Source of the DNA: Hyalangium minutum
GTDB lineage: Bacteria; Myxococcota; Myxococcia; Myxococcales; Myxococcaceae
Direction: 5' to 3'
Assembly (NCBI RefSeq): GCF_000737315.1
Contig: NZ_JMCB01000003.1
Coordinates: 1,116,001-1,180,000, forward strand
DNA length: 64,000 nt
Shown here one piece after another: positions 1 through 64,000 of this stretch. The position numbers were made by a program, and so were the translations under genes. The stretch's first letter is position 1. Every line of letters starts with the position of its first letter. A model generated the notes under the pieces. It was not told where the DNA came from and searched no databases. It saw nothing but the letters and a program-made list of their open reading frames with translations.

Positions 1-98
1 GTCGTGGTGCGAATGCTCACACCATTGCCGGTCTCCATGACGATTTCCAGACCAGAGTCCTTGAGCAACTTTTCGATGATGTAATCAATTCTGGCCAT
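1..98 (-). CDS. 5' end of a probable PilT/PilU-family type IV pilus ATPase (runs off the window)
   Basis: ATG at 98-96 reads MARIDYIIEKLLKDSGLEIVMETGNGVSIRTT, resembling the PilT-type N-terminus (MARID..). It lies 4 nt after the stop of the upstream gene. Only 32 codons are visible. Confidence 0.5.
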   Translation of the reverse strand, partial: MARIDYIIEKLLKDSGLEIVMETGNGVSIRTT

Positions 99-102
99 GA
101 TC

Positions 103-573
103 TCAGCGGGCGAGGGGTTCCACGTATGCGACGTGACGCTTATTGACGAGCGCTACGCGCTTGTCCTGGATGAGGCGGATGAACTGGGGGGCATCGTTGA
201 GGAAGTCATTGAGCCGGGTGCGGCCCTCGGGCTGCATATAGACGATGAGCCCCTGCAGCCGCTGTCCATCCACCAGCCGGATCTCTACCTCATGCTCGGT
301 CATGATGGTGAGCCTGTCCTCCTCGCGGAGCTCGTGCTCGACGTCGGTCCGGGCTACCGCGATGGCGACGCTGTTGAGGAAGGTGACCCTCCCCGTTGCC
401 ACGTCCTGAGCGGGAATGAACCGCGACTCGCTGTTGAGCAGATCCGACAGCCGCTCGGTCTCGCTGTAGTGCGGGACCCCCGTCGTGAGGAAGACTGACA
501 CTTCTCGCGCCTCACCGCCCGGGAGGATCACCTGGGCGATGATGGGCTGCTTGGGAACTCGAAATTCTTCCAA
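103..573 (-). CDS. Hypothetical protein with two tandem copies of a small beta-rich domain (DUF6812-like)
   Basis: TTG start at 573 with GAGGAGG RBS 8 nt upstream. Two similar halves: ERLSDLLNSESRFIP..FLNSVAIAVA and TRLNDFLNDAPQFIR..LVNKRHVAYVE. Confidence 0.65.
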   Translation of the reverse strand: MEEFRVPKQPIIAQVILPGGEAREVSVFLTTGVPHYSETERLSDLLNSESRFIPAQDVATGRVTFLNSVAIAVARTDVEHELREEDRLTIMTEHEVEIRLVDGQRLQGLIVYMQPEGRTRLNDFLNDAPQFIRLIQDKRVALVNKRHVAYVEPLAR

Positions 574-780
574 GGAAACTGCCTCCTCACACTGGGCCTC
601 ACCCACTGCTCGGGTGAATGGCCGTAGGTCCCGCGCCACGTAGCGCCAGAATCCGGAGCGAATCCTATCGATTGCTTGCCAACCCGCAAGGCCACGAGCG
701 CTCAGCCCCTTCACCCCATGGCCCCCGGCAGGTACTTTTGGGCAGATCGGCCGGGTCCCACGATGCCGTGAGGCATGGCC

Positions 781-1380
781 TCAGCCGTTCCAGCTGTCAG
801 GGCTGCCCTGGACGACCTTGGTATCCGCCAGCATGTCGTGGATGCAGCGCCGCTCGTCACCGAAGATCATCAGCGCATCGATGAGGCCGAAGATCCCGCA
901 GAAGCTGCCGATGACCGCAGGGATGCCGTTGCGCAGCAGCAGGATCCGGCCCAGGGAGGCCGGGCTCCCATCGGTGCGGACCACTCGGATGTTTCGCATG
1001 CGCTTGCCGATGCTCTGGCCACGCTGGGCCAGCGTGATCTGATAGCCGAGCACCCCCAGGGTCCCGAGTGCCCCCAGAAGGAAGGCGAAGCCCCCAGAGC
1101 CCCCATTGCGCACGAGGATGGCCCCGAGAATTCCCGCCCCCAGGAACGGAAGAACGAGGATGAAACTGTCCACCAGGTTGGCCACGAAGCGATCCCCCCG
1201 CTCCGCGAGATTCGGCGTGCGCTGGTCGCACACAGAGCAGTAGTCCTGGCCATCCGCGCCCACGCGATAGCAGGTTCTACAGGTATAGCTTCCGCAGCGG
1301 GTGCAGGTGGCGAGAGCCGGAAAGGAGGGATGACGCGCACAGAGCGCGCCCAGGGGGCTATAGGAACCAGGGGCTTCCAT
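781..1380 (-). CDS. RDD-family membrane protein with N-terminal Cys/His zinc-finger
   Basis: CARHP..CTRCGSYTCRTC..CSVC cluster, then RFVANLVD, TM segments, GQSIGKRMRNIRVV and RCIHDMLADTKVV (RDD signature). Start set at MEAPG. Confidence 0.85.
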   Translation of the reverse strand: MEAPGSYSPLGALCARHPSFPALATCTRCGSYTCRTCYRVGADGQDYCSVCDQRTPNLAERGDRFVANLVDSFILVLPFLGAGILGAILVRNGGSGGFAFLLGALGTLGVLGYQITLAQRGQSIGKRMRNIRVVRTDGSPASLGRILLLRNGIPAVIGSFCGIFGLIDALMIFGDERRCIHDMLADTKVVQGSPDSWNG

Positions 1381-1460
1381 TGCCGACACTTCACCAGGAA
1401 AGGAAGCCAGCTCACAAGAGCCCCAGGGAGTACGGCCATAGGGACGGAGGCTCGCGCGAC

Positions 1461-2294
1461 TCAAAACCCCGTCGAGAGCGCGAGCTGCTCAGTTCGGTCC
1501 ACGTCCTCCTTCACCCGCGCGAGCTTCTCGCGGATTGCGGCGGGCGCATCGGGTCCCAGGGGGAGGCGCAATGTCGAGGTACTCGCGGCCACCGCATCCA
1601 CGATGGCCTTCGCGGCCTTCGCAGGATCCCCCGGCTGCTGGCCGTCGGACTGCTTCGCGTAGGCGCGCATCGGTCCAACCATCGCGGCGTACCCTTCTAT
1701 CTCCGGCATCAGCCGGAACGAAGGCCCCAGGAGCTTCGTGCGGAACATGCCCGGCTCGACGATGAGCACCCTCACGCCATGGGGCTCGACCTCTTTCGCG
1801 AGCGACTCGGACAACCCCTCCAGGGCGTGCTTGGCCGCGCTGTACGCTCCCACGCCCGGGTATGTCACGAGCCCAGCCACGCTCGACACCTGGACGATGG
1901 TCCCCGAGCGACGCTCCCGCATCAGGGGAAGCACCGCGCGCGTCACTGCCACCGCCCCGAAGAACAGCGCCTCGAACGCCGCCCTGAGTTCCTCGTCGCT
2001 CGTCTCCTCCACGGCGCCCACCACGCTGTAGCCCGCGTTGTTCACCAGAACGTCGATGCCACCGAAGCGCTCCACCGCTGACGAGATGGCGTCGCGAATC
2101 TCCTCGGGTTTCGTGACATCGAGGCGGACCGCGAGGACGCGCTCCGGTGCTCGCGCCACCAAGTCCTCCAGCGAGCGTGGATTCCGGGCCGTCGCGACGA
2201 CGCACCCTCCCCGCTCGATGACTTCCTCCACGATGCAGCGGCCGAACCCCGACGACGAACCCGTGACGAACCAGACCTTGCCCTGTGTGTCCAT
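1461..2294 (-). CDS. Short-chain dehydrogenase/reductase
   Basis: TGSSSGFG, NNAG and YSAAK motifs. RBS precedes MDTQGK. Confidence 0.95.
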   Translation of the reverse strand: MDTQGKVWFVTGSSSGFGRCIVEEVIERGGCVVATARNPRSLEDLVARAPERVLAVRLDVTKPEEIRDAISSAVERFGGIDVLVNNAGYSVVGAVEETSDEELRAAFEALFFGAVAVTRAVLPLMRERRSGTIVQVSSVAGLVTYPGVGAYSAAKHALEGLSESLAKEVEPHGVRVLIVEPGMFRTKLLGPSFRLMPEIEGYAAMVGPMRAYAKQSDGQQPGDPAKAAKAIVDAVAASTSTLRLPLGPDAPAAIREKLARVKEDVDRTEQLALSTGF

Positions 2295-2381
2295 GACAGC
2301 CTCCCTGGAACAAGAACTACAGAGGCCCCGTTCGCTCCGAAACACGTCGTCTCTGAATGCGCTTTGTAGTTACGCTAAGCA

Positions 2382-3296
2382 ATGCACGACGACCTCTCCG
2401 GCCTCACGGCGTTCCTCACCGTGGCGCGCAAGCGAAGCTTCACCGCCGCGGCGACGGAGCTCCGGGTGACCCCTTCCGCGGTGAGCCAGACGCTTCAGGC
2501 ACTCGAGAAGCGCGTGGGCGTGCGCCTCTTCCAGCGCACCACGCGCAGTGTTGGGCTCACCGAGGCGGGCAGGCAGTTCCTCGCACGGCTCGAGCCCGCG
2601 ATGAAGGGGGTGCAGGAGGCGTTCGAATCCCTGGGAGAGCTGCGCGACCGTCCCGCGGGACTGCTGCGTCTGACGCTGCCGCGCTACGGCTACCAAGAGG
2701 TTCTCGGCCCCCACCTGGCCGCGTTCCTCGCGGCCCATCCCGATATCCAGGTGGACATCCAGCTCGACGACGCGCTGGTCGACATCGTCAAGCAGGGCTT
2801 CGACGCGGGCATCCGCATTGGCGAGCGGATGGAGCGGGAGATGATCGCCATCCCGGTGAGCGACGACATCCCCATGACCGTGGTGGGCGCCCCTTCTTAC
2901 TTCGCGACACGCGGCACGCCGAAGCACCCCCGCGACCTGCGCCATCACGACTGCATCAACTACCGCAGCAGGACGACCGGGGGCCTCTACCGTTGGGACT
3001 TAACGGACGGTGGAAGACGCATCGAGGTCGCGGTCGAGGGCCGCGTGGTCCTCGATGATGCGGAGCTGTGGGTGGACACTGCGGTGTCCGGACTGGGGCT
3101 CGCCTTCGTCCCGGAAAATCGCGTGCGGAAGTTGCTGGCCGAGAAGCGCCTTGTGCGCGTGCTCGAGCCCTACTGCCCCACCCTGCCCGGCTTCTTCCTC
3201 TATTACCCGAGCCGGACGCACGTGGCGCCCAAGCTCAAGGCGCTCATCGACTTCCTCAAGGTGAGCCGCCAGAGCCACCGCGATCCATCGCGATGA
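2382..3296 (+). CDS. LysR-family transcriptional regulator, divergent from the SDR gene
   Basis: N-terminal HTH (SFTAAATEL..PSAVSQ..LEKRVGVRLFQRTTRSV) and LysR substrate-binding domain. Confidence 0.95.
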   Translation: MHDDLSGLTAFLTVARKRSFTAAATELRVTPSAVSQTLQALEKRVGVRLFQRTTRSVGLTEAGRQFLARLEPAMKGVQEAFESLGELRDRPAGLLRLTLPRYGYQEVLGPHLAAFLAAHPDIQVDIQLDDALVDIVKQGFDAGIRIGERMEREMIAIPVSDDIPMTVVGAPSYFATRGTPKHPRDLRHHDCINYRSRTTGGLYRWDLTDGGRRIEVAVEGRVVLDDAELWVDTAVSGLGLAFVPENRVRKLLAEKRLVRVLEPYCPTLPGFFLYYPSRTHVAPKLKALIDFLKVSRQSHRDPSR

Positions 3297-3660
3297 ACTC
3301 AAGCCCCAAGGCTGTCGCGATGGGAGGCAGCAGCAAGGCCGGGGCATAGATGGCCGTGTGCCATTTGCAAACGGCGACCATCGCGAAAGCACCTATCAGC
3401 GTCCAAGCGCCTCCCCCCCACGCCCCCCCACGCCCCCCTTGCATCCGATGGACTGCCAGAGCCATCAGCCATACACACACAAAGAATCCCAGGACCGTCG
3501 CCACCGTCGTGAGGTTCCCGATGCGCAGGAAATCTCCCGACGCGCCCCAGGGGTGTGCACGCTGCTTATCCAGGGACGATCCTCCCCAGAATCCAAGCAC
3601 GCCCCCCACCACGCCTCCGACTGTCCCCGCCGCAGATGCGGAGATGACTCGGGACAGCAT
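3256..3660 (-). CDS. Small Gly-rich hypothetical membrane protein
   Basis: About four hydrophobic stretches. Follows the AKR gene on the same strand and overlaps the LysR 3' end by 41 nt. Confidence 0.5.
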   Translation of the reverse strand: MLSRVISASAAGTVGGVVGGVLGFWGGSSLDKQRAHPWGASGDFLRIGNLTTVATVLGFFVCVWLMALAVHRMQGGRGGAWGGGAWTLIGAFAMVAVCKWHTAIYAPALLLPPIATALGLEFIAMDRGGSGGSP

Positions 3661-3683
3661 GAAGGGGTGCTTCTGTGGCCGGT

Positions 3684-4709
<1,026 letters not shown>

Positions 4710-4853
4710 GGATCCCCTCCGTGCGGCGGCCCTTGGCGCGCCCGGCTCCAGCCTGTCCCAAGGCCGCCGGGCTCCCTCCCCCCTGTACCAGATTGTGCCG
4801 CCAAGGGGGCCATGAGCGGATCGCCGGGCTTGGGTTAGAGTTGGGCAGGCGCC

Positions 4854-5414
4854 ATGTCCATCTACCTGCTCACCCTGCCCCGTCCCTGGCCCTGGGCCGT
4901 GCTCGAGCGCGGCTGCCGCGTCCTGTTCTTCACCTCCCGGGATGAGGGCCGCCCCCAGGCCTTGCGCCCCCCTGTCGAGGCGCTGGGACGGTACGTAGCC
5001 CTCCAGACGGGCAGTGCGTGGGATGTGGAGGGCGCGGCCTTCATGGAGCGGAGACTCGGCCTGTACGTGCCGGCGGAGGATGGCCTGCCCGCCCGGAGCA
5101 TCTTCGCGGTGGCACGCCTGACCGAGGTCACCACCATCTGCAACGACTCGCGTGCGTTTGGGGGCGAGCCGTGGTGGCGCGGCACCATCGGCTGGTGGTT
5201 CGACGAAGTCCTTGCTGTCGAACCGCTGGAGTGTCCCGAGGCCACGCCCTTCTCGCCGCTGGCCGAGGACTACCGGCCCGAGCTGCGCGAGCGCTTCGCC
5301 CTGGCCCGCGACGGCATCTGGCGGCCAGAGCAGGTACGCCGTGCGGCTCCCGCGGAACCTCGTCCGGAGCCTCAGCCGCAGTCAGGCTCCGGGCAGTTCG
5401 GCTTGGGCTTCTAG
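4854..5414 (+). CDS. Probable ASCH-like (PUA-fold) protein
   Basis: LTLPRPWPWAVL resembles the ASCH N-terminal (LS/T)xxQPWAxxI strand. SIFAVARLTEV and PWWRGTIGWWFDEVLAVEP match the typical ASCH C-terminal pattern. The canonical GxKxxExR motif is not evident. Confidence 0.55.
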   Translation: MSIYLLTLPRPWPWAVLERGCRVLFFTSRDEGRPQALRPPVEALGRYVALQTGSAWDVEGAAFMERRLGLYVPAEDGLPARSIFAVARLTEVTTICNDSRAFGGEPWWRGTIGWWFDEVLAVEPLECPEATPFSPLAEDYRPELRERFALARDGIWRPEQVRRAAPAEPRPEPQPQSGSGQFGLGF

Positions 5415-5531
5415 GAAGTGTGTCCTCTGGCGCCATGGCCTGTTCGGTGGCGGAACATTCCTCGCCCTGCAGCCCTGATGCACGAGTGCCTTCAGACGCG
5501 TTAGGGCGCATCCTCTTCCCTATCCGTCCCC

Positions 5532-8500
5532 ATGCTCTCCCTCGGCTCTCCCGCGACAGCCCCCACTGGAACGGTCGCCCTCGTCTTCACGGACATCGAG
5601 GGCTCCACCCAGTTGTGGGAGCGGTGCAGCACCTCGATGCGCGAGGCGCTCGAGCTGCACGACCGAGTCATGCGAGAGCGGCTCAGACGCACCTCGGGCT
5701 ACGAAGTGAAGACCCAGGGCGACTCGTTCATGCTCGCATTCCCCTCCGTGGACGAGGCCCTGCGGTGGTGCCTCGACGTGCAGGAGACGCTGCTACACGT
5801 GCCCTGGCCCGCGGAGCTGCTGGCCCAGCCCTTGGCCTTGGAGCGAATGGGGCCTCGCGGGCTGCTGCACCGCGGCCTCCGGGTACGCATGGGCGTGCAT
5901 GTAGGCGAGCCCGAGTGCCGGCCCGACCCCCGCACCGGCCAGATGGACTACTTCGGCCCGGTGGTGAACCTGACGGCCCGTGTGGCGGAGGCGGGCCACG
6001 GCGGACAGGTGTTGCTTAGCGGAGCAGCCCTGGCGCACGTGGCGGGCACCCTGGATGCGCTGGGGAGCCCCTCGGTGCGTCCGCTGGGCGAGTTTCGGCT
6101 CAAGGGCATCACCCTGCCCGTGCCCCTGGTGGAAGTGCTGCCCTCCTCGCTGGCCGACCGCCGCTTCGCGGGTCTGCGCGTCCCCGAGGAGCGGCGCGGC
6201 AATGTGCCCACCGCCGTGGACACACTCATCGGCCGGGAGCAGGAGCTCGCGTGCTTGCGGCGCTGGTTCGAAGAGGGTGTGCACCTCATCACCCTGCTGG
6301 GCCCGGGAGGCATGGGGAAGACCCGGCTCGCCACCCACTTTGGCGCTACCCAGCTCCAGGCGCGGCGGTGGGACGGAGGCGTGTGGTGGTGCGATCTCAC
6401 CGAGGCGCGCACGGAGGAGGACATCTGCCATGCCCTGGCTCGCGCGCTCGACGTCTCGCTCACGCGGGATGGGGACGCGAGCCGCCCGGCGGAGCGGCTG
6501 GGGCGCGCCCTGGCTGGCTGCGGTGCATCGCTGGTGCTGCTGGACAATGTGGAGCAGGTCATCCACCACATGCCGCACACGCTGGGCCGCTGGCTGTCGC
6601 TCGCGCCGCACACCCGGTTCCTCGTCACCTCCCGCCACGCTCTCCAGCTTCCCGGGGAGCAGCTGCTGGACCTCGCACCGCTGGAGCTGCCCGCGGAAGG
6701 CGAGGTCCGCCTGGAGGAGCTGGCCCGGTCCGAAGCCGTGCAGCTCTTCGCCCAGCGGGCTCGCGCGGTCCGCGGGAGCTTCGAGCTGACGGAGCAGGAG
6801 GCTCCCCTGGTGGCGGACATCGTGCGGCGGCTGGACGGCATCGCGCTGGCCATTGAGCTGGCGGCCGCGCGCACCAACCTCTTGAGCATCCAGCAGCTCC
6901 GCAACCGGCTGCCGCGCCGCTTCGAGTTGTTGAGCTGCGGCCTGCGCGAGGCCTCGCACCGGCAAGCGACGCTCCGGGGTGCCATCGACTGGTCCTGGAA
7001 CCTGCTGGAGGCCTCCGAGCAAGAAGCGCTGGCCCAGTGCTCCGTGTTCCGCGGCGGCTTCACGATGGAGGCGGCCGAAGCGGTGCTCGCGCTCCCCCCG
7101 TGGGGCGGGGACATCCTGGACACCCTGCAGTCGCTCCGGTCGAAGTCGCTGTTGAAGCTGTCGGCCTCGGAGAGCACCGACGGCGAGCTGCGCCTGGGCA
7201 TGTACGAGAGCATCCGTGAGTACGCCTGCGCCCGGCTGGCTGAGACAGGAGGGAACGCATCCATCGTGGCGCGGCACGCGGAGTACTACGTCACCCGGGC
7301 GCGCGGGCTGCGCGATCAGGTCCGCGGCGGAGGCGGGCTGGAGGCACTGCGAGCGCTGGCGCTGGAGCGAGAGAACCTGCTGGCCGCCTGTGACAGCTGC
7401 CTCATGATGGTGCCGGGCACGGCCGAGTCGCTCACACGGGCGCTCCTGGGCCTGGTGGCGCTCGAGCCCGACGTGGCGGCGCGAGGGCCCGCGGGCCTGC
7501 TGCTCCCACGACTGGAGCTGGCACTAGAGCTGGCCGAGTCCGTGCCCGTCGAGCCCATGCTGCGCACCGAGGCCCTGGCGGTCCGGGGACGCGCCCACCT
7601 GGAGGCTGGACAGCTCACCTTCGCGCGGAGAGATCTGGAGGCGGCACGTGACGCCTTCCACCTCCTGGGGGCGATGGCGTGGAAGAAGGAGGCCCTGGTC
7701 GATCTCTCCATCGTGGCCCGGCACGAGGGCGACATGGACGCGGCATGGAGCCTCATCCAGGAGGCCCAGACGATCCCATCGGGGACCCGGCGGTGGCTGG
7801 AGGCCTATGCGCTGGGGAACCTGGGACTCGTGGAGCAGAGCCGTCAAGGCGCAGAGGCGGCCATTCCCCACCTGCGCGCCGCGCTGGAGCTGTTCCGGGC
7901 CGTGGGAGACACGACGTTCGAGGCCATGTTCCTGGTCAACTGCGGCCTGGCCATTGGGGAGGCCGGGCGCACCGCCGAGGCCGTGCCCTACCTGGAGGAA
8001 GGCCTGGCCAAGTCCCTGAGCGCGGGCTACCGCATGGGCCACATCGTCGCGCGGATGGACCTGGGCTGCGTCCTGCTCGGGGAAGACCGTGCCGCGGAGG
8101 CCTGCGAGCACCTGGCCGCGGCCGAGCGGATGGGCCGGCAGCTCGGCATCCGCCTCCTGGAGGGAATGACACGGGGAGAGTTGGGACGGGCCTTGCTGGC
8201 CGTGGGCACCATGGAGCCTGCGCGGGCTCAGCTCAGCGCGGCCGTGGCGGTGCTGGAGCCCGTGTCGCGCTCTCACGCCCTTCGGTTCTCCGCGTACCAC
8301 GCGGCGGCTCATGCGCTGGCGGGGGCGCTGACAGTGGCGCGCCAGGACTTCAACGAGTTGGAGGCCGCCCCGGAGCTCCGAAATGAGCCGGCCTTGCGCG
8401 CCCTCACATCCTTGCTGCGCGCCACCGTCGAGGTAGCGGAACTCCGTGCCGCGCCCCCCGGCACCGAGGAGGCATGGCAGGCGGAGCAGGCGCTTCAGCA

Positions 8501-8600
8501 GCGGCTGGAGCGGGCGCGGACTGCTCCGGCGGCGGAGACCTCGTCCGACCTGCGCGGTGCCCTCCGGCTGTTGGAGCGCTGGCGGGAGGCCCAGGCGTAG
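5532..8600 (+). CDS. Class III adenylate cyclase - STAND (NB-ARC-like) ATPase - TPR protein
   Basis: FTDIEGST, EVKTQGDSF and MDYFGPVVNLTAR (ATP-specifying K/D, catalytic N/R). Walker A GPGGMGKT, Walker B LVLLDNVE, GIALAIELAAAR, then helical TPR repeats. Confidence 0.93.
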   Translation: MLSLGSPATAPTGTVALVFTDIEGSTQLWERCSTSMREALELHDRVMRERLRRTSGYEVKTQGDSFMLAFPSVDEALRWCLDVQETLLHVPWPAELLAQPLALERMGPRGLLHRGLRVRMGVHVGEPECRPDPRTGQMDYFGPVVNLTARVAEAGHGGQVLLSGAALAHVAGTLDALGSPSVRPLGEFRLKGITLPVPLVEVLPSSLADRRFAGLRVPEERRGNVPTAVDTLIGREQELACLRRWFEEGVHLITLLGPGGMGKTRLATHFGATQLQARRWDGGVWWCDLTEARTEEDICHALARALDVSLTRDGDASRPAERLGRALAGCGASLVLLDNVEQVIHHMPHTLGRWLSLAPHTRFLVTSRHALQLPGEQLLDLAPLELPAEGEVRLEELARSEAVQLFAQRARAVRGSFELTEQEAPLVADIVRRLDGIALAIELAAARTNLLSIQQLRNRLPRRFELLSCGLREASHRQATLRGAIDWSWNLLEASEQEALAQCSVFRGGFTMEAAEAVLALPPWGGDILDTLQSLRSKSLLKLSASESTDGELRLGMYESIREYACARLAETGGNASIVARHAEYYVTRARGLRDQVRGGGGLEALRALALERENLLAACDSCLMMVPGTAESLTRALLGLVALEPDVAARGPAGLLLPRLELALELAESVPVEPMLRTEALAVRGRAHLEAGQLTFARRDLEAARDAFHLLGAMAWKKEALVDLSIVARHEGDMDAAWSLIQEAQTIPSGTRRWLEAYALGNLGLVEQSRQGAEAAIPHLRAALELFRAVGDTTFEAMFLVNCGLAIGEAGRTAEAVPYLEEGLAKSLSAGYRMGHIVARMDLGCVLLGEDRAAEACEHLAAAERMGRQLGIRLLEGMTRGELGRALLAVGTMEPARAQLSAAVAVLEPVSRSHALRFSAYHAAAHALAGALTVARQDFNELEAAPELRNEPALRALTSLLRATVEVAELRAAPPGTEEAWQAEQALQQRLERARTAPAAETSSDLRGALRLLERWREAQA

Positions 8601-8618
8601 AAGCCCCGGGCGCCGCCG

Positions 8619-11108
8619 CTACTGGGTGGAGAGCACCTCGATGGCCCGGGCGACGAGCGTGTCGTGGTCGAAGGCCAGCGAGGGCCGCCGCTCGACGGAC
8701 ACGAAGAGCGCGGCCGCGGCATCCGAACCTCCGAGGACGAGACTTCCGGCGGTGTCATCCGGTGCCACCCCAGCGATGCGTGTGGCGAAGACGTGGCTGC
8801 GCACCCACCGCTCCTCGGTGTCGCGAGGGTCACGGCCCCCGCCCGCCACGACGCAGACAGGCACGAGCACAGATGCGGGCACCCTCACACCGGTCTCTTC
8901 GAGGAGCTCTCGGACGGCGGCGTCTCGGGGTGACTCACCGGGGCGGACGAAACCTCCGGGCAGGGACATGCGTCCCGCGGCGGCACCGCTGTCGTCATGG
9001 CGCCGGATGAGGAGCAGCTCGTCATCGCCCTGGGCACCGCGCCGGACCACGACGATATCTGCGGCGTCGTTGGGCCCTGGATGGCGGAGCTGGCCCCAGG
9101 GGCGCTGGTCATCGAGTGCCTCCAGAACCTCCGCGGCCCTATCGACGAAGCGGACGTGCTTGCTGGCTCGCGCGGCGTCCACGGCGGCGCCTCGCAGCCC
9201 GGACAGGTACACATGCCGGGCGCGGATGTTGTAGGCGGCCTGCTGCTCGTCCGCGACAATCAGTCCGCCTCCCAGAAAGAGCCCGAGACCCTGGGCGTCT
9301 CGCACCAGGCGCACCACGGGTGCGGCCTTCTCGTACAAGGATCGCGCGCAACGCCAGAACCGCTGGACACGCCCGTCGAGATCCTCCGCGAGCGTCTCTT
9401 CCACGATGGCGCCAAGCACCTCGACTCCCGCCTGCACGGCGAGACCGTGGCTCAGTCCTTCCATGCCGTGGCATGTCCCCCCGGTCAGGAGGATGCCCCC
9501 GCGCTTCGCGAGACCTCGGAGGACCTCGCCGAGGACAGTGGTGGCGTGCTGAATCTCTTCGGGAGACCATGCGGCGAACGCGTGACGCCAGGCTCCCGCG
9601 AGCCACAGTAATGGGCGGCCATTCACAGCAGGCGTCTCTTCAGTGACGGTGGCGCCGAGCTCGCACAATCGCTGGTCCTGGGCCGCTCGCACTGCTCCTC
9701 GCTGCGCGGCGATCTCCGCGGCACGGGCAGGCGTGAAGTGCCGCCGTGGCTCGGGCGGAGGGGAGCTCCAGTTTCTCAGTGGAGGCAGAGCACGCTCCCG
9801 CTCCTGCTTCACCGCCAGCAGCGCTTCTTCCGTGAGGCGGATCCGGGCGAGCCGGTCTTCATCGAGACCGCAGGCGATCGCAGCGCGGACCTCGTCGGCG
9901 GCCGAGGTGCCATAGAGCCCTGCCCCGTCACTGCCGAGGACCACTGCCACCCCCGCATCCACATAGCGGCGAAGCGGGACCTGGAGCGTGGTCTGGATGT
10001 TGTTCAGCGCGAGGTTGGAGGTGAGGTTGAACTCCACCACCAACCGATCCGCGTTGTGGGCCATGGCCGCCAGGGTGTCGTCATCGACGCCGTACAGGCC
10101 GTGGCCAATGCGGAGCTCGACGCCTGGAAAGGGTAACAACGCGCGTACGGCCTCACGGACGTTCTCGGGAAACGCAGGGTTCTCTCCTGCATGCACGCGA
10201 ACGACGAAGCCAGGCCGCGCTCTCCCGAGCGCCGCGGCACGCTCCAGCACCGGGAGGAAGGCCCGCGTGGAGCAGGTCTCGTGGCCCATGACGTCCACGC
10301 CCACGACGGCCCGGCTCGGCAGGCACTGCTCGAGGCGATCGAGCACATCGAGATCCCACTCGAGATCGTCATGCCGCGACAAGGCCGCGAGGAAGCGGAG
10401 GCGGACACCGCTGGACGCCTCCAACTCGTCGAGCGAGGCATGGAGCGCGGAGAGCACCTCGGGCTCCACCGCCGAGGAGAGCGAAAGCTCGGCATAAGCG
10501 ACGCCCGCAGCGGCAAGTTCCCGGCAGATGGCGTGCAGCTGCGGGACGAAGAGCCTGGGATGCTTGGTGAACGGACTTCGGCGCGCGTAGAGGCGCTCCA
10601 TGTCCCGGAACGTGATCTGCCGGTCGAGGGGAACATCGAGGCTGCGAGCGAGCCGCTCGCGCGCCGATCCATCGAGCAACGCCGCGGGGACATCCTGCCG
10701 GGCATCGATGCCAGCCTCCACCAGCACACTCCGAGGCACGTTGACGCCCTCCTCGGCCGCGGCCAGCTCGACCAGGACTCGTCCAGGAAGAGCGCCAGCG
10801 AAGTGCGTGTGGAGATCCGTGCGGGGAGAGAACAGTGGCGCGCCCGTGGGGAGCGTCATCGGCACATTGTTGTCGGCCAGGAAGCGCGCCTCGAAAGCCG
10901 TGAGCGCCTCCACATCCCCGGGAGAGCTGAACCGGGCGCGAACCTGGCCGCCGAAGACGAGCGTGTCACCGCCCTCCCCCACCACGAGGTGACGCTCCAG
11001 CGCGGCGCGGAGGCGGCTGCGATCGTCATCGGCCTCGACGCGAAGACGGCCCTCCTCCCACCGAACACGGTGGCCAGGAACCAGCGTCACGCCAGGGGAC
11101 ATCGCCAT
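8619..11108 (-). CDS. Multidomain fusion: adenosine-deaminase-like amidohydrolase + SLOG (LOG-like) + Nudix hydrolase
   Basis: DLHTHFAG, VGVDVMGHE, VHAGE, RIGHG, LTSN and GSDG metal/catalytic motifs. SLOG-like ILLTGG..GMEG..VLGAI and LFLGGGLIVADE. Perfect Nudix box GFVRPGESPRDAAVRELLEETGV plus RDPR and LAFDH. Confidence 0.85.
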   Translation of the reverse strand: MAMSPGVTLVPGHRVRWEEGRLRVEADDDRSRLRAALERHLVVGEGGDTLVFGGQVRARFSSPGDVEALTAFEARFLADNNVPMTLPTGAPLFSPRTDLHTHFAGALPGRVLVELAAAEEGVNVPRSVLVEAGIDARQDVPAALLDGSARERLARSLDVPLDRQITFRDMERLYARRSPFTKHPRLFVPQLHAICRELAAAGVAYAELSLSSAVEPEVLSALHASLDELEASSGVRLRFLAALSRHDDLEWDLDVLDRLEQCLPSRAVVGVDVMGHETCSTRAFLPVLERAAALGRARPGFVVRVHAGENPAFPENVREAVRALLPFPGVELRIGHGLYGVDDDTLAAMAHNADRLVVEFNLTSNLALNNIQTTLQVPLRRYVDAGVAVVLGSDGAGLYGTSAADEVRAAIACGLDEDRLARIRLTEEALLAVKQERERALPPLRNWSSPPPEPRRHFTPARAAEIAAQRGAVRAAQDQRLCELGATVTEETPAVNGRPLLWLAGAWRHAFAAWSPEEIQHATTVLGEVLRGLAKRGGILLTGGTCHGMEGLSHGLAVQAGVEVLGAIVEETLAEDLDGRVQRFWRCARSLYEKAAPVVRLVRDAQGLGLFLGGGLIVADEQQAAYNIRARHVYLSGLRGAAVDAARASKHVRFVDRAAEVLEALDDQRPWGQLRHPGPNDAADIVVVRRGAQGDDELLLIRRHDDSGAAAGRMSLPGGFVRPGESPRDAAVRELLEETGVRVPASVLVPVCVVAGGGRDPRDTEERWVRSHVFATRIAGVAPDDTAGSLVLGGSDAAAALFVSVERRPSLAFDHDTLVARAIEVLSTQ

Positions 11109-11202
11109 GTCCTGGAGACTACCTCGTCAGAGTTCGCCGTCCCGTATAGGAAGGACGGGAGCCCTGTTGGGGGAGTGGGCGACAGCAGAGCCTCTCAGCG
11201 CT

Positions 11203-12381
11203 TCATGGCGTGTACAGCTCCGCGCTCGAGAGGTAGTAGGTGACGAAGTTGAAGCCGCCCGCGGCGAGCACCTTCCCATTGGACAGCGCCGCCGTCCCGT
11301 GGGAGTGGCGGGCCGAGCCCATCGCCACGGTGGTGGTGAAGGTGTTGGCCGTGGGGTCATACAACTCCGCGCTGGCGAGCGGTCCGCTGGCGGGGGTGTA
11401 ACCTCCGGAGAGCAGCACCTTGCCGTTGGAGAGCAGTGTCGCCCCGTGGCGATAGCGCGCGGCGGTCATGCTCACCGTGGTGGACCAGGTGTTCGTGATG
11501 GGGTTGAACACCTGCGCGCCGTTCAGATAGCCGCTGCTGCTGCTGCCCCCGGTGACCAGCACCCTGCCGTTGGCGAGCAACGTCGCCGTGTGGCCAAAGC
11601 GAGCGGCGGCCATGGTGGTCGTCGTGCCCCAGCTGTTCGTGCCAGGGTGGTACACCACGGCGCTGGCAAGATAGCCGCTGAACGAGGCGCCACCTGTGAG
11701 GAGCACCCGTCCACTGGAGATCGGAGTCGCCGTGTGACCGTAGCGGGCCTCGGGCAGGGGGTTCGCGGCCGCGAAGGTACCGGTGGCGGGGTCATACAGC
11801 TCCGCGCCAATGCGCGGGCCGCCGCCGTAATCGGCATAACCGCCCGCGATGAGCACCTTGCCAGTGGTGAGTAGGGTCGCCGTGTGGGCATAACGCGTGG
11901 TCGCCATGGAGCCAGTGGCGGACCAGGTGCCCGTGGCGGGGTCATACAGCTCCGCGCTGGAGAGATCGCTGCTGGTCGCGTTGGAGTAGCCGCCCGCGAC
12001 GAGCACCTTTCCATTGGAGAGCAGCGTCGCCGTGGCGTCGCCACGATCCGAGAGCATGGAGCCGGTAACAGACCAGGTGCCCGCGACGGGATCGTACAGC
12101 TCGGCGATGGCGGTGGTGCCACTGCTGTTCGAGCCCCCCGCGACGAGCACCTTCCCGGTGTTCAACACGACGATGATGGGCCCGTGGTGAGCGGAAGCCA
12201 TGGAGCCTGCGGAGGCCCAGCCCGCGAGCAGCGGCACCACCGGAGCGGAGGGCTGCGCGCTGAGCGCTTCGCCCTCGGCGAGGACGAGCGATGAGGGGTC
12301 GTCCAGGGCCTCCGGTTGGCAGCCGGCGGAGACCAGAGCGAGTGAGAGCAGGAGTGCGGAAAGGTGTTTCTTCGAGTTCAA
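11203..12381 (-). CDS. Kelch-repeat (seven-bladed beta-propeller) lipoprotein
   Basis: TTG start with GAGGAG RBS and lipobox LVSAGC. Seven repeats of W/F-x4-M/L-x3-R/H-x2-HTAT-LLxNGKVLVAGG. Confidence 0.9.
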   Translation of the reverse strand: MNSKKHLSALLLSLALVSAGCQPEALDDPSSLVLAEGEALSAQPSAPVVPLLAGWASAGSMASAHHGPIIVVLNTGKVLVAGGSNSSGTTAIAELYDPVAGTWSVTGSMLSDRGDATATLLSNGKVLVAGGYSNATSSDLSSAELYDPATGTWSATGSMATTRYAHTATLLTTGKVLIAGGYADYGGGPRIGAELYDPATGTFAAANPLPEARYGHTATPISSGRVLLTGGASFSGYLASAVVYHPGTNSWGTTTTMAAARFGHTATLLANGRVLVTGGSSSSGYLNGAQVFNPITNTWSTTVSMTAARYRHGATLLSNGKVLLSGGYTPASGPLASAELYDPTANTFTTTVAMGSARHSHGTAALSNGKVLAAGGFNFVTYYLSSAELYTP

Positions 12382-12539
12382 AGACTCCTCCAGGGGTGGG
12401 TGTCGGACAGACACGGCGAAGCTTCTGAACAAGCTTCGCCGCGGTGACAGGCGCCGCCGCTGGATGTCGCAAAAAAAAATGATGGGACGGGTGCTGGGTC
12501 GAGAAGCAGGGCCCATGAGCCGCAGGCCGGGCCTGCTCC

Positions 12540-13064
12540 TCAGATGGCGTCGAGATCGATGTCGCAGCCAATCTGCTCGGCCAGTGCCGCCAACTCCTCA
12601 CGCATCTTGCGGGCGCTCGTGCCCTGAGGAAGGGTGACGACCCCCTCGAGCACGAAGAGCGGCGTCCCCGCGAAGGGCGCCGACTCAATCCGCGTCTCCA
12701 GCTCCTCGACATTGACGGAGTGCTGACGGAGGAGCGCGGTCACGCGGGCGACGATGCCGGGCTGATCGTTGCTGTAGACCTTGAGCCGGTAAGGGATGCT
12801 GCCGGGGGCGCGGGAGCCAGCGGCGGACGCCTCATACATCTCGAGGTGCAGCCCCAGCCCGGTGCCTTCGTTCTCGAGCTTGCGCCGGAGCGAGTCGAGC
12901 GCTTCGGCGGGGCCCACGATGAGGGCCAGCAGGGCGAAGTGGCCGCGCAGATTGACCATGCGGCTGTCGGCGAGGCTGGCGCCGACGTCATAAACGTGAC
13001 GGGTGAGCTCGGCGACGAGCCCAGGGCGATCGGGACCGACGGCGGTGACGATGAGCTGTGGCAT
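12540..13064 (-). CDS. Tandem ACT-domain protein (GcvR-like)
   Basis: LIVTAVGPDRPGLV and LKVYSNDQPGIV ACT motifs, with SAPFAGTPLF in the second domain. Confidence 0.9.
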   Translation of the reverse strand: MPQLIVTAVGPDRPGLVAELTRHVYDVGASLADSRMVNLRGHFALLALIVGPAEALDSLRRKLENEGTGLGLHLEMYEASAAGSRAPGSIPYRLKVYSNDQPGIVARVTALLRQHSVNVEELETRIESAPFAGTPLFVLEGVVTLPQGTSARKMREELAALAEQIGCDIDLDAI

Positions 13065-13169
13065 CGCCGGGACCATAACAACTTTCCGGGGAGGCCAGAG
13101 GCCGTCTAGTGGTGAGGTGACTTTGTCGCTGGCGCCGCAGGCGAACCACCACCGTGGCACGATAGGTCC

Positions 13170-13952
13170 ATGCGTCGTTCATTGAACAACGGCCTCGGCC
13201 TCTTGGTGCTCACCCTCTCTCTCGGGGGAGTTGCAGCAGCCGAGTCCCCGCCGCCCGCGCTGGCGTGCCTGTCCCAGTGGTACCCGGTGGAGCCAGTGAA
13301 GGTGGACGGCGCGTGGCACGCCAAGCTGGGAGCGACAACGTACCCGTGGGACGACGGCAAGCCGAAGACCTTCGAGCAGAAGCTGGAGTCGCCGGACCTG
13401 GAGGACACGTTCTCCCTTCCCTACAAACCCGGGCCCATCCAGCCGGTGACGCGAGAGAACGAGGACCCGGGGCGCATCCGGTTCGATCCCCTCTTCCACG
13501 CGGCCTACGGTAACGCGGAGTCAAAGGTGGACGTGGTGGACATCGACTTCCTGGGGCAGAAGCTGAAGGTGAACCGCAAGGCGGCGCCGGCCTTCGAGCG
13601 CGTGGCGAAGCGGCTCGCCGCGGCTGTGAAGCAGGAGCCCTCCCTGCGGCCGTACCTGCAGAACCTGGGCGGTACCTTCGTGTGGCGGAAGATCGCCAAC
13701 ACGAACCGGCAGAGCGCGCACTCCTATGGCGTGTCCATCGACGTGAACGTGAAGCGCTCGCACTACTGGGAGTGGGCGAAGCCGAAGGAGCCGGTGCGCT
13801 GGGCAAACCAGATCCCCCAGGTCATCGTGGACGCCTTCGAGGCAGAGGGCTTCATCTGGGGCGGGCGCTGGTACCACTACGACACGATGCACTTCGAGTA
13901 CCGGCCCGAGCTGCTGGACCCGGCCTGTGCCCCCTCCCCTCGCGGACCTTGA
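13170..13952 (+). CDS. Secreted M15-family (D-Ala-D-Ala-type) metallopeptidase
   Basis: Signal peptide, SAHSYGVSIDVN (SxHxxGxxxD) and DTMHFEY. Confidence 0.88.
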   Translation: MRRSLNNGLGLLVLTLSLGGVAAAESPPPALACLSQWYPVEPVKVDGAWHAKLGATTYPWDDGKPKTFEQKLESPDLEDTFSLPYKPGPIQPVTRENEDPGRIRFDPLFHAAYGNAESKVDVVDIDFLGQKLKVNRKAAPAFERVAKRLAAAVKQEPSLRPYLQNLGGTFVWRKIANTNRQSAHSYGVSIDVNVKRSHYWEWAKPKEPVRWANQIPQVIVDAFEAEGFIWGGRWYHYDTMHFEYRPELLDPACAPSPRGP

Positions 13953-13979
13953 GCCCGACCTTCTCGAGCAGTGCGCTGA

Positions 13980-14945
13980 TCAGCCCTTGCGCTCTCGGTC
14001 GAGCCAGGCAATCAGCCCCTGCGTGTTGAGCTCGAGATCCGTGCCGAGCACCTCGTCGATCCTGGCTTCGGTCAGCGTGCAGCCGTGACGGCGCAGCAGC
14101 TCGAGCCACAGCGCTCGCATGTCCGCGGAGATGGCATTGAAGCGGTTCGCCTCGGCGCGGTGACTGCGCGCGATCTTCACGAACTCGTGGATCTGCAGCT
14201 TCAGCAGCTCCGCGAGCCGGGGCACGTCGGTGACGCGGCTGTAGTGCGTGAGGTACAGCGCCTGCGGCGCGTAGCCGAGCAGCCGATCCACCGAGGCGAT
14301 GAGTTGCTCGGGATCGAATTGCGTCGGAGTCGTCGTGGGAACGATGAACGCGCCCTGCTCGGTGTCGAGCTCGCGATAGGACAGCCCGAAAGTGTCGCCC
14401 GTGAAGAGGCTCCGGTGCTCCAAGTCGACGATGACCTGATGATGGAGCGCATGCCCTGGCGTGTGCACGAACTCGAGTGGACGGCCGGCCAGGCTGAGGC
14501 GCTGTCCGTCCTGAGTCGTCACGACACGCTCGGAGGGAATTGGCACGAGCTCGCCATAGAGCTCGCGGTATCGGGCTTCGCCATAGACCGCCATCGATCC
14601 GGCAATGAGCTTCGACGGGTCGATCATGTGCGGGGCGCCGCGCGGGTGGAGGACGGCGCGCGCCTGAGGCAGAGCCTGCATGAGCCGCCCGGCGCCTCCG
14701 GCATGATCGAGATGCACATGGGTCAGAATCACATAGTCGACCGCATCGCGCGCCAGCCCCAGCTCATCGAGCGCGGCGAGGAGCAGCGGCACCGAGTGCG
14801 TCGTGCCGGTGTCGACGAACGCGGCACGCCCTTCGTGCTCGATGATGTGAGACGCCGCGAGGCCGGGGCGCACGTACTCCGTGTCGACGGCAGTGACGCC
14901 ATCGGGATGCCGTTGCAAGCGAGGTCGTTCCACCCCTAGCACCAT
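13980..14945 (-). CDS. Metallo-beta-lactamase-fold hydrolase
   Basis: THVHLDHAGG, TPGHALHH, FTGD and LTH motifs. Start uncertain (ATG 14945 or GTG 14933). Confidence 0.92.
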   Translation of the reverse strand: MVLGVERPRLQRHPDGVTAVDTEYVRPGLAASHIIEHEGRAAFVDTGTTHSVPLLLAALDELGLARDAVDYVILTHVHLDHAGGAGRLMQALPQARAVLHPRGAPHMIDPSKLIAGSMAVYGEARYRELYGELVPIPSERVVTTQDGQRLSLAGRPLEFVHTPGHALHHQVIVDLEHRSLFTGDTFGLSYRELDTEQGAFIVPTTTPTQFDPEQLIASVDRLLGYAPQALYLTHYSRVTDVPRLAELLKLQIHEFVKIARSHRAEANRFNAISADMRALWLELLRRHGCTLTEARIDEVLGTDLELNTQGLIAWLDRERKG

Positions 14946-15055
14946 AGCAAGCCCCAGGAGATGCTGGCACAATCCGTACGGATCGCGATGACGCACCGTC
15001 ACGGTTCCGCGTGCTCCCAGCCGTCACGCTGGAAGCAGTCGATCCGGGGGAGACC

Positions 15056-16684
15056 ATGGAAGGAACTCAGGTGTTCGTGAGCGACGAGCTCACGGCAGGA
15101 CTGACCACCCAGGCCTGCTGGGACGAGTCGCCACCGTGCCTGTTGGTCGAGAACCTCGGCTTTGAGTCCGGCTTCCGCGGCTCAGGCCTCCTACCGGGCG
15201 ACCGCATCGTAGCGGTGGATGGCGTGCCCATCACCCGCCCGCCCAATGGCGCCGCGCAGGCCCTGATGATCGGTCAGTACCAGGAGTACACGCACTGGCA
15301 GAAGGCCCAACGCAAAGAGAACGATCGCGTGCGCTTGACGGTTCGGCGCAAGCAGCCACCGCAGGGCTGGCAGTCGATCGAAGTCGAAGGCGCCCTGCGC
15401 GCTAAGCGCAGCTATCGCTCCGCCGAGAACCGCCCGCTGATCTGGGAGAACGGTCCGGATACCTACGCGCGCGACGGCTTCAACGATGCCTGGCCGACCT
15501 GGCTCGAGGCGCTGCAGAAGCGCGTCACCCTCACCTTCTGCCAGGCCCGCTTCCGCGTCGGCGTGACCACTGCCTACGAATACAAGTCGCTGCTCGAGGA
15601 GCGGCCACGCGTCGAGCGCATGCTCAGCCTCTATCCAGGCCCCTTCGCCGAAGCCGTGCGCAGCGATTATCAGGCGACGCTCGAACGTCTCCGGGGCCAG
15701 CGCTACGCCCTCGGCGAGGCGGAGCTCGCCTACCGCAAGGCCGACGAGGAGCGCGCAGCCGCCGTCTCCGAGATCGCGAAGCAGGCCTGGGCCGCCGCGG
15801 CCGACTCCGTGAAGGCTGAGACCCTCCCCGCGTTCCCGGCCCAGCATCCGATCCACGGTCAGCGCGAAGCCGTCGCGGGCAAGTGCGTTGTGCTCGAGCG
15901 CCTGCCGACGCGGCAGTGGATCTCCGAGGCCGGGCACGGCTGGTTCACCGCGGGCGATTCCAGCCAGGGCCGCTACTTCCTCGACATGGAGAGCCTCGGC
16001 GCGATCCGCATGCTGCGCGCACTCCGCCGCTACACCAAGCTGGTGTCCCCCACGATTCGTGAGGAGTACACGCTGCTCGGCCGTGTACTGCCCGAACCGC
16101 GCGTGGTCATGGTCGATGGCCGCAGCACCTGGGGCTTGCAGATCGAGCTGCTCGCCGCGCTGATCGGTCACGCGTTGTTCGTCGATGTGCGCCAGGGCGA
16201 GGGCGAGATCTCCCCCTTCGCCGGGGAGGAGGGACTGCTCAAGCCACGCACTGAGCTGCCTCCGGCCGATGCTCCTCCTCAGGCCGTGCTCACCTGCATG
16301 ATTGACTGCATCAAGGCGGGCGACCTGGCGGTGTGGCGCCAGCTGTTCGTCGACTGGCTGGTGCGAACCAACCCCGATGGCACGCCTCAGGTCTGCTACC
16401 GCATGCAGCACCCCACCGACGAAGACTTCGAGCGCTCACGCGCCAACTTCGCCAGACGCGTCTGGGACGCCCGCGCCGCCTGGGTCGGAGAGCCGCGGGC
16501 CGTCACCCGGGGTGACGAGTTCCCCGGAGCCTCGCGCGTCGAGGAGGTCGACGCGGAGATCGAGCACATTGGCCAGTTCGACGGAGAGTACCGCGGCTTT
16601 CTCGACGTCAACGTACGCCGCTGGTGGGTGTTGCAGCGCATCGACAACGGACCGTGGCGCATCGCCACACTGCAGGGGATCTGA
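15056..16684 (+). CDS. Hypothetical protein: N-terminal PDZ-like domain and C-terminal NTF2-like segment
   Basis: GGGGGAG RBS before ATG 15056. LLVENLGFES..SGLLPGDRIVAVDG is PDZ-like. The C-terminus PQAVL..IKAGDLAVWRQLF..WVLQRIDNGPWRI resembles an NTF2/SnoaL fold. No signal peptide. Confidence 0.6.
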   Translation: MEGTQVFVSDELTAGLTTQACWDESPPCLLVENLGFESGFRGSGLLPGDRIVAVDGVPITRPPNGAAQALMIGQYQEYTHWQKAQRKENDRVRLTVRRKQPPQGWQSIEVEGALRAKRSYRSAENRPLIWENGPDTYARDGFNDAWPTWLEALQKRVTLTFCQARFRVGVTTAYEYKSLLEERPRVERMLSLYPGPFAEAVRSDYQATLERLRGQRYALGEAELAYRKADEERAAAVSEIAKQAWAAAADSVKAETLPAFPAQHPIHGQREAVAGKCVVLERLPTRQWISEAGHGWFTAGDSSQGRYFLDMESLGAIRMLRALRRYTKLVSPTIREEYTLLGRVLPEPRVVMVDGRSTWGLQIELLAALIGHALFVDVRQGEGEISPFAGEEGLLKPRTELPPADAPPQAVLTCMIDCIKAGDLAVWRQLFVDWLVRTNPDGTPQVCYRMQHPTDEDFERSRANFARRVWDARAAWVGEPRAVTRGDEFPGASRVEEVDAEIEHIGQFDGEYRGFLDVNVRRWWVLQRIDNGPWRIATLQGI

Positions 16685-16686
16685 CC

Positions 16687-18273
16687 ATGGCCTACGAAGC
16701 TCGCGCCCAGGAACTCGAGCAGCGCTTCGCTCTCTTCAAGCCGACGACCCCCGAGGCGACGCTTTCCGAGGAGGACTACAACCGCATCAGCCTCGCGCTC
16801 ACCGCGCTGCTCAAGCGCCGCGAGGACGGCCTCACCGCGCTCGGCGAGATCGCCGCGGAGAAAGGCGACCGCAAGATCGCCGACAACTTCCGCAGCAAGC
16901 TCGAGGAGCTCTCCAAGTTCATGCTCAATGGCCTCGCCAATCTGCTCGAGGGCATGAAGACGGTGCCCCCCAACCTCACCGCCTTCCGCGACATCGCGCA
17001 GGCCGAGGAGCGCAAGTTCTGGGAAGGACTGGAGCGCCTGAAGATCGGCGAGACGCATGACGAGCAGATGCTGATCTGCAACCTGCTCGAAGAGAAGGCG
17101 GCCATCTACGGCACGCACTGGTCGAACCTCACGCAGACCGAGAAGGACCTGCTCGACAAGGAGCGCTACGCGGCCGGCAAGCTGCGCGAGACCATCGCCA
17201 AGATGATGGAGGAGGTCATCCCTGCTCACACCACCGGAGTCCGCGATGCGCTCGACGCGGCGTCCAAGGTCGAGCAGCTCAAGAAGCAGATCAACGACAA
17301 GTTCAAGGAGCTGCTGCGCGAGGCGGTGAAGCGGGTGGGCCTCGATCCGAAGAAGGCCGACGCGCTGCTCAACATGGTCGAGCAACAGCGACAGAACATC
17401 AAAGAGGCGGGAGAGAAGCTCGGCATCGACCCGGCGATCATGGACAAGATCCTCGAGTTCACCAAGCCGGGCAACGTGTTTGCCTCGTACGTCTTCACCG
17501 CGCTGTCCATGGTCTACAGCCCGCTCGGCGGCGCGGCAAAGCTGATCGGCAAGGGGGCCAAGGCCCTGCAGCCGGTCGCGCAGGCCTACGTCGATCAGTG
17601 CACAGCGGAGATGCTCGCGTTGATGGGCGGCCGCAAGGGCGTCATCATGAGCTTCTCGACAGTGCGCCGCGAAGCCACCGACTATGTGGCGAACAACGGC
17701 TACGAGAAGGCCAAGCAGTACCGCGAGACCGCGGTCAGGGCGATGCAAGACTGGGAGAACGCGCAGGCCACCGACGCCCTCAAGGCCAACGCGCGCACCT
17801 TCAAGGCCCGCGCCGAGGACTCGCTGACGTACTGGGTCGAGTTCATGCGCAAGGTTCACCAGGCCTTCATCGACAAGTACAAGGGCGTCCTCGTCGAGTC
17901 GATCAGCAACGAGACCATCGACGCGCTCGCCGACCGGCCCTTCTACGAGCGGTGGGCCGACGGCATCGACCGGCTCGATCTCGACCAACAACTGCAGAAG
18001 CTCTACTCCGGCCTCTACGAGATCCAGGGCAATGTCGACCGCGCCTTCGGAGCCTTCACCACCTTCAACGAGCTGCCGCTCGAGGGCCAAGCGCTCCTCC
18101 AGGACACCGTCAACCGGCTCGAGCGCGAGTTCCGCGAGCCGGCGACCCAGGAGATGAAGGACGCGCTGAAGACCATGGATGCCGCACGCGGCCGCGCTCC
18201 GGCCACCGTTGCCAAAGCCGCGGCACGGGCCGCGAAGGATATCGCCCAGCAGGCCGCTTCCGCGGGCCGCTAG
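16687..18273 (+). CDS. Hypothetical all-helical/coiled-coil protein (528 aa)
   Basis: ATG 2 nt after the previous stop. Heptad-rich charged helices with one central hydrophobic segment (FASYVFTALSMVYSPLGGAAKLIG). Confidence 0.75.
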   Translation: MAYEARAQELEQRFALFKPTTPEATLSEEDYNRISLALTALLKRREDGLTALGEIAAEKGDRKIADNFRSKLEELSKFMLNGLANLLEGMKTVPPNLTAFRDIAQAEERKFWEGLERLKIGETHDEQMLICNLLEEKAAIYGTHWSNLTQTEKDLLDKERYAAGKLRETIAKMMEEVIPAHTTGVRDALDAASKVEQLKKQINDKFKELLREAVKRVGLDPKKADALLNMVEQQRQNIKEAGEKLGIDPAIMDKILEFTKPGNVFASYVFTALSMVYSPLGGAAKLIGKGAKALQPVAQAYVDQCTAEMLALMGGRKGVIMSFSTVRREATDYVANNGYEKAKQYRETAVRAMQDWENAQATDALKANARTFKARAEDSLTYWVEFMRKVHQAFIDKYKGVLVESISNETIDALADRPFYERWADGIDRLDLDQQLQKLYSGLYEIQGNVDRAFGAFTTFNELPLEGQALLQDTVNRLEREFREPATQEMKDALKTMDAARGRAPATVAKAAARAAKDIAQQAASAGR

Positions 18274-18280
18274 AGCACCG

Positions 18281-18937
18281 TCAGGGGCTGCGCCACAGCA
18301 GGGCCAGCAAGCGCGGCGGGGCTGTTCTCGGAGCCCCGTCGTCCCGGCAGTCCTGAGCCTGGGCCAGCACGAGACCTGCCCTCAGGGCCGCGCTCAGGAA
18401 GTCCGACACATCGTGCAGGTGGCTCTGGACGCTCTGGACGGTACCCGTCTCCGGGTTCACGAAGTGGGCGTGCTTGCCCTGGAGTTGCCGGAACGGGTGC
18501 AGCTCGCAGACGAAGAAGGCGCCTCCCGGCCGGAGGACGCGCCTCGCCTCGGAGAAGACGACGGACAGATCTTCGATGTGCTCCAGCACCAGGTTGCACG
18601 TGATCATGTCGCGAGAGGCATCGGGCACCGGCCAGCGCTCGCGCAGGTCATGCTGCACGAACTGGACGCTCTGCACGCCTGGGCGCTCGCGGGCGCGCCT
18701 CAGCATCTGCTCCGAGCCGTCCAGTGCCACCAGGCTGCGCGCCCTCGCCGCCAACCACTCGGTGTTCTTCCCGGTGCCACAGCCGATCTCCAGCACGTCG
18801 CCTCGGAACAGCGCGGGGTCCAGCTCCCGGAGAATCCGCGCGTCCAGGTCTCGCGTGGCGTTGGTCTGGCTGTCGTACACATCGGCCCAGGCGTCATACG
18901 CCGAGGCCACGTCATCCGGGGGATGCTTCGAAGTCAT
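18281..18937 (-). CDS. Class I SAM-dependent methyltransferase
   Basis: VLEIGCGTG, VALDGS and RVLRPGG motifs. GAGGAGG RBS. Confidence 0.92.
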   Translation of the reverse strand: MTSKHPPDDVASAYDAWADVYDSQTNATRDLDARILRELDPALFRGDVLEIGCGTGKNTEWLAARARSLVALDGSEQMLRRARERPGVQSVQFVQHDLRERWPVPDASRDMITCNLVLEHIEDLSVVFSEARRVLRPGGAFFVCELHPFRQLQGKHAHFVNPETGTVQSVQSHLHDVSDFLSAALRAGLVLAQAQDCRDDGAPRTAPPRLLALLWRSP

Positions 18938-18948
18938 CTCCTCCTCCA

Positions 18949-19416
18949 CTACGAGCCCAGCTGCGCCGCCAGCGCCAGCCGTGCCGCCACCGCGAGCGCG
19001 TCCGCACGCTCGTTCTCTGCATGCCCCGAGTGCCCTCGCACCCAATTCCAGCTCACCTCATGCATCCGCGCCTGCTCCACCAGCGCCTGCCACAGGTCCG
19101 CGTTCTGCACCGGCTGCTTGCTCGACGTCTTCCACCCCGTGCGCTGCCACTTGTCCAACCACTTCTCCTCGAAGGCGTTGCGCACGTATTGCGAGTCCGT
19201 GAAGAGCTGCACCCGGCAGGGCGTCTTCAGGGCCCGCAGCGCCATCAGCGCCGCCGTCAGCTCCATGCGGTTGTTCGTGGTGTCCGGCTCGGACCCGCTC
19301 AGCTCCTTGCGGAAGTTGCCGTGCGCCGGAGAGATGAGGATGGAGCCCCACCCTCCCAGACCTGGGTTCGGCGAGCAGGCGCCATCGCAGTAGATGTGAA
19401 CCAGCGGCAAGGTCAT
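18949..19416 (-). CDS. rnhA: Ribonuclease HI
   Basis: [36 protein letters not shown] and NERAD motifs. Confidence 0.97.
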
Positions 19417-19557
19417 GGACACCCCAGGGCTACCTTACATCCTCCCGAGGCCAGCAACTGTCCAGCAAATCAAGTTTGCTCCTCGTGTCAGCGAACCCAG
19501 GCGTTGCCAGGCTCGCTTGGAGTTGCCAAGAACCGTGTCTCTCCTACGGGGAAGCGT

Positions 19558-21846
19558 GTGCACGAGGCCTTCAAGAACACCCTGCCGCCTGGCCAGAAGA
19601 TCGATCTCTCCAACTGCGATCGGGAGCCCATCCACATCCCCGGCCATATCCAGGCCCATGGGCTGCTTCTGGCTGTGGATCGGTCGAGCCACGTCATCCT
19701 CCAGGCCAGCAACAACGCGCTGGAGTACCTGGGCGTGCCCTCTGATCTGCTGCTCGGCAAGAGCCTGGCAACGCTCCTGGGCACCGAGCAGCTGAGCCTC
19801 CTGCAGTCCGTGCTGCGCTCCGAGCCACAGGAGGACAATCCCGTCTACCTCTTCACGGCCCTGGTGCTCGGCAGCGGGCCCTTCCATGTCATCGGCCACC
19901 TGCATGACGGGCTGCTCATACTGGAGTTCGAGCCCAAGCTCCCGGACACCCCCCGCCACCCCGACTTCTACGAGCTGCTCAAGCGCAGCCTCGCGCGCTT
20001 CCAGGCCGCCCAAACCGTGCGCGAGTTCTGCCAGATGGTGACGGAGGAGATCCGCCGGGTGAGCGGCTATGACCGGGTGATGGTGTACCAGTTCCAGGAG
20101 GACTGGAGCGGGCACGTCATCGCGGAGGACATGGCCCAGGACATGGGACTGGAGTCCTATCTGGATCTCCACTACCCGGCCAGCGACATCCCCTCGCAGG
20201 CCCGGGCGCTGTTCCTGCTCAACACCGTGCGGATGCTGGCGGACGCTCAGTACAAGCCCGCCTGGATGATTCCGGAGCGCAATCCGATCACCGCCAAGCC
20301 GCTGGACATGAGCTACACCTTCCTGCGCGGCGCCTCGCAGATGTACACGGAGTACCTGATCAACATGGGTGTGAGGGCCTCGCTCACGCTGGCCATCTCC
20401 CAGGGCGACAAGCTCTGGGGGCTGGTGGCGTGCCACCACTACAGCCCGCGGAAGATCCCCTATGACGTGCGCACCGCGTGCGAGGTCCTCGCGCGCGTCA
20501 TCTCGCTCCAGGTGGCCGACAAGGTCCGCAACGAGGAGTCCAACTACCGCGTGCGCATGGACGAAGTTCACCAGTGCCTCCTCCAAGCCGTGGGACGCGA
20601 TGGGCACCTCGGCACGGCCCTGATCGAGTGCCAGCCGGGCGTACGCGAGTTCGTGGAGTGCGAGGGCGCGGCGGTACTGGCCGAAGGAGAGTGCCACCTG
20701 CTGGGGCAGACGCCCAGTGAGGCGCAGGTGCGCGCGCTGGCGGCGTGGCTGAGCCGCACGCACGAGGGCGAGCTCTTCGTCACCGACCGGCTCCCGGAGC
20801 TCTACCCGCCCGCGGCGGATCTCAAGGCCATCGCCTGTGGAGTGATGGCGCTGCCCATCTCCCGGGCCCAGGCCGAGTACATCCTCTGGTTCCGGCCCGA
20901 GGTGATCCAGACCGTGAAGTGGGCCGGGGATCCGCGCAAGCCCGTGGAGGTGGGCCCCCTGGGAGACCGGCTCACGCCCCGGAAGTCCTTTGCCCTGTGG
21001 AAGGAGACGGTCGAGGGCCACTCGCTGCCCTGGCGCAAGGGAGAGCAGGAGGGCACTCTCCGTCTGCGGACTGCCCTGACAGACGCGCTCTACCACCGAA
21101 GCGAGGCGCTCTCACGGCTCAATCAGGAGCTGTCCCGCAGCAACCAGGAGCTGGACGCCTTCGCCTATGTGGCCAGCCACGATCTCAAGGAACCGCTGCG
21201 CGGCATCTACAACTACGCCACCTTCCTCTCCGAGGACTACGCGGAGAAGCTGGACCCGGAGGGGTTGCAGAAGCTGAGCACGCTGCTGCGGCTCACCCGG
21301 CGCATGCAGTCGCTCATCGACTCGCTCCTGCACTTCTCCCGGCTGGGCAAGGCGCCGCTCAGGCTCGAGCAGTTCCCGGCGGGAGAGGCCGTGCAGGAGG
21401 CGCTCGAGCAGGTGGAGCTGCGCCTGAAGGAGACAGGCACCTCGGTGGAGATCCCCCGCCCCCTGCCCACAATCAAGGCGGATCGGGTGGGGATAACGGA
21501 GGTCTTCACCAACCTGCTGTCCAACGCCCTCAAGTACAACGACAAGCCCGTGCGCACGGTCGAGGTGGGTTATCTGGACGCCGGAGAGCCCGGCTTCCCG
21601 TCCCAGGCGCAAGGTGCTCCCTTCTGCTTCTACGTGAAGGACAACGGCATCGGCATTCCCGAGCGGTTCCAAGAAGAGATCTTCCGCATCTTCAAGCGCC
21701 TGCACGCTCGGACGGAGTTTGGGGGTGGCACGGGCGCGGGGCTGACCATCGTCAAGAAGGTGGTGGAGCGCCACGGAGGCACGATCTGGCTGTCCTCGCG
21801 CGAGGGAGAGGGCACCACCTTCTTCTTCACTCTGAGTAGAACGTAG
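19558..21846 (+). CDS. bphP: Bacteriophytochrome histidine kinase 1 (PAS-GAF-PHY-HisKA-HATPase)
   Basis: DLSNCDREPIH (biliverdin Cys), YPASDIP, LVACHH, LTPRKSF, VASHDLKEPL and GGGTGAGL. Start set at GTG 19558 because the longer ORF overlaps rnhA. Confidence 0.93.
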   Translation: MHEAFKNTLPPGQKIDLSNCDREPIHIPGHIQAHGLLLAVDRSSHVILQASNNALEYLGVPSDLLLGKSLATLLGTEQLSLLQSVLRSEPQEDNPVYLFTALVLGSGPFHVIGHLHDGLLILEFEPKLPDTPRHPDFYELLKRSLARFQAAQTVREFCQMVTEEIRRVSGYDRVMVYQFQEDWSGHVIAEDMAQDMGLESYLDLHYPASDIPSQARALFLLNTVRMLADAQYKPAWMIPERNPITAKPLDMSYTFLRGASQMYTEYLINMGVRASLTLAISQGDKLWGLVACHHYSPRKIPYDVRTACEVLARVISLQVADKVRNEESNYRVRMDEVHQCLLQAVGRDGHLGTALIECQPGVREFVECEGAAVLAEGECHLLGQTPSEAQVRALAAWLSRTHEGELFVTDRLPELYPPAADLKAIACGVMALPISRAQAEYILWFRPEVIQTVKWAGDPRKPVEVGPLGDRLTPRKSFALWKETVEGHSLPWRKGEQEGTLRLRTALTDALYHRSEALSRLNQELSRSNQELDAFAYVASHDLKEPLRGIYNYATFLSEDYAEKLDPEGLQKLSTLLRLTRRMQSLIDSLLHFSRLGKAPLRLEQFPAGEAVQEALEQVELRLKETGTSVEIPRPLPTIKADRVGITEVFTNLLSNALKYNDKPVRTVEVGYLDAGEPGFPSQAQGAPFCFYVKDNGIGIPERFQEEIFRIFKRLHARTEFGGGTGAGLTIVKKVVERHGGTIWLSSREGEGTTFFFTLSRT

Positions 21847-21926
21847 GACATGGACGTGGAAGCCCCGTTGCACGTCAACCGGGCTATGCTGGAATACTGG
21901 TTTGGCACCACCGTCCTCGCCCCCCC

Positions 21927-23954
21927 ATGAGCCCCGGGCCGTCCTCATCGAAGCCGCAGCGGCGCATCCTCGTGATTGATGACAGCCCCGAGGACCGGGA
22001 GGCTTTTCGCCGTTTTCTGCGGCAGGACGCCGAGTACCAGAACCTCGTCCAGGAAGCCGTCACGGGCAAAGAGGGCCTCGAGGCTTGCCGGCGCGGCAAC
22101 TTCGACGCGGTATTGCTCGATCAGCACATGCCCCAGATGGAAGGACTGGAGGTGCTGCGGCTTTTGCGCGCCCAGCCGGGGTGGAGCACTCCCACCATCG
22201 CGCTGACGAGCACGGGGCAAGCGGACGTGGCGCGCCAGATGCTCGAGGCCGGCGCCCATGACTTCCTCTTCAAGGACGACGTCACCGCGTCCATCCTCAG
22301 CCGCACCATCACCCATGCCATCACCCGGGAACGGCTTCGGCGCAAGGTGGCGCAGTCCGCGCGGCGCTCGGCGCAGTTGCAGCAGATCACCGCCGAGCTG
22401 TCGCGCGCGCTGACCTCCCGGCAGGTGCTGGATGTCTTCTTACAGTTGGGCTTGGAGGCACTCGGAGCCCAGGCGGGCTTCGTGGCCTTACTCTCGGCGG
22501 ATGGCGCCTCCCTGGAGGTGGACGCCACCCCGGGCTTCTCCTCCGAAGCCGTCCGCCCCGGGCAGCACATCCCCATGTCGGCCTCGCTGCCCATCACGGA
22601 CGCCGTGCGTACGGGGGCACTGATCACCTGCGGCACCCTGGAGGAAAAGTACGCCCGCTATCCGCTGCTCCAGGGCTCCAACCTGGGCTACCCAGCGCTG
22701 GCGGCCTGCTCCCTGCGGGCCGCGGGCAAGCGCCTGGGAGGGATCAGCATCGCCTACGCTCAGCCGCGTGTCTTCGATGAGGAGGAACGCAACTTCCTCC
22801 TCGTGCTCTCGCGCCAATGCGCGGAGGCGCTGGAGCGGGCACGGCTCTATGAAGCACTCCAGGAGAGCGAGGCCCAGCGGCACCTCGCGCTGGAGGCGGC
22901 CCACCTGGGCACCTTGTCGTGGGGCCTGGACTCGGGGCAGGTCGAGATGGATGCGGCTTGCCGGGCGCTCTACGGCTTTCCCCCGGAGCTGCACCTCACC
23001 CCGGAGGCAGTGACCGAGCGCATCCACCCCGAGGACCGGCCCAGGCTCCAGGCGTGGTTCCAGGCCCTGCGCCTCTCAGCCACGTCGAATGAGTATGACG
23101 AGAAGTACCGCGTCCTGCTCGAGGGCGGCCGCGTGCGCTGGGTGCTGTCACGAGGACGGGCGCTGCGGGACGCCCAGGGCCAGGTGGTGCGGCTCGTGGG
23201 CATCAACCACGACATCACCCAGCTGGTGCTCCAGAGGGAGGAGGAGCAGCGGCGCGCGGACTTCGAGCAAAAGCTCGTCGGCATCGTCAGCCATGACCTG
23301 AAGAACCCGCTGTCCGCCATCCTCATGCAGTCCGCCGCAGCCGTGCGCCAGGGAGGGCTGGATGAGCGCGTGTTGAAGATGATGACGCGCATCCAGTCCT
23401 CGGCCGAGCGCGCCAGCCGGATGATCGTCGATCTGCTGGACTTCACCCAGGCTCGGCTCGGAGGCGGCATCCCCGTACACCGCCGGGCCGTGGAGGCCCG
23501 CGAGGTGGTGGCCCAGGTTCTGGAGGAGGCACGCCAGGCCTTCCCGCGCCGCAAGCTCAGCTTCACGGCCACGGGAGAGACGACGGGCCAGTGGGATGGA
23601 GATCGGCTGGTGCAGGTGGTCACCAATCTCGTCCAGAACGCCCTCAAGTACAGCCCCGCAGACTCAGAGGTCCAGGTCCAGCTGAGCTCCCTGGGAGAGC
23701 ACGTGGAGCTGTCCGTGCACAACCAGGGCACGCCCATCAGCGCCGAATGGCTCCCCCGCCTCTTCGAGCCGATGCAGCGCGCCACCTCCCAAGAGGACAA
23801 GACGGGCCGCAGCGTGGGGCTCGGGCTCTACATCGTGAAGCAGCTCGTGGAGGCGCACGAAGGCACCATCTCCGTGCACTCGGATGCGTCCTCCGGCACG
23901 GAGTTCACGGTGCGCCTGCCGCGCCTGCCGCACTCCCCTGCCCCGTCCCCTTGA
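21927..23954 (+). CDS. Hybrid sensor kinase REC-GAF-PAS-HisKA-HATPase
   Basis: ILVIDD..LLDQHMP receiver, GAF segment, IHPED PAS, VSHDLKNPL, and N/G boxes. Confidence 0.93.
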   Translation: MSPGPSSSKPQRRILVIDDSPEDREAFRRFLRQDAEYQNLVQEAVTGKEGLEACRRGNFDAVLLDQHMPQMEGLEVLRLLRAQPGWSTPTIALTSTGQADVARQMLEAGAHDFLFKDDVTASILSRTITHAITRERLRRKVAQSARRSAQLQQITAELSRALTSRQVLDVFLQLGLEALGAQAGFVALLSADGASLEVDATPGFSSEAVRPGQHIPMSASLPITDAVRTGALITCGTLEEKYARYPLLQGSNLGYPALAACSLRAAGKRLGGISIAYAQPRVFDEEERNFLLVLSRQCAEALERARLYEALQESEAQRHLALEAAHLGTLSWGLDSGQVEMDAACRALYGFPPELHLTPEAVTERIHPEDRPRLQAWFQALRLSATSNEYDEKYRVLLEGGRVRWVLSRGRALRDAQGQVVRLVGINHDITQLVLQREEEQRRADFEQKLVGIVSHDLKNPLSAILMQSAAAVRQGGLDERVLKMMTRIQSSAERASRMIVDLLDFTQARLGGGIPVHRRAVEAREVVAQVLEEARQAFPRRKLSFTATGETTGQWDGDRLVQVVTNLVQNALKYSPADSEVQVQLSSLGEHVELSVHNQGTPISAEWLPRLFEPMQRATSQEDKTGRSVGLGLYIVKQLVEAHEGTISVHSDASSGTEFTVRLPRLPHSPAPSP

Positions 23955-24540
23955 GGAAGTTGTGCAGCAGCCGCATGCCGCTGCGCGTGCCGATGGACTC
24001 CGGGTGGAACTGGACGCCCACGATGGGGTGCTCACGGTGCGCCACGGCCATGATGAGCCCCTCGTCGCTGCGCGCTGTCACCCGGAGCGCGGCGGGCAGC
24101 GTCTCCGGATCGATCATCAGCGAGTGGTAGCGCATGGCCTCCAGCGGGTTCTCCAGCCCGTGAAAGAGGCCCTCGCCTTCGTGACGGATGAGGCTCGTCT
24201 TGCCGTGCATCACCTTGGGCGCTCGCACCACCCGGCCTCCGAAGGCCGTGGCGATTCCCTGGTGCCCCAGGCACACGCCGAGCAGCGGAATCCGAGGCCC
24301 CAGCGTGAGGATGACCTCGCGACAGATGCCGAACCACGCCGGCTCCTCCGGGTTGCCGGGCCCCGGCGAGAGGATGAGGTGCGTGGGCCGCTCAGCGGCG
24401 ATGGCCTCGACGCTCGTCCGATCGTTGCGCACCACGTGGGCCTCGACGCCCGTCAGCTCGCCCATGGCCTGGTACAGGTTGTAGACAAACGAGTCGTAGT
24501 TATCGATGAGGACGATGCGCGGGGCGGACTCAGCGCTCAT
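23905..24540 (-). CDS. pabA: Aminodeoxychorismate/anthranilate synthase component II (glutamine amidotransferase)
   Basis: IDNYDSF, LSPGPG, GVCLGHQ, MRYHSL and QFHPES motifs. Confidence 0.9.
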   Translation of the reverse strand: MSAESAPRIVLIDNYDSFVYNLYQAMGELTGVEAHVVRNDRTSVEAIAAERPTHLILSPGPGNPEEPAWFGICREVILTLGPRIPLLGVCLGHQGIATAFGGRVVRAPKVMHGKTSLIRHEGEGLFHGLENPLEAMRYHSLMIDPETLPAALRVTARSDEGLIMAVAHREHPIVGVQFHPESIGTRSGMRLLHNFLKGTGQGSAAGAAGAP

Positions 24541-26032
24541 GGGCAAGCTCCAGGGCCAGCACGAGGCCATGCGCCTTGTCGAGCGTCTCCTGGTACTCCT
24601 CCTCGGGCACGGAGTCCGCGACGATGGCGCCCCCGGTGTGGAAGGTGACGCGTTCGCCCTGCTTGACCACCGTGCGGATGACGATGTTGAGGTCCATGCC
24701 TCCGTCGAAGTCGAAGTAGCCGATGCTCCCCGAGTACACGCCTCGCCGCGAGGGCTCCAGCCGGGAGATGACCTTCATGGCCTCTATCTTCGGCGCTCCC
24801 GTCATGGAGCCTCCCGGGAACGCCGCGCGCAGCAGGTCCACCGCATCGAGCCCCGGCCGCAGCCGCCCTCGCACCGTGGAGACGAGCTGGTGCGTCATCG
24901 GGTACGTCTCCACCTCGCAGAGGCGCGGGACGCGGACGGTGCCGAACTCGCAGACACGGCCCAGATCGTTCCGGGCGAGATCGACGATCATCAGGTTCTC
25001 GGCGCGATCCTTCTCGCTCGTCTCCAGGCTCTGGCGGAGCGTGGCATCCTCCGCGGGCGTGGCGCCGCGAGGCCGTGTGCCCTTGATGGGGCGCGTCTCC
25101 GCCCAGCGCTCGCGATCCAGGCTGAGGAAGCGCTCGGGCGAGGCGGAGAGGAGCTCTCCCTCGGGGAACCGCAGGTAGGCAGCCAGCGGCGCTTCGTGGA
25201 CCGCGCGCAGCACCCCATAGAGGGCCTCTCCCGGCCCTGTGTGCTCAGCATCAAAGCGCTGCGTCAGGCAGATCTCGAAGAGCTCCCCGGCGGCGATGTG
25301 CTCCAGCGACCGGCGAATGGCCTCCAGATAGCGGGCCCGAGGCATGAACGGACGGATGCCGCACTCCGCGAGGTGTGGCTCCAGGAGCCGGGGCCTCTGG
25401 GCCAACCGGGCCTTGCGCCGTTGGATGTATTCGCTCGCGCTGGGCCGGGACGAAGATGGAGGCGGCGAGGCCAGACGCCGCAGCATGTCCGCCAGCTCCG
25501 CGTCGGCTCGCTGGGAGGCCTCGGCGGGGCTGTCCGCGAACCCGTTGGCGAGCACCCAGCTCGTGCCCTCCACATGGTCCGTGGCCAGCACGGCACCACA
25601 GAACAGCAGGTATGCGTCCGGCAGCCCCAGGTTGGGCGCGCCCGGAGCGGGGATGGACTCGAGCGCGTGGAGCAGCTCGTAGCCGAGGTAGCCCACCGCG
25701 CCCCCGAGGAACGGAGGCAATCCCGAGACCTCGCGCGGCGAGGCGGAGCGGTAGCGCGCCAGGAGCGCCTTCAGCTCCTCGGAGGGCTCCCCAGGCAACG
25801 GGCGCAGCGCCCCCGGAGGCCCGGCCCAGCACGTGGTGCCCTGAACCTGGAACACCCAGAACGGGTTGACGCACAGGAATGAGTAACGCCCCTGTGAGGA
25901 AGCCCGGCCTGGGCTCTCCAAGAGGCAGAGGTACTTCTGATCGAAGAACCGGGGCAGCGCCTCGTATGGAACGACCGCCGCAGCGAGCCGCTGCACCCGC
26001 AGGCTGCGATGGAGCGGAACCGTCGAGCTCAT
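24530..26032 (-). CDS. pabB: Aminodeoxychorismate synthase component I
   Basis: SPERF, ETRPIKGTRPRG, KDRAENLMIVDLARND, SMTGAPK and YSGSIG motifs. PIKGT is PabB-typical. Confidence 0.9.
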   Translation of the reverse strand: MSSTVPLHRSLRVQRLAAAVVPYEALPRFFDQKYLCLLESPGRASSQGRYSFLCVNPFWVFQVQGTTCWAGPPGALRPLPGEPSEELKALLARYRSASPREVSGLPPFLGGAVGYLGYELLHALESIPAPGAPNLGLPDAYLLFCGAVLATDHVEGTSWVLANGFADSPAEASQRADAELADMLRRLASPPPSSSRPSASEYIQRRKARLAQRPRLLEPHLAECGIRPFMPRARYLEAIRRSLEHIAAGELFEICLTQRFDAEHTGPGEALYGVLRAVHEAPLAAYLRFPEGELLSASPERFLSLDRERWAETRPIKGTRPRGATPAEDATLRQSLETSEKDRAENLMIVDLARNDLGRVCEFGTVRVPRLCEVETYPMTHQLVSTVRGRLRPGLDAVDLLRAAFPGGSMTGAPKIEAMKVISRLEPSRRGVYSGSIGYFDFDGGMDLNIVIRTVVKQGERVTFHTGGAIVADSVPEEEYQETLDKAHGLVLALELAHER

Positions 26033-26913
26033 GCCGGCTCACCGAGCTGGGCCGCTCGTGGCAGGCGCTGGCGATAGAGGCTGTGCAGGCGCTGGTACAC
26101 AGGCCCCGGCTTGCCCGTGCCGATCCGGGACTGATCGACGCAAACCACCGGTAACAGCTCCGCCAACGAGCTGGTGGCAAAGACCTCCTCTGCATCGGTG
26201 AGCGTGCGGACAGGAAGCGGCACCTCTTGAACCCGCAAGCCGGAGGACTGGGCGATCGAGAGCACCTCCGCCCGGGTAATGCCCGGCAGGCAGACATCAC
26301 GCGGTGACGTCAGCAGGGCCCCGCCCACCACGGCGAACACGTTGGAGACCGTTCCCTCGGTGACATGGCCTGCCCCGTCGACGAAGAAGCCCTCCTGCAC
26401 ACCTCGACGCGAGAGCTCCAGCCGCGCCACCACCGTGTGCTGGTAGCTCGTCGACTTGAGCGTGGGCGGAGGATGAACCTGCGTTGGCCGGGCCCACAAC
26501 ACCGTGGCAGCGATGCCATCCGTGTAGAGGGACTCGGGATAGGTCCGCAGCGGCAGCGCCGCGATGAGCACGGTGGGCGTGTCACAGCCCATGGGATCCA
26601 GGCCTCGGGTGCCGACGCCCCGAGTCACCGTGATGCGGAGATAGGCCTCGGGCAGCCGCGAACGGGCGAACGTCTCCCGCACCAGGTCTCGCAGCGCCTG
26701 CGCCGGGGGAGCCCCGTGGATGGCCAGCTCCGCGAGCCCCGCCTCCAGCCGCGCCAGGTGCTCCTCCAGCCGGAAGGGCTCGCCTCCATAGGTGCGCAGG
26801 GTCTCGAAGAGGCCATCGCCGTACAGGTAGCCGTGGTCGAACGCGGGCACGGTGGCCTGGGCCGGAGGGACAAAGGCCCCGTTCACGTACACACAGCCTT
26901 CCGTCAGTCCCAT
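26029..26913 (-). CDS. pabC: Class IV aminotransferase / 4-amino-4-deoxychorismate lyase
   Basis: YGDGLFETLR, LKSTSY, EGTVSNVF and LPGITR motifs. ATGA overlap with pabB. Confidence 0.8.
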   Translation of the reverse strand: MGLTEGCVYVNGAFVPPAQATVPAFDHGYLYGDGLFETLRTYGGEPFRLEEHLARLEAGLAELAIHGAPPAQALRDLVRETFARSRLPEAYLRITVTRGVGTRGLDPMGCDTPTVLIAALPLRTYPESLYTDGIAATVLWARPTQVHPPPTLKSTSYQHTVVARLELSRRGVQEGFFVDGAGHVTEGTVSNVFAVVGGALLTSPRDVCLPGITRAEVLSIAQSSGLRVQEVPLPVRTLTDAEEVFATSSLAELLPVVCVDQSRIGTGKPGPVYQRLHSLYRQRLPRAAQLGEPA

Positions 26914-27090
26914 GGCGCTCCCAGGGCCCACCTCCGGTCCCACCCGGCGGCCATACCCCGTCGGGAAACACCTTAAACAGAACACATTGTCCGAAAAAAG
27001 GACCTTGGGCCCCGTCCGATCCTTTCGCTGGCTCGAAGACCCTCGTGCAAACTTCCTGACACTCCCGAGCCCTAAGCCCAGAGGTGCCAT

Positions 27091-27470
27091 GTGGAAGCCC
27101 CGGTGGAGGTTCGCAGTCAGAGCATCTGGCGCGATGGCGATGGGATCATCCGCGCGAAGATGAAGCCGGGCATCGAGATCGGGCTGGAGGATGCTCGAGA
27201 GGCCGTGCGAGCGATCGCAGGCCTGTGTGAAGGGATCCAGCGCCCCGTCCTCGTCGACATGACCGCGCTCAGAGCGATGGACCGCGCCGCTCGGGTGTAC
27301 TTCGCGGGCCCCGAGACCGCTCAGGTGGAGTCCGCCGCGGCGCTGATCGTCAGCTCTCCGCTGACCCGGGCCATTGGCAACTTCTTCATGGGCTTGAACA
27401 AGCCCCTCTTTCCCACCCGTCTGTTCACCTCCGAGGCCGAGGCCCTCGCCTGGCTCAAGACCTTCCTGCG

Positions 27471-27474
<4 letters not shown>
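27091..27474 (+). CDS. STAS/SpoIIAA-like (SEC14-like) small protein
   Basis: PVLVDMT..AAALIVSSPLTRAIGNFF..PTRLFTSEAEALAWL pattern. Confidence 0.75.
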
Positions 27475-29054
<1,580 letters not shown>

Positions 29055-29063
29055 GCGCCCGTC

Positions 29064-31832
29064 TCACGGAAACGCAGCCTGTACCGCCGTGCGTGCGGCC
29101 CCCTCGTCGCCCGTGACGCCCACCACGAGCCGCTCCGAGCAGGCGGCGAACTCCTTCTGAAGATCCGCCGGAGTAACGGCCTGGAGCAGCGCGGGCCTCC
29201 GCGTGACAGCCTCCGCGTCCCAGCCCAGCACCCGCGCGTTCAGGAGCGCGTACACCCAGTCCCCGGACGTCGTCAGGAACACGGCCTGCGAAGCCAGGAG
29301 CCGGCTGCGAGCGCTCTCCACCTCGGCCCCCGGGACGCCTCCCTGGCCATATGCCGCCAGCGCCCCGCGCGCCGCCGACATCGAGGCCTCGATCTGTGAG
29401 GCCTCCACCACGCCCTCCATCAGCAGGTGGGCCGCCCCGCCGCGCGCCATCGACACCTGCGTGTGGAAGCCGTACGTGGCCCCCATCTGCTCGCGGACCT
29501 GGTGGAACATGCGCGCCTTGAGCACCTCCGCCATCACCGCGTAGCGCGCCGCTGCTTCGGGCGTCGCCTCCGGCAGCCGGCAGGCCAGCTGCACGTGCCC
29601 CTGCGTGGCCCCAGGCCGCGGCGTAATGAGTACCTGCGGCTTCCCGGTCCCCTTCGCCAGCGGCGAAAGCGGCGGAGCTTCCACCGGCACGCCCTTCCCT
29701 CCCCAGCCGCCCAGGTACTGGTGCACCAGCGGCATTACCTGCTGAGGATCGAACTCACCGGCGATCACCACCACCCCGTTGGCCGGGCGGTGTACCTGGG
29801 AGATCCAGCCCTCCACCTCGGACTGCGACACTTTCTCCAGATCCTCGGCCAGCACCGTGCGGCCGTACGGGTGCTCGCCATAGAGCGCGTGCAGCATGGC
29901 TCGGGAGGCCTTCGCCTCGGGGTACGCGTCCACCGCCTTGCGCCAGGGCAGCACGTTCTCGTTGAAGATGCGGATGACCTCGAACTCGGTGCCCATGCTG
30001 GACAGCTGCTCGCCGAGGATCGCCAGCATGTTGCCCACGTTGCCCGCCGCGCCCGCCATGCCGTAGCGCAGGTGGTCCCGGTAGAGCCGGCGCGAGCTGC
30101 GCAGGCCATAGTCGCCCGGCTGTCCCTGGAATTCAGAGCGGCGGAAGGCGACCCACTCGACCAGCTCCGCCACACCCGGCTTGCCGCTCACCTCTCCGCC
30201 CCCCAGCGCCACGCCCACGCTCACCAGCGGCAGCCCCTGCCGAGGCGCCAGCACCACCTCCAGCCCGTTGTCCAGGCGCAGCGAGGTGATGGGCGCGGTG
30301 TTCGTGAGTGCCGCAGGCAGCGGCCCCTGCGGCCCCGTCACCACCGCGTCATCCGGAGGCAGGCCCGTAGTGGAGCTCAGCGCAGGGACTCCGCTCTCCC
30401 CTGGCTTCACCAGGAGGATCCGCGCCCGGTCGCGCTGCAGCCACCGGTAGGCGAAGTCGGTGATCTTGGCGCCATCGAGCGCGGCCAGTGCCGCCTGGGC
30501 CCGGCCATAGGCTCGGGCATCCAGCGAGAAATGCGTCAGCTCCGCCCGGCGCACCGCGCGCGCCAGCAAGTCCTCGCTCTCCAGCGCCATGCCGATGACG
30601 ACGGTGCGCTGCATCCGCTGGAAGGCCAGCTGCCGCCCCAGCACATCCCCTGCCCCTCCCGGCTCCCACACCCGGTACACCTGATCCAGCACCTTCTCGG
30701 CCGAGGTCTGCGGGTGGGCCCCCGTGTTGAGCGGCACGCGCACCAGCAGCAACGATGCGCGCGTGCCGGGAATGAGCTCCGTGACCACGCCCGCGATGTC
30801 GCCATCGGAGAACATCGCCCGGCCCAGCTCGTAGGAGAGGCTCTCGCGCACGAAGTCGTGGACCGCGCTCGCCTCGTCGAAGCCCCGCGGCAGCACCCAC
30901 GTCAGGTACAGCTCGGGCGAAGGCACAGCGGCCTCGTGCGTCACCAGCTTCGCGGCCTTGGGCGCCACGGCCGGCTCGGGAGCAGGCTGCGGCAGCCGGG
31001 GGCTCACCGCCAGCGGCAATCCCTCGCCGTGCCACGCCTCGGGAAGGCTCTCCTTCAGCAGCGCCTCCATGGCCACCAGGTCCACGTCGCCGGTGATGAC
31101 CAGCGTCACGTTCTCCGGCACGTAGTTCTTGCGCACGAAGCGCTGCGCGTCCGCCAGCGAGAGCGACGTGAGCGACTCGTGGCTACCCACCACCGGCCGC
31201 GCGTAGGGGTGCCCCGCCGGGAATGACGTCTCCTGCACCCAGTGGAAGACCTGGCCGATGAAGCCCGTCTCGTTGCGCTCGCGCAGCTCGTTGCGCACCA
31301 CCTCGCGCTCCACCGCGAACACCTGCTCGGTGACGCCCGCCAGCGGCGAGGACAGCCGCTGCCCCTCGAGCTTCAAGAACGCGGGCAAGGCCTCCTTCGG
31401 CACCAGCGTCTCGTAGGCGGTGTGATCCAGGCTGGTGAAGGCGTTGAAGTGGCCCGCGCCTACCTGCTCCAGCCGCGTCCACACCGAGGGACTCCCCTCA
31501 TGCCGAGCCCGGAACGCCAGGTGTTCCACCACGTGCGCCAAGCCCTCCTTGCCCGCCGGATCATTCGAGCCGCCCACGCCCACCACGGCCACCACCGCCA
31601 CCACCGGCGAGCGCCGATCCTCCTCCACCACCACCCGCAGCCCCGAGGGCAGGCGGAAGTCGCGCAGCGGGAAGCTCACGTCGCGCATCACCACCTGGCC
31701 CCGATCCGGCAGCATGGTGGCGCACGCGGACAGCACCAGCGCGCACCCGAGGAGCAACCCCACGGAGGCATGAGGGCGCGAACGACGCCAAGCGTTCAGG
31801 AGAGGAGCAGGCATGGGGGCGCCTCTTTCCAT
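29064..31832 (-). CDS. M16 (insulinase/pitrilysin) zinc protease, probable lipoprotein
   Basis: GLAHVVEHLAF (HxxEH), NAFTS, EREVVRNELRER and a LSAC lipobox. Two-lobed duplication. Start uncertain. Confidence 0.92.
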   Translation of the reverse strand: MERGAPMPAPLLNAWRRSRPHASVGLLLGCALVLSACATMLPDRGQVVMRDVSFPLRDFRLPSGLRVVVEEDRRSPVVAVVAVVGVGGSNDPAGKEGLAHVVEHLAFRARHEGSPSVWTRLEQVGAGHFNAFTSLDHTAYETLVPKEALPAFLKLEGQRLSSPLAGVTEQVFAVEREVVRNELRERNETGFIGQVFHWVQETSFPAGHPYARPVVGSHESLTSLSLADAQRFVRKNYVPENVTLVITGDVDLVAMEALLKESLPEAWHGEGLPLAVSPRLPQPAPEPAVAPKAAKLVTHEAAVPSPELYLTWVLPRGFDEASAVHDFVRESLSYELGRAMFSDGDIAGVVTELIPGTRASLLLVRVPLNTGAHPQTSAEKVLDQVYRVWEPGGAGDVLGRQLAFQRMQRTVVIGMALESEDLLARAVRRAELTHFSLDARAYGRAQAALAALDGAKITDFAYRWLQRDRARILLVKPGESGVPALSSTTGLPPDDAVVTGPQGPLPAALTNTAPITSLRLDNGLEVVLAPRQGLPLVSVGVALGGGEVSGKPGVAELVEWVAFRRSEFQGQPGDYGLRSSRRLYRDHLRYGMAGAAGNVGNMLAILGEQLSSMGTEFEVIRIFNENVLPWRKAVDAYPEAKASRAMLHALYGEHPYGRTVLAEDLEKVSQSEVEGWISQVHRPANGVVVIAGEFDPQQVMPLVHQYLGGWGGKGVPVEAPPLSPLAKGTGKPQVLITPRPGATQGHVQLACRLPEATPEAAARYAVMAEVLKARMFHQVREQMGATYGFHTQVSMARGGAAHLLMEGVVEASQIEASMSAARGALAAYGQGGVPGAEVESARSRLLASQAVFLTTSGDWVYALLNARVLGWDAEAVTRRPALLQAVTPADLQKEFAACSERLVVGVTGDEGAARTAVQAAFP

Positions 31833-31921
31833 ACCCCGTGCGCGCCCGACAAGCCCCCCCTTGGCCCCTTGTGCTCAAAAACCGGCCCCAGCCGCCAGGC
31901 CTGGGCCGCGCCGTTGCTGGC

Positions 31922-33538
31922 TCAGAACGACGCGGTCAGGCCCCAGCGCACGTCGATGTGCTGCTCGGTGGCCACGCCTCCGGACTCCCAGCCGAACCGC
32001 GCGCCATCACCCGTGAAGGTGTCCTTCACCGTGGTGTACCGGGCGCGCACCGAGTACCCCAGCGGGCCCCAGAGCTCGCCCGCCACGCCCAGTTCGCCGT
32101 ACCAGCCGAAGCTGGACACCTCGGCGCCCAGATCCCTCACCTCCAGCTCCAACTCGCCCTCGTCCGCCGTGAGGCTGGTGCCCGCCTTGGGGCTGAGGAA
32201 GAACTGCCCCCCGCCCTCCACCTTCAGCCAGTGGCGCAGCGGCACGGAGAAGTCCAAGCCCACCGCCGGGTGCAGCCGGTGCGAGCCTGTGAGTGGCGCC
32301 CGGGCATCCCGATCCACCTCGAACTCGCGGCTGAGCATGCCGCCGCGGAAGCCCGCGTAGGCCAGGCGCGGCCGGGACTCGGTGCCCATGTTGATGTAGT
32401 AGCGGTACATGAGCATCGCGGTGATGACCGAGTCGGTGGCCACCACGCTGCGCGTCGGCGTCTCGCCCGTGTCCGTCGTCACCTTCACCCGCGTCTCCGA
32501 GTAGCCCCGCTGGTAGCCCGCCAGCAGCCCCAGCCCGCGCCACGGCTTCTCCGAGCGCGCCAGCGGCAGCACCTCGACCTGGCCCACCAGCCCCAGGTAC
32601 GGGACCCCGGACTTGAAGTCGATCGTGTCGCCGGACTGCTCCTCCACGGGCTTCTTGTCGAACTCGCCGCAGGAGCTGACGCCGGGACGCGCGCAGTACT
32701 GGCGCCACGTCGTGTTGCCCCCGAGGAACACCTGGATCATCGGCGGGTGCCGGTGCCGATCCTTCGCCTCCAGCTCCTGGCGGGTGGCGTACTCGTCGAA
32801 CGCATTCGTGGAGGTGTGAGACTCGTCATCCAGCGACTTGGGGATCTCCAGCGGCTCGGCGGGCGGCTTCGGAGCGGTGGAGGCCTCGGCAGACGCGGCC
32901 GGAGGAGGCTGGGCCGGCGGGGCCGTCTCGGCCGGGGGCTTCGTCGCCACGGGTGGAGGCTTCGCGGCCTCTGGAGGCGGAGTGGCCGCAGTCGCGGGAG
33001 GCGGAGTGGCGGCCGGCGGGGTCGCCGCGGGCGGAGGCTCGGGCGTGGCAGGCTGAGCGGGCGGAGGCTCGGCGGGAGGCGCCACCGGAGGCGGAGGCTT
33101 CGCGGCCGTGGCGACGATGCTCGCAGCCAGCCTGCGCACCTCGCTCGCGGGGAGCTTGCCCTTCTGGAGCTTCACGCTCTTGGTGAACTGCTCCTGGCCG
33201 TTGACGCCCAGGATCTGCAGGGTCAAGGTCTTCCCCACATTGCCCGTCACCACCGCGTCCAGCTGAAGCCCGGGGGCCACCTGGGCCACCCCCTCGGTGG
33301 AGCGGGCGGCGGCGCCCTTCAGCCCGGACTTGGCGGCGGCGCCCGTGTACTGCTTGAGCGTGACGAGCTGGATCTGCTTGTTCTTCTTGAGCGCGTTCTC
33401 CAGCTGCGTGCGCACCGCGCCGCGGCGGTCACCCTCGAAGTCGAGGACCACCACGCGCGGCTTGGCCGCCTTCTGGGCCTCCGCCACCTGCGAGGCCAGC
33501 ACCAGGGCCAGGGCCAACAGCGCGCCCCACCGACTCAT
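31922..33538 (-). CDS. Exported protein: alpha/beta N-domain, Pro/Ala-rich linker, C-terminal outer-membrane beta-barrel
   Basis: Signal peptide, RVVVLDFEG strand and (PPPAAT)n linker. Alternating amphipathic strands end in WGLTASF (terminal Phe). Confidence 0.75.
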   Translation of the reverse strand: MSRWGALLALALVLASQVAEAQKAAKPRVVVLDFEGDRRGAVRTQLENALKKNKQIQLVTLKQYTGAAAKSGLKGAAARSTEGVAQVAPGLQLDAVVTGNVGKTLTLQILGVNGQEQFTKSVKLQKGKLPASEVRRLAASIVATAAKPPPPVAPPAEPPPAQPATPEPPPAATPPAATPPPATAATPPPEAAKPPPVATKPPAETAPPAQPPPAASAEASTAPKPPAEPLEIPKSLDDESHTSTNAFDEYATRQELEAKDRHRHPPMIQVFLGGNTTWRQYCARPGVSSCGEFDKKPVEEQSGDTIDFKSGVPYLGLVGQVEVLPLARSEKPWRGLGLLAGYQRGYSETRVKVTTDTGETPTRSVVATDSVITAMLMYRYYINMGTESRPRLAYAGFRGGMLSREFEVDRDARAPLTGSHRLHPAVGLDFSVPLRHWLKVEGGGQFFLSPKAGTSLTADEGELELEVRDLGAEVSSFGWYGELGVAGELWGPLGYSVRARYTTVKDTFTGDGARFGWESGGVATEQHIDVRWGLTASF

Positions 33539-33610
33539 CCATCGTCCCAAGGACCTCATCCGGGCTGGGAGGTTCACCCAGCCCGCACTCGATGTCCACA
33601 ACCAGCCGCA

Positions 33611-34753
33611 TCACGTCTCCGCGGAGGACGCGGAGAGAGAGGGTTGGATCTCCAGGACGGAGGGGGCCGCGGACGGGGGCGGCTCGGCGGGCGGCGGCGG
33701 CAGCGCCGGCTGGGTGATGCCCAGGAAGTCGCGGCGGTAGATGCGGACCATGGCCATGAAGAGCGAGGCGATCAGCGGCCCCACCAGCATCCCCATCATC
33801 CCGAACACGGCCACCCCGCCGAACATAGAGAGGAAGACGAGCAGCGGGTGCAGCGCCATGCGCGAGCCGCACAGCCGCGGGCGGATGAAGTTGTCGATGG
33901 TGCCCACCACCAGCGCGCCCCACCCCGCCAGGAAGAGCCCATCACCCACCCTTCCCGACAGCGCGAGCAGGATGCTGATGGGCAGCCAGACGAGGCCGGT
34001 CCCCACCACCGGTACCAGTGCGGCGATCACCATGGCGGCGCCCCACACCCCCGCGTGGGGCACGCCGATGATCATCATCCCCACCAGGCCCACCGCGCCC
34101 TGAACGATGGCGGTGACGGTGTTGCCGTAGACGATGGCGTAGGCGACGTCGACGAAGTCCCGGGAGAAGCCCTCGAGGTAGCGCTTGTCGAGCGGGACGA
34201 GGCGGATGGCCTCGGCGTAGAGGCGGCGGCCATCCAGGAAGAAGTAGTACATGGACACCGTCATCAGGAACAGGTTGATGACGAACTCGGAGCCAAGCCC
34301 CACGGCGTGGCGCAGCAGGGTGGCGCTGGCGGTGGCGCCGGACACGAGCGCCTTCTCCAGCTCCGAGCCCACCGTCTCCGAGCGCACGTAGCGGCTCAGG
34401 CCGGACGGCAGGTTGGCGATGAACTCCTGGCGCAGATCCGTCCGCTCGAGCACGTTGGGCAGGTTGGTGGCGAGTTGGAGCAGCTCCCGCCCCACCAGCC
34501 ACCCCACCCCGGCCAGCGGCAGCAGGATGAGGAGGAAGACGGCCACGGTGGACAAGGTGGCGCACAGCGGGGTGCGTCCCTTGAGCTGCCGACAGAGGAA
34601 GTTCTGGATCGGAAAGAAGAGGACGACCAAAAAGCCGCCGAGCAGCACCGGCATCACGAACGGCAGCAAGATGCGAGAGAAGAGAACGATTGCCAGGGCA
34701 AAGAGCCCCGCAAAGACACAGTTGGACCACCGCTTCGAGTCCGCCGCCGCCAC
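33611..34753 (-). CDS. AI-2E family transporter
   Basis: Multiple TMs, LVPVVGTGLVWLP, IDNFIRPRL, LHPLLVFLSMFGG and GMLVGP. GTG start at 34753. Confidence 0.93.
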   Translation of the reverse strand: MAAADSKRWSNCVFAGLFALAIVLFSRILLPFVMPVLLGGFLVVLFFPIQNFLCRQLKGRTPLCATLSTVAVFLLILLPLAGVGWLVGRELLQLATNLPNVLERTDLRQEFIANLPSGLSRYVRSETVGSELEKALVSGATASATLLRHAVGLGSEFVINLFLMTVSMYYFFLDGRRLYAEAIRLVPLDKRYLEGFSRDFVDVAYAIVYGNTVTAIVQGAVGLVGMMIIGVPHAGVWGAAMVIAALVPVVGTGLVWLPISILLALSGRVGDGLFLAGWGALVVGTIDNFIRPRLCGSRMALHPLLVFLSMFGGVAVFGMMGMLVGPLIASLFMAMVRIYRRDFLGITQPALPPPPAEPPPSAAPSVLEIQPSLSASSAET

Positions 34754-34855
34754 ACCCCACCACCCTTGGGCCCAAGGCCCCCACGCGCCAATTCCAACGT
34801 AGGACTGCCCCCTATCTCGGGGAAGTCCCGACACAGACTGAAGAGGAGACGAGCA

Positions 34856-35341
34856 ATGACTTCTGGACGCTTCTGGCGGATCGCCGCCGCCGCGGGGATG
34901 ACCGCCACGGCCGTGGCCGCGGGGTGTGGCGACAATGGCGCGCCATGTACGACATGCGCCCCCATGGAGGGCCGCTATCCGCTGGAGTTCGAGGCGGGGA
35001 CCCTTCCGGCCGACTGCACCTCCCTGGGAGTGGGGCTGCCGCAGGGGCCGTTGGACATCCAACGCTCGGGCTCGGGGCTCGCGGCCACGATGGACGGGGT
35101 TCCGATGGAGGGCACCCTGTTCCAGGGCAATGACTTCAACCTGCTGGGGGCGCAGTCCGGGCTGGACGGAGGCAGCACCCAGTTCAGCCTGAGCGGGCGC
35201 TACACACCGGGGCCTCTGGACGGGGGCACGGGGTCCATCTCCGGGTCGTTCACGGGCACCTATGCTCGGGGCTCGGCCCAGGGGACTCGCCGCTGCTCGA
35301 TCTTCCGCGGCTACACGGCCACCCAGCAAGGGCAGCCGTGA
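34856..35341 (+). CDS. Hypothetical lipoprotein
   Basis: GAGGAG RBS, MTSGRFWR..AVAAGC lipobox, CxxC and beta-rich body. It is the tail of the 31838 ORF in the track. Confidence 0.8.
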   Translation: MTSGRFWRIAAAAGMTATAVAAGCGDNGAPCTTCAPMEGRYPLEFEAGTLPADCTSLGVGLPQGPLDIQRSGSGLAATMDGVPMEGTLFQGNDFNLLGAQSGLDGGSTQFSLSGRYTPGPLDGGTGSISGSFTGTYARGSAQGTRRCSIFRGYTATQQGQP

Positions 35342-35357
35342 AGCAGCGCGGGAGGGA

Positions 35358-35474
35358 CTACTTCTTCTTGGCGGCGGCTTCCTTGGCGGCCACCTTCTTC
35401 TTCTTCATCCGCTTCCTCCACGCCTGACGGTTCTTCATCTGCACGCGACGGTGCTTGCTCTTGCTGCGGGCCAT
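35358..35474 (-). CDS. 38-aa highly basic small protein (not in ORF track)
   Basis: MARSKSKHRRVQMKNRQAWRKRMKKKKVAAKEAAAKKK*. AGGAG RBS 8 nt upstream, GC3-rich codons, fills the intergenic gap. Confidence 0.75.
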   Translation of the reverse strand: MARSKSKHRRVQMKNRQAWRKRMKKKKVAAKEAAAKKK

Positions 35475-35506
35475 TCAAGTGACTCCTGGGTGATGAAAAG
35501 GGGGCG

Positions 35507-36838
35507 TTACGTATCAGAAGACCCCCCGGGAGAGGAACCCTTCGCTTCATCCGGGGCGGGCCGAGTGGGGTAAGGGATGCCTTCGGCGCCCCGGACGGCG
35601 GTCGGCAGGGCCTCGGCCAGACGGACTTCGCCCTCCTTGTCGGCGTCCAGGGGCTTCTCCTTGGAGGCGGGGGCGCTGCTCTGCTGGGGGCGCTTCTTCA
35701 CCGCGGCGAAGATGGGGCGGCAGGCGTCCACGAAGCGGCGGACCTCGTCCAGCGGGAGGGCCGGGCAGTAGTTGTCGTTCACGCCCTTCATGGGCTCGGC
35801 CATGCACATGGCGTTGAGGATGGCCTCCTCGGTGGCCTCCATGACGGCCTCGTAGAGGGGGTCCAGGCGCTGGTCCAGGAGGATCTTCAGCTTGTAGACC
35901 ATCTTCTGGGTGCGGCGGGGGATGATGTTGGCGGTGGAGAAGCCGACGATGATCTCCCCGGAGCCATGGGCCGCGTAGCTGCCCACCCGGCCGATGCCCA
36001 GCGAGACGCGCTTGCAGAGGCGGCTGATCTGGTGGCTGAGCAGGGGGGCGTCGGTGGCGACCACGGCGATGATGGAGCCGTAGGACTGGCCGCGCTTGCG
36101 CACGTCCTTGAACTTCTCGGCGAGCACCTCGCCCACGGGCAGGCCGCCCACGCGCAGGTTGTGCATCTTGCCGAAGTTGGACATGACGAGCACCCCCAGG
36201 GTGTAGCCACCGAGGGCCTCGGGGAGCTTGCGCGAGGAGGTGCCGATGCCGCCCTTGAAGTCGCAGGTGACCATGCCGGTGCCGCCGCCGACGTTGCCCT
36301 CGGCGACGGGGCCGGACTTGGCGTTCTGGATGGCCTCGAGGACGTGCTGATCGCGCACGTGGCGGCCGGCCACGTCGTTGAGCCAGCTGTCATCGCACTC
36401 GCCGACGATGGGGATGATGACGTCGTGCTCGTCGCCGATGCCGGGGTAGCGGTCCACCAGGTAGCGGGCGACGCCGTCGGAGACGGCCCCCACGGCCATG
36501 GTGTTGGTGAGCATGAGGGGGGTCTCGACGAGGCCCCACTCCATGAGCTGCGTCATGCCCGAGACTTCGCCAGCGCCATTGAGGACGAAGCCACCGCCCG
36601 TCATGCGCTCCATGAAGATGTTGCCGTTGTTGGGGAGGATGGCGGTGACGCCGGTGCGGACGGGGCCGTGGCCAGGGCGGAGGGGCCCCTCACCTCGGAT
36701 GAGTGTGCAGTGGCCGACGAGGACGCCCTCGACGTCGGTGATGGCGTTGTACTTGCCGGGCTTGAAGCGACCCAGGGGCAGCCCCAGCTCCCGGGCACGG
36801 ACGCGCGGCATGGTCAGTTCCAATTGGCGCTGAGACAT
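35507..36838 (-). CDS. dmpA: P1/DmpA-family L-aminopeptidase/D-esterase
   Basis: NAITDVEGVLVGH, TNTMAVG, NVGGGTGM, SIIAVVATDAPL and HGSGE autoproteolysis motif. Confidence 0.88.
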   Translation of the reverse strand: MSQRQLELTMPRVRARELGLPLGRFKPGKYNAITDVEGVLVGHCTLIRGEGPLRPGHGPVRTGVTAILPNNGNIFMERMTGGGFVLNGAGEVSGMTQLMEWGLVETPLMLTNTMAVGAVSDGVARYLVDRYPGIGDEHDVIIPIVGECDDSWLNDVAGRHVRDQHVLEAIQNAKSGPVAEGNVGGGTGMVTCDFKGGIGTSSRKLPEALGGYTLGVLVMSNFGKMHNLRVGGLPVGEVLAEKFKDVRKRGQSYGSIIAVVATDAPLLSHQISRLCKRVSLGIGRVGSYAAHGSGEIIVGFSTANIIPRRTQKMVYKLKILLDQRLDPLYEAVMEATEEAILNAMCMAEPMKGVNDNYCPALPLDEVRRFVDACRPIFAAVKKRPQQSSAPASKEKPLDADKEGEVRLAEALPTAVRGAEGIPYPTRPAPDEAKGSSPGGSSDT

Positions 36839-36872
36839 AGCGAAGGGGACCGTAGTCCACCCGGAGGCGGGG

Positions 36873-37520
36873 TCAAACGTTCTGAGCGGGGCGGCGCAGT
36901 CCCTCGAACAACAGGCGGGTCTGGAAGATGGCGATCTGCTCGGCGTCGGGGGTGTCCTCACCGGGCCGATCGAGCTGGTGGTCGACCAGGAGCGAGGCCA
37001 GGCCGTGGACCTGAGAGCAGACCATGAGGGCGAGGGGGAGCGGCTCGCCTTGGCGCAGCTCGCCCGCTTGCTGGCCCTGAATGATGCTCTGCATCAACAG
37101 GCCGAAGGAGTGGGTCCCCTCCTTGCTCATCTCCTCATGATCGGAGGGCTTGTTGAAGTGGGGGCCAAACATGACGCGAAAGTGCGCGGGGTGGCGGACG
37201 GCGAAGAGGACGTAGGCGACCCCACAGGCGAGCAAGCGCTCGGTGGGACGGGTTTCTGTGTCCATGCGCTCGCGCATCTCGGAGGCCATGGAGCGGAAGC
37301 CCTCTTCGGCGACGGCGGCGAGCAGGGCCTCCTTGTCAGCGAAGTGGCGATAGGGAGCGGCGTGGGTGACACCGGCGCGGCGGGCGACTTCTCGGAGGGT
37401 GAGTGCGCTGAAGCCCTTCTCGGAGATGAGGGCCAGGGACGCCTCGATGAGGGCGCGGCGCAGATCTCCATGGTGGTAGCTGGGCTTTGACTGCGAGCTC
37501 GTCTTCTTCCGGGCGGCCAC
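36873..37520 (-). CDS. TetR-family transcriptional regulator
   Basis: YHHGDLRRAL..LTLREVARRAGVTHAAPYRHF, with a WHG-type C-domain. Confidence 0.93.
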   Translation of the reverse strand: MAARKKTSSQSKPSYHHGDLRRALIEASLALISEKGFSALTLREVARRAGVTHAAPYRHFADKEALLAAVAEEGFRSMASEMRERMDTETRPTERLLACGVAYVLFAVRHPAHFRVMFGPHFNKPSDHEEMSKEGTHSFGLLMQSIIQGQQAGELRQGEPLPLALMVCSQVHGLASLLVDHQLDRPGEDTPDAEQIAIFQTRLLFEGLRRPAQNV

Positions 37521-37872
37521 GAGGCGCTCCCCCTGTTTCCCAGGAAGGTAGCACTGGCTCGTCTCGAAAGTAACCACTGTCAACTTCACCCCAAGTGCAT
37601 TCCAATCCGTTGATGGCGGCCAAATACCTGAATTTACTGATCTTCAGCAAAGTGCATCTGAGGTTGTACCCTGGCAAAAACTGGGTAATATCTGCGTAGA
37701 GCTTACGCATTCACGCTGATGCCCTAGGTTCGAGATGGGTTGAAGCAATACGGACGCTCTAGCTGAACCGCTTCGTTCTTTGACTCGCACCTGAATACAC
37801 ACGCTCTCGGATTCGCTTACGAGTTCGTTCATCTACTCGTTCTCAAATTCGAAAACGCTCCCAGCCTTCGAT

Positions 37873-38082
37873 ACGCACGCCGAATCACAGACGCACGCCG
37901 AATCACAGACGCACGCTGAATCGCAGAAGCACGCCGAATCGCAGACGCACACTGAGTCGCAGACGCACACTGAGTCGCAGACGCACACTGAGTCGATGCG
38001 CGCAAATGCGCGCTGGATCGCAGACGCACGCAGGCTCGCAGATGCGATGCGCGCAGGCTCACAAATGCGCGCTGGATCGAAA
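37873..38082. repeat. 18-bp degenerate tandem repeat array (about 7 well-conserved plus about 4 degenerate units)
   Basis: ACGCACGCCGAATCACAG x2, ACGCACGCTGAATCGCAG, AAGCACGCCGAATCGCAG, ACGCACACTGAGTCGCAG x2, ACGCACACTGAGTCGATG (37873-37998). Then ATGCGCGCTGGATCGCAG-type units with small indels to 38082. Confidence 0.9.
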
Positions 38083-38107
38083 CGCAAGCCAAATCGAAAA
38101 CACGCTC

Positions 38108-38359
38108 ATGAACGCCAACATTACGTCCAACGAAAACGCCAAGCCCAACTCTGGAAAAGTGCGTATCAGCCTGGACCTCTCACCGGCGCTCAATGAGACC
38201 CTTGAGGAGATCATGGCGGAAGAGCACATCACGAAAAGTGAGCTCCTCCGCCGTGCCATCGGCCTTTTGAAGGTCGCAAACGACGCCAAAAAACGGGGCC
38301 AATCCCTCGGTCTACTCGACGAGCAGGGGAAGCCTCTTACATTGATTATAGGAGTTTAG
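38108..38359 (+). CDS. Ribbon-helix-helix (CopG-like) DNA-binding protein
   Basis: KVRISLDLS strand, then ALNETLEEIM and TKSELLRRAI helices. Start set at ATG 38108, with no clear RBS. Confidence 0.75.
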   Translation: MNANITSNENAKPNSGKVRISLDLSPALNETLEEIMAEEHITKSELLRRAIGLLKVANDAKKRGQSLGLLDEQGKPLTLIIGV

Positions 38360-38363
38360 TCCT

Positions 38364-38774
38364 ATGGCGGATGTTTCTCCTTCACATCCCTCACCCCCCT
38401 CTCCCTCGGTGGATCCGACGTCCCCTGGGGCTCTCACAGAATTGTCGAGCCAACGCGTAGTAGCGGGCACGAAAAACCAATACAAAATCATCGACGTGCG
38501 TGAGATTTTTCCTGCAAATACTGTCACCGCCGTGGAGCCTGAAAGCAAAGAAGAGCGCCGCCATCGATTGGCAGAGGCTGCAAAAGATGCCAGCGAGAAG
38601 CGCCTCCACGGTCGCGTAAAAATGGCGACGATGGGCCTGACCTATCTAGCCTTGTTTGTACTGGTGACGTACATGGCGCTGTGGGGTACCCCAGACCAGC
38701 AGAAATGGGGGCTCGACGGCCTGAAGATGATCATCAGTGCAGCGGGAGGGATTCTCATCGGTCGCGCACTGTAG
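38364..38774 (+). CDS. Hypothetical protein with two C-terminal TM helices
   Basis: GGAG RBS overlapping the RHH 3' end. MGLTYLALFVLVTYMALW and MIISAAGGILIG hydrophobic segments. Confidence 0.7.
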   Translation: MADVSPSHPSPPSPSVDPTSPGALTELSSQRVVAGTKNQYKIIDVREIFPANTVTAVEPESKEERRHRLAEAAKDASEKRLHGRVKMATMGLTYLALFVLVTYMALWGTPDQQKWGLDGLKMIISAAGGILIGRAL

Positions 38775-38804
38775 CAATCACCACACCTCGACCACAGATG
38801 AGAG

Positions 38805-38847
38805 AAGGGGCCAGCCGCAGTTCGGCTGGCCCCTTTGCTTTCTTTCT
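38805..38847 (+). terminator. Rho-independent terminator
   Basis: Perfect 13-bp stem AAGGGGCCAGCCG / CGGCTGGCCCCTT, 5-nt loop and T-rich tail TGCTTTCTTTCT. Confidence 0.85.
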
Positions 38848-38890
38848 ACTGAAGAAGAACAGCAGAAGCAGCCTGCGTTAAAGGGGCCTT

Positions 38891-39460
38891 ATGTCGCAAC
38901 GTTTCTACCGGCTCGTCGACGATGTCTACTTCCCGCGCCGGTGGCACCTCGCTACGCCCCTGGATGGATACGGGCACAAGGTGGACTGCTGGGATTTCAC
39001 GAAGGGAACTCCTGTGCATCTGGAGGGCCACCTCCGCATTCCCATCGAGCGTGTGGGCAGGCCTCTCGACTACTCCGAAGCGGGGTTGATGGTTCCGGTC
39101 GTCCACGTCAAAACAGCCACCGCGCTCACAGAGCTGGCACCCTCAGATGTGCAAATCATCCCAGCAGACGTTGAAGGGCAGCCGGACCAGTACCTGGTCC
39201 TCGTGGCTACACGCGTGATCCGCTGCATCGACGAGAGCGCCTCCAAGGTGCAGCTCTGGAAGCCCGAGGACGGACTCCCTGACATGGTGGGCAAGTACTA
39301 CGCCGTGGATGATCTGCACATCGATACGACCCAAGTAGGGAATGCCAAGGTGTTCCGCCCCGAGGGCTGGGAGGTCGCCCTGATCGTATCCCAGGACATC
39401 AAAGAGGCCCTCGAAGCACTCATCACCACAGGGGCAAATTTCGAGGCGGTCACAAGCTGA
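38891..39460 (+). CDS. Imm11/DUF1629-like immunity protein (orphan)
   Basis: RWHLATP, RPLDYS, PVVH..LTELAPSDVQIIPADVEG, RCIDE and VFRPEGWEVALIVS match the myxobacterial imm11-type pattern. Confidence 0.75.
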   Translation: MSQRFYRLVDDVYFPRRWHLATPLDGYGHKVDCWDFTKGTPVHLEGHLRIPIERVGRPLDYSEAGLMVPVVHVKTATALTELAPSDVQIIPADVEGQPDQYLVLVATRVIRCIDESASKVQLWKPEDGLPDMVGKYYAVDDLHIDTTQVGNAKVFRPEGWEVALIVSQDIKEALEALITTGANFEAVTS

Positions 39461-40559
39461 CCGTGGGCAACAGCACGTAGCGAAGGATGTAGTTCTTCAG
39501 CCGCTGCCGGTCCGCGTCCCCCAGCGTGAGCACGTACTGAGGGTGCACGCGCGCCGCCATCTCGAAGAGCACCAGCTCGGTGGCCATCCCGTCCTCGATG
39601 ATGGCCACCAGCCCATCCAGCGAGGTGTCCATCGCGCCCTCCTCGCCCTTCTCCCGCTGCGACGCATGCACCATGGCAGCCGACGCCAGGCACTCCAGCT
39701 CCTCGACCGAGGAGAAGTGCCGCTCGGCCGTGCCCGTCATCTCCTCGCGGTGTGACGCCTCGCCCAACCACAGCCCCTTGCAGTTGGCATAGGCGAGCCA
39801 CGCCGCGCCGTAGTCCGGATCAAACTCGACGATCACCTCTTTGCCCTCTTCGTGCGCGAAGCCCCGGGGCACCAGCACATCGCCCCGAATCGCCATGCCC
39901 ACCTCCGGGTTCTGCCGGAAGAACCTGCGGATCATGGGGTTGCGTGGGTTGAGCACCAGTGACCACGCGAACGCCTCCCGGGCCTCCGCCATCCGCCCCA
40001 GCCGCCACAGCGCACTCCCTTGGAAGTAGTAGAGCCGATAGTCATCCGGGTTGGCCTCCGCGGCCTTCCGGTACTGCACGAGTCCCGCCGCCGGATCGCC
40101 ACCGAAGAGCAGCGCATCGCCCAGGTATGCGCGCGCCAGGTAGCAGTCCGCGCAGACGTCGAGCGCCTTCTGGTAGAGCTTCGCCGCCTCCGCGTACCGC
40201 TCCGCCTGGAAGTGCGTCTCGGCCTGGTTGATGAACTCCTGGGCCTTCGGATCCTCCTCCCACTCCTGGATCACGCGTTGCCCGTTCTCCACCACCACGC
40301 GGGGCATGGTGACCGGCTCGACTCGCTGGGGCCACAGCTCCTCCGCCCAGCCGCCCGGCGGCGAGTCCTTCGGATCAATGCGGTAGGAGACCTTCGAGTC
40401 CTCCATCCACTTCATGATCTCGGCGGGAGAAAGGAACGAGGTCTGCTCGGCGGAAGCGGGGCGCGTAGCTCCCGTGGCAGCGGTGGGCACGGGCTTCGGG
40501 CCCGACGCACAGCCAAAGCTTCCCAGGACGCAGCAGACGATCAGCAGTGAGCGGAGCAA
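39450..40559 (-). CDS. TPR-repeat lipoprotein
   Basis: SFGC lipobox and TPR repeats (AETHFQAERYAEAAKLYQKAL, YRKAAEANP). Confidence 0.85.
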   Translation of the reverse strand: MLRSLLIVCCVLGSFGCASGPKPVPTAATGATRPASAEQTSFLSPAEIMKWMEDSKVSYRIDPKDSPPGGWAEELWPQRVEPVTMPRVVVENGQRVIQEWEEDPKAQEFINQAETHFQAERYAEAAKLYQKALDVCADCYLARAYLGDALLFGGDPAAGLVQYRKAAEANPDDYRLYYFQGSALWRLGRMAEAREAFAWSLVLNPRNPMIRRFFRQNPEVGMAIRGDVLVPRGFAHEEGKEVIVEFDPDYGAAWLAYANCKGLWLGEASHREEMTGTAERHFSSVEELECLASAAMVHASQREKGEEGAMDTSLDGLVAIIEDGMATELVLFEMAARVHPQYVLTLGDADRQRLKNYILRYVLLPTVSL

Positions 40560-40666
40560 GACACGACGCCTTTCCGTGGAAGGAGGCGCCGATCATAACG
40601 ACAGATGGCGTGCCAGAGCCTCCCCTTTGGACACAGGGAGGCTCCAGACGCCTCGGAGAATCAACC

Positions 40667-41356
40667 TCAAAGGTCAGGCGGCGGGCGCACCCCCAGATGG
40701 CAGGCGCGCAGCGCGAGCTGGGTCCGGTTCTCCGCTCCCAGCTTCCGGTAGAGCTGCGTGACGTGGGACTTCACCGTCCGCTCGGCGATCTGCAGGTGCG
40801 CGGAGATCTTCAGGTTGTCCGCACCTCCCGCCACGTAGGCCAGCACCTCGCGTTCGCGCTGTGTGAGCGCGCTCAGCACACTTGAGGGCTGTGCCACTGG
40901 AGGCGGCTGCTCAAAGTCGTTCCGCAGGAGCTGAACGGGGAACAGCCTCTCCCCTTTCACCAACCCTTGGATCGCGTTGACCACCGCACCCACTCCCAGC
41001 CCTACCCGAAACAGGTAGCCCGAGGCTCCTTCCTCGAAGCACTGGGAGATGACCTCGGGCGAGCTGACCGTGGAGAGCATCAGCATGCGGACCTCGAGAC
41101 GGCGTTTGCGGGCCTCTCTCAGCAGACTGATGCCATCTGCCACCGAGCACCCTTCCGCTGTCTCCGCGTCCGCATCCACGTCCAGCACGGCCACTTGTGG
41201 AGGATCCGTCCCCAAGCTGTCCAACAGCGCGCGCACATCCCGCGCCACAGACATGACCTGGAGCCCTTCACACCGAAGGCCTTCAGCCAGCCCTTTGTAG
41301 GCAGACCACGGACCCTCGAGCATCGATACACGTACAGCGATCTGATTCAGTGCCAT
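40667..41356 (-). CDS. fruA: Developmental response regulator FruA (atypical REC + LuxR HTH)
   Basis: 229 aa: MALNQIAVRVSMLEGPW..PPQVAVLDV..LLREARKRRLEVR..LTQREREVL..LALRACHLGVRPPPDL, matching recalled M. xanthus FruA in length and termini. The receiver lacks the DD acidic pair and the conserved Lys. Confidence 0.9.
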   Translation of the reverse strand: MALNQIAVRVSMLEGPWSAYKGLAEGLRCEGLQVMSVARDVRALLDSLGTDPPQVAVLDVDADAETAEGCSVADGISLLREARKRRLEVRMLMLSTVSSPEVISQCFEEGASGYLFRVGLGVGAVVNAIQGLVKGERLFPVQLLRNDFEQPPPVAQPSSVLSALTQREREVLAYVAGGADNLKISAHLQIAERTVKSHVTQLYRKLGAENRTQLALRACHLGVRPPPDL

Positions 41357-41549
41357 GTTAGCCCCCCAGCTCGTCATGGCGTACAGCGGTTTTTTTGAAC
41401 TACGACTTCACTGGCCATCGGCACGGGCCCAGCTTGCAAAGGAAAATACCACGAACTTCGCACTCTGAGCGAACCGGACCGGGGCGGACTGTCAAGTGGG
41501 CACGCATCGCTCCAGAGTCCAGGGGTTTCAGACGTTGGGACGTTAGCCC

Positions 41550-41566
41550 TGTTCCCCAGGCGACAC
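41550..41566. promoter_or_regulatory. Possible MrpC-type binding site upstream of fruA
   Basis: TGTT-CCCCAGGC-GACAC fits the TGTY-N8-RAC consensus and lies about 200 bp upstream of the fruA start. Confidence 0.35.
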
Positions 41567-41603
41567 TTCCTACTGTCTTCCAGACACTGGAATCGGCCAG
41601 CAT

Positions 41604-42386
41604 ATGCTCGAAAGTGAAATGGCTTCTGCTTCCTCTCCCAGCCTCGATGTCGCCACACCCGAGCGAGTGTCCCTCACGCTGCCGGTGGCCGGAATCGGCT
41701 ACCGGTGCCTGGCATGGCTCGTGGACGCGACAATCCTCTTCTTCTTCTGGGTGATTGCGTACTTCGTCTTCTCGGTGCTGGTCTCCGACGTGCTCGGCCT
41801 GCTCCAGGGCCTGTCCGGACTGGTCCAGACGCTGCTGGCCGTGGGCATCTTCGCCACGCAGTGGATGTACTGGACGCTCAGCGAGGTGTTCCTCCACGGA
41901 CAGACGCCGGGCAAGCGGCTGCTGGGCATCCGCGTGGTGCGCATGGATGGCTCGCCCGTGGGCCTCTACGAGAGCGCCATGCGCAACCTGCTGCGCGCCG
42001 TGGACTTCCTCCCCGCCTTCTACGCCACGGGCAGCATCAGCATGCTCTTCACGAAGCAGCACCGCCGGCTCGGGGATCTGCTCGCGGGCACGCTCCTGGT
42101 GCGCGAGGAGCTCTTCAACCTGGACAAGTACACCGCTCCCGCCCCGGCCTCGCCGGAGACCGCCGCGGCCTCCGGAGCCCCCGGCCGGCTGGCCTCGGAG
42201 GAGGTGGAGCTGATCCTCGCCTACCTCGAGCGCACCCCGTGGCTGGAGCCGGATGCACGGCGGCGGCTGGGCCTGGGCCTCGTGGAGCGCTTCGGCGGCC
42301 TGGCCGAGGCGGAGCGTGCCACCGTCACCGCGTCCCAGGAGTCGCTCGAGGGCTTCCTCCGGGCCCGCGCCCAGGGAGCCCGGTAG
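41604..42386 (+). CDS. RDD-family membrane protein
   Basis: RCLAWLVD, GQTPGKRLLGIRVV and HRRLGDLLAGTLLV motifs. Confidence 0.92.
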   Translation: MLESEMASASSPSLDVATPERVSLTLPVAGIGYRCLAWLVDATILFFFWVIAYFVFSVLVSDVLGLLQGLSGLVQTLLAVGIFATQWMYWTLSEVFLHGQTPGKRLLGIRVVRMDGSPVGLYESAMRNLLRAVDFLPAFYATGSISMLFTKQHRRLGDLLAGTLLVREELFNLDKYTAPAPASPETAAASGAPGRLASEEVELILAYLERTPWLEPDARRRLGLGLVERFGGLAEAERATVTASQESLEGFLRARAQGAR

Positions 42387-42387
42387 C

Positions 42388-43368
42388 GTGGCCGCTCCCC
42401 TGCCCGTCTTCGTCGGCAAGCGGCGCCCGGACTGGGAGTCCCTCCAGGGGCTGCTCGCCCGCCAGCGCGCGGGCACCCTGCGGCTGGAGGAGCTGCGCAC
42501 GCTCGACACGCTTTACCGCCGCGCCGCCGCGGATCTCGCGCACGCGCAGACGTTCTACCCGGGCACGGACGCGCACCGCTTCCTCAACCAGCTCTGCGGC
42601 CAGGCCTACGCCGTCATCTACCAGCCCCCGCGGGACAGATGGACCGCGGTGAAGGACTTCTACCGCCGCGACTTCCCCGCCACCCTGCGCGCCGAGGGCC
42701 GCTTCGTCGCCGTGAGCGCGGCCTTCTTCATCCTCGGCCTGCTGCTGGGCTCGCTGGTGGTGCTGCTCGAGCCCAGAGGCGCGGAGCTGCTCGTGCCCGA
42801 GGGCGTGCGCTCCTACGTGGCCCAAGGGCGCATGTGGACGGATGACATCCTCTCGGTGGCGCCGCCCAACGCGGTGGCCTCGGGGATCGCCACCAACAAC
42901 CTCACCGTCATCATCTTCACCTTCGCCTCGGGCATCCTCTTCGGCCTGGGCACGGTGTTCACCCTGGTCAACAACGGCGTGCAGATCGGCGCCATCACCG
43001 CGCTGTGCGCCCGCGAGGGCATGGCCGTTCAGATGCTGGACTTCATCTCCGCTCACGGCCCTGTGGAGCTGTCCATCATCGTCATCGCCGGCGGCGCGGG
43101 GCTGATCCTCGGCCAGGTACTGATCGATCCAGGAGAGCTGCCGCGAGGCCAGGCACTGACGCTGCGCGGACGGTCCGCGGTGAAGCTGGTGCTCGGGTGC
43201 GCGCCCTTCCTGGCGTGCATCGCCATTGTGGAGGGCTTCATCTCCCCGGGCAGCCTCTTCCCCACCGCGGTGAAGGCCGCGCTGGGGCTGGCGCTCGGGG
43301 GGCTCTTCTGGAGCTACCTGCTGCGCGCCGGGAGGACCTACTCGGCGGCCGCCACCAGCTTGCGCTGA
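42388..43368 (+). CDS. SpoIIM/DUF95-family membrane protein
   Basis: GTG 1 nt after the RDD stop. IATNNL, LVNNG and HGPVELS motifs with multiple TMs. Confidence 0.9.
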   Translation: MAAPLPVFVGKRRPDWESLQGLLARQRAGTLRLEELRTLDTLYRRAAADLAHAQTFYPGTDAHRFLNQLCGQAYAVIYQPPRDRWTAVKDFYRRDFPATLRAEGRFVAVSAAFFILGLLLGSLVVLLEPRGAELLVPEGVRSYVAQGRMWTDDILSVAPPNAVASGIATNNLTVIIFTFASGILFGLGTVFTLVNNGVQIGAITALCAREGMAVQMLDFISAHGPVELSIIVIAGGAGLILGQVLIDPGELPRGQALTLRGRSAVKLVLGCAPFLACIAIVEGFISPGSLFPTAVKAALGLALGGLFWSYLLRAGRTYSAAATSLR

Positions 43369-43832
43369 GCCAACGCCTCCTCCTTCTTGCGCTGCCGGTG
43401 GCGCAGGATGCGCTCGTACGCGTCGTTCAGCTCGCGCATCTTCTCCACCGAGCCGCCGCGGTCCGGGTGCCGCTCCATCGCCAGCTCGCGGTAGCGCGTG
43501 CGCACGGCCTCCGAAGAGTCCAGCGGCGACACGCCCAGCACGTGGTACGGATCCTTCTCCTCCACGGCGGCCAGCCAGCGGTCCAGCCGGTCCTTCACCG
43601 CCGCGAAGCTCGCATCCAGGGCGGTGGTGTCCTTCACCGGGTGCGTGCGCAGCTTGGCATCCGTGCGGAAGATGTCCGTATAGGTGCTCGACACCCAGCG
43701 GTGACAGGTGCCGCAGCGGAAGTACTTCACCCGCCGCCCGCTCCCCTCGTGCAAGGTCATCCGGACGCCGCAGTGGGTGCACTCCACCTCGACGTTCTCC
43801 AGCGTCTGCCAGCTCACGGCCACCGAACTCAT
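43338..43832 (-). CDS. Zinc-ribbon + J-domain co-chaperone-like protein
   Basis: CTHC..CGTC, then DPYHVLGV..RHPDRGG..ELNDAYE. Confidence 0.9.
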   Translation of the reverse strand: MSSVAVSWQTLENVEVECTHCGVRMTLHEGSGRRVKYFRCGTCHRWVSSTYTDIFRTDAKLRTHPVKDTTALDASFAAVKDRLDRWLAAVEEKDPYHVLGVSPLDSSEAVRTRYRELAMERHPDRGGSVEKMRELNDAYERILRHRQRKKEEALAQRKLVAAAE

Positions 43833-43991
43833 GGCTGCTTCTCGCTCTCCTGTAGGCGTCACATGCCTGTAGCACCGACACAGTCCCACGATCGGAGATC
43901 CCGTCAAGAAATCTGCCGCCCCATTGCACGAGGCTCGTCCCAACCCGGCGTTTTTCCGGTAGAACGCCCCTGCCCTCCCGGAGGCAACGCC

Positions 43992-44498
43992 ATGCGTCAC
44001 CTGCTGCTCGCCGGCTTTCTGCTCGCCGCTCCCACCGCGCTCGCCCAGGGCACGGCCGCCGCCCCCGCCTCCTCCGAGTCCGTGAACTCACCCATCGGGG
44101 CGGATGCGGCGCTGCTGCGCGGCATCCTCTGGGCCACCCAGCCCGCCCCCGAGGAGATTCGCACCCTGGCCATCGAGGACCTGGCGCTGCTGGGAGATCC
44201 CCGCGCCCTGGGCCCGCTGTCCGCGATGCTGTGGGATCCCAACCCGCGCATCCAGCAGGCCACCGTGCGCGCCGTGGCGGCCTTCCAGCACCCGCTGGCC
44301 GAGGAGATCCTCACCAGCGTGGTGCGCAGCACGCGCCTGCCGGACGCCCTGAAAGTCCAAGCGCTCGAGGGCCTCATCTACCAGCGCACCCCCTCCGCCC
44401 GCGGCACCGTGGAGACCGCCTCGCGCGATCCCCGCCTCCCGCTGGCCGTCCAGTCCGCCGCGCTGAACGTCGCGGCGCGCTGGGGCGGCACCAAGTAG
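43992..44498 (+). CDS. Exported HEAT-repeat protein
   Basis: Signal peptide and HEAT repeats (IRTLAIEDLALLGDPRAL, DPNPRIQQATVRAV). Confidence 0.82.
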   Translation: MRHLLLAGFLLAAPTALAQGTAAAPASSESVNSPIGADAALLRGILWATQPAPEEIRTLAIEDLALLGDPRALGPLSAMLWDPNPRIQQATVRAVAAFQHPLAEEILTSVVRSTRLPDALKVQALEGLIYQRTPSARGTVETASRDPRLPLAVQSAALNVAARWGGTK

Positions 44499-44505
44499 GC
44501 CCGAC

Positions 44506-45360
44506 ATGAGCTCAGGAGCCCCCGCAATGCTCGATAAAACCATCGCCTTCCTCGGCACCGGCAACATGGCCGAGGCCATCCTCAAGGGCCTGCTGCGCGC
44601 CGGCACCGCCAAGCCGGAGAACATCATCGCCACCGGCCGCCGCCCCGAGCGCCTCGAGGAGCTTCAGCGCGCCTACGGCGTCCGCACCACCTCGGACAAC
44701 CTGGCTGCCGCACGCGAGGCGGACATCATCGTGCTCTCCGTGAAGCCGCAGGCCATGGACAAGCTGGTCGTCCAGGTGGCCCCCGCGCTGGACCACCGCA
44801 AGCTCATCATCTCCGTGGCGGCTGGCGTGCCCATCGCCGCGCTGGAGCGCCGGCTGGGAGCGGGAGCGCGCATCATCCGCACCATGCCGAACACCCCCTC
44901 GCTGGTGGGCGCCGGCGCTTGCGCCCTGGCGCGGGGCGAGCACGCCAGCCAGGAAGATCTGGCCGTGGCCAGCCGCATCTTCCAGTCCGTGGGCACGACC
45001 ACCGTGGTGGACGAGAACCTGCTGGACGCCGTCACCGGCCTGTCCGGCAGCGGCCCCGCGTATATCTTCCTCGTCATCGAGGCGCTCTCGGATGCTGGGG
45101 TGAAGGTGGGATTGCCGCGCTACACCGCGCTCAAGCTCGCCGCCCAGACGGTGCTCGGCAGCGCCCAGCTCCTCATCGAGACGAACGCCCACCCGGGCCA
45201 GCTCAAGGACCAGGTGACCAGCCCGGGAGGCACGGCGATCGCTGGCTTGCACACCCTGGAGGCAGGCGGGCTCCGGACCACGTTGATCAACGCGGTGGAG
45301 GCCGCCACGCGCCGCGCCAAGGAGCTGGGAGAGCAGTTCCTGGAGAAGAGCGAGCGTTGA
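44506..45360 (+). CDS. proC: Pyrroline-5-carboxylate reductase
   Basis: IAFLGTGNMA, VKPQ, MPNTP, TGLSGSGPAY and VTSPGGTAI motifs. Confidence 0.97.
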   Translation: MSSGAPAMLDKTIAFLGTGNMAEAILKGLLRAGTAKPENIIATGRRPERLEELQRAYGVRTTSDNLAAAREADIIVLSVKPQAMDKLVVQVAPALDHRKLIISVAAGVPIAALERRLGAGARIIRTMPNTPSLVGAGACALARGEHASQEDLAVASRIFQSVGTTTVVDENLLDAVTGLSGSGPAYIFLVIEALSDAGVKVGLPRYTALKLAAQTVLGSAQLLIETNAHPGQLKDQVTSPGGTAIAGLHTLEAGGLRTTLINAVEAATRRAKELGEQFLEKSER

Positions 45361-45376
45361 CCTATACTCCGGGGTC

Positions 45377-45904
45377 ATGAAGATCACCCCGCTCGACATC
45401 CGGCAGAAGCGGTTCGACACCGCCCTCCGCGGCTTCTCCCGCCGCGAGGTGGAGGCCTACCTGGAGCTGCTGGCCGGCGAGTTCGAAGAAGTGGTGAAGG
45501 AGAACATCTCCCTGAAGGAAGAGCTCAAGCGGGCTCAGCTGCGCATCGAGCAGTACCAGGAGCGCGAGCGCACCCTCCAGGAGACGATGGTCACCGCCCA
45601 GAAGATCAGCGAGGACCTCAAGGCCGCCTCCAAGAAGGAGGCCGAGATCATCATCGCGGACGCCGAGCATCAGGCGGAGAAGATCGTCCACGGCGCCCAC
45701 CAGAAGCTGGTGCAGGTGGTGGAGGACATCAACGAGCTGAAGCGCCAGCGCACACAGTTCGAGTCCCAGGTGCGCTCGGTGGTGGAGGCCCACCGCAAGC
45801 TGCTGGAGACGTTCAGCGGCCCCACGTTCGCGGACCGGGACTACGCCCGCATCGAGGACAACGTGGCCTTCCTGTCGCAGAAGAAGGCCAACGGCGGCGA
45901 GTAG
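45377..45904 (+). CDS. divIVA: DivIVA-domain protein
   Basis: MKITPLDIRQKRF..RGFSRREVEAYL followed by coiled coil. Confidence 0.93.
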   Translation: MKITPLDIRQKRFDTALRGFSRREVEAYLELLAGEFEEVVKENISLKEELKRAQLRIEQYQERERTLQETMVTAQKISEDLKAASKKEAEIIIADAEHQAEKIVHGAHQKLVQVVEDINELKRQRTQFESQVRSVVEAHRKLLETFSGPTFADRDYARIEDNVAFLSQKKANGGE

Positions 45905-45907
45905 TCC

Positions 45908-46207
45908 GTGGCGAAGCCCTGGCTCAAGCCCCTGCCGGATGGCGTGGAGCTGGCGCTGCTCATCCAGCCGCGCGCCTCTCGCACGCGCGTGGTGGGCGAG
46001 CATGATGGGCTGCTGAAGATCCAGCTGGCGGCGCCTCCCGTGGATGGCGAGGCCAATGCCGCCCTGGTGGAGTTTCTGGCCAAGCAGCTGGGCATCCCCC
46101 GAAGGCAGGTGGAGCTGCTCGCGGGTGACGCGTCGCGTCGCAAGCGGGTCGCACTTCGTGGAGTTGATGCCCCACAGGTCGAGGCTGTTATGTCTGGGGG
46201 AACGTGA
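45908..46207 (+). CDS. DUF167 / YggU protein
   Basis: IQPRAS, LAAPPVDGEANAAL and GDASRRK motifs. Confidence 0.93.
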   Translation: MAKPWLKPLPDGVELALLIQPRASRTRVVGEHDGLLKIQLAAPPVDGEANAALVEFLAKQLGIPRRQVELLAGDASRRKRVALRGVDAPQVEAVMSGGT

Positions 46208-47337
46208 GCTTCCTCCTGCGTTGGCTGTTGGTGCTGTCGGTGTTTCTGGGTGCCTCCCGGGCTGTGGCCCAGGAGGCGCCTCCGAGCGCACATGGCCAGG
46301 GAGAGCCCGCCCTGGTCCCCACCCCGCGGCCTGCGCTGGTGAAGGGCGATGTGAGCACCCCGCGCTTCCGTATCCTCTATACGGAGAAGTCCGAGGGCGT
46401 GGCCCGGAAGCTCGCCGGTGAGGTTGAGTCCGTGCGCGACGCGTTCGTCCGGGTGCTCGGGAAGGACTGGCAGGGGATCACGGAGATCCGGGTCGGCGTG
46501 AACCGGGCGGAGTACGAGGCGCTGGCGCTGCCTGGGGGCGCACCGCCCAAGTGGGCCGTGGCGCTCGCCTATCCGAGCCACAGCATCATCCTGCTGAACG
46601 CGCTCAGCCTGAGCGAGCCGGAGGGCTATGTCACCCTGAGGCACGAGCTGGCCCACGTGGCGCTGGGGCAGTTCTCGGACACCTGGCCCCGCTGGTTCCA
46701 GGAGGGAATGGCGCAGCACCTGACGGGCGAGCGCGTCAACGTCACCCACTACGCGGCGCTGTTCCGGGCGGTGACGCAGGAGAAGGTGTTCCACTTCGAG
46801 GATCTCTCCGTGGAGTGGCCGGACATGCCCTCGGATGTGGAGGTGGCGTACGCGCAGAGCGCGGACTTCGTGGCGTGGCTGGCCGGGCACCATGGCCCGA
46901 AGGCGATGGAGCAGTTGCTGGAGCTGGTGTCGAAGCACGAGCCGTTCGAGCAGGCCTTCGGCAAGGCGTTCCGGTCGTCCCTGTCCGTGGAAGAGGGGAC
47001 CTGGCGCGAGGGGCTGGCCACGCGCTTCGGGTGGCTGCCGCTGACCACGAGCATGCAGCTGGTGTGGCTGTTGGCTCCGGCGATCTGCGTGGTGGCCTAT
47101 GCCCGCCGCCGCAGTCAACTGGCCGCCCGCCTGGAGGCCATGTCCGCCGAGGAGGCCGCCGAGGACGCCGCGCTCCGTGTGCTGGCCGCCGAGGCCGCGC
47201 AGCAGGGCCTCCCTCCTCCGCCGGAGACCCTCCCTGATTGGGTGGAGCCGCCGCCGCCGCCGCCGGAGGAGCCCCGGGAAGCCGCGGAGGGCGAGAACCC
47301 TCACGATCCGCGGACCTCCAAGCCCACGCTCCACTGA
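46204..47337 (+). CDS. Peptidase MA-like metallohydrolase with signal peptide and C-terminal TM
   Basis: RHELAH (HExxH), WFQEG and YAQS motifs. GTGA overlap. Confidence 0.85.
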   Translation: MSFLLRWLLVLSVFLGASRAVAQEAPPSAHGQGEPALVPTPRPALVKGDVSTPRFRILYTEKSEGVARKLAGEVESVRDAFVRVLGKDWQGITEIRVGVNRAEYEALALPGGAPPKWAVALAYPSHSIILLNALSLSEPEGYVTLRHELAHVALGQFSDTWPRWFQEGMAQHLTGERVNVTHYAALFRAVTQEKVFHFEDLSVEWPDMPSDVEVAYAQSADFVAWLAGHHGPKAMEQLLELVSKHEPFEQAFGKAFRSSLSVEEGTWREGLATRFGWLPLTTSMQLVWLLAPAICVVAYARRRSQLAARLEAMSAEEAAEDAALRVLAAEAAQQGLPPPPETLPDWVEPPPPPPEEPREAAEGENPHDPRTSKPTLH

Positions 47338-47343
47338 GGCGCC

Positions 47344-49341
47344 CTACCCGCTCACCCTGCTCGCGAGCGAGGCCAGCACCGCCAGCAGCTCGATGGGTTC
47401 CACGGGCTTGGGCACATGGCTCTGAAAGCCCGCGAGCAGCGCGCGCGTCCTGTCCTCCACCCGCGCGTAGGCCGTCAGCGCTACCGCAGGCAGCCGGCCG
47501 GAGCTCCCCATGGGCAACGCCCGCACCTTGCGAATGAAGGTGTACCCATCCTCGCGCGGCATACCAATGTCCGAGACCAGCAGGTCCTGCGGCTCCTCCT
47601 GCAGGACGCGCAGCCCCTCTTGCGCGGAGGAGGCGGTGCGGACCACGGCCTTGCAGCCCTCGAGCATCGCGCGGAGCATCTCGCGCGCGTCGGCTTCGTC
47701 ATCGACCACGAGGATGCGCAGGCCTGTCAGCTCCGGTGGACACGTAAGCCCGGCCCTCTCCGCCACTTCTTGGAGGGCGGGCGGCACATAGGCTTCTCGC
47801 GACCGAGCCACCGCCAGCGGCAGGCGCACGACAAAGACGGCCCCCTTCCCCTCTCCCTCGCTGGTCACACTCACGGAGCCCCCGTGCGCCTCCACGAGAT
47901 GCTTCACGATGGAGAGCCCTAGCCCCAGGCCGCCCTCCTGGCGTGTCGTGCCACCGTCCTCCTGCCGGAAGCGCTCGAACACATGCGGCAGAAAGTGTTT
48001 CGGGATGCCCCGGCCCGTGTCCGCCACCGTCACCTCCACGGACGAGTCGCGGCGCTCCAGGAGCACCTGCACCCGGCCTCTCTTGGGCGTGAACTTCACG
48101 GCGTTGGACAGCAGGTTCCACACCACCTGTTGCAACCGCGTGGCATCTCCCATCACCCCGCTCGTGGAGTCGAGCGCGGCTTGGAGACGGATGTCCCGGG
48201 CCTCGGCCGCGGGGCGCACCGTCTCCAGCGCCTGCTCCACCACGCTCCGGAGCTCGACGAATGACACCTCCAGCTTGAGCTTGCCCGCGAGGATGCGGCT
48301 GACGTCGAGCAGATCTTCGATGAGCTGCGCCTGGGTGCGCGCATTGCGCTCCACCGTCGCCAGCGCCCGCTCCCGTTTCTCCTCGGACAGGTTGCCTGTA
48401 CGCAGGATCTGCACCCAGCCCAGAATGGCGGCCAGGGGCGTCCTCAGCTCGTGCGAGACGGTGGCGAGGAACTCATCCTTCAGGCGGTTGGCCTCCTCTG
48501 CCTGGGAGCGCGCCGCCTGCTCGCGGCGGAGCAACTGCTCGCGCTGCTCCTCGGCCTGCTTGCGGGCCTCGATGTCGATGACGCTCCCGATGTACCCCAG
48601 GAACTCTCCATTCGGCCCGAACCGAGGGCTCGCCGCGTCAATGGCCCAGTGGTACGCGCCGTCCTTGTCTCGCAGGCGGTACTCGATCCGGAACGGCTTG
48701 TGCTCGCGGTTGGCGGCCAGGAAGACGGCCTCCGAATGCGGCGCATCCTCCGGGTGGATGGCCTGCAGCCACCCCACCCCCAGGCCCGTCGCCTCTGTCT
48801 GGCCGGTGAAGTCGTACCACTGCTGGTTGAGGTAGGTGCACTGGGCTTGGGTATCGGTCACCCAGAGCATGACGGGCGCGTGGTCCGCCATGTTCCGGAA
48901 GCGGGCCTCGCTCTCCTGCAGCTTCGCCTCCGCCACCTTGCGCTCGGTGATGTTCTTGAACACGAGCGCCACCTGCCGCAGCTCGGGCGCGCCCACGCGG
49001 TTGGCGTACACCTCGAACCAGCGCCCCATCGCCGGCGCATGGTTCTCGAAGCGCAGGGCCTCGCCCGTCAGGGCCACCTTCCCATAGAGAAGGAACCAGG
49101 ACTCATCCAAGTGGGGGACCATCTCGCGGGCCGTCTTGCCCACGGCGTTCCTCAGCCCCGTGTGCTCCTCGAACGCGGCGTTCGTCTCCAGGAAGCGGTA
49201 GTCAACGGGCCGGTTCGACCGGTCAAAGAGCAGCTGCAAGAGGCAGAAGCCATCATCAATGGACTCGAAGAGCGCGCGGTAGCGCTCTTCCGTGACCCGC
49301 CGCTCCTGCTTCTGCTCGACAGGCTCTGGTGGATCGCTCAC
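47344..49341 (-). CDS. Hybrid kinase PAS-PAS-HisKA-HATPase-REC
   Basis: Two PAS domains, VSHELRTPL, GLGLGL and LVSDIGMP receiver. Confidence 0.93.
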   Translation of the reverse strand: MSDPPEPVEQKQERRVTEERYRALFESIDDGFCLLQLLFDRSNRPVDYRFLETNAAFEEHTGLRNAVGKTAREMVPHLDESWFLLYGKVALTGEALRFENHAPAMGRWFEVYANRVGAPELRQVALVFKNITERKVAEAKLQESEARFRNMADHAPVMLWVTDTQAQCTYLNQQWYDFTGQTEATGLGVGWLQAIHPEDAPHSEAVFLAANREHKPFRIEYRLRDKDGAYHWAIDAASPRFGPNGEFLGYIGSVIDIEARKQAEEQREQLLRREQAARSQAEEANRLKDEFLATVSHELRTPLAAILGWVQILRTGNLSEEKRERALATVERNARTQAQLIEDLLDVSRILAGKLKLEVSFVELRSVVEQALETVRPAAEARDIRLQAALDSTSGVMGDATRLQQVVWNLLSNAVKFTPKRGRVQVLLERRDSSVEVTVADTGRGIPKHFLPHVFERFRQEDGGTTRQEGGLGLGLSIVKHLVEAHGGSVSVTSEGEGKGAVFVVRLPLAVARSREAYVPPALQEVAERAGLTCPPELTGLRILVVDDEADAREMLRAMLEGCKAVVRTASSAQEGLRVLQEEPQDLLVSDIGMPREDGYTFIRKVRALPMGSSGRLPAVALTAYARVEDRTRALLAGFQSHVPKPVEPIELLAVLASLASRVSG

Positions 49342-49784
49342 GGAGTCTTCTCCTCCGGCAGCAGCACCAGGGCCAACCAGTAGGCCATCATCTTCTCCGC
49401 CGTGTGCTGCAGCGCGTCGGCGTCCCGAGGCTTGGGCACGAACGAGCTCGCCCCTTCCTGGTACATGGACTGGACGTTGCGCGGATCCGTCGCTCCCGAG
49501 AACGCAATCACGGGGATGGACTTCAGCCGCTCCTCGCGCTTGATGGCCTCGAGCACCTCATCCCCGCTCATGTCCGGCAGGTGGTAGTCGAGCAGGATGA
49601 ACGCAGGCCGCGGCGCCTCCGCCTTCTCCGAGTGCTTGCCGCGCAAATGCAGGTAGTCCAGCGCGCAGGCCCCCGTGGTGCACCGCTTGATCTCCAGCGG
49701 CAGCCTCAGCATCTTCACCACCCGGTGGAGCGCCTCGGCATCCGCGTTGTTGTCCTCGACCAGCAAAATGGGCAGCACGTCCAT
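49338..49784 (-). CDS. Single-domain response regulator (phytochrome Rcp1/BphR-like)
   Basis: ILLVED, ILLDYHLP and FVPKP motifs. Coupled to the upstream bphP stop. Confidence 0.9.
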   Translation of the reverse strand: MDVLPILLVEDNNADAEALHRVVKMLRLPLEIKRCTTGACALDYLHLRGKHSEKAEAPRPAFILLDYHLPDMSGDEVLEAIKREERLKSIPVIAFSGATDPRNVQSMYQEGASSFVPKPRDADALQHTAEKMMAYWLALVLLPEEKTP

Positions 49785-52042
49785 CACACACCTCCAGCAC
49801 TCGGGCCCAGGGTGAAAAAGAAAGTGGTTCCCTCGCCCGGCGTGGACTCCAGCCACACCTGCCCGCCGTGGCGCTCGATCACCTGCTGCACGATGGCCAG
49901 GCCCACGCCCGAGCCTCCGCCATATGCCTCTTCCGCGTGCAACCGGCGGAACATCTCGAAGACGGCCTTGTGGTGCTTGGCTGGGATGCCAATGCCGTTG
50001 TCTCTCACGTACAGCGCGAAGCCCGCCTCGGCCTTGCCCGAAGGCACCACCGAGTCCGTGAAGCCGATCTCCACCCAGCGCTCAGGCTTGTCGTTGTACT
50101 TGGCCGCGTTGGAGATCAGGTTCGCCAGCACCTCGCGGATGCGAAGCAAGTCGCAGCGCACCGTGGGCAGCCGCCGGGGAATCCGCACCTCGGTCTTCGT
50201 CTCCTCCAGGCGGCCCCGCAGGGTCGTGACGACGTCCTCCACCAGCTCCTGCAGATCCGTCTCCTTCACCGACAACTGGATGCGGCCCATCCGCGAGTAG
50301 TGGAACAGGCCCTCGAGCAGCTCCACCATCCGCACGCCCAGCTTTTGGATGAAGGACAGGCGCTCGCGCGTCTCGGGATCCAGGCGGTCCCCGGCGTCCT
50401 CGATGATGAAGCGGGTGTAGAGCTGGATGCCACGCAGCGGCTCCTTCAGATCGTGGCTCGCGATGTACGTGAAGGCGTCCAGCTCCTCGTTGCTGCGCGC
50501 GAGCTCCGCGTTGAGCCGGGCCAGCTCCGACGCCTTGCGCAGCACGACGCCCACCATGGCGCCGCGGAACTCCTGCGCGGCCACCACCTCCTCCGATTTC
50601 CACCGGAGGGCCGTGTGGTGCACCGTCTCCTGCCACGCCGCGAAGGACTTGCGTGGACTCAGCCGCACCCCCTCCTCCACCGGCTTGTGCGGGTTCCCCG
50701 CCCACGTGATGCTCTGGAGCACCTCGGGACGGAACCAGAGCACCCACTGCGTGGCCGGCGTGGACAGCGGCACGGCGAGCAGGCCGCTCGCCACCTCCGC
50801 GAAGGCGGCCGCGGGCGGGTAGGTGCCCGGCAGCGAGTCCGTCTGGAACAGGCTCTCCCCCGCCACCTGGCCCAGCCAGTTCACCAGCTCCTGCGTCTGC
50901 GCCTCCGAAGGCGTGCGCCCCACCGAGGCCCGTCCCTGCTCCAACCAGACCGTGGCACCGCTCGCGGACACGACGTCCAGCAGGCTCGGGGTGCCGGAGC
51001 TCAGCCCCTCCAGGAAGCGCTCCTCCCGGCTCATGCGCTGAACGAGCTGGGCCTGGATGGCGCCATGGCGCGCCTGGGCCTCCGCGTGCGCGCGCTGGGC
51101 TCGGGCGGAGACCTCTCCCGAGAGCAGCTGCCCGATGAACTCGCACGCGGCGCGCTCCTCATAGGAGAGCCACCGGGCCGCCAGGTGGTGACAGGCGATC
51201 AGCCCCCACAGGCGCTCGCCCTGCATGATGGAGATGGACATGGAGGCGTTCACCTCCATGTTGCGCAGGTACTCCAGGTGGACCGGCGACACGCTGCGCA
51301 GGGTGGCGAAGGACAGATCGAGCGGCTTGTCCGGCACCGCCCCCCGTGCGGCGACGAGCGGCACCGCGGGCGCCCGGACGTTGGGGATGAGGCGCAGCCA
51401 GTTCTGCTCGTACAGCCGGCGCGCCTGGGCAGGAATATCCGAGGCCGGGAAGTGCAGCCCGAGGAAGCTGTCGACGCCCTCGCGCACGGCCTCGCCGATG
51501 ACTTCCCCGTGCCAGTCCGCGTCGAAGCGGTAGACCATCACCCGATCGAAGCCCGTGACGCACCGGATCTCCTCGGCCGCGGCCCCGCAGAGCTGCTCCA
51601 AGGTGGCGGCGTTCAAGAAGCGCGTCATGGACATCCGCACCTGAGCGAAGAGATCCAGCGCCCCCACGCCCCCCTCCGCGTCTCGCGCCTCCACCTCGAG
51701 GATGACGACCGCCTCCTGGCGGTGCAGGAGCGCATTGACCGGCCGCGCCTGGGCGCCCTCTCCCAGCGTCAGCCGCACGGGGTTGGCGGTGCGCAGCTCG
51801 ACTTGGCCCAGCGCGGCCTGGACACGGGCCCAGGCCTCTCCCGGCAGCACAGCGGACAGCGGCCTCCCCAGCACCTGCACCGCCTCCTGGCCAAACCACT
51901 CGGCCGTGTTGGCGCTGGCCTGAACCACCGTGAAGTCCGGTCCTCGCAACGCCAGCAGCGCCCCGTGGGCCTGGATGGTGCCTGGAAGATGGATGGGCTC
52001 CCGATCACACGCGCTGAGATCGACGGAGGCAGAGACGTTCAT
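49784..52042 (-). CDS. bphP: Bacteriophytochrome histidine kinase 2 (canonical)
   Basis: DLSACDREPIH, FPASDIP, LRSVSPVHLEYL, IACHH, LSPRKSF and IASHDLKEPL. Confidence 0.95.
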   Translation of the reverse strand: MNVSASVDLSACDREPIHLPGTIQAHGALLALRGPDFTVVQASANTAEWFGQEAVQVLGRPLSAVLPGEAWARVQAALGQVELRTANPVRLTLGEGAQARPVNALLHRQEAVVILEVEARDAEGGVGALDLFAQVRMSMTRFLNAATLEQLCGAAAEEIRCVTGFDRVMVYRFDADWHGEVIGEAVREGVDSFLGLHFPASDIPAQARRLYEQNWLRLIPNVRAPAVPLVAARGAVPDKPLDLSFATLRSVSPVHLEYLRNMEVNASMSISIMQGERLWGLIACHHLAARWLSYEERAACEFIGQLLSGEVSARAQRAHAEAQARHGAIQAQLVQRMSREERFLEGLSSGTPSLLDVVSASGATVWLEQGRASVGRTPSEAQTQELVNWLGQVAGESLFQTDSLPGTYPPAAAFAEVASGLLAVPLSTPATQWVLWFRPEVLQSITWAGNPHKPVEEGVRLSPRKSFAAWQETVHHTALRWKSEEVVAAQEFRGAMVGVVLRKASELARLNAELARSNEELDAFTYIASHDLKEPLRGIQLYTRFIIEDAGDRLDPETRERLSFIQKLGVRMVELLEGLFHYSRMGRIQLSVKETDLQELVEDVVTTLRGRLEETKTEVRIPRRLPTVRCDLLRIREVLANLISNAAKYNDKPERWVEIGFTDSVVPSGKAEAGFALYVRDNGIGIPAKHHKAVFEMFRRLHAEEAYGGGSGVGLAIVQQVIERHGGQVWLESTPGEGTTFFFTLGPSAGGV

Positions 52043-53526
52043 GGAGACCCCTCGGCAGCAGCCAGGCTCGCGCAAGGCGGAGCGTGCCGCGGCAAGCGCA
52101 CCTCGAACCGGGTGCCCTCTTCCTCGGTGGAGGACACCTCGATGTGGCCGCCGTGGGCACGAACAATCTCGTGCACGATGTAGAGGCCCAGACCCAGGCC
52201 TTGCGAGAGCCCGCGATCCCGGTGCCCCTCACCCCGGCGAAATGGATCAAAGAGATGGGGCAGTAAGTCCCCGGGGATGGGAGGACCGTCGTTGTGAACC
52301 GTGAGGAACACTCCGTCCGGCGTGCCCCGGAGCCATACCTCGACGGGACCACCGGGCGTCCCGTACTTGAGCGCATTGCCCATCAGGTTCTGCACCACCT
52401 GGGTGAGCCGGCCGGGATCCCACGCCCCGTAGCCATCCCCGTCCATGCGCACCCGGACGCGCCCGCCTCCGTGGTGAACCAGTTCCACCTCTTCGCTCAC
52501 CTCTCGCACGAGCGCAAAGAGATCGAAGTGCTGGCACTGCACCGGAATGCCCCCACCGAGCCGGCTGCGGGTCAGATCGAGCAGGTCTCGGATGAGGCGC
52601 TCCATCCGCTCGGCCGCCACCGTGATGCGCGTGGCTCCTCGGCTCACCGCCTCGGGCTGCTGAGTCCGGTGCAGCACCCGGGCCTGCAGGAGAATCGCCT
52701 GCAGCGGCCCTCGCAGATCGTGCCCCACCACCCCCAAGAGGCGCTCTCGGAACTCCTCCGTCCGCCGCCGCTCCGTGGCGTCCCGCACCACCAGCGCGTA
52801 GCCCCGCAGGCCCCCCTCCTCATGGTGCAGGGCGCTCATCGTCATGTCCGCCCAGAAACGGCTGCCGTCCTTGCGCTGACACCAGCGCTCGCCGGTGAAG
52901 TGCCCCTTCTGAGCCGCCTCGGCCAGCTCTCCCCGGGGATGCTCCTCCTCCTCGGGGGCGAGCAGCAGGCGGAAAGGCTGCCCCAGCGCCTCGGGCTCGC
53001 TGTAGCCCGTGACGGCCTGCGCCCCCGCATTCCACGAGGAGATGCGCCTCTCCGCGTCCACGAAGAAGATGGCATGACCCTTCACGCCCTCGATGACGAG
53101 CCGGAGCGTCTCCCGTGACTCCAGCAGGGCGCGGCGCTGGCGCCCTCGCTCCAGGGCGAAGCGGACGGTGCGCGGCAGTTGCTCGTACGCATCGAGCGTC
53201 TTGGGCAGGTACTCCTCGAGCCCCTCGGGCACCGCCTCCAGGACCGTCTCCTCGCGGGTGGTTCCCGTCAGCATGATGACGGGGATGCCCGGGAGCCGCA
53301 GGTGAATCCTGCGCAGCAGCTCGAGGCCATCCGCCCAGGGCAGGTTGTAGTCCAAGAGGGCCAGATCGAACCCGCCCTCATCGAGCGCCCGCTCCCACTC
53401 CTCCGCCGTCGCCACCTCGAGGATCACCACGCCCTGGAAAGCACGCCGCAGGGTGCGCGCCGCCATGAGTCGGTCCGCCGCGCTGTCGTCGACCACGAGG
53501 ACACGCAAGGGAGTCGGAGCGCTCAA
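52039..53526 (-). CDS. Hybrid kinase REC-PAS-HisKA-HATPase
   Basis: TTG start overlapping the upstream TGA (TTGA). VLVVDD, ALLDYNLP and VGHDLRGPL. Confidence 0.9.
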   Translation of the reverse strand: MSAPTPLRVLVVDDSAADRLMAARTLRRAFQGVVILEVATAEEWERALDEGGFDLALLDYNLPWADGLELLRRIHLRLPGIPVIMLTGTTREETVLEAVPEGLEEYLPKTLDAYEQLPRTVRFALERGRQRRALLESRETLRLVIEGVKGHAIFFVDAERRISSWNAGAQAVTGYSEPEALGQPFRLLLAPEEEEHPRGELAEAAQKGHFTGERWCQRKDGSRFWADMTMSALHHEEGGLRGYALVVRDATERRRTEEFRERLLGVVGHDLRGPLQAILLQARVLHRTQQPEAVSRGATRITVAAERMERLIRDLLDLTRSRLGGGIPVQCQHFDLFALVREVSEEVELVHHGGGRVRVRMDGDGYGAWDPGRLTQVVQNLMGNALKYGTPGGPVEVWLRGTPDGVFLTVHNDGPPIPGDLLPHLFDPFRRGEGHRDRGLSQGLGLGLYIVHEIVRAHGGHIEVSSTEEEGTRFEVRLPRHAPPCASLAAAEGSP

Positions 53527-55115
53527 CGCGAACCTCCCTCGGGAGAGCCCGCCGGCGCCTCGCGCGGCAGTTCGACGATGAAGGTGGCCCCATGCTCTGG
53601 CTGGCTCTCCACCGAGATGCGGCCGCCCAGAGCCTCCACCACCTGACGGGTGATGAAGAGGCCCAGGCCCATGCCGCCGTAGTGCCGTTCGGACACGCCC
53701 CGCTCGAACTTCTCGAAGACGCGCGGGAGGAACGTCGGTTCGATGCCAATCCCCTTGTCCCGCACCACCAGCCGCGCCCCCTCCTGAGTCTCCTCCACCC
53801 GCAGAGAGACCGTCCGGCCCGCACCGAACTTGAGTGCGTTGGACAGGAGGTTCGTCACCACCTGCTCCAGCCGCAGCACATCCCACCGGCCCACGACGCG
53901 CGCTGGGGCGTCGATCTCCATCGGGCAACCCGCCGCGAGCGCCTGCGCCTCGAAGCCCAAGGCCACATCCCTCACCACCGCCGCCAGGTTGACGTCCCGC
54001 TCATGCCGCAGCGGCAGGCGGCCGCTGGAGATGCGGGTGGTATCCAGCAGGCTGTCCACGAGGGCCGCGAGGCGCCGCAGCTGGCCGTCCGCCGCATCCA
54101 GGTGCCGCTTCAACCGCTCCGCCGTCTCCGGTGTCAGTGCCCCCTTCAGCTCCTTGCGAATGAGCTGCTGGCGCAAGGCCAGCGGCGTGAGCGGCGTCTT
54201 GAGCTCGTGCGCGGCCACCGAGAGGAACTCCTCGCGCAGGCGGACCGCCTCGCGCAGCTCCGCCTCGGTGCGCTTGAGCGCGGACATGTCGATGCTGGCG
54301 CCCACCCACTCGCGCACCCTCCCGTCCGGCTCGAAGAGCGGCATCCCCCGGACGCTGAAGGGCACGTACACCCCATCCTTGCGCCGCAGCCGGTACTCCG
54401 CGCGGTACGCCGTGCGCTGGGCAATGGCCTGCTCCCAGATCGCCAGGCTGCGCTCCCGATCCTCGGGGTGAATGGCGTCCATCCACCCAAAGCCATGGTG
54501 CTCGGCCTCGCTCTGGCCGGTGAACTCGCGCCACGCGGGCGAGTCCTCGGTGGCCCGGCCCTGGGCATCCTTCGTCCACACCAGCGTGGCCGTGGCCTCC
54601 ACCAGCGAGCGGTAACGATCCGCCTGCCGCCGCTCCGCCTCCAACGCCTCGCGCGCCCGCAGCTCCAGCGCCTGCTTCTCGCGCCGCAGGCTGTCCAGCT
54701 CGCGGTGCATGAGCACGAGCGTGCTCACCTTGGCGCGCAGGGCCTCCGGCTCCAGGGGCTTGTGCAGGTAGTCCACCGCGCCACTCGCGTACGCGCGGAC
54801 GACGGGCGCCTCCTCCCGAGTTGCGCCCGTGAGGAAGATGATGGGAATGCGCCGCTCCGGCTCGCGCTCCTGGATGAGGTGCGCCGTCTCGAAGCCATCC
54901 AGCCCTGGCAGCCGCACATCCATGAGGATGACGGCAAACTCCGTCTCCTTCAGGTGAGAGAGCGCCTCCTCGCCCGAGGAGACCTTCGTCAGGCGCTGTC
55001 CCAGCGGCACCAGCGCCCGCTCCAGCGCCAGCATGTCCGCCACCTGATCTTCCACCAGGAGGAGGTCGACGGGCCGTACAGCGTCCGGCGCAGCTTGGAT
55101 GGACAATTGGCTCAT
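53523..55115 (-). CDS. Hybrid kinase REC-PAS-HisKA-HATPase
   Basis: LLLVED, ILMDVRLP, IHPED, AAHELKTPL and GGMGLGL. Confidence 0.93.
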   Translation of the reverse strand: MSQLSIQAAPDAVRPVDLLLVEDQVADMLALERALVPLGQRLTKVSSGEEALSHLKETEFAVILMDVRLPGLDGFETAHLIQEREPERRIPIIFLTGATREEAPVVRAYASGAVDYLHKPLEPEALRAKVSTLVLMHRELDSLRREKQALELRAREALEAERRQADRYRSLVEATATLVWTKDAQGRATEDSPAWREFTGQSEAEHHGFGWMDAIHPEDRERSLAIWEQAIAQRTAYRAEYRLRRKDGVYVPFSVRGMPLFEPDGRVREWVGASIDMSALKRTEAELREAVRLREEFLSVAAHELKTPLTPLALRQQLIRKELKGALTPETAERLKRHLDAADGQLRRLAALVDSLLDTTRISSGRLPLRHERDVNLAAVVRDVALGFEAQALAAGCPMEIDAPARVVGRWDVLRLEQVVTNLLSNALKFGAGRTVSLRVEETQEGARLVVRDKGIGIEPTFLPRVFEKFERGVSERHYGGMGLGLFITRQVVEALGGRISVESQPEHGATFIVELPREAPAGSPEGGSR

Positions 55116-55382
55116 GGGCTACCCTTCTCCTCGGGCATCCGCACGGACTCCGACACAACGGACACCTTGGGCATGGCCACTTCCTAGAACGCCTCCGGGT
55201 CCAGGGACTTTGTTCGTTTTCATGAGCTATCGAGGAGACAACGGTTCGCACGGCTGCCCGGTGTGGAGCACAGGCCACAGAGAGGGGGGGGAAGATGTGC
55301 CCTGAACTCGCCTGGAGCAATGCCTGAGGCGCTGGGCACGAGCCGGGTCTGGTAGGGTACCTACCTGGGAGGTCACCCGTTC

Positions 55383-56240
55383 TTGCTCTTACCTATTACC
55401 TTGGCCCTGGTGCCCTTCCTGCTCGGGGCACCCCTGGCGCAAGCCCCAGCGGCCCCGGCCCGTGAAGCGCGTCGGCGCTCTGTCTCCTGGGCCGGCCAGC
55501 CCCTGGAGGTCCGCATTGCCACAGGGGTCCGCACGGTCCTGGTCTTCGCCGCTCCTGTCCAAGGAAAGGCCGTGGAGGTGGACCGGACGCGGATCCAGGT
55601 GGTGGATACAGGCGAGCGGTCAATCATCCTCGAACCCTTGAGCGAACCCCGCCCGGGTGAACGCTGGACGTTGCGCGTCCCCTGGGCGGAGGGCAGGACA
55701 CCCGAGGCGGCCGAGTTCGCGCTGGTGGCGCACCCTTCCGAAGTGGACACGGAGCTCGACATTGCCCGGCTCCAGGTCCCAGCCCCCGCCTGTCCGGCGC
55801 AGGCCGAGTGCGCGCCGTGCTCCGCCCCGAGTGCAGCGGACGCCATCGCTTCCGGCCTCATCGACAAGGACGGCGTGCAAACCCTGGCTTTTAGACCCTT
55901 CAAGGAAGCTGCGTCCGGCTTCGAGTCGACTGCGGGGGTGTCCTATCGCGCGAGCACCTGGGTGCTGGTGGATGTGGAGATCATCCGCCCCCCTCGGCAC
56001 CTGGCATGGAGCCCTGTCGGCGCGACCCTGACGAGCAAGACCGGAGAGGTGCGAGTGCGCGCCATCAAAATAGAGCCAAACAAAACCTCACCAGAACGCG
56101 TCCGGCTGTTCGCGGAGGCGGAGGTGCCACCGCCCAGCGCGGGGCTCAAATTCACTTTGCACCTGAACGGTCCGGCGGGAGCACCTTCTTTCTCGATTCC
56201 GAGCGTGCAACTGCCACCCGCCAAGGAGGTCCAGCCATGA
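55383..56240 (+). CDS. DUF2381-family exported protein
   Basis: Signal peptide, EVRIATGVRTVLVF..EFALVAHPSEVDTELDI and C-terminal Cys cluster. Precedes a kinase pair as typical for this family. Confidence 0.8.
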   Translation: MLLPITLALVPFLLGAPLAQAPAAPAREARRRSVSWAGQPLEVRIATGVRTVLVFAAPVQGKAVEVDRTRIQVVDTGERSIILEPLSEPRPGERWTLRVPWAEGRTPEAAEFALVAHPSEVDTELDIARLQVPAPACPAQAECAPCSAPSAADAIASGLIDKDGVQTLAFRPFKEAASGFESTAGVSYRASTWVLVDVEIIRPPRHLAWSPVGATLTSKTGEVRVRAIKIEPNKTSPERVRLFAEAEVPPPSAGLKFTLHLNGPAGAPSFSIPSVQLPPAKEVQP

Positions 56241-58096
56241 TCGGAGCGATGGAACTTCAGCCCGGCACACGTGTAGACGGTTGGCAGATCATCCGAGCCC
56301 TGCGCACGGGCGGCTTTGGTGCCGTCCACCATGCCGAGCAACACGGGAAAGCCTGTGCGCTCAAGGTCGCGCTCCACCGGGAGCAGAGCGGCGACACGGG
56401 CAAGACCCACGCGCGCGCTCTGCGCGAGGTGGCGCTGCTGCTGACGCTGGATCATCCCCACATCATCAAGCCTCGCGGCTACGGGTACCTGCCGGATGGC
56501 CGCGCGTTCTGCGTGCTGGAGTATGTGGACGGCTGGACGCTGGGAGACTGGCTGGAGCGCACGCACCCCACGTTTCGCGAGCTTGCGAGCGTGTTCGCCC
56601 AGTTGGCCGGAGCCGTAGAGTACATGCACGCGCGGGGTGTGCTTCACCGGGACTTGAAGCTGTCCAACGTGATGATCCGCAGAACCGGCGAGCCGGTGCT
56701 CATCGACCTGGGCTGCGCGACCTCCCCGAATGCCGACGAGCTGACGGCCACTCCCTTGCCTCCGGGAACCGAGCGCTACCGCTCGCCCGAGGCGCACGCG
56801 TTCCTCTCCAAGCAGGGCCGCAAGCCTGGAGCGCGCTATCCGTTCAAAGTGGCGGATGAGCTCTTCGCCGTGGGCGTCATGCTCTACGAGCTGCTCACGG
56901 AGCCGCTCCCGACGAAGGCGAAAGCCCACGCCGGTCTCGCGGATCCCGTGGGCCTTCCCGCGTCGCGAACGGTGAACCCGCGTGTCCCCCCGGCCTTGAG
57001 TGCGCTCGTGGAGGACTTGCTGGCGCGCAACCCGGCGCTCAGACCCGAGAGCTTCGAGGCGCTCCAGCGCAGGTTGGCGGAGCTGGCCCACCATCCCGGT
57101 CCGGAATACGCGGCGGAGGTGCACTTGCCCTCTGCGCAGCGCCAGCCCTCACCCGTTGACGCCGTGCAGGCGGTGGGGCTCGCGGCTTCGGAGAGACAGG
57201 GCTGGCGCAAAGTGCTGGCCCTGGCTGACCAGCAGGCAGCCCGCCTCCGCTCCTGGCTCCAGCCGCATGGGCTCTCCGGCTTGGAGGCTGCCTCTCGCCC
57301 GCATGGGCGCAAGCCTCTGGCGCTCGTGGGAGCCGTCGTGATGGCTGTAGTGGCAGCCACATGGCTCACCCAGGGCGAGCGCCCTCCACCCGCACCCGCG
57401 CGGAGAGAGGCCACCGCTCCCACCATCCCGGCTGCTCCGGCGCTTCCTCCTGAGGATACCCTGCCTGTGTCTGCTCCCGCTCTCACAGCCGCACCGAAGG
57501 AAGGATCCACCGTGAAGCCCCAGCCGTCCGATGATCTCCCGTCCTCCCGTACCGCACGCGCCCCGAAGTCAGCCCCCGCCCCGGGCTCCCCCGGCTTCGC
57601 GGCCTGGTGCAAGACCCTCCCTTTGGCAATGGCTCTCTCGCACGGGTGCGCCTCGGTTCCCTTCAAGGCCGAGCTCCTCGAGTGTCCCCCCGGGTCAATT
57701 CAAGCCATGAAGAAGCTGGGCTGGGATTTGGGGCGCGATAGGTTCATTGTCAGACTCGACGAGAGAGGCCCGGACCGTGGCGCGTTCACGTTCACGCTGG
57801 GCGCCCCGATCATCGGCGTCGTGCCGGACAGCGCGCCCGGCCAGGTGAAGGCACCACCTGGCACCCTGTTTTACGGGCGGGCCTACATCAACGACGAGGG
57901 GAGGGAGGACTCCCCCCTCGGAATCCTCCGCATCGTCTACGACCACGTCGAGTTCCCGGGCCAGAGAAAGTACCCGGTGTGTGCTGTCTCGGGCCTCAAC
58001 CCGATAGAGGCATTGAAGGACGGCACAGCGACCGCGTTCGCCAACTCGACAGTCATGCCCCTCGAAAGATGGAACCCGCAGGCAATGCGACAATAG
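56237..58096 (+). CDS. Hanks-type Ser/Thr protein kinase with TM and Pro-rich C-terminal extension
   Basis: GGFGAV, ALK, LHRDLKLSN, IDLG and GTERYRSPE motifs. ATGA overlap. Confidence 0.93.
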   Translation: MIGAMELQPGTRVDGWQIIRALRTGGFGAVHHAEQHGKACALKVALHREQSGDTGKTHARALREVALLLTLDHPHIIKPRGYGYLPDGRAFCVLEYVDGWTLGDWLERTHPTFRELASVFAQLAGAVEYMHARGVLHRDLKLSNVMIRRTGEPVLIDLGCATSPNADELTATPLPPGTERYRSPEAHAFLSKQGRKPGARYPFKVADELFAVGVMLYELLTEPLPTKAKAHAGLADPVGLPASRTVNPRVPPALSALVEDLLARNPALRPESFEALQRRLAELAHHPGPEYAAEVHLPSAQRQPSPVDAVQAVGLAASERQGWRKVLALADQQAARLRSWLQPHGLSGLEAASRPHGRKPLALVGAVVMAVVAATWLTQGERPPPAPARREATAPTIPAAPALPPEDTLPVSAPALTAAPKEGSTVKPQPSDDLPSSRTARAPKSAPAPGSPGFAAWCKTLPLAMALSHGCASVPFKAELLECPPGSIQAMKKLGWDLGRDRFIVRLDERGPDRGAFTFTLGAPIIGVVPDSAPGQVKAPPGTLFYGRAYINDEGREDSPLGILRIVYDHVEFPGQRKYPVCAVSGLNPIEALKDGTATAFANSTVMPLERWNPQAMRQ

Positions 58097-58106
58097 GAGC
58101 GTCCCC

Positions 58107-59294
58107 ATGGCCACTGCCACAGGTCCCCAGAGGCCCGAGGGCCTCATCCTCTTCTCCCTGGGCGACTTCTCGTATGCGTTCCTCCGAGTCCTGGAGACGA
58201 CCCACCACGGCGAGACCGTCCTGACCGTGCAGCAGCGCTCCCGGCTGGGCCCCGAGGGAACCTACCTCGCGCGAAGTCTGCCGCTGGTCTCGCCCAAGTA
58301 CGACGCGGAAACCCAGGCCCGGATCCGCGCTCGGCTCGAGGAGGAAGCACGGCTCGCCGCCTACCTGGATCATCCCAACATCGCCCGCGTGCTCGGGCGG
58401 ACCGTGTCCCAGGGCGTGCTCTACATCCTGTCGGAGCGGGTGACGGGCGCACGGCTCGACACCTGCGTGACCGCCGCAGTCCTGCGGGGAGTCTCTCTGT
58501 CCGCGGGCTTTGCGCTCCACGTGGGCGCCGAGGTGGCGAGTGCGCTGCACCACGCGCACACGCGCACGGACGAGCAAGGCCGCCCGCTCGGCATCATTCA
58601 CCGGGACGTGAACCCGGCTCGCATCTACCTGCGGCCCGACGGGACGATCCAGCTCACGGACTTCGCGCTCGCCCGGTCGCTGCTGCCGGGCCGGGTGGCC
58701 ACCTCGCTGCCGCGTCCGCAGGGAGATGCCTACTTCGGCGCCCCCGAGGCCCTTCTGGACGAGCCGATGGATGCGCGCTCGGATCTTTTCGCGCTCGGGC
58801 TGGTGATGCTGGAGCTTGTCACCTCGAAGGGGCTCTACAGCACGCCCACGCTGCGCGCGTCCGACTTGGAGGCGGCGCTCACGCCCGAGGCACGCGCGAA
58901 GGTGGTGGCCGCTCACCACATCGCCACGGTGGCGGACCTGCCCGAGCAAGTCGACGACTTCATCCTGCGGGCCGCCACGTACAGCGCGCAGGACGTCGAG
59001 GAGCTCACGGAGGAGGTGTTCCCGCCGCTGCGCTCCATCCTCCGCACGCTGCTCCAGCGGCGCCCGGAGGATCGCTACCCGTCGGCGGCGGCCTTGGAGG
59101 ACGCTCTGCGCCAAGGGCTGGCGGCGTGGGGAGCACCGTATGGGGCCGCCGAAGCCCTCGCGGAGGTGCGGCGCATGTCGTCAGCCTCGCGGGTGAACCA
59201 GGACGTCGGCGTTCCCACTTTCCAGGACTCCGGGGCGCCCGCGTCGGACAGCTCCAGTTCGGCCCAGTGGCGCGCGGAGGGTTGCTCGGAATAG
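58107..59294 (+). CDS. Ser/Thr kinase-like protein, probable pseudokinase
   Basis: IIHRDVNPAR, TDFA and FGAPE present, but no Gly-loop, no beta3 Lys (LARSL), and the catalytic-loop Asn is replaced by Arg. Confidence 0.8.
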   Translation: MATATGPQRPEGLILFSLGDFSYAFLRVLETTHHGETVLTVQQRSRLGPEGTYLARSLPLVSPKYDAETQARIRARLEEEARLAAYLDHPNIARVLGRTVSQGVLYILSERVTGARLDTCVTAAVLRGVSLSAGFALHVGAEVASALHHAHTRTDEQGRPLGIIHRDVNPARIYLRPDGTIQLTDFALARSLLPGRVATSLPRPQGDAYFGAPEALLDEPMDARSDLFALGLVMLELVTSKGLYSTPTLRASDLEAALTPEARAKVVAAHHIATVADLPEQVDDFILRAATYSAQDVEELTEEVFPPLRSILRTLLQRRPEDRYPSAAALEDALRQGLAAWGAPYGAAEALAEVRRMSSASRVNQDVGVPTFQDSGAPASDSSSSAQWRAEGCSE

Positions 59295-59390
59295 CCGAAG
59301 CACCGCCAGGCTGCTCATGGGGCGAGCAGGCGGCCAGCGGGGGCGGCACATGGCGCACAGCCGGGCGAGCCGATTCCTACCTTTGATGGA

Positions 59391-60227
59391 ATGAACCACA
59401 TCGAGGAGCGAAACCCCAACCACCCGGGCGAGATGGGGACGGATGCCCGCTTGGCCGAGGACAAGCGTGAGCCAGCGGAGCTGAAGGCCCGCGCCCAGGC
59501 CATTCGCCTTCTCCAAGAGGCGGGTGTGGAGGCGCTGGTGGGCGGCGCGTACGCAAGCTCCCAGTACACCGGCATCTGGCGCGACACGAAGGACTTGGAC
59601 CTCTTCGTGCGCGAGCGCGACGGGGAAGCCGCCCTGCGCGCCTTCGAGGCCAAGGGCTGGAGCACCAAGTCGCGCGTGCATGGCTGGCTGCACAAGGCCT
59701 ACCTGGGCAATTACCTGGTGGACCTCATCTACGCGTCTGGCAACGGGATCACCTGCGTGGACGATGCCTGGTTTACCCACGCCCGCGAGGCGGAGGTGCT
59801 GGGCGTGCGCTGCCGCATCCCTCCCCCCGAGGAGATTGTCTGGAGCAAGGCCTTTGTCCTGGAGCGGGAGCGCTACGATGGCGCCGAGCTCAACCACCTC
59901 TTCCTCACGGCGGGCCGCAGCTTCGACTGGGGCCGGCTGCTGGCCCGCTTCGATGGGCACTGGGAGGTGCTCCTCGGACACCTCATGTTCTTCCGCTACG
60001 CCTACCCCTCCGACCGTGACGTGGTGCCCGATTGGCTCATGCGCGAGTTGCTGTCGCGCACCACGGATTCGCTGCACGAGGGACCGTGGGAGGAGCGCGT
60101 GTGCCGCGGCCCCCTGTTGTCCAACTGCAACTACGAAGTGGATGTCTCGGAGTGGGGCTACCGCAGCGGACTCAAGGATGGCAGCCGGGGCGACGGTTCC
60201 CCTACGGGCACCTCCAGCCAGCACTAG
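59391..60227 (+). CDS. Nucleotidyltransferase-family protein
   Basis: LVGGAYA..RDTKDLDLF (GG..DxD) and VDLI third acidic residue. Confidence 0.85.
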   Translation: MNHIEERNPNHPGEMGTDARLAEDKREPAELKARAQAIRLLQEAGVEALVGGAYASSQYTGIWRDTKDLDLFVRERDGEAALRAFEAKGWSTKSRVHGWLHKAYLGNYLVDLIYASGNGITCVDDAWFTHAREAEVLGVRCRIPPPEEIVWSKAFVLERERYDGAELNHLFLTAGRSFDWGRLLARFDGHWEVLLGHLMFFRYAYPSDRDVVPDWLMRELLSRTTDSLHEGPWEERVCRGPLLSNCNYEVDVSEWGYRSGLKDGSRGDGSPTGTSSQH

Positions 60228-60271
60228 GATCACCGGGTGCCGCCGGGGGTTTCTCCAGGGCGTCGGGTCGT

Positions 60272-60457
60272 CAGGGCTCACGGGTGAGCCCTGGCCGCCT
60301 GTAGGTTCTCCCCCTACTCACCGCTGTTCGGCGGAGCTAACTGGTTAGCTCCGGACTCGCGCCGCGCCTCACCGGTGAGCGGTGGCTGTATGGCGGAGCT
60401 AACTGGTTAGCTCCGGGCTCGCGTTCTGACCACCCTGGCCCCCACGGGTGAGGTAGG
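60272..60457. repeat. Cluster of alternating short palindromes (REP/BIME-like)
   Basis: CAGGGCTCAC-GG-GTGAGCCCTG (60272-93), CGGAGCTAAC-TG-GTTAGCTCCG (60332-53 and 60394-415), CTCAC-CG-GTGAG (60368-79), CCCAC-GG-GTGAG (60441-52), with GTAGG at 60301 and 60453. Confidence 0.85.
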
Positions 60458-60541
60458 TGGGCGGCGCAGGACGTGAGGCGTCATCGCCTCTGTCTGGAGC
60501 AGTGCCCTAGCGTGCAAGCCTCTCGCAGCTGGGGGGTGCCC

Positions 60542-62641
60542 ATGAGTGCAGCGCTGGGGCCGGCATGGCAACGGCTGAGGCAGAGCCATGGGCCGCTGCT
60601 CTTGAGCATGGTGCTGCTGTGGAGCGGCTGCGTGCCGGTGCACGGCTCGGCGCCCGCGCTGCTGTTCAACCCCAGCATCACCGCCTTCGATAGCCAGGTC
60701 AGGCCTCGCGGCCGCAGACAGCGGCGCTTGGCGCAGCCTCCAGCACCTCGCTCGGAGGACTGCCCCACCGCGCCTGAAGGCTGGCCGGAGCAGGCTGGCA
60801 GCGACGAGGAGGTGCTAGGGCCGCTGCTGGCCTGCGGCTCCGCGGTGGGCTTCCTCCAGTTGCAGCGCCAGGTGGACATGGCCCAGGTCCTTGAGCGCTT
60901 GGGCGACTGGAGCGCAGTGCGACTGGGAGCGCTGGGGCCGCTGCGAGACAGCCGCGCCGCCGAGGTGCTCACCCGCAAGAGAGCTTCCTTCCTGCTCAAG
61001 GCCACCGAGGAGTACGGCGCCTATGCGCAGGTGTTCGCCCTCTTCATTCTCCACTCCTCCTGTGACGACGAGCTGCAAGCGCTGCTCACGCTGTTGGCCT
61101 CACACAAGCAACTGTCCCAGACGCTGGGCACCCTGCCCGCGGTGCGCCAGGAGCTGGAGCGTCGGGGGCTGCCGCTGTCCTCCTTCCCCGAGCGCGCGGA
61201 GCGGACGGGGGATGTGCTCCGTGGGCTGGGACGCGCGGGCAGGGACGCGCTCAACACCTCCCCAGTGAGTGACGGGGCGCGCTTCGCGAACATGAGCGCT
61301 CAGGCTCGGCAGATGCCTGCGCCTTACCAGCAGGCCCTGCACCAGTTGGGACAGGCGATGACACTGGAGCACTTTGCCCCGGACAACGTAGCGCTGGGCA
61401 GCTTTGACCAGCTGACGTTCGGGGTGCCGCTGGGCTTCTATCACCTGGGCCAGGGCACGGTGCACGGGCTGCAGTCGCTGCAAGAGGGGCAGTACGAGCA
61501 GGCCACCCGCGAGCTGGTACCTGCGGCGCTGCTGGTGGCGCTCTACGCGGGCGGCAAGGGCGGCCGCTACTTGGCCTCTGGGGAAGGGAGCGCCCTGCGC
61601 CCAAGACTGCCAGAGCTGCGTCTGGAGACGCTGCGGCACGTGGCGTGGCAACTGTCCGAGCGGCTGGGGCTGGAGGGGCTGGCGGAGGTGGCCCGCTACG
61701 TGCGCGCCAGCCGTGAGGCTGCAGTGTTCGTCACCGCCGGAGGCGAGCCCGCAGCGGTGGCCTTGTACGAGGCCCGGGGCAACCTGGCCCGGGCACAGGC
61801 CACTCTGGCCAAGGCCCTGCCTGAGAGCACCGGCGCCGCTGAGCCCAGGCCCCCTTCAGGCGCAACATTGGGAGGACTGGCCTCGCTGGTGGACGAGGCC
61901 GCAGGCCACACGCGCGAGGTGGTGGAGGCCAAGCTGCTCCAGGTTGAGCTGGAGACTCAGGGCCCCCGCCTGCCAGCAGACCCCGCGCTGCTGCGCAAGC
62001 TCCAGGCCACGCTCGACACCCCGCCCCCCGGGGTGCCCGAAGGCTCCCCCTTGTGGAGCGATTACCTCGCCTACCGGCGCGCTCGCCTCGCCCTGGTGGA
62101 AGAGGGCACTCCTGCCAAGGGCCCTCTGCGCTGGGAGCCCTATGAGCGCTTGCGCGGCGCCTTTGCACGAGGGCTGGCCTTCGAGCGCTTCATGATCTCC
62201 GTGCTGCGAGAGGACGCGGCCCTGCCGCCCACCCAGCGTCGCTGGCTGAGCGCCTTCACCCAGCCTCGCATCGAGGTCCACGTGGGCCTGTCCAAGCCTG
62301 ATGTGCCTGGGGTGCGCTTCGCGGATGTGCTCGTCATCGAGCAGCGCCCACCCTCAGGCCAGCCACCCCGTGTGGAGACCTTCAGCTTCAAGAGCCGCTT
62401 CCTCAAGCCGCTCGCGGGCGAAGCATTGGAGGCACCCATGTTGATGGATGCACGCGCCGCACAGGAGTATTACGGCGGCAGGGTGAACATCCGGCGCTCC
62501 TCCCTCAAGGGCAGCGTCCAGGTGCAACGCGTCCGCCTCGTTTACGAGGGCGGCAGCCGCATGCCCAATCAGTACCTCCTGAATCGTGCCATTGAGAACG
62601 TCCAGGAGCATGTGAAGGGAGTGGAGGTGAGCATTCAATGA
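60542..62641 (+). CDS. Putative lipoprotein polymorphic toxin with C-terminal PD-(D/E)XK nuclease
   Basis: LWSGC lipobox and long helical body. The C-terminus GLAFE..RFADVLVI..ETFSFKSR resembles an REase fold. Coupled to a downstream immunity-like gene. Confidence 0.72.
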   Translation: MSAALGPAWQRLRQSHGPLLLSMVLLWSGCVPVHGSAPALLFNPSITAFDSQVRPRGRRQRRLAQPPAPRSEDCPTAPEGWPEQAGSDEEVLGPLLACGSAVGFLQLQRQVDMAQVLERLGDWSAVRLGALGPLRDSRAAEVLTRKRASFLLKATEEYGAYAQVFALFILHSSCDDELQALLTLLASHKQLSQTLGTLPAVRQELERRGLPLSSFPERAERTGDVLRGLGRAGRDALNTSPVSDGARFANMSAQARQMPAPYQQALHQLGQAMTLEHFAPDNVALGSFDQLTFGVPLGFYHLGQGTVHGLQSLQEGQYEQATRELVPAALLVALYAGGKGGRYLASGEGSALRPRLPELRLETLRHVAWQLSERLGLEGLAEVARYVRASREAAVFVTAGGEPAAVALYEARGNLARAQATLAKALPESTGAAEPRPPSGATLGGLASLVDEAAGHTREVVEAKLLQVELETQGPRLPADPALLRKLQATLDTPPPGVPEGSPLWSDYLAYRRARLALVEEGTPAKGPLRWEPYERLRGAFARGLAFERFMISVLREDAALPPTQRRWLSAFTQPRIEVHVGLSKPDVPGVRFADVLVIEQRPPSGQPPRVETFSFKSRFLKPLAGEALEAPMLMDARAAQEYYGGRVNIRRSSLKGSVQVQRVRLVYEGGSRMPNQYLLNRAIENVQEHVKGVEVSIQ

Positions 62642-63978
62642 AGCTGTTGACCGGGACAGACTTGAACCGGGAGGACGCCCTCTGCCTGGAGTTCAGAGGG
62701 ACATATGACGCGAAGGTGAGACTGGAGCACGCGTTGGAGCCCTTCCTCCAGGTGCTGGAGCAGTATGCGGGGGAGTGGATGCCGAGCCTTGTCAAAGGCA
62801 AGCGGCGGCGCACCTACTCCCGCGCCGCCTTCTGGAAGGCACTCCAAGATAAGGCAGATGACAATGTCTCGACCCTCTACTTGGAGCGCCCCACCGAGCC
62901 CGCGGTGTCACTGGAGCTCACTCTCTTTCGCGCGGAGGCACCCGGAAAGCTGAGAGTCATTCTCCTGGCTCAACCCTTCTCCTTCTTCGCGCAGGAAGAG
63001 CGCTGCCGCGAACTGGTGGAGTTGGTACGCGCCTGGGCCTGCCACTACCCCACCTCCCATGCCTTCGCAGGCAGCTACGCCGACAGTCTGTTGGCGGACT
63101 CGCCCTGCTTTGGCCGGGACATGCAGACCACCGTGGCGAATGGGTTCGACCAGCTCTACGAGGTGTTCTGGCTCAACGTCTTCGGACCCAAGCTGGTGAA
63201 CCTGTTGGGCCGCGAGCGCCTGCTGTCCACCCCCGCCCACCGCGTGGAGGAGCTTCCCAACGGCTGTGTGCTGCTCGTCACCTGGCCCATCGCTGCCCAC
63301 TTCTCACACCCCGAGGCGCGCCAGGCTCAGGCCCGCGCCTTCGTCCACCTGCGCCCGGAGCTCACCCTGGACACCGTGCTGCGCTCCCTCCACCAGCGCA
63401 ACACCGCCCTCGTCCCCGTGGAGCCCCGCTTCCACCCGGACGTGGCTCCCCTCCTCTTTCGCCTCTTGGACAACACCTTCATCAGCGAGCGCCAGCGAAA
63501 GATCGCCGAGTTCAACGCCCACCCGTTCCCGGAGCCGGAAGAGTGGTTGCCCGCCGATGCAGCCCTGCCCTCGGACGTACCGGACACGCACAAGGCCCTG
63601 GAGCACCTCTCGCTCCTGGCCGAGTCCCTGGTGGCCATTCTCCACTCCGAGGTGCCCTCCGTCCTCCAGCAGACCCCCGAATCCCTCACCGACGCCGACC
63701 TCGACTTCTGGACCTGGAGCTTCCCGGAGCGATTCGAACGGGACCAGATTGACGGCCGGCTGGTGCCTGCCATCGGCGCCTACCTGGGCGAGGTGATGGT
63801 GAAACACCTCGGCGGCCAGTGGATTGCCCGCAAGAAGCTGGAAGAGTCCCAGGTGCGCGTCGGCTCGCGCGTGTGGCTGCCCTTTCTGCGCGCCCACAAG
63901 TCCATGCGCTCGTGCCAGTCCCTGCTGGACTTCTCCCTCACCCAGTTCTACCGCGCTGCCGAGCGCCACCGCGGCTGA
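62638..63978 (+). CDS. Putative cognate immunity protein (two domains)
   Basis: ATGA overlap with the toxin. FWLNVFGP..VEELPNGCVLLV resembles REase-toxin immunity proteins. C-terminal IGAYLGEVMVKHLGGQW domain. Confidence 0.68.
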   Translation: MKLLTGTDLNREDALCLEFRGTYDAKVRLEHALEPFLQVLEQYAGEWMPSLVKGKRRRTYSRAAFWKALQDKADDNVSTLYLERPTEPAVSLELTLFRAEAPGKLRVILLAQPFSFFAQEERCRELVELVRAWACHYPTSHAFAGSYADSLLADSPCFGRDMQTTVANGFDQLYEVFWLNVFGPKLVNLLGRERLLSTPAHRVEELPNGCVLLVTWPIAAHFSHPEARQAQARAFVHLRPELTLDTVLRSLHQRNTALVPVEPRFHPDVAPLLFRLLDNTFISERQRKIAEFNAHPFPEPEEWLPADAALPSDVPDTHKALEHLSLLAESLVAILHSEVPSVLQQTPESLTDADLDFWTWSFPERFERDQIDGRLVPAIGAYLGEVMVKHLGGQWIARKKLEESQVRVGSRVWLPFLRAHKSMRSCQSLLDFSLTQFYRAAERHRG

Positions 63979-64000
63979 GCTTCCGGGCCTCGCTCTCCGG

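Follow-up and report, generated by a model that had tools for sequence, protein, structure and literature searches.

Introduction

Sensor-fused deaminases of the adenosine deaminase (ADA) fold, among them Cad1 and RADAR, have recently been recognized to shut cells down by converting ATP to ITP. In RADAR, the ADA-fold antiphage effector RdrB acts on ATP and dATP. Genes for NrtR adjoin pncB-, nadE-, or nadM-type genes. Two residues of ADA, D19 and D296, bind adenosine, and the Asp at D296 positions purine N7; Cad1, which deaminates ATP but is inactive on adenosine, has G264 and N549 at these positions (PMC12669630). The Cad1 sensor is also able to break down its own ligand by ring-nuclease activity (PMC12669630, PMC11645235). 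The SLOG domain of Thoeris ThsA is described as sensing a cyclic ADP-ribose (ADPR) isomer (PMC11204291). For TRPM2, the MHR1/2 (SLOG) site and NUDT9-H are both described as binding ADPR, and the ancestral NUDT9-H as hydrolyzing it slowly (PMC7201883, PMC11479946, PMC6461439). In LOG enzymes, the last glutamate of the PGGXGTXXE motif (Glu122 in CgLOG) is a proposed catalytic residue (PMC4979012). Here, we analyze a gene whose single product combines an ADA-fold deaminase with SLOG and Nudix domains.

Results

Gene and domain layout

The gene lies in a stretch of 64,000 nucleotides from Hyalangium minutum (the window). Its open reading frame starts with ATG on the minus strand, encodes a product of 829 amino acids, and was divided as follows (basis of each assignment in parentheses).

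8619..11108, minus strand: whole ADA-SLOG-Nudix gene, 829 aa, including the stop codon at 8619-8621 (ORF list and translation)
10836..11108, minus strand: N-terminal domain, residues 1-91 (model secondary structure)
9744..10835, minus strand: ADA-fold (amidohydrolase) deaminase domain, residues 92-455 (Pfam, NCBIfam, Foldseek, residue alignment, family invariance)
9627..9743, minus strand: long helical linker, residues 456-494 (model helix 460-483)
9105..9626, minus strand: SLOG domain, residues 495-668 (structure matches, Pfam matches of homologous segments, invariance)
8622..9104, minus strand: Nudix domain, residues 669-829 (Pfam, NCBIfam, PDB profile matches)

The preliminary description had assigned ADA-type, SLOG, and Nudix domains from motifs; every motif that it listed was found at its expected place in the reading frame, and Pfam, PDB profile, and Foldseek matches bore out all three assignments. 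The AF2 model of the full-length protein reached a pLDDT of 94 and a pTM of 0.93, and because of this pTM the model implies a single fixed inter-domain assembly. The N-terminal domain, which could be assigned to no family, consists mainly of beta strands with a conserved closing helix (LTAFEARFLADN) and an invariant R75. A local HMM of this region matched all complete homologues of the Nudix-bearing clade, and the terminal helix motif is kept in the Nudix-less sister clade (see below) as well. The linker is poorly conserved in sequence. A promoter and terminator scan around the gene yielded nothing informative.

A conserved three-domain family with a Nudix-less sister clade

A homologue search returned 262 proteins at E ≤ 0.001, and among the 120 matches listed, 118 were full-length (at least 118 clusters, 39 to 95% identity). 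The full-length architecture is patchily distributed, occurring in Myxococcota, in Rhodoferax, in Planctomycetota, and in other phyla. A gene-fusion artefact was rejected in view of 118 independent full-length homologues. In the family alignment (n = 119; the window protein plus the 118 full-length homologues), catalytic and ligand residues show little or no variation in any of the three domains, and the window protein, like about 92% of the clade, has every one of the three catalytic motif sets intact. A deaminase with a complete catalytic set, a SLOG domain, and a probable ADPR-type Nudix domain is conserved as one polypeptide across many phyla.

Neither a solved structure of this architecture in the PDB nor a paper on it was found, although the SLOG survey of Burroughs et al. 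2015 (NAR) may list it; the earlier statement that no characterized protein combines these domains held for the PDB and for the literature searched. The sister clade keeps the ADA-SLOG core and has in place of Nudix a third module, PGDYG (for which no literature was found) or Nuc_deoxyri_tr2 (NDT-like); in either case this module is fused at one end or encoded by an adjoining gene. Sister-clade members have M, I, Y, or L where LOG has its catalytic glutamate, and the catalytic lysine is lost too.

The deaminase domain departs from adenosine deaminases at two substrate positions

Residues 92-455 matched A_deaminase (Pfam PF00962; 8.8e-26, 91.2 bits versus a cut-off of 27) and carry the ADA motifs DLHTHFA (98-104), VHAGEN (305-310), RIGHG (333-337), TSN (363-365), and GSDG (392-395). 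The metal ligands H100, H102, H306, and D394 and the catalytic residues E309 and H336 are invariant in all 119 aligned sequences. Foldseek matched the domain to 6n9m, 1add, ADAL (8qch), 3rys, and Cad1 (9c77); the first four, with probabilities of 1.0 and target-normalized TM-scores of 0.7 to 0.8, indicate a TIM-barrel ADA fold. By sequence, the domain matched ADA 6n9m at 3.3e-11 and Cad1 at 7.4e-6, and it did not reach the Add equivalogs (NCBIfam TIGR01430, PRK09358; 84.9 bits versus a cut-off of 216.55).

Residue-level alignment to mouse and Salmonella ADA (mouse numbering) located two noncanonical positions: A104 at ADA D19 (116 of 119 sequences) and G395 at ADA D296 (all 119). From the GSDG motif, a substrate other than adenosine had been proposed at the outset, and the precedent of Cad1, which is substituted at the same two positions, backs this proposal. 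By this analogy, A104 and G395 point to a phosphorylated substrate; the likeness to Cad1 could have arisen by convergence and does not by itself imply ATP.

The middle region is a SLOG domain closest to the TRPM type

The middle region had no Pfam match in the query protein itself. Among 20 homologous SLOG segments, however, 18 matched LSDAT_prok (Pfam PF18171, "SLOG in TRPM, prokaryote") at E ≤ 1, with a best value of 3.6e-6, all below the gathering score of 25.4 bits. Others matched YAcAr or LDcluster4, and some full-length homologues carry precomputed PF18171 annotation. LSDAT_prok, a TRPM-type family, is the closest to the domain at residues 495-668. Modeled alone, residues 490-672 gave a pLDDT of 96 and matched the Moco-carrier protein, TM1055, LOG enzymes, and MHR1/2 of TRPM2/4/5/8 in Foldseek (probability 1.0, TM-scores of about 0.6 to 0.7). 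The SLOG assignment, which had been made to depend on the outcome of such modeling, was thereby upheld.

The domain contains the motifs TGGTCHGMEG (542-551) and GGGLIVADE (613-621), and both glycine loops (TGGTxxGxE and GGG) are invariant in the family alignment, as are W507, G543, G544, G548, E550, K594, G614, G615, D620, E621, and N627. Aligned by hand with the LOG motif PGGXGTXXE, G614-E621 keeps the glycine pair and the terminal glutamate (E621), and at the position of the LOG catalytic arginine there is at best K594. No match to Pfam Lysine_decarbox (LOG) was detected in the query or in the homologous SLOG segments. The same SLOG type (307 representatives at the 50% clustering level) also occurs as tandem repeats and is fused elsewhere to a Zeta-toxin kinase and to an NMNAT-like nucleotidyltransferase; judged from these fusions to other enzymes, it appears to behave as a portable sensor.

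A Nudix domain closest to the ADP-ribose type, with a repeatedly decayed box

The C-terminal domain matched NUDIX (Pfam PF00293; 4e-16, 59.7 bits versus a cut-off of 21.1). Its Nudix box, GFVRPGESPRDAAVRELLEETGV (residues 719-741, window 8886-8954), fits GX5EX7REUXEEXGU exactly and is followed by RDPR (759-762) and LAFDH (811-815). The best NCBIfam matches were NadM-Nudix, NtrR, and NudE, each short of its equivalog cut-off. PDB profile matches comprised NrtR-like proteins (3i9x, 2fml, 3gz5), nvTRPM2 (6co7, 8e-12), NadM-Nudix (2qjo), and NUDT9 (1q33), with 3gz5/3gz8 (NrtR with ADPR) and 8sr7 (TRPM2) as further ADPR-type relatives; the domain is nearer to bacterial NrtR/COG1051 (1.8e-20) than to NUDT9 (1e-9). 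These closest relatives, ADPR-binding proteins of the NrtR, NadM, and NUDT9 types, agree with the ADP-ribose-type Nudix domain first proposed, which may bind or hydrolyze ADPR.

In 10 of the 119 members, in at least three independent lineages, the Nudix box is dead, its glutamates lost (RVLARE, RVLDRE, RVVAAE, RVVAGK). The same E-to-I/V change is found in human TRPM2 NUDT9-H (RILRQE), an inactive ADPR-binding domain, and NUDT9 with an RILGEE box is inactive (PMC6461439). The dead-box members nevertheless keep the RDPR and FDH motifs and all ADA and SLOG invariants. Because the domain and its motifs are retained where the box is dead, Nudix binding, and not hydrolysis, would appear to be under constant selection.

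Genomic context argues against defense-island enrichment of the Nudix clade

All-against-all ORF clustering of 80 loci revealed no conserved operon partner, only clade-specific synteny. The window neighbors (Kelch, ACT, and cyclase-STAND genes) are absent beside the 80%-identical Hyalangium and Stigmatella homologues, and tightly coupled neighboring ORFs had no PDB matches. No TIR or SIR2 partner that might make a trigger was seen among the neighbors examined, no CARF or Cas genes were found in the neighborhood of the gene, and neither RdrA ATPase nor ThsB TIR partners were present among the window neighbors or the 131 homologue neighbors.

The preliminary description had called the protein a candidate conflict effector and had suggested scoring homologue neighborhoods against defense islands. 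PADLOC analysis of 131 neighbors of about 35 Nudix-clade loci detected an adjoining defense system at one or two loci, Septu (PtuA/PtuB) in a single lineage, and little else; enrichment of the Nudix clade in defense islands was rejected on this ground. The protein itself had no PADLOC match to RdrB or ThsA. Searches of phage and plasmid collections by tblastn, two viral-contig scans, and a BFVD fold search returned single-domain matches only, and in the phage collection the Nudix domain matched phage-encoded NadM-family NMNAT/Nudix genes. With so few loci near defense genes, no partner, and no phage or plasmid copies, the conflict-effector label was not supported for this clade. Only the Nudix-less sister clade has a mobile or defense-like context (resolvases, Fic, Cas9/Cas1, methyltransferases), and the number of independent cases is small because many of those loci are mutually related. 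Among sister-clade neighbors, one has an ADP-ribosylglycohydrolase domain and two have Nudix domains.

NAD-salvage genes adjoin the gene in two unrelated lineages, an adjacency that is clade-specific and not general. Rhodoferax-type loci have the gene opposite pncB-nadE and a NadM-Nudix-like gene, and a local Nudix HMM matched the C-terminal Nudix part of a 345-aa gene in the NAD operon of this clade. In a Planctomycetota genome, the stop codon of the gene overlaps an NMNAT-like/NAD-kinase fusion.

Discussion

Proposed mechanism and alternatives

We tentatively propose, as a plausible reading that could well be wrong, that this protein is a self-contained, ligand-controlled nucleotide deaminase governed by an NAD-derived molecule. 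Its SLOG and Nudix domains would bind ADP-ribose or a close NAD-derived nucleotide, a ligand suggested by the relatives of these domains, and occupancy by the ligand would allosterically switch the deaminase, whose substrate would be not adenosine but an adenine nucleotide carrying a 5'-phosphate (ATP/dATP, ADP, or AMP). With an intact Nudix box, such as the window protein has, slow hydrolysis of the ligand would make the response self-limiting, a sensor-plus-timer logic such as that of the TRPM2 channel-enzymes. NAD+ breakdown, in stress or NADase-type immunity, may in this way be coupled to the adenylate pool, a setting that is less certain than the gating; physiologically, the protein could be an effector of growth arrest or defense, or it could tie NAD turnover to purine nucleotides as part of homeostasis. 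It is possible, if doubtful, that we are dealing with a soluble prokaryotic TRPM2-like apparatus in which a TRPM-type SLOG domain and a NUDT9/NrtR-type Nudix domain read ADP-ribose, the product of NAD+ cleavage, and gate an ATP- or AMP-directed deaminase. Such a counterpart of TRPM2, if real, would be a one-protein switch from NAD damage to adenylate depletion, could work on its own as an abortive-infection or stress effector, and might represent an ancestral pairing that lent its ligand-sensing modules to the eukaryotic ADPR-gated channel.

Of the two mechanisms put forward in the preliminary description, a sensor reset by its own Nudix domain is the better supported and a one-polypeptide catabolic pipeline the less so. 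The pipeline would serve ADP-ribose and adenylate salvage, recycling the products of NAD+ consumption: Nudix would cleave ADPR to AMP and ribose-5-phosphate (R5P), SLOG would convert AMP to adenine and R5P or would bind AMP, and the ADA domain would convert AMP to IMP or adenine to hypoxanthine. Because all three catalytic sets, including D620-E621 and K594, are intact in the window protein (and throughout about 92% of the clade), this three-step pathway must be taken seriously, unlikely as we judge it to be. The Glu pair of the LOG motif PGGXGTXXE, which serves adenine binding and catalysis (PMC4979012), falls on D620-E621 in a manual alignment, AMP-bound LOG structures are among the top fold matches of the SLOG domain, and a substrate with a 5'-phosphate, such as AMP, the Nudix product, would suit the loss of ADA D19; a chromosomal gene with no defense-island signal and with NAD-salvage neighbors in two unrelated lineages suits this role as well. 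That NAD-gene adjacency is clade-specific, however, and G395 amounts to a loss of the Asp that positions purine N7 in ADA enzymes. We favor the gated deaminase over the pipeline because lineages with a dead Nudix box retain the domain, because the sister clade keeps ADA-SLOG while exchanging Nudix for other modules and losing the LOG catalytic Glu (and Lys), and because other enzymes, too, carry this SLOG type as a fusion.

The dead-Nudix members also speak against degradation as the core role and hence against an eraser of a nucleotide signal, in which all three domains would act on a single messenger made from ADPR (a cyclic ADPR isomer, for instance, or some other NAD-derived signal) and so end a signaling or immune pathway. 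Binding or processing of ADPR-type molecules is known for SLOG and Nudix domains, a third module that varies among Nudix, NDT-like, and PGDYG would suit different signal chemistries, and the ADP-ribosylglycohydrolase (one) and Nudix (two) domains beside sister-clade genes fit the same picture; but no signal-producing enzyme is conserved nearby, and no member turned up in the phage and viral collections, the place to expect anti-signal enzymes, which leaves this reading improbable. An ordinary housekeeping adenosine deaminase (Add) with extra domains is hardly credible: residues 92-455 do find their best matches in Pfam, NCBIfam, and the PDB among adenosine deaminases, yet the domain scores far under every NCBIfam Add equivalog cut-off (84.9 versus 216.55 bits), both adenosine-contacting aspartates are replaced throughout the family at the two positions also substituted in Cad1, which has no adenosine deaminase activity, and the phyletic distribution is patchy.

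Significance

To the sensor-fused deaminases, this family would bring a new sensor logic, SLOG plus Nudix, probably responding to an NAD-derived nucleotide, and it would do so as a single gene with no partner in a large family spread over many phyla. Both kinds of ADPR-binding domain known from TRPM2 stand side by side here in bacteria, which bears on the origin of ADPR gating and would allow the cooperation of a SLOG site with a Nudix site to be studied in a soluble protein. Were the pipeline true instead, the family would represent a new route from ADP-ribose turnover to purine salvage.

Comparison with known systems

Like Cad1 (also CAAD, the CARF-adenosine deaminase of type III CRISPR systems, where it is an effector), the window protein has an ADA-fold deaminase fused to a Rossmann-like nucleotide sensor, and both have replaced ADA D19 and D296 (G264/N549 in Cad1, A104/G395 here). 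The ring-nuclease sensor of Cad1 is an approximate analogue of the proposed Nudix reset. In contrast to Cad1, the window protein has no CARF domain, its PADLOC CARF_ADA match being confined to the ADA part (259-556 of the 605 profile positions); its proposed sensors are SLOG and Nudix, its deaminase is N-terminal (the reverse order), its context is not CRISPR, and its ADA domain is closer in sequence to housekeeping ADA. The ADA fold is shared with RdrB and the SLOG domain with ThsA, but neither gave a PADLOC match and no RdrA or ThsB partner is nearby.

LOG and PpnN share the SLOG fold and the two glycine-rich motifs, and D620-E621 stands at the place of their adenine-binding and catalytic Glu pair, whereas the window protein has at best a lysine (K594) for the catalytic arginine and the sister clade has not kept the Glu. 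Residues 669-829 are matched best, in sequence and in structure, by NrtR and NadM-Nudix, and some loci, as with NrtR, adjoin pncB/nadE/nadM-type genes; unlike these proteins, the window protein has neither a winged-helix DNA-binding domain nor an NMNAT domain, and it scores far under their equivalog cut-offs. Like TRPM2, it has a SLOG domain closest to the TRPM type (LSDAT) and a probable ADPR-type Nudix domain in one polypeptide, with direct matches for both (6pur, 8sri, and 6pkx for SLOG; 6co7 and 8sr7 for Nudix), and in both families canonical Nudix boxes coexist with decayed ones that show the same E-to-I/V change. The two differ in output, which here is a soluble deaminase rather than an ion channel, all 829 residues belonging to soluble domains, and in layout, SLOG and Nudix being adjacent in the window protein and at opposite ends in TRPM2.

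Domain architecture of the 829-aa protein

All motifs read in the preliminary description were found at their places in the 829-aa translation. The gene lies in a window of ~68% GC, and sequence search placed its best relatives in Hyalangium and Stigmatella, which indicates a myxobacterial origin of the Archangiaceae type. The gene and its domain matches are as follows.

8619-11108, minus strand: ADA-SLOG-Nudix gene (ORF, 829 aa)
Residues 194-424: A_deaminase (Pfam, 8.8e-26)
Residues ~95-452: ADA match (NCBIfam), longer than that of Pfam
Residues 682-776: NUDIX (Pfam, 4e-16)

The segment between A_deaminase and NUDIX gave no match in a Pfam scan of the query itself. Precomputed matches to LSDAT_prok (PF18171) or YAcAr (PF10686) were present on some full-length homologues. 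When the middle segment was excised from 20 homologues and each was scanned on its own, LSDAT_prok was matched by 18 of the 20 (best, 3.6e-6), YAcAr by 8, and LDcluster4 by 6; all three are SLOG families. Residues 490 to 672 modeled alone reached pLDDT 96 and pTM 0.92, and a PDB search with this model recovered Moco-carrier proteins, TM1055, and LOG enzymes (several AMP bound), as well as the MHR1/2 region of TRPM2, TRPM4, TRPM5, and TRPM8 (probability 1.0; TM-scores, ~0.6 to 0.7). Because the model matches SLOG structures and the segments match SLOG families, the earlier assignment of the middle domain to SLOG, which failure to model as such a fold would have overturned, is upheld. Hand alignment of G614 to E621 with the LOG motif PGGXGTXXE places E621 at its last Glu, a proposed catalytic residue (PMC4979012). 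Confidence is also very high for the full-length model (pLDDT 94, pTM 0.93), suggesting that the domains are held in a fixed arrangement.

Active site of the ADA domain

Structural neighbors of the ADA domain were generic for the ADA family (Salmonella ADA 6n9m, human ADAL 8qch, adenine deaminase 3rys, and Cad1 9c77). Alignment to mouse and Salmonella ADA mapped the metal ligands (H15, H17, H214, and D295 in mouse ADA) to H100, H102, H306, and D394 and the catalytic residues (E217 and H238) to E309 and H336. These six residues are invariant in all 119 sequences (the window protein and 118 full-length homologues). Two substrate-contacting residues are replaced, D19 by A104 in 116/119 and D296 by G395 in 119/119. 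Cad1, an ATP deaminase, deviates from canonical ADA at the same two positions: G264 and N549 of TaqCad1 contact ATP, and the enzyme has no adenosine deaminase activity (PMC12669630). The earlier proposal of a non-adenosine substrate is thus strengthened, and the analogy points to a 5′-phosphorylated nucleotide as the substrate class, of whichever kind.

Distribution and exchange of modules

A total of 262 proteins had E <= 0.001 in the sequence search; among the matches listed, 118 of 120 were full length. Sources were Myxococcota, Rhodoferax/Burkholderiales, Alphaproteobacteria, Planctomycetota, Acidobacteria, and Actinomycetota MAGs. When one genome per species was scanned, a sister clade with ADA and SLOG and no Nudix also emerged, in host-associated Saccharibacteria, Clostridia, Alphaproteobacteria, Gastranaerophilales, and Chlamydiales (loci L043 to L086, from gut and other host-associated bacteria). 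On three MAG contigs (L044, L064, and L082), the homologue is broken into two overlapping reading frames, representing either pseudogenes or assembly/frameshift errors.

Both clades share the ADA signature DLHTHFAG and [ST]DG and the first SLOG motif TGGTxxGVE. In the sister clade the E621 position is M, I, Y, or L, and K594 is lost. A third module is often still there, but of another kind: either a PGDYG-like domain (PF14083), encoded by an adjacent gene or fused N-terminally (L043) or C-terminally (L066, L070, and L071), or a nucleoside-2-deoxyribosyltransferase-like domain (Nuc_deoxyri_tr2), which L078 carries as a fusion and L053, L062, and L069 encode in an adjacent gene. Examples are L047:9220-9756, L058:9198-9842, L070:304-3324, L078:9851-12940, and L053:3643-4083. 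ADA plus SLOG is thus what stays constant, whereas the third module is interchangeable, always a predicted nucleotide-binding or nucleotide-processing domain.

A profile search with the SLOG segment, clustered at 50%, yielded 307 representatives. Among those listed, 142 new representatives were typed with local HMMs; about half were ADA-SLOG proteins, and the remainder carried the same SLOG type with other partners, including a Zeta-toxin-type P-loop kinase, followed in some by two or three tandem SLOG domains, and an NMNAT-like nucleotidyltransferase. Five proteins (P0137, P0161, P0187, P0259, and P0218) join the SLOG type to a Zeta-toxin-type P-loop kinase or NMNAT-like cytidylyltransferase domain plus HEAT repeats, several with a further conserved domain ahead of SLOG (motif ...QFKGQ[KR]RV...FW[VI]..[RQ].[SD]DP...GFETIL). 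Protein P0147 (4275 aa) begins with a signal-peptide-like segment, continues for 2660 residues without any Pfam match, and bears a terminal ADA-SLOG-PGDYG module at residues 2663-3422, a layout reminiscent of polymorphic toxins with C-terminal toxin domains.

Genomic context

A 95-bp region of its own precedes the window gene, whose neighbors are as follows.

5532-8600, plus strand: cyclase-STAND protein, 1022 aa, with N-terminal adenylate/guanylate cyclase, NB-ARC/AAA (STAND-type) NTPase, and TPR repeats; convergent, 18 bp between stop codons
11203-12516, minus strand: Kelch-repeat beta-propeller, 437 aa; directly upstream, same strand
12540-13160, minus strand: double-ACT-domain protein, 206 aa; upstream, same strand

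These neighbors were absent beside the 80 to 83% identical Hyalangium and Stigmatella homologues, and comparison of 80 loci revealed no neighbor family common beyond close relatives. In a Pfam census of 131 neighbors from ~35 Nudix-clade loci, NAPRTase and NAD synthase alone recurred, each time in the Rhodoferax clade, where the homologue is divergent from an NAD-salvage cluster (L010:5714-9789; also L012 to L016). The cluster encodes NAPRTase (pncB), glutamine-dependent NAD synthase (nadE), and a 345-aa NadM-Nudix-like protein whose C-terminal Nudix domain is of the same type. A Planctomycetota MAG has a 461-aa NMNAT-like/NAD kinase fusion (L003:12673-14058, plus strand) that overlaps the homologue stop codon by 4 bp, with a histidine phosphatase and a CN-hydrolase upstream. 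At L088:5549-6001 (plus strand), a 150-aa cytidine/dCMP-deaminase-like gene (dCMP_cyt_deam_1 / MafB19-deam) ends at the homologue start codon, apparently placing two deaminases in one operon.

The label of conflict effector found little backing for the Nudix clade: PADLOC on the 131 neighbors detected a Septu pair beside one lineage and little else. Gene context favors neither defense nor homeostasis as the physiological role, and evidence for defense is weak. The Septu-like pair (a PtuA-type AAA_21 ATPase and a ~256-aa PtuB-like protein; L005:7861-9970 and L090:9801-11801) adjoins P0054 and P0064, homologues with a degenerate Nudix box, on opposite gene sides in the two genomes. Sister-clade neighbors included five resolvases, ISL3-type HTH proteins, Fic, GH25 lysozymes, Cas9/Cas1, and methyltransferases, with separate Nudix domains in two and an ADP-ribosylglycohydrolase domain in one. 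Searches of phage, plasmid, and viral-contig collections found no full-length relative.

Nudix decay and proposed mechanism

The closest Nudix relatives were NrtR-like (3i9x, 1.8e-20; 2fml; Shewanella NrtR 3gz5/3gz8), NUDT9-H of TRPM2 from Nematostella (6co7, 8e-12) and a choanoflagellate (8sr7), NadM-Nudix 2qjo, and NUDT9 1q33, all ADP-ribose binders or hydrolases. The Nudix box of the window protein is a perfect match, but its glutamates are lost in 10/119 members (RVLARE, RVLDRE, RVLRRE, RVLAQE, RVVAAE, RVLAAE, RVVAGK, and RKLEEE). These members, 56 to 83% identical to one another, represent no fewer than three separate lineages, each of which also has relatives with an intact box; they retain RDPR, FDH, and every ADA and SLOG invariant. 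The first box glutamate coordinates catalytic Mg2+; NUDT9 with RILGEE is inactive, and human TRPM2 NUDT9-H (RILRQE) binds ADPR without hydrolysis (PMC6461439).

The preliminary description offered a pipeline from ADPR through AMP to the base, or a deaminase switched on by ligand and reset by its own Nudix; the switched deaminase has emerged as the better supported, and the pipeline keeps a smaller claim within the Nudix clade. There, a route from ADPR by way of AMP, ending either in IMP or in adenine and hypoxanthine, would fit the fact that all three catalytic sets, the LOG-like D620-E621 among them, are intact and that NAD-salvage genes surround the homologue in two lineages. A Nudix domain that is kept, and otherwise conserved, although apparently catalytically dead does not sit easily with a step that must be enzymatic; a ligand-binding module would be expected to show this pattern, and we consider the pipeline less likely. 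The sensor-effector reading, to which we give tentative preference, is best supported because third modules are swapped, dead-box members persist, the sister clade has lost the LOG catalytic residues, the SLOG type is reused with other enzymes, and the behavior of the corresponding TRPM2 domains has been established by experiment: the MHR1/2 site and NUDT9-H each bind ADPR, and ancestral NUDT9-H consumes it slowly (PMC7201883, PMC11479946; PMC6461439). On the sensor-effector reading, SLOG and Nudix would bind a nucleotide derived from NAD, ADP-ribose being the simplest case, and so bound would control the deaminase, whose substrate would be a phosphorylated adenine nucleotide. Where Nudix is active, as in the window protein, it would also remove the ligand.

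Comparison with known systems

As the preliminary description had held, PDB and literature searches gave no structure or paper for the ADA-SLOG-Nudix architecture, the literature searched being that outside the main comparative SLOG survey, where the combination may be listed. The family is well supported, widespread, and uncharacterized, and it is amenable to clear, cheap experiments. The window protein belongs to none of the systems compared. It falls below the cut-offs for canonical Add, with D19 and D296 replaced; for RADAR and Thoeris it has neither model matches nor partner genes; and it lacks the CARF domain of Cad1 and the channel of TRPM2. By analogy, TRPM2 would be nearest in sensing logic, and Cad1, a sensor-gated ADA-fold deaminase substituted at the same two active-site positions, would be nearest in working mode.
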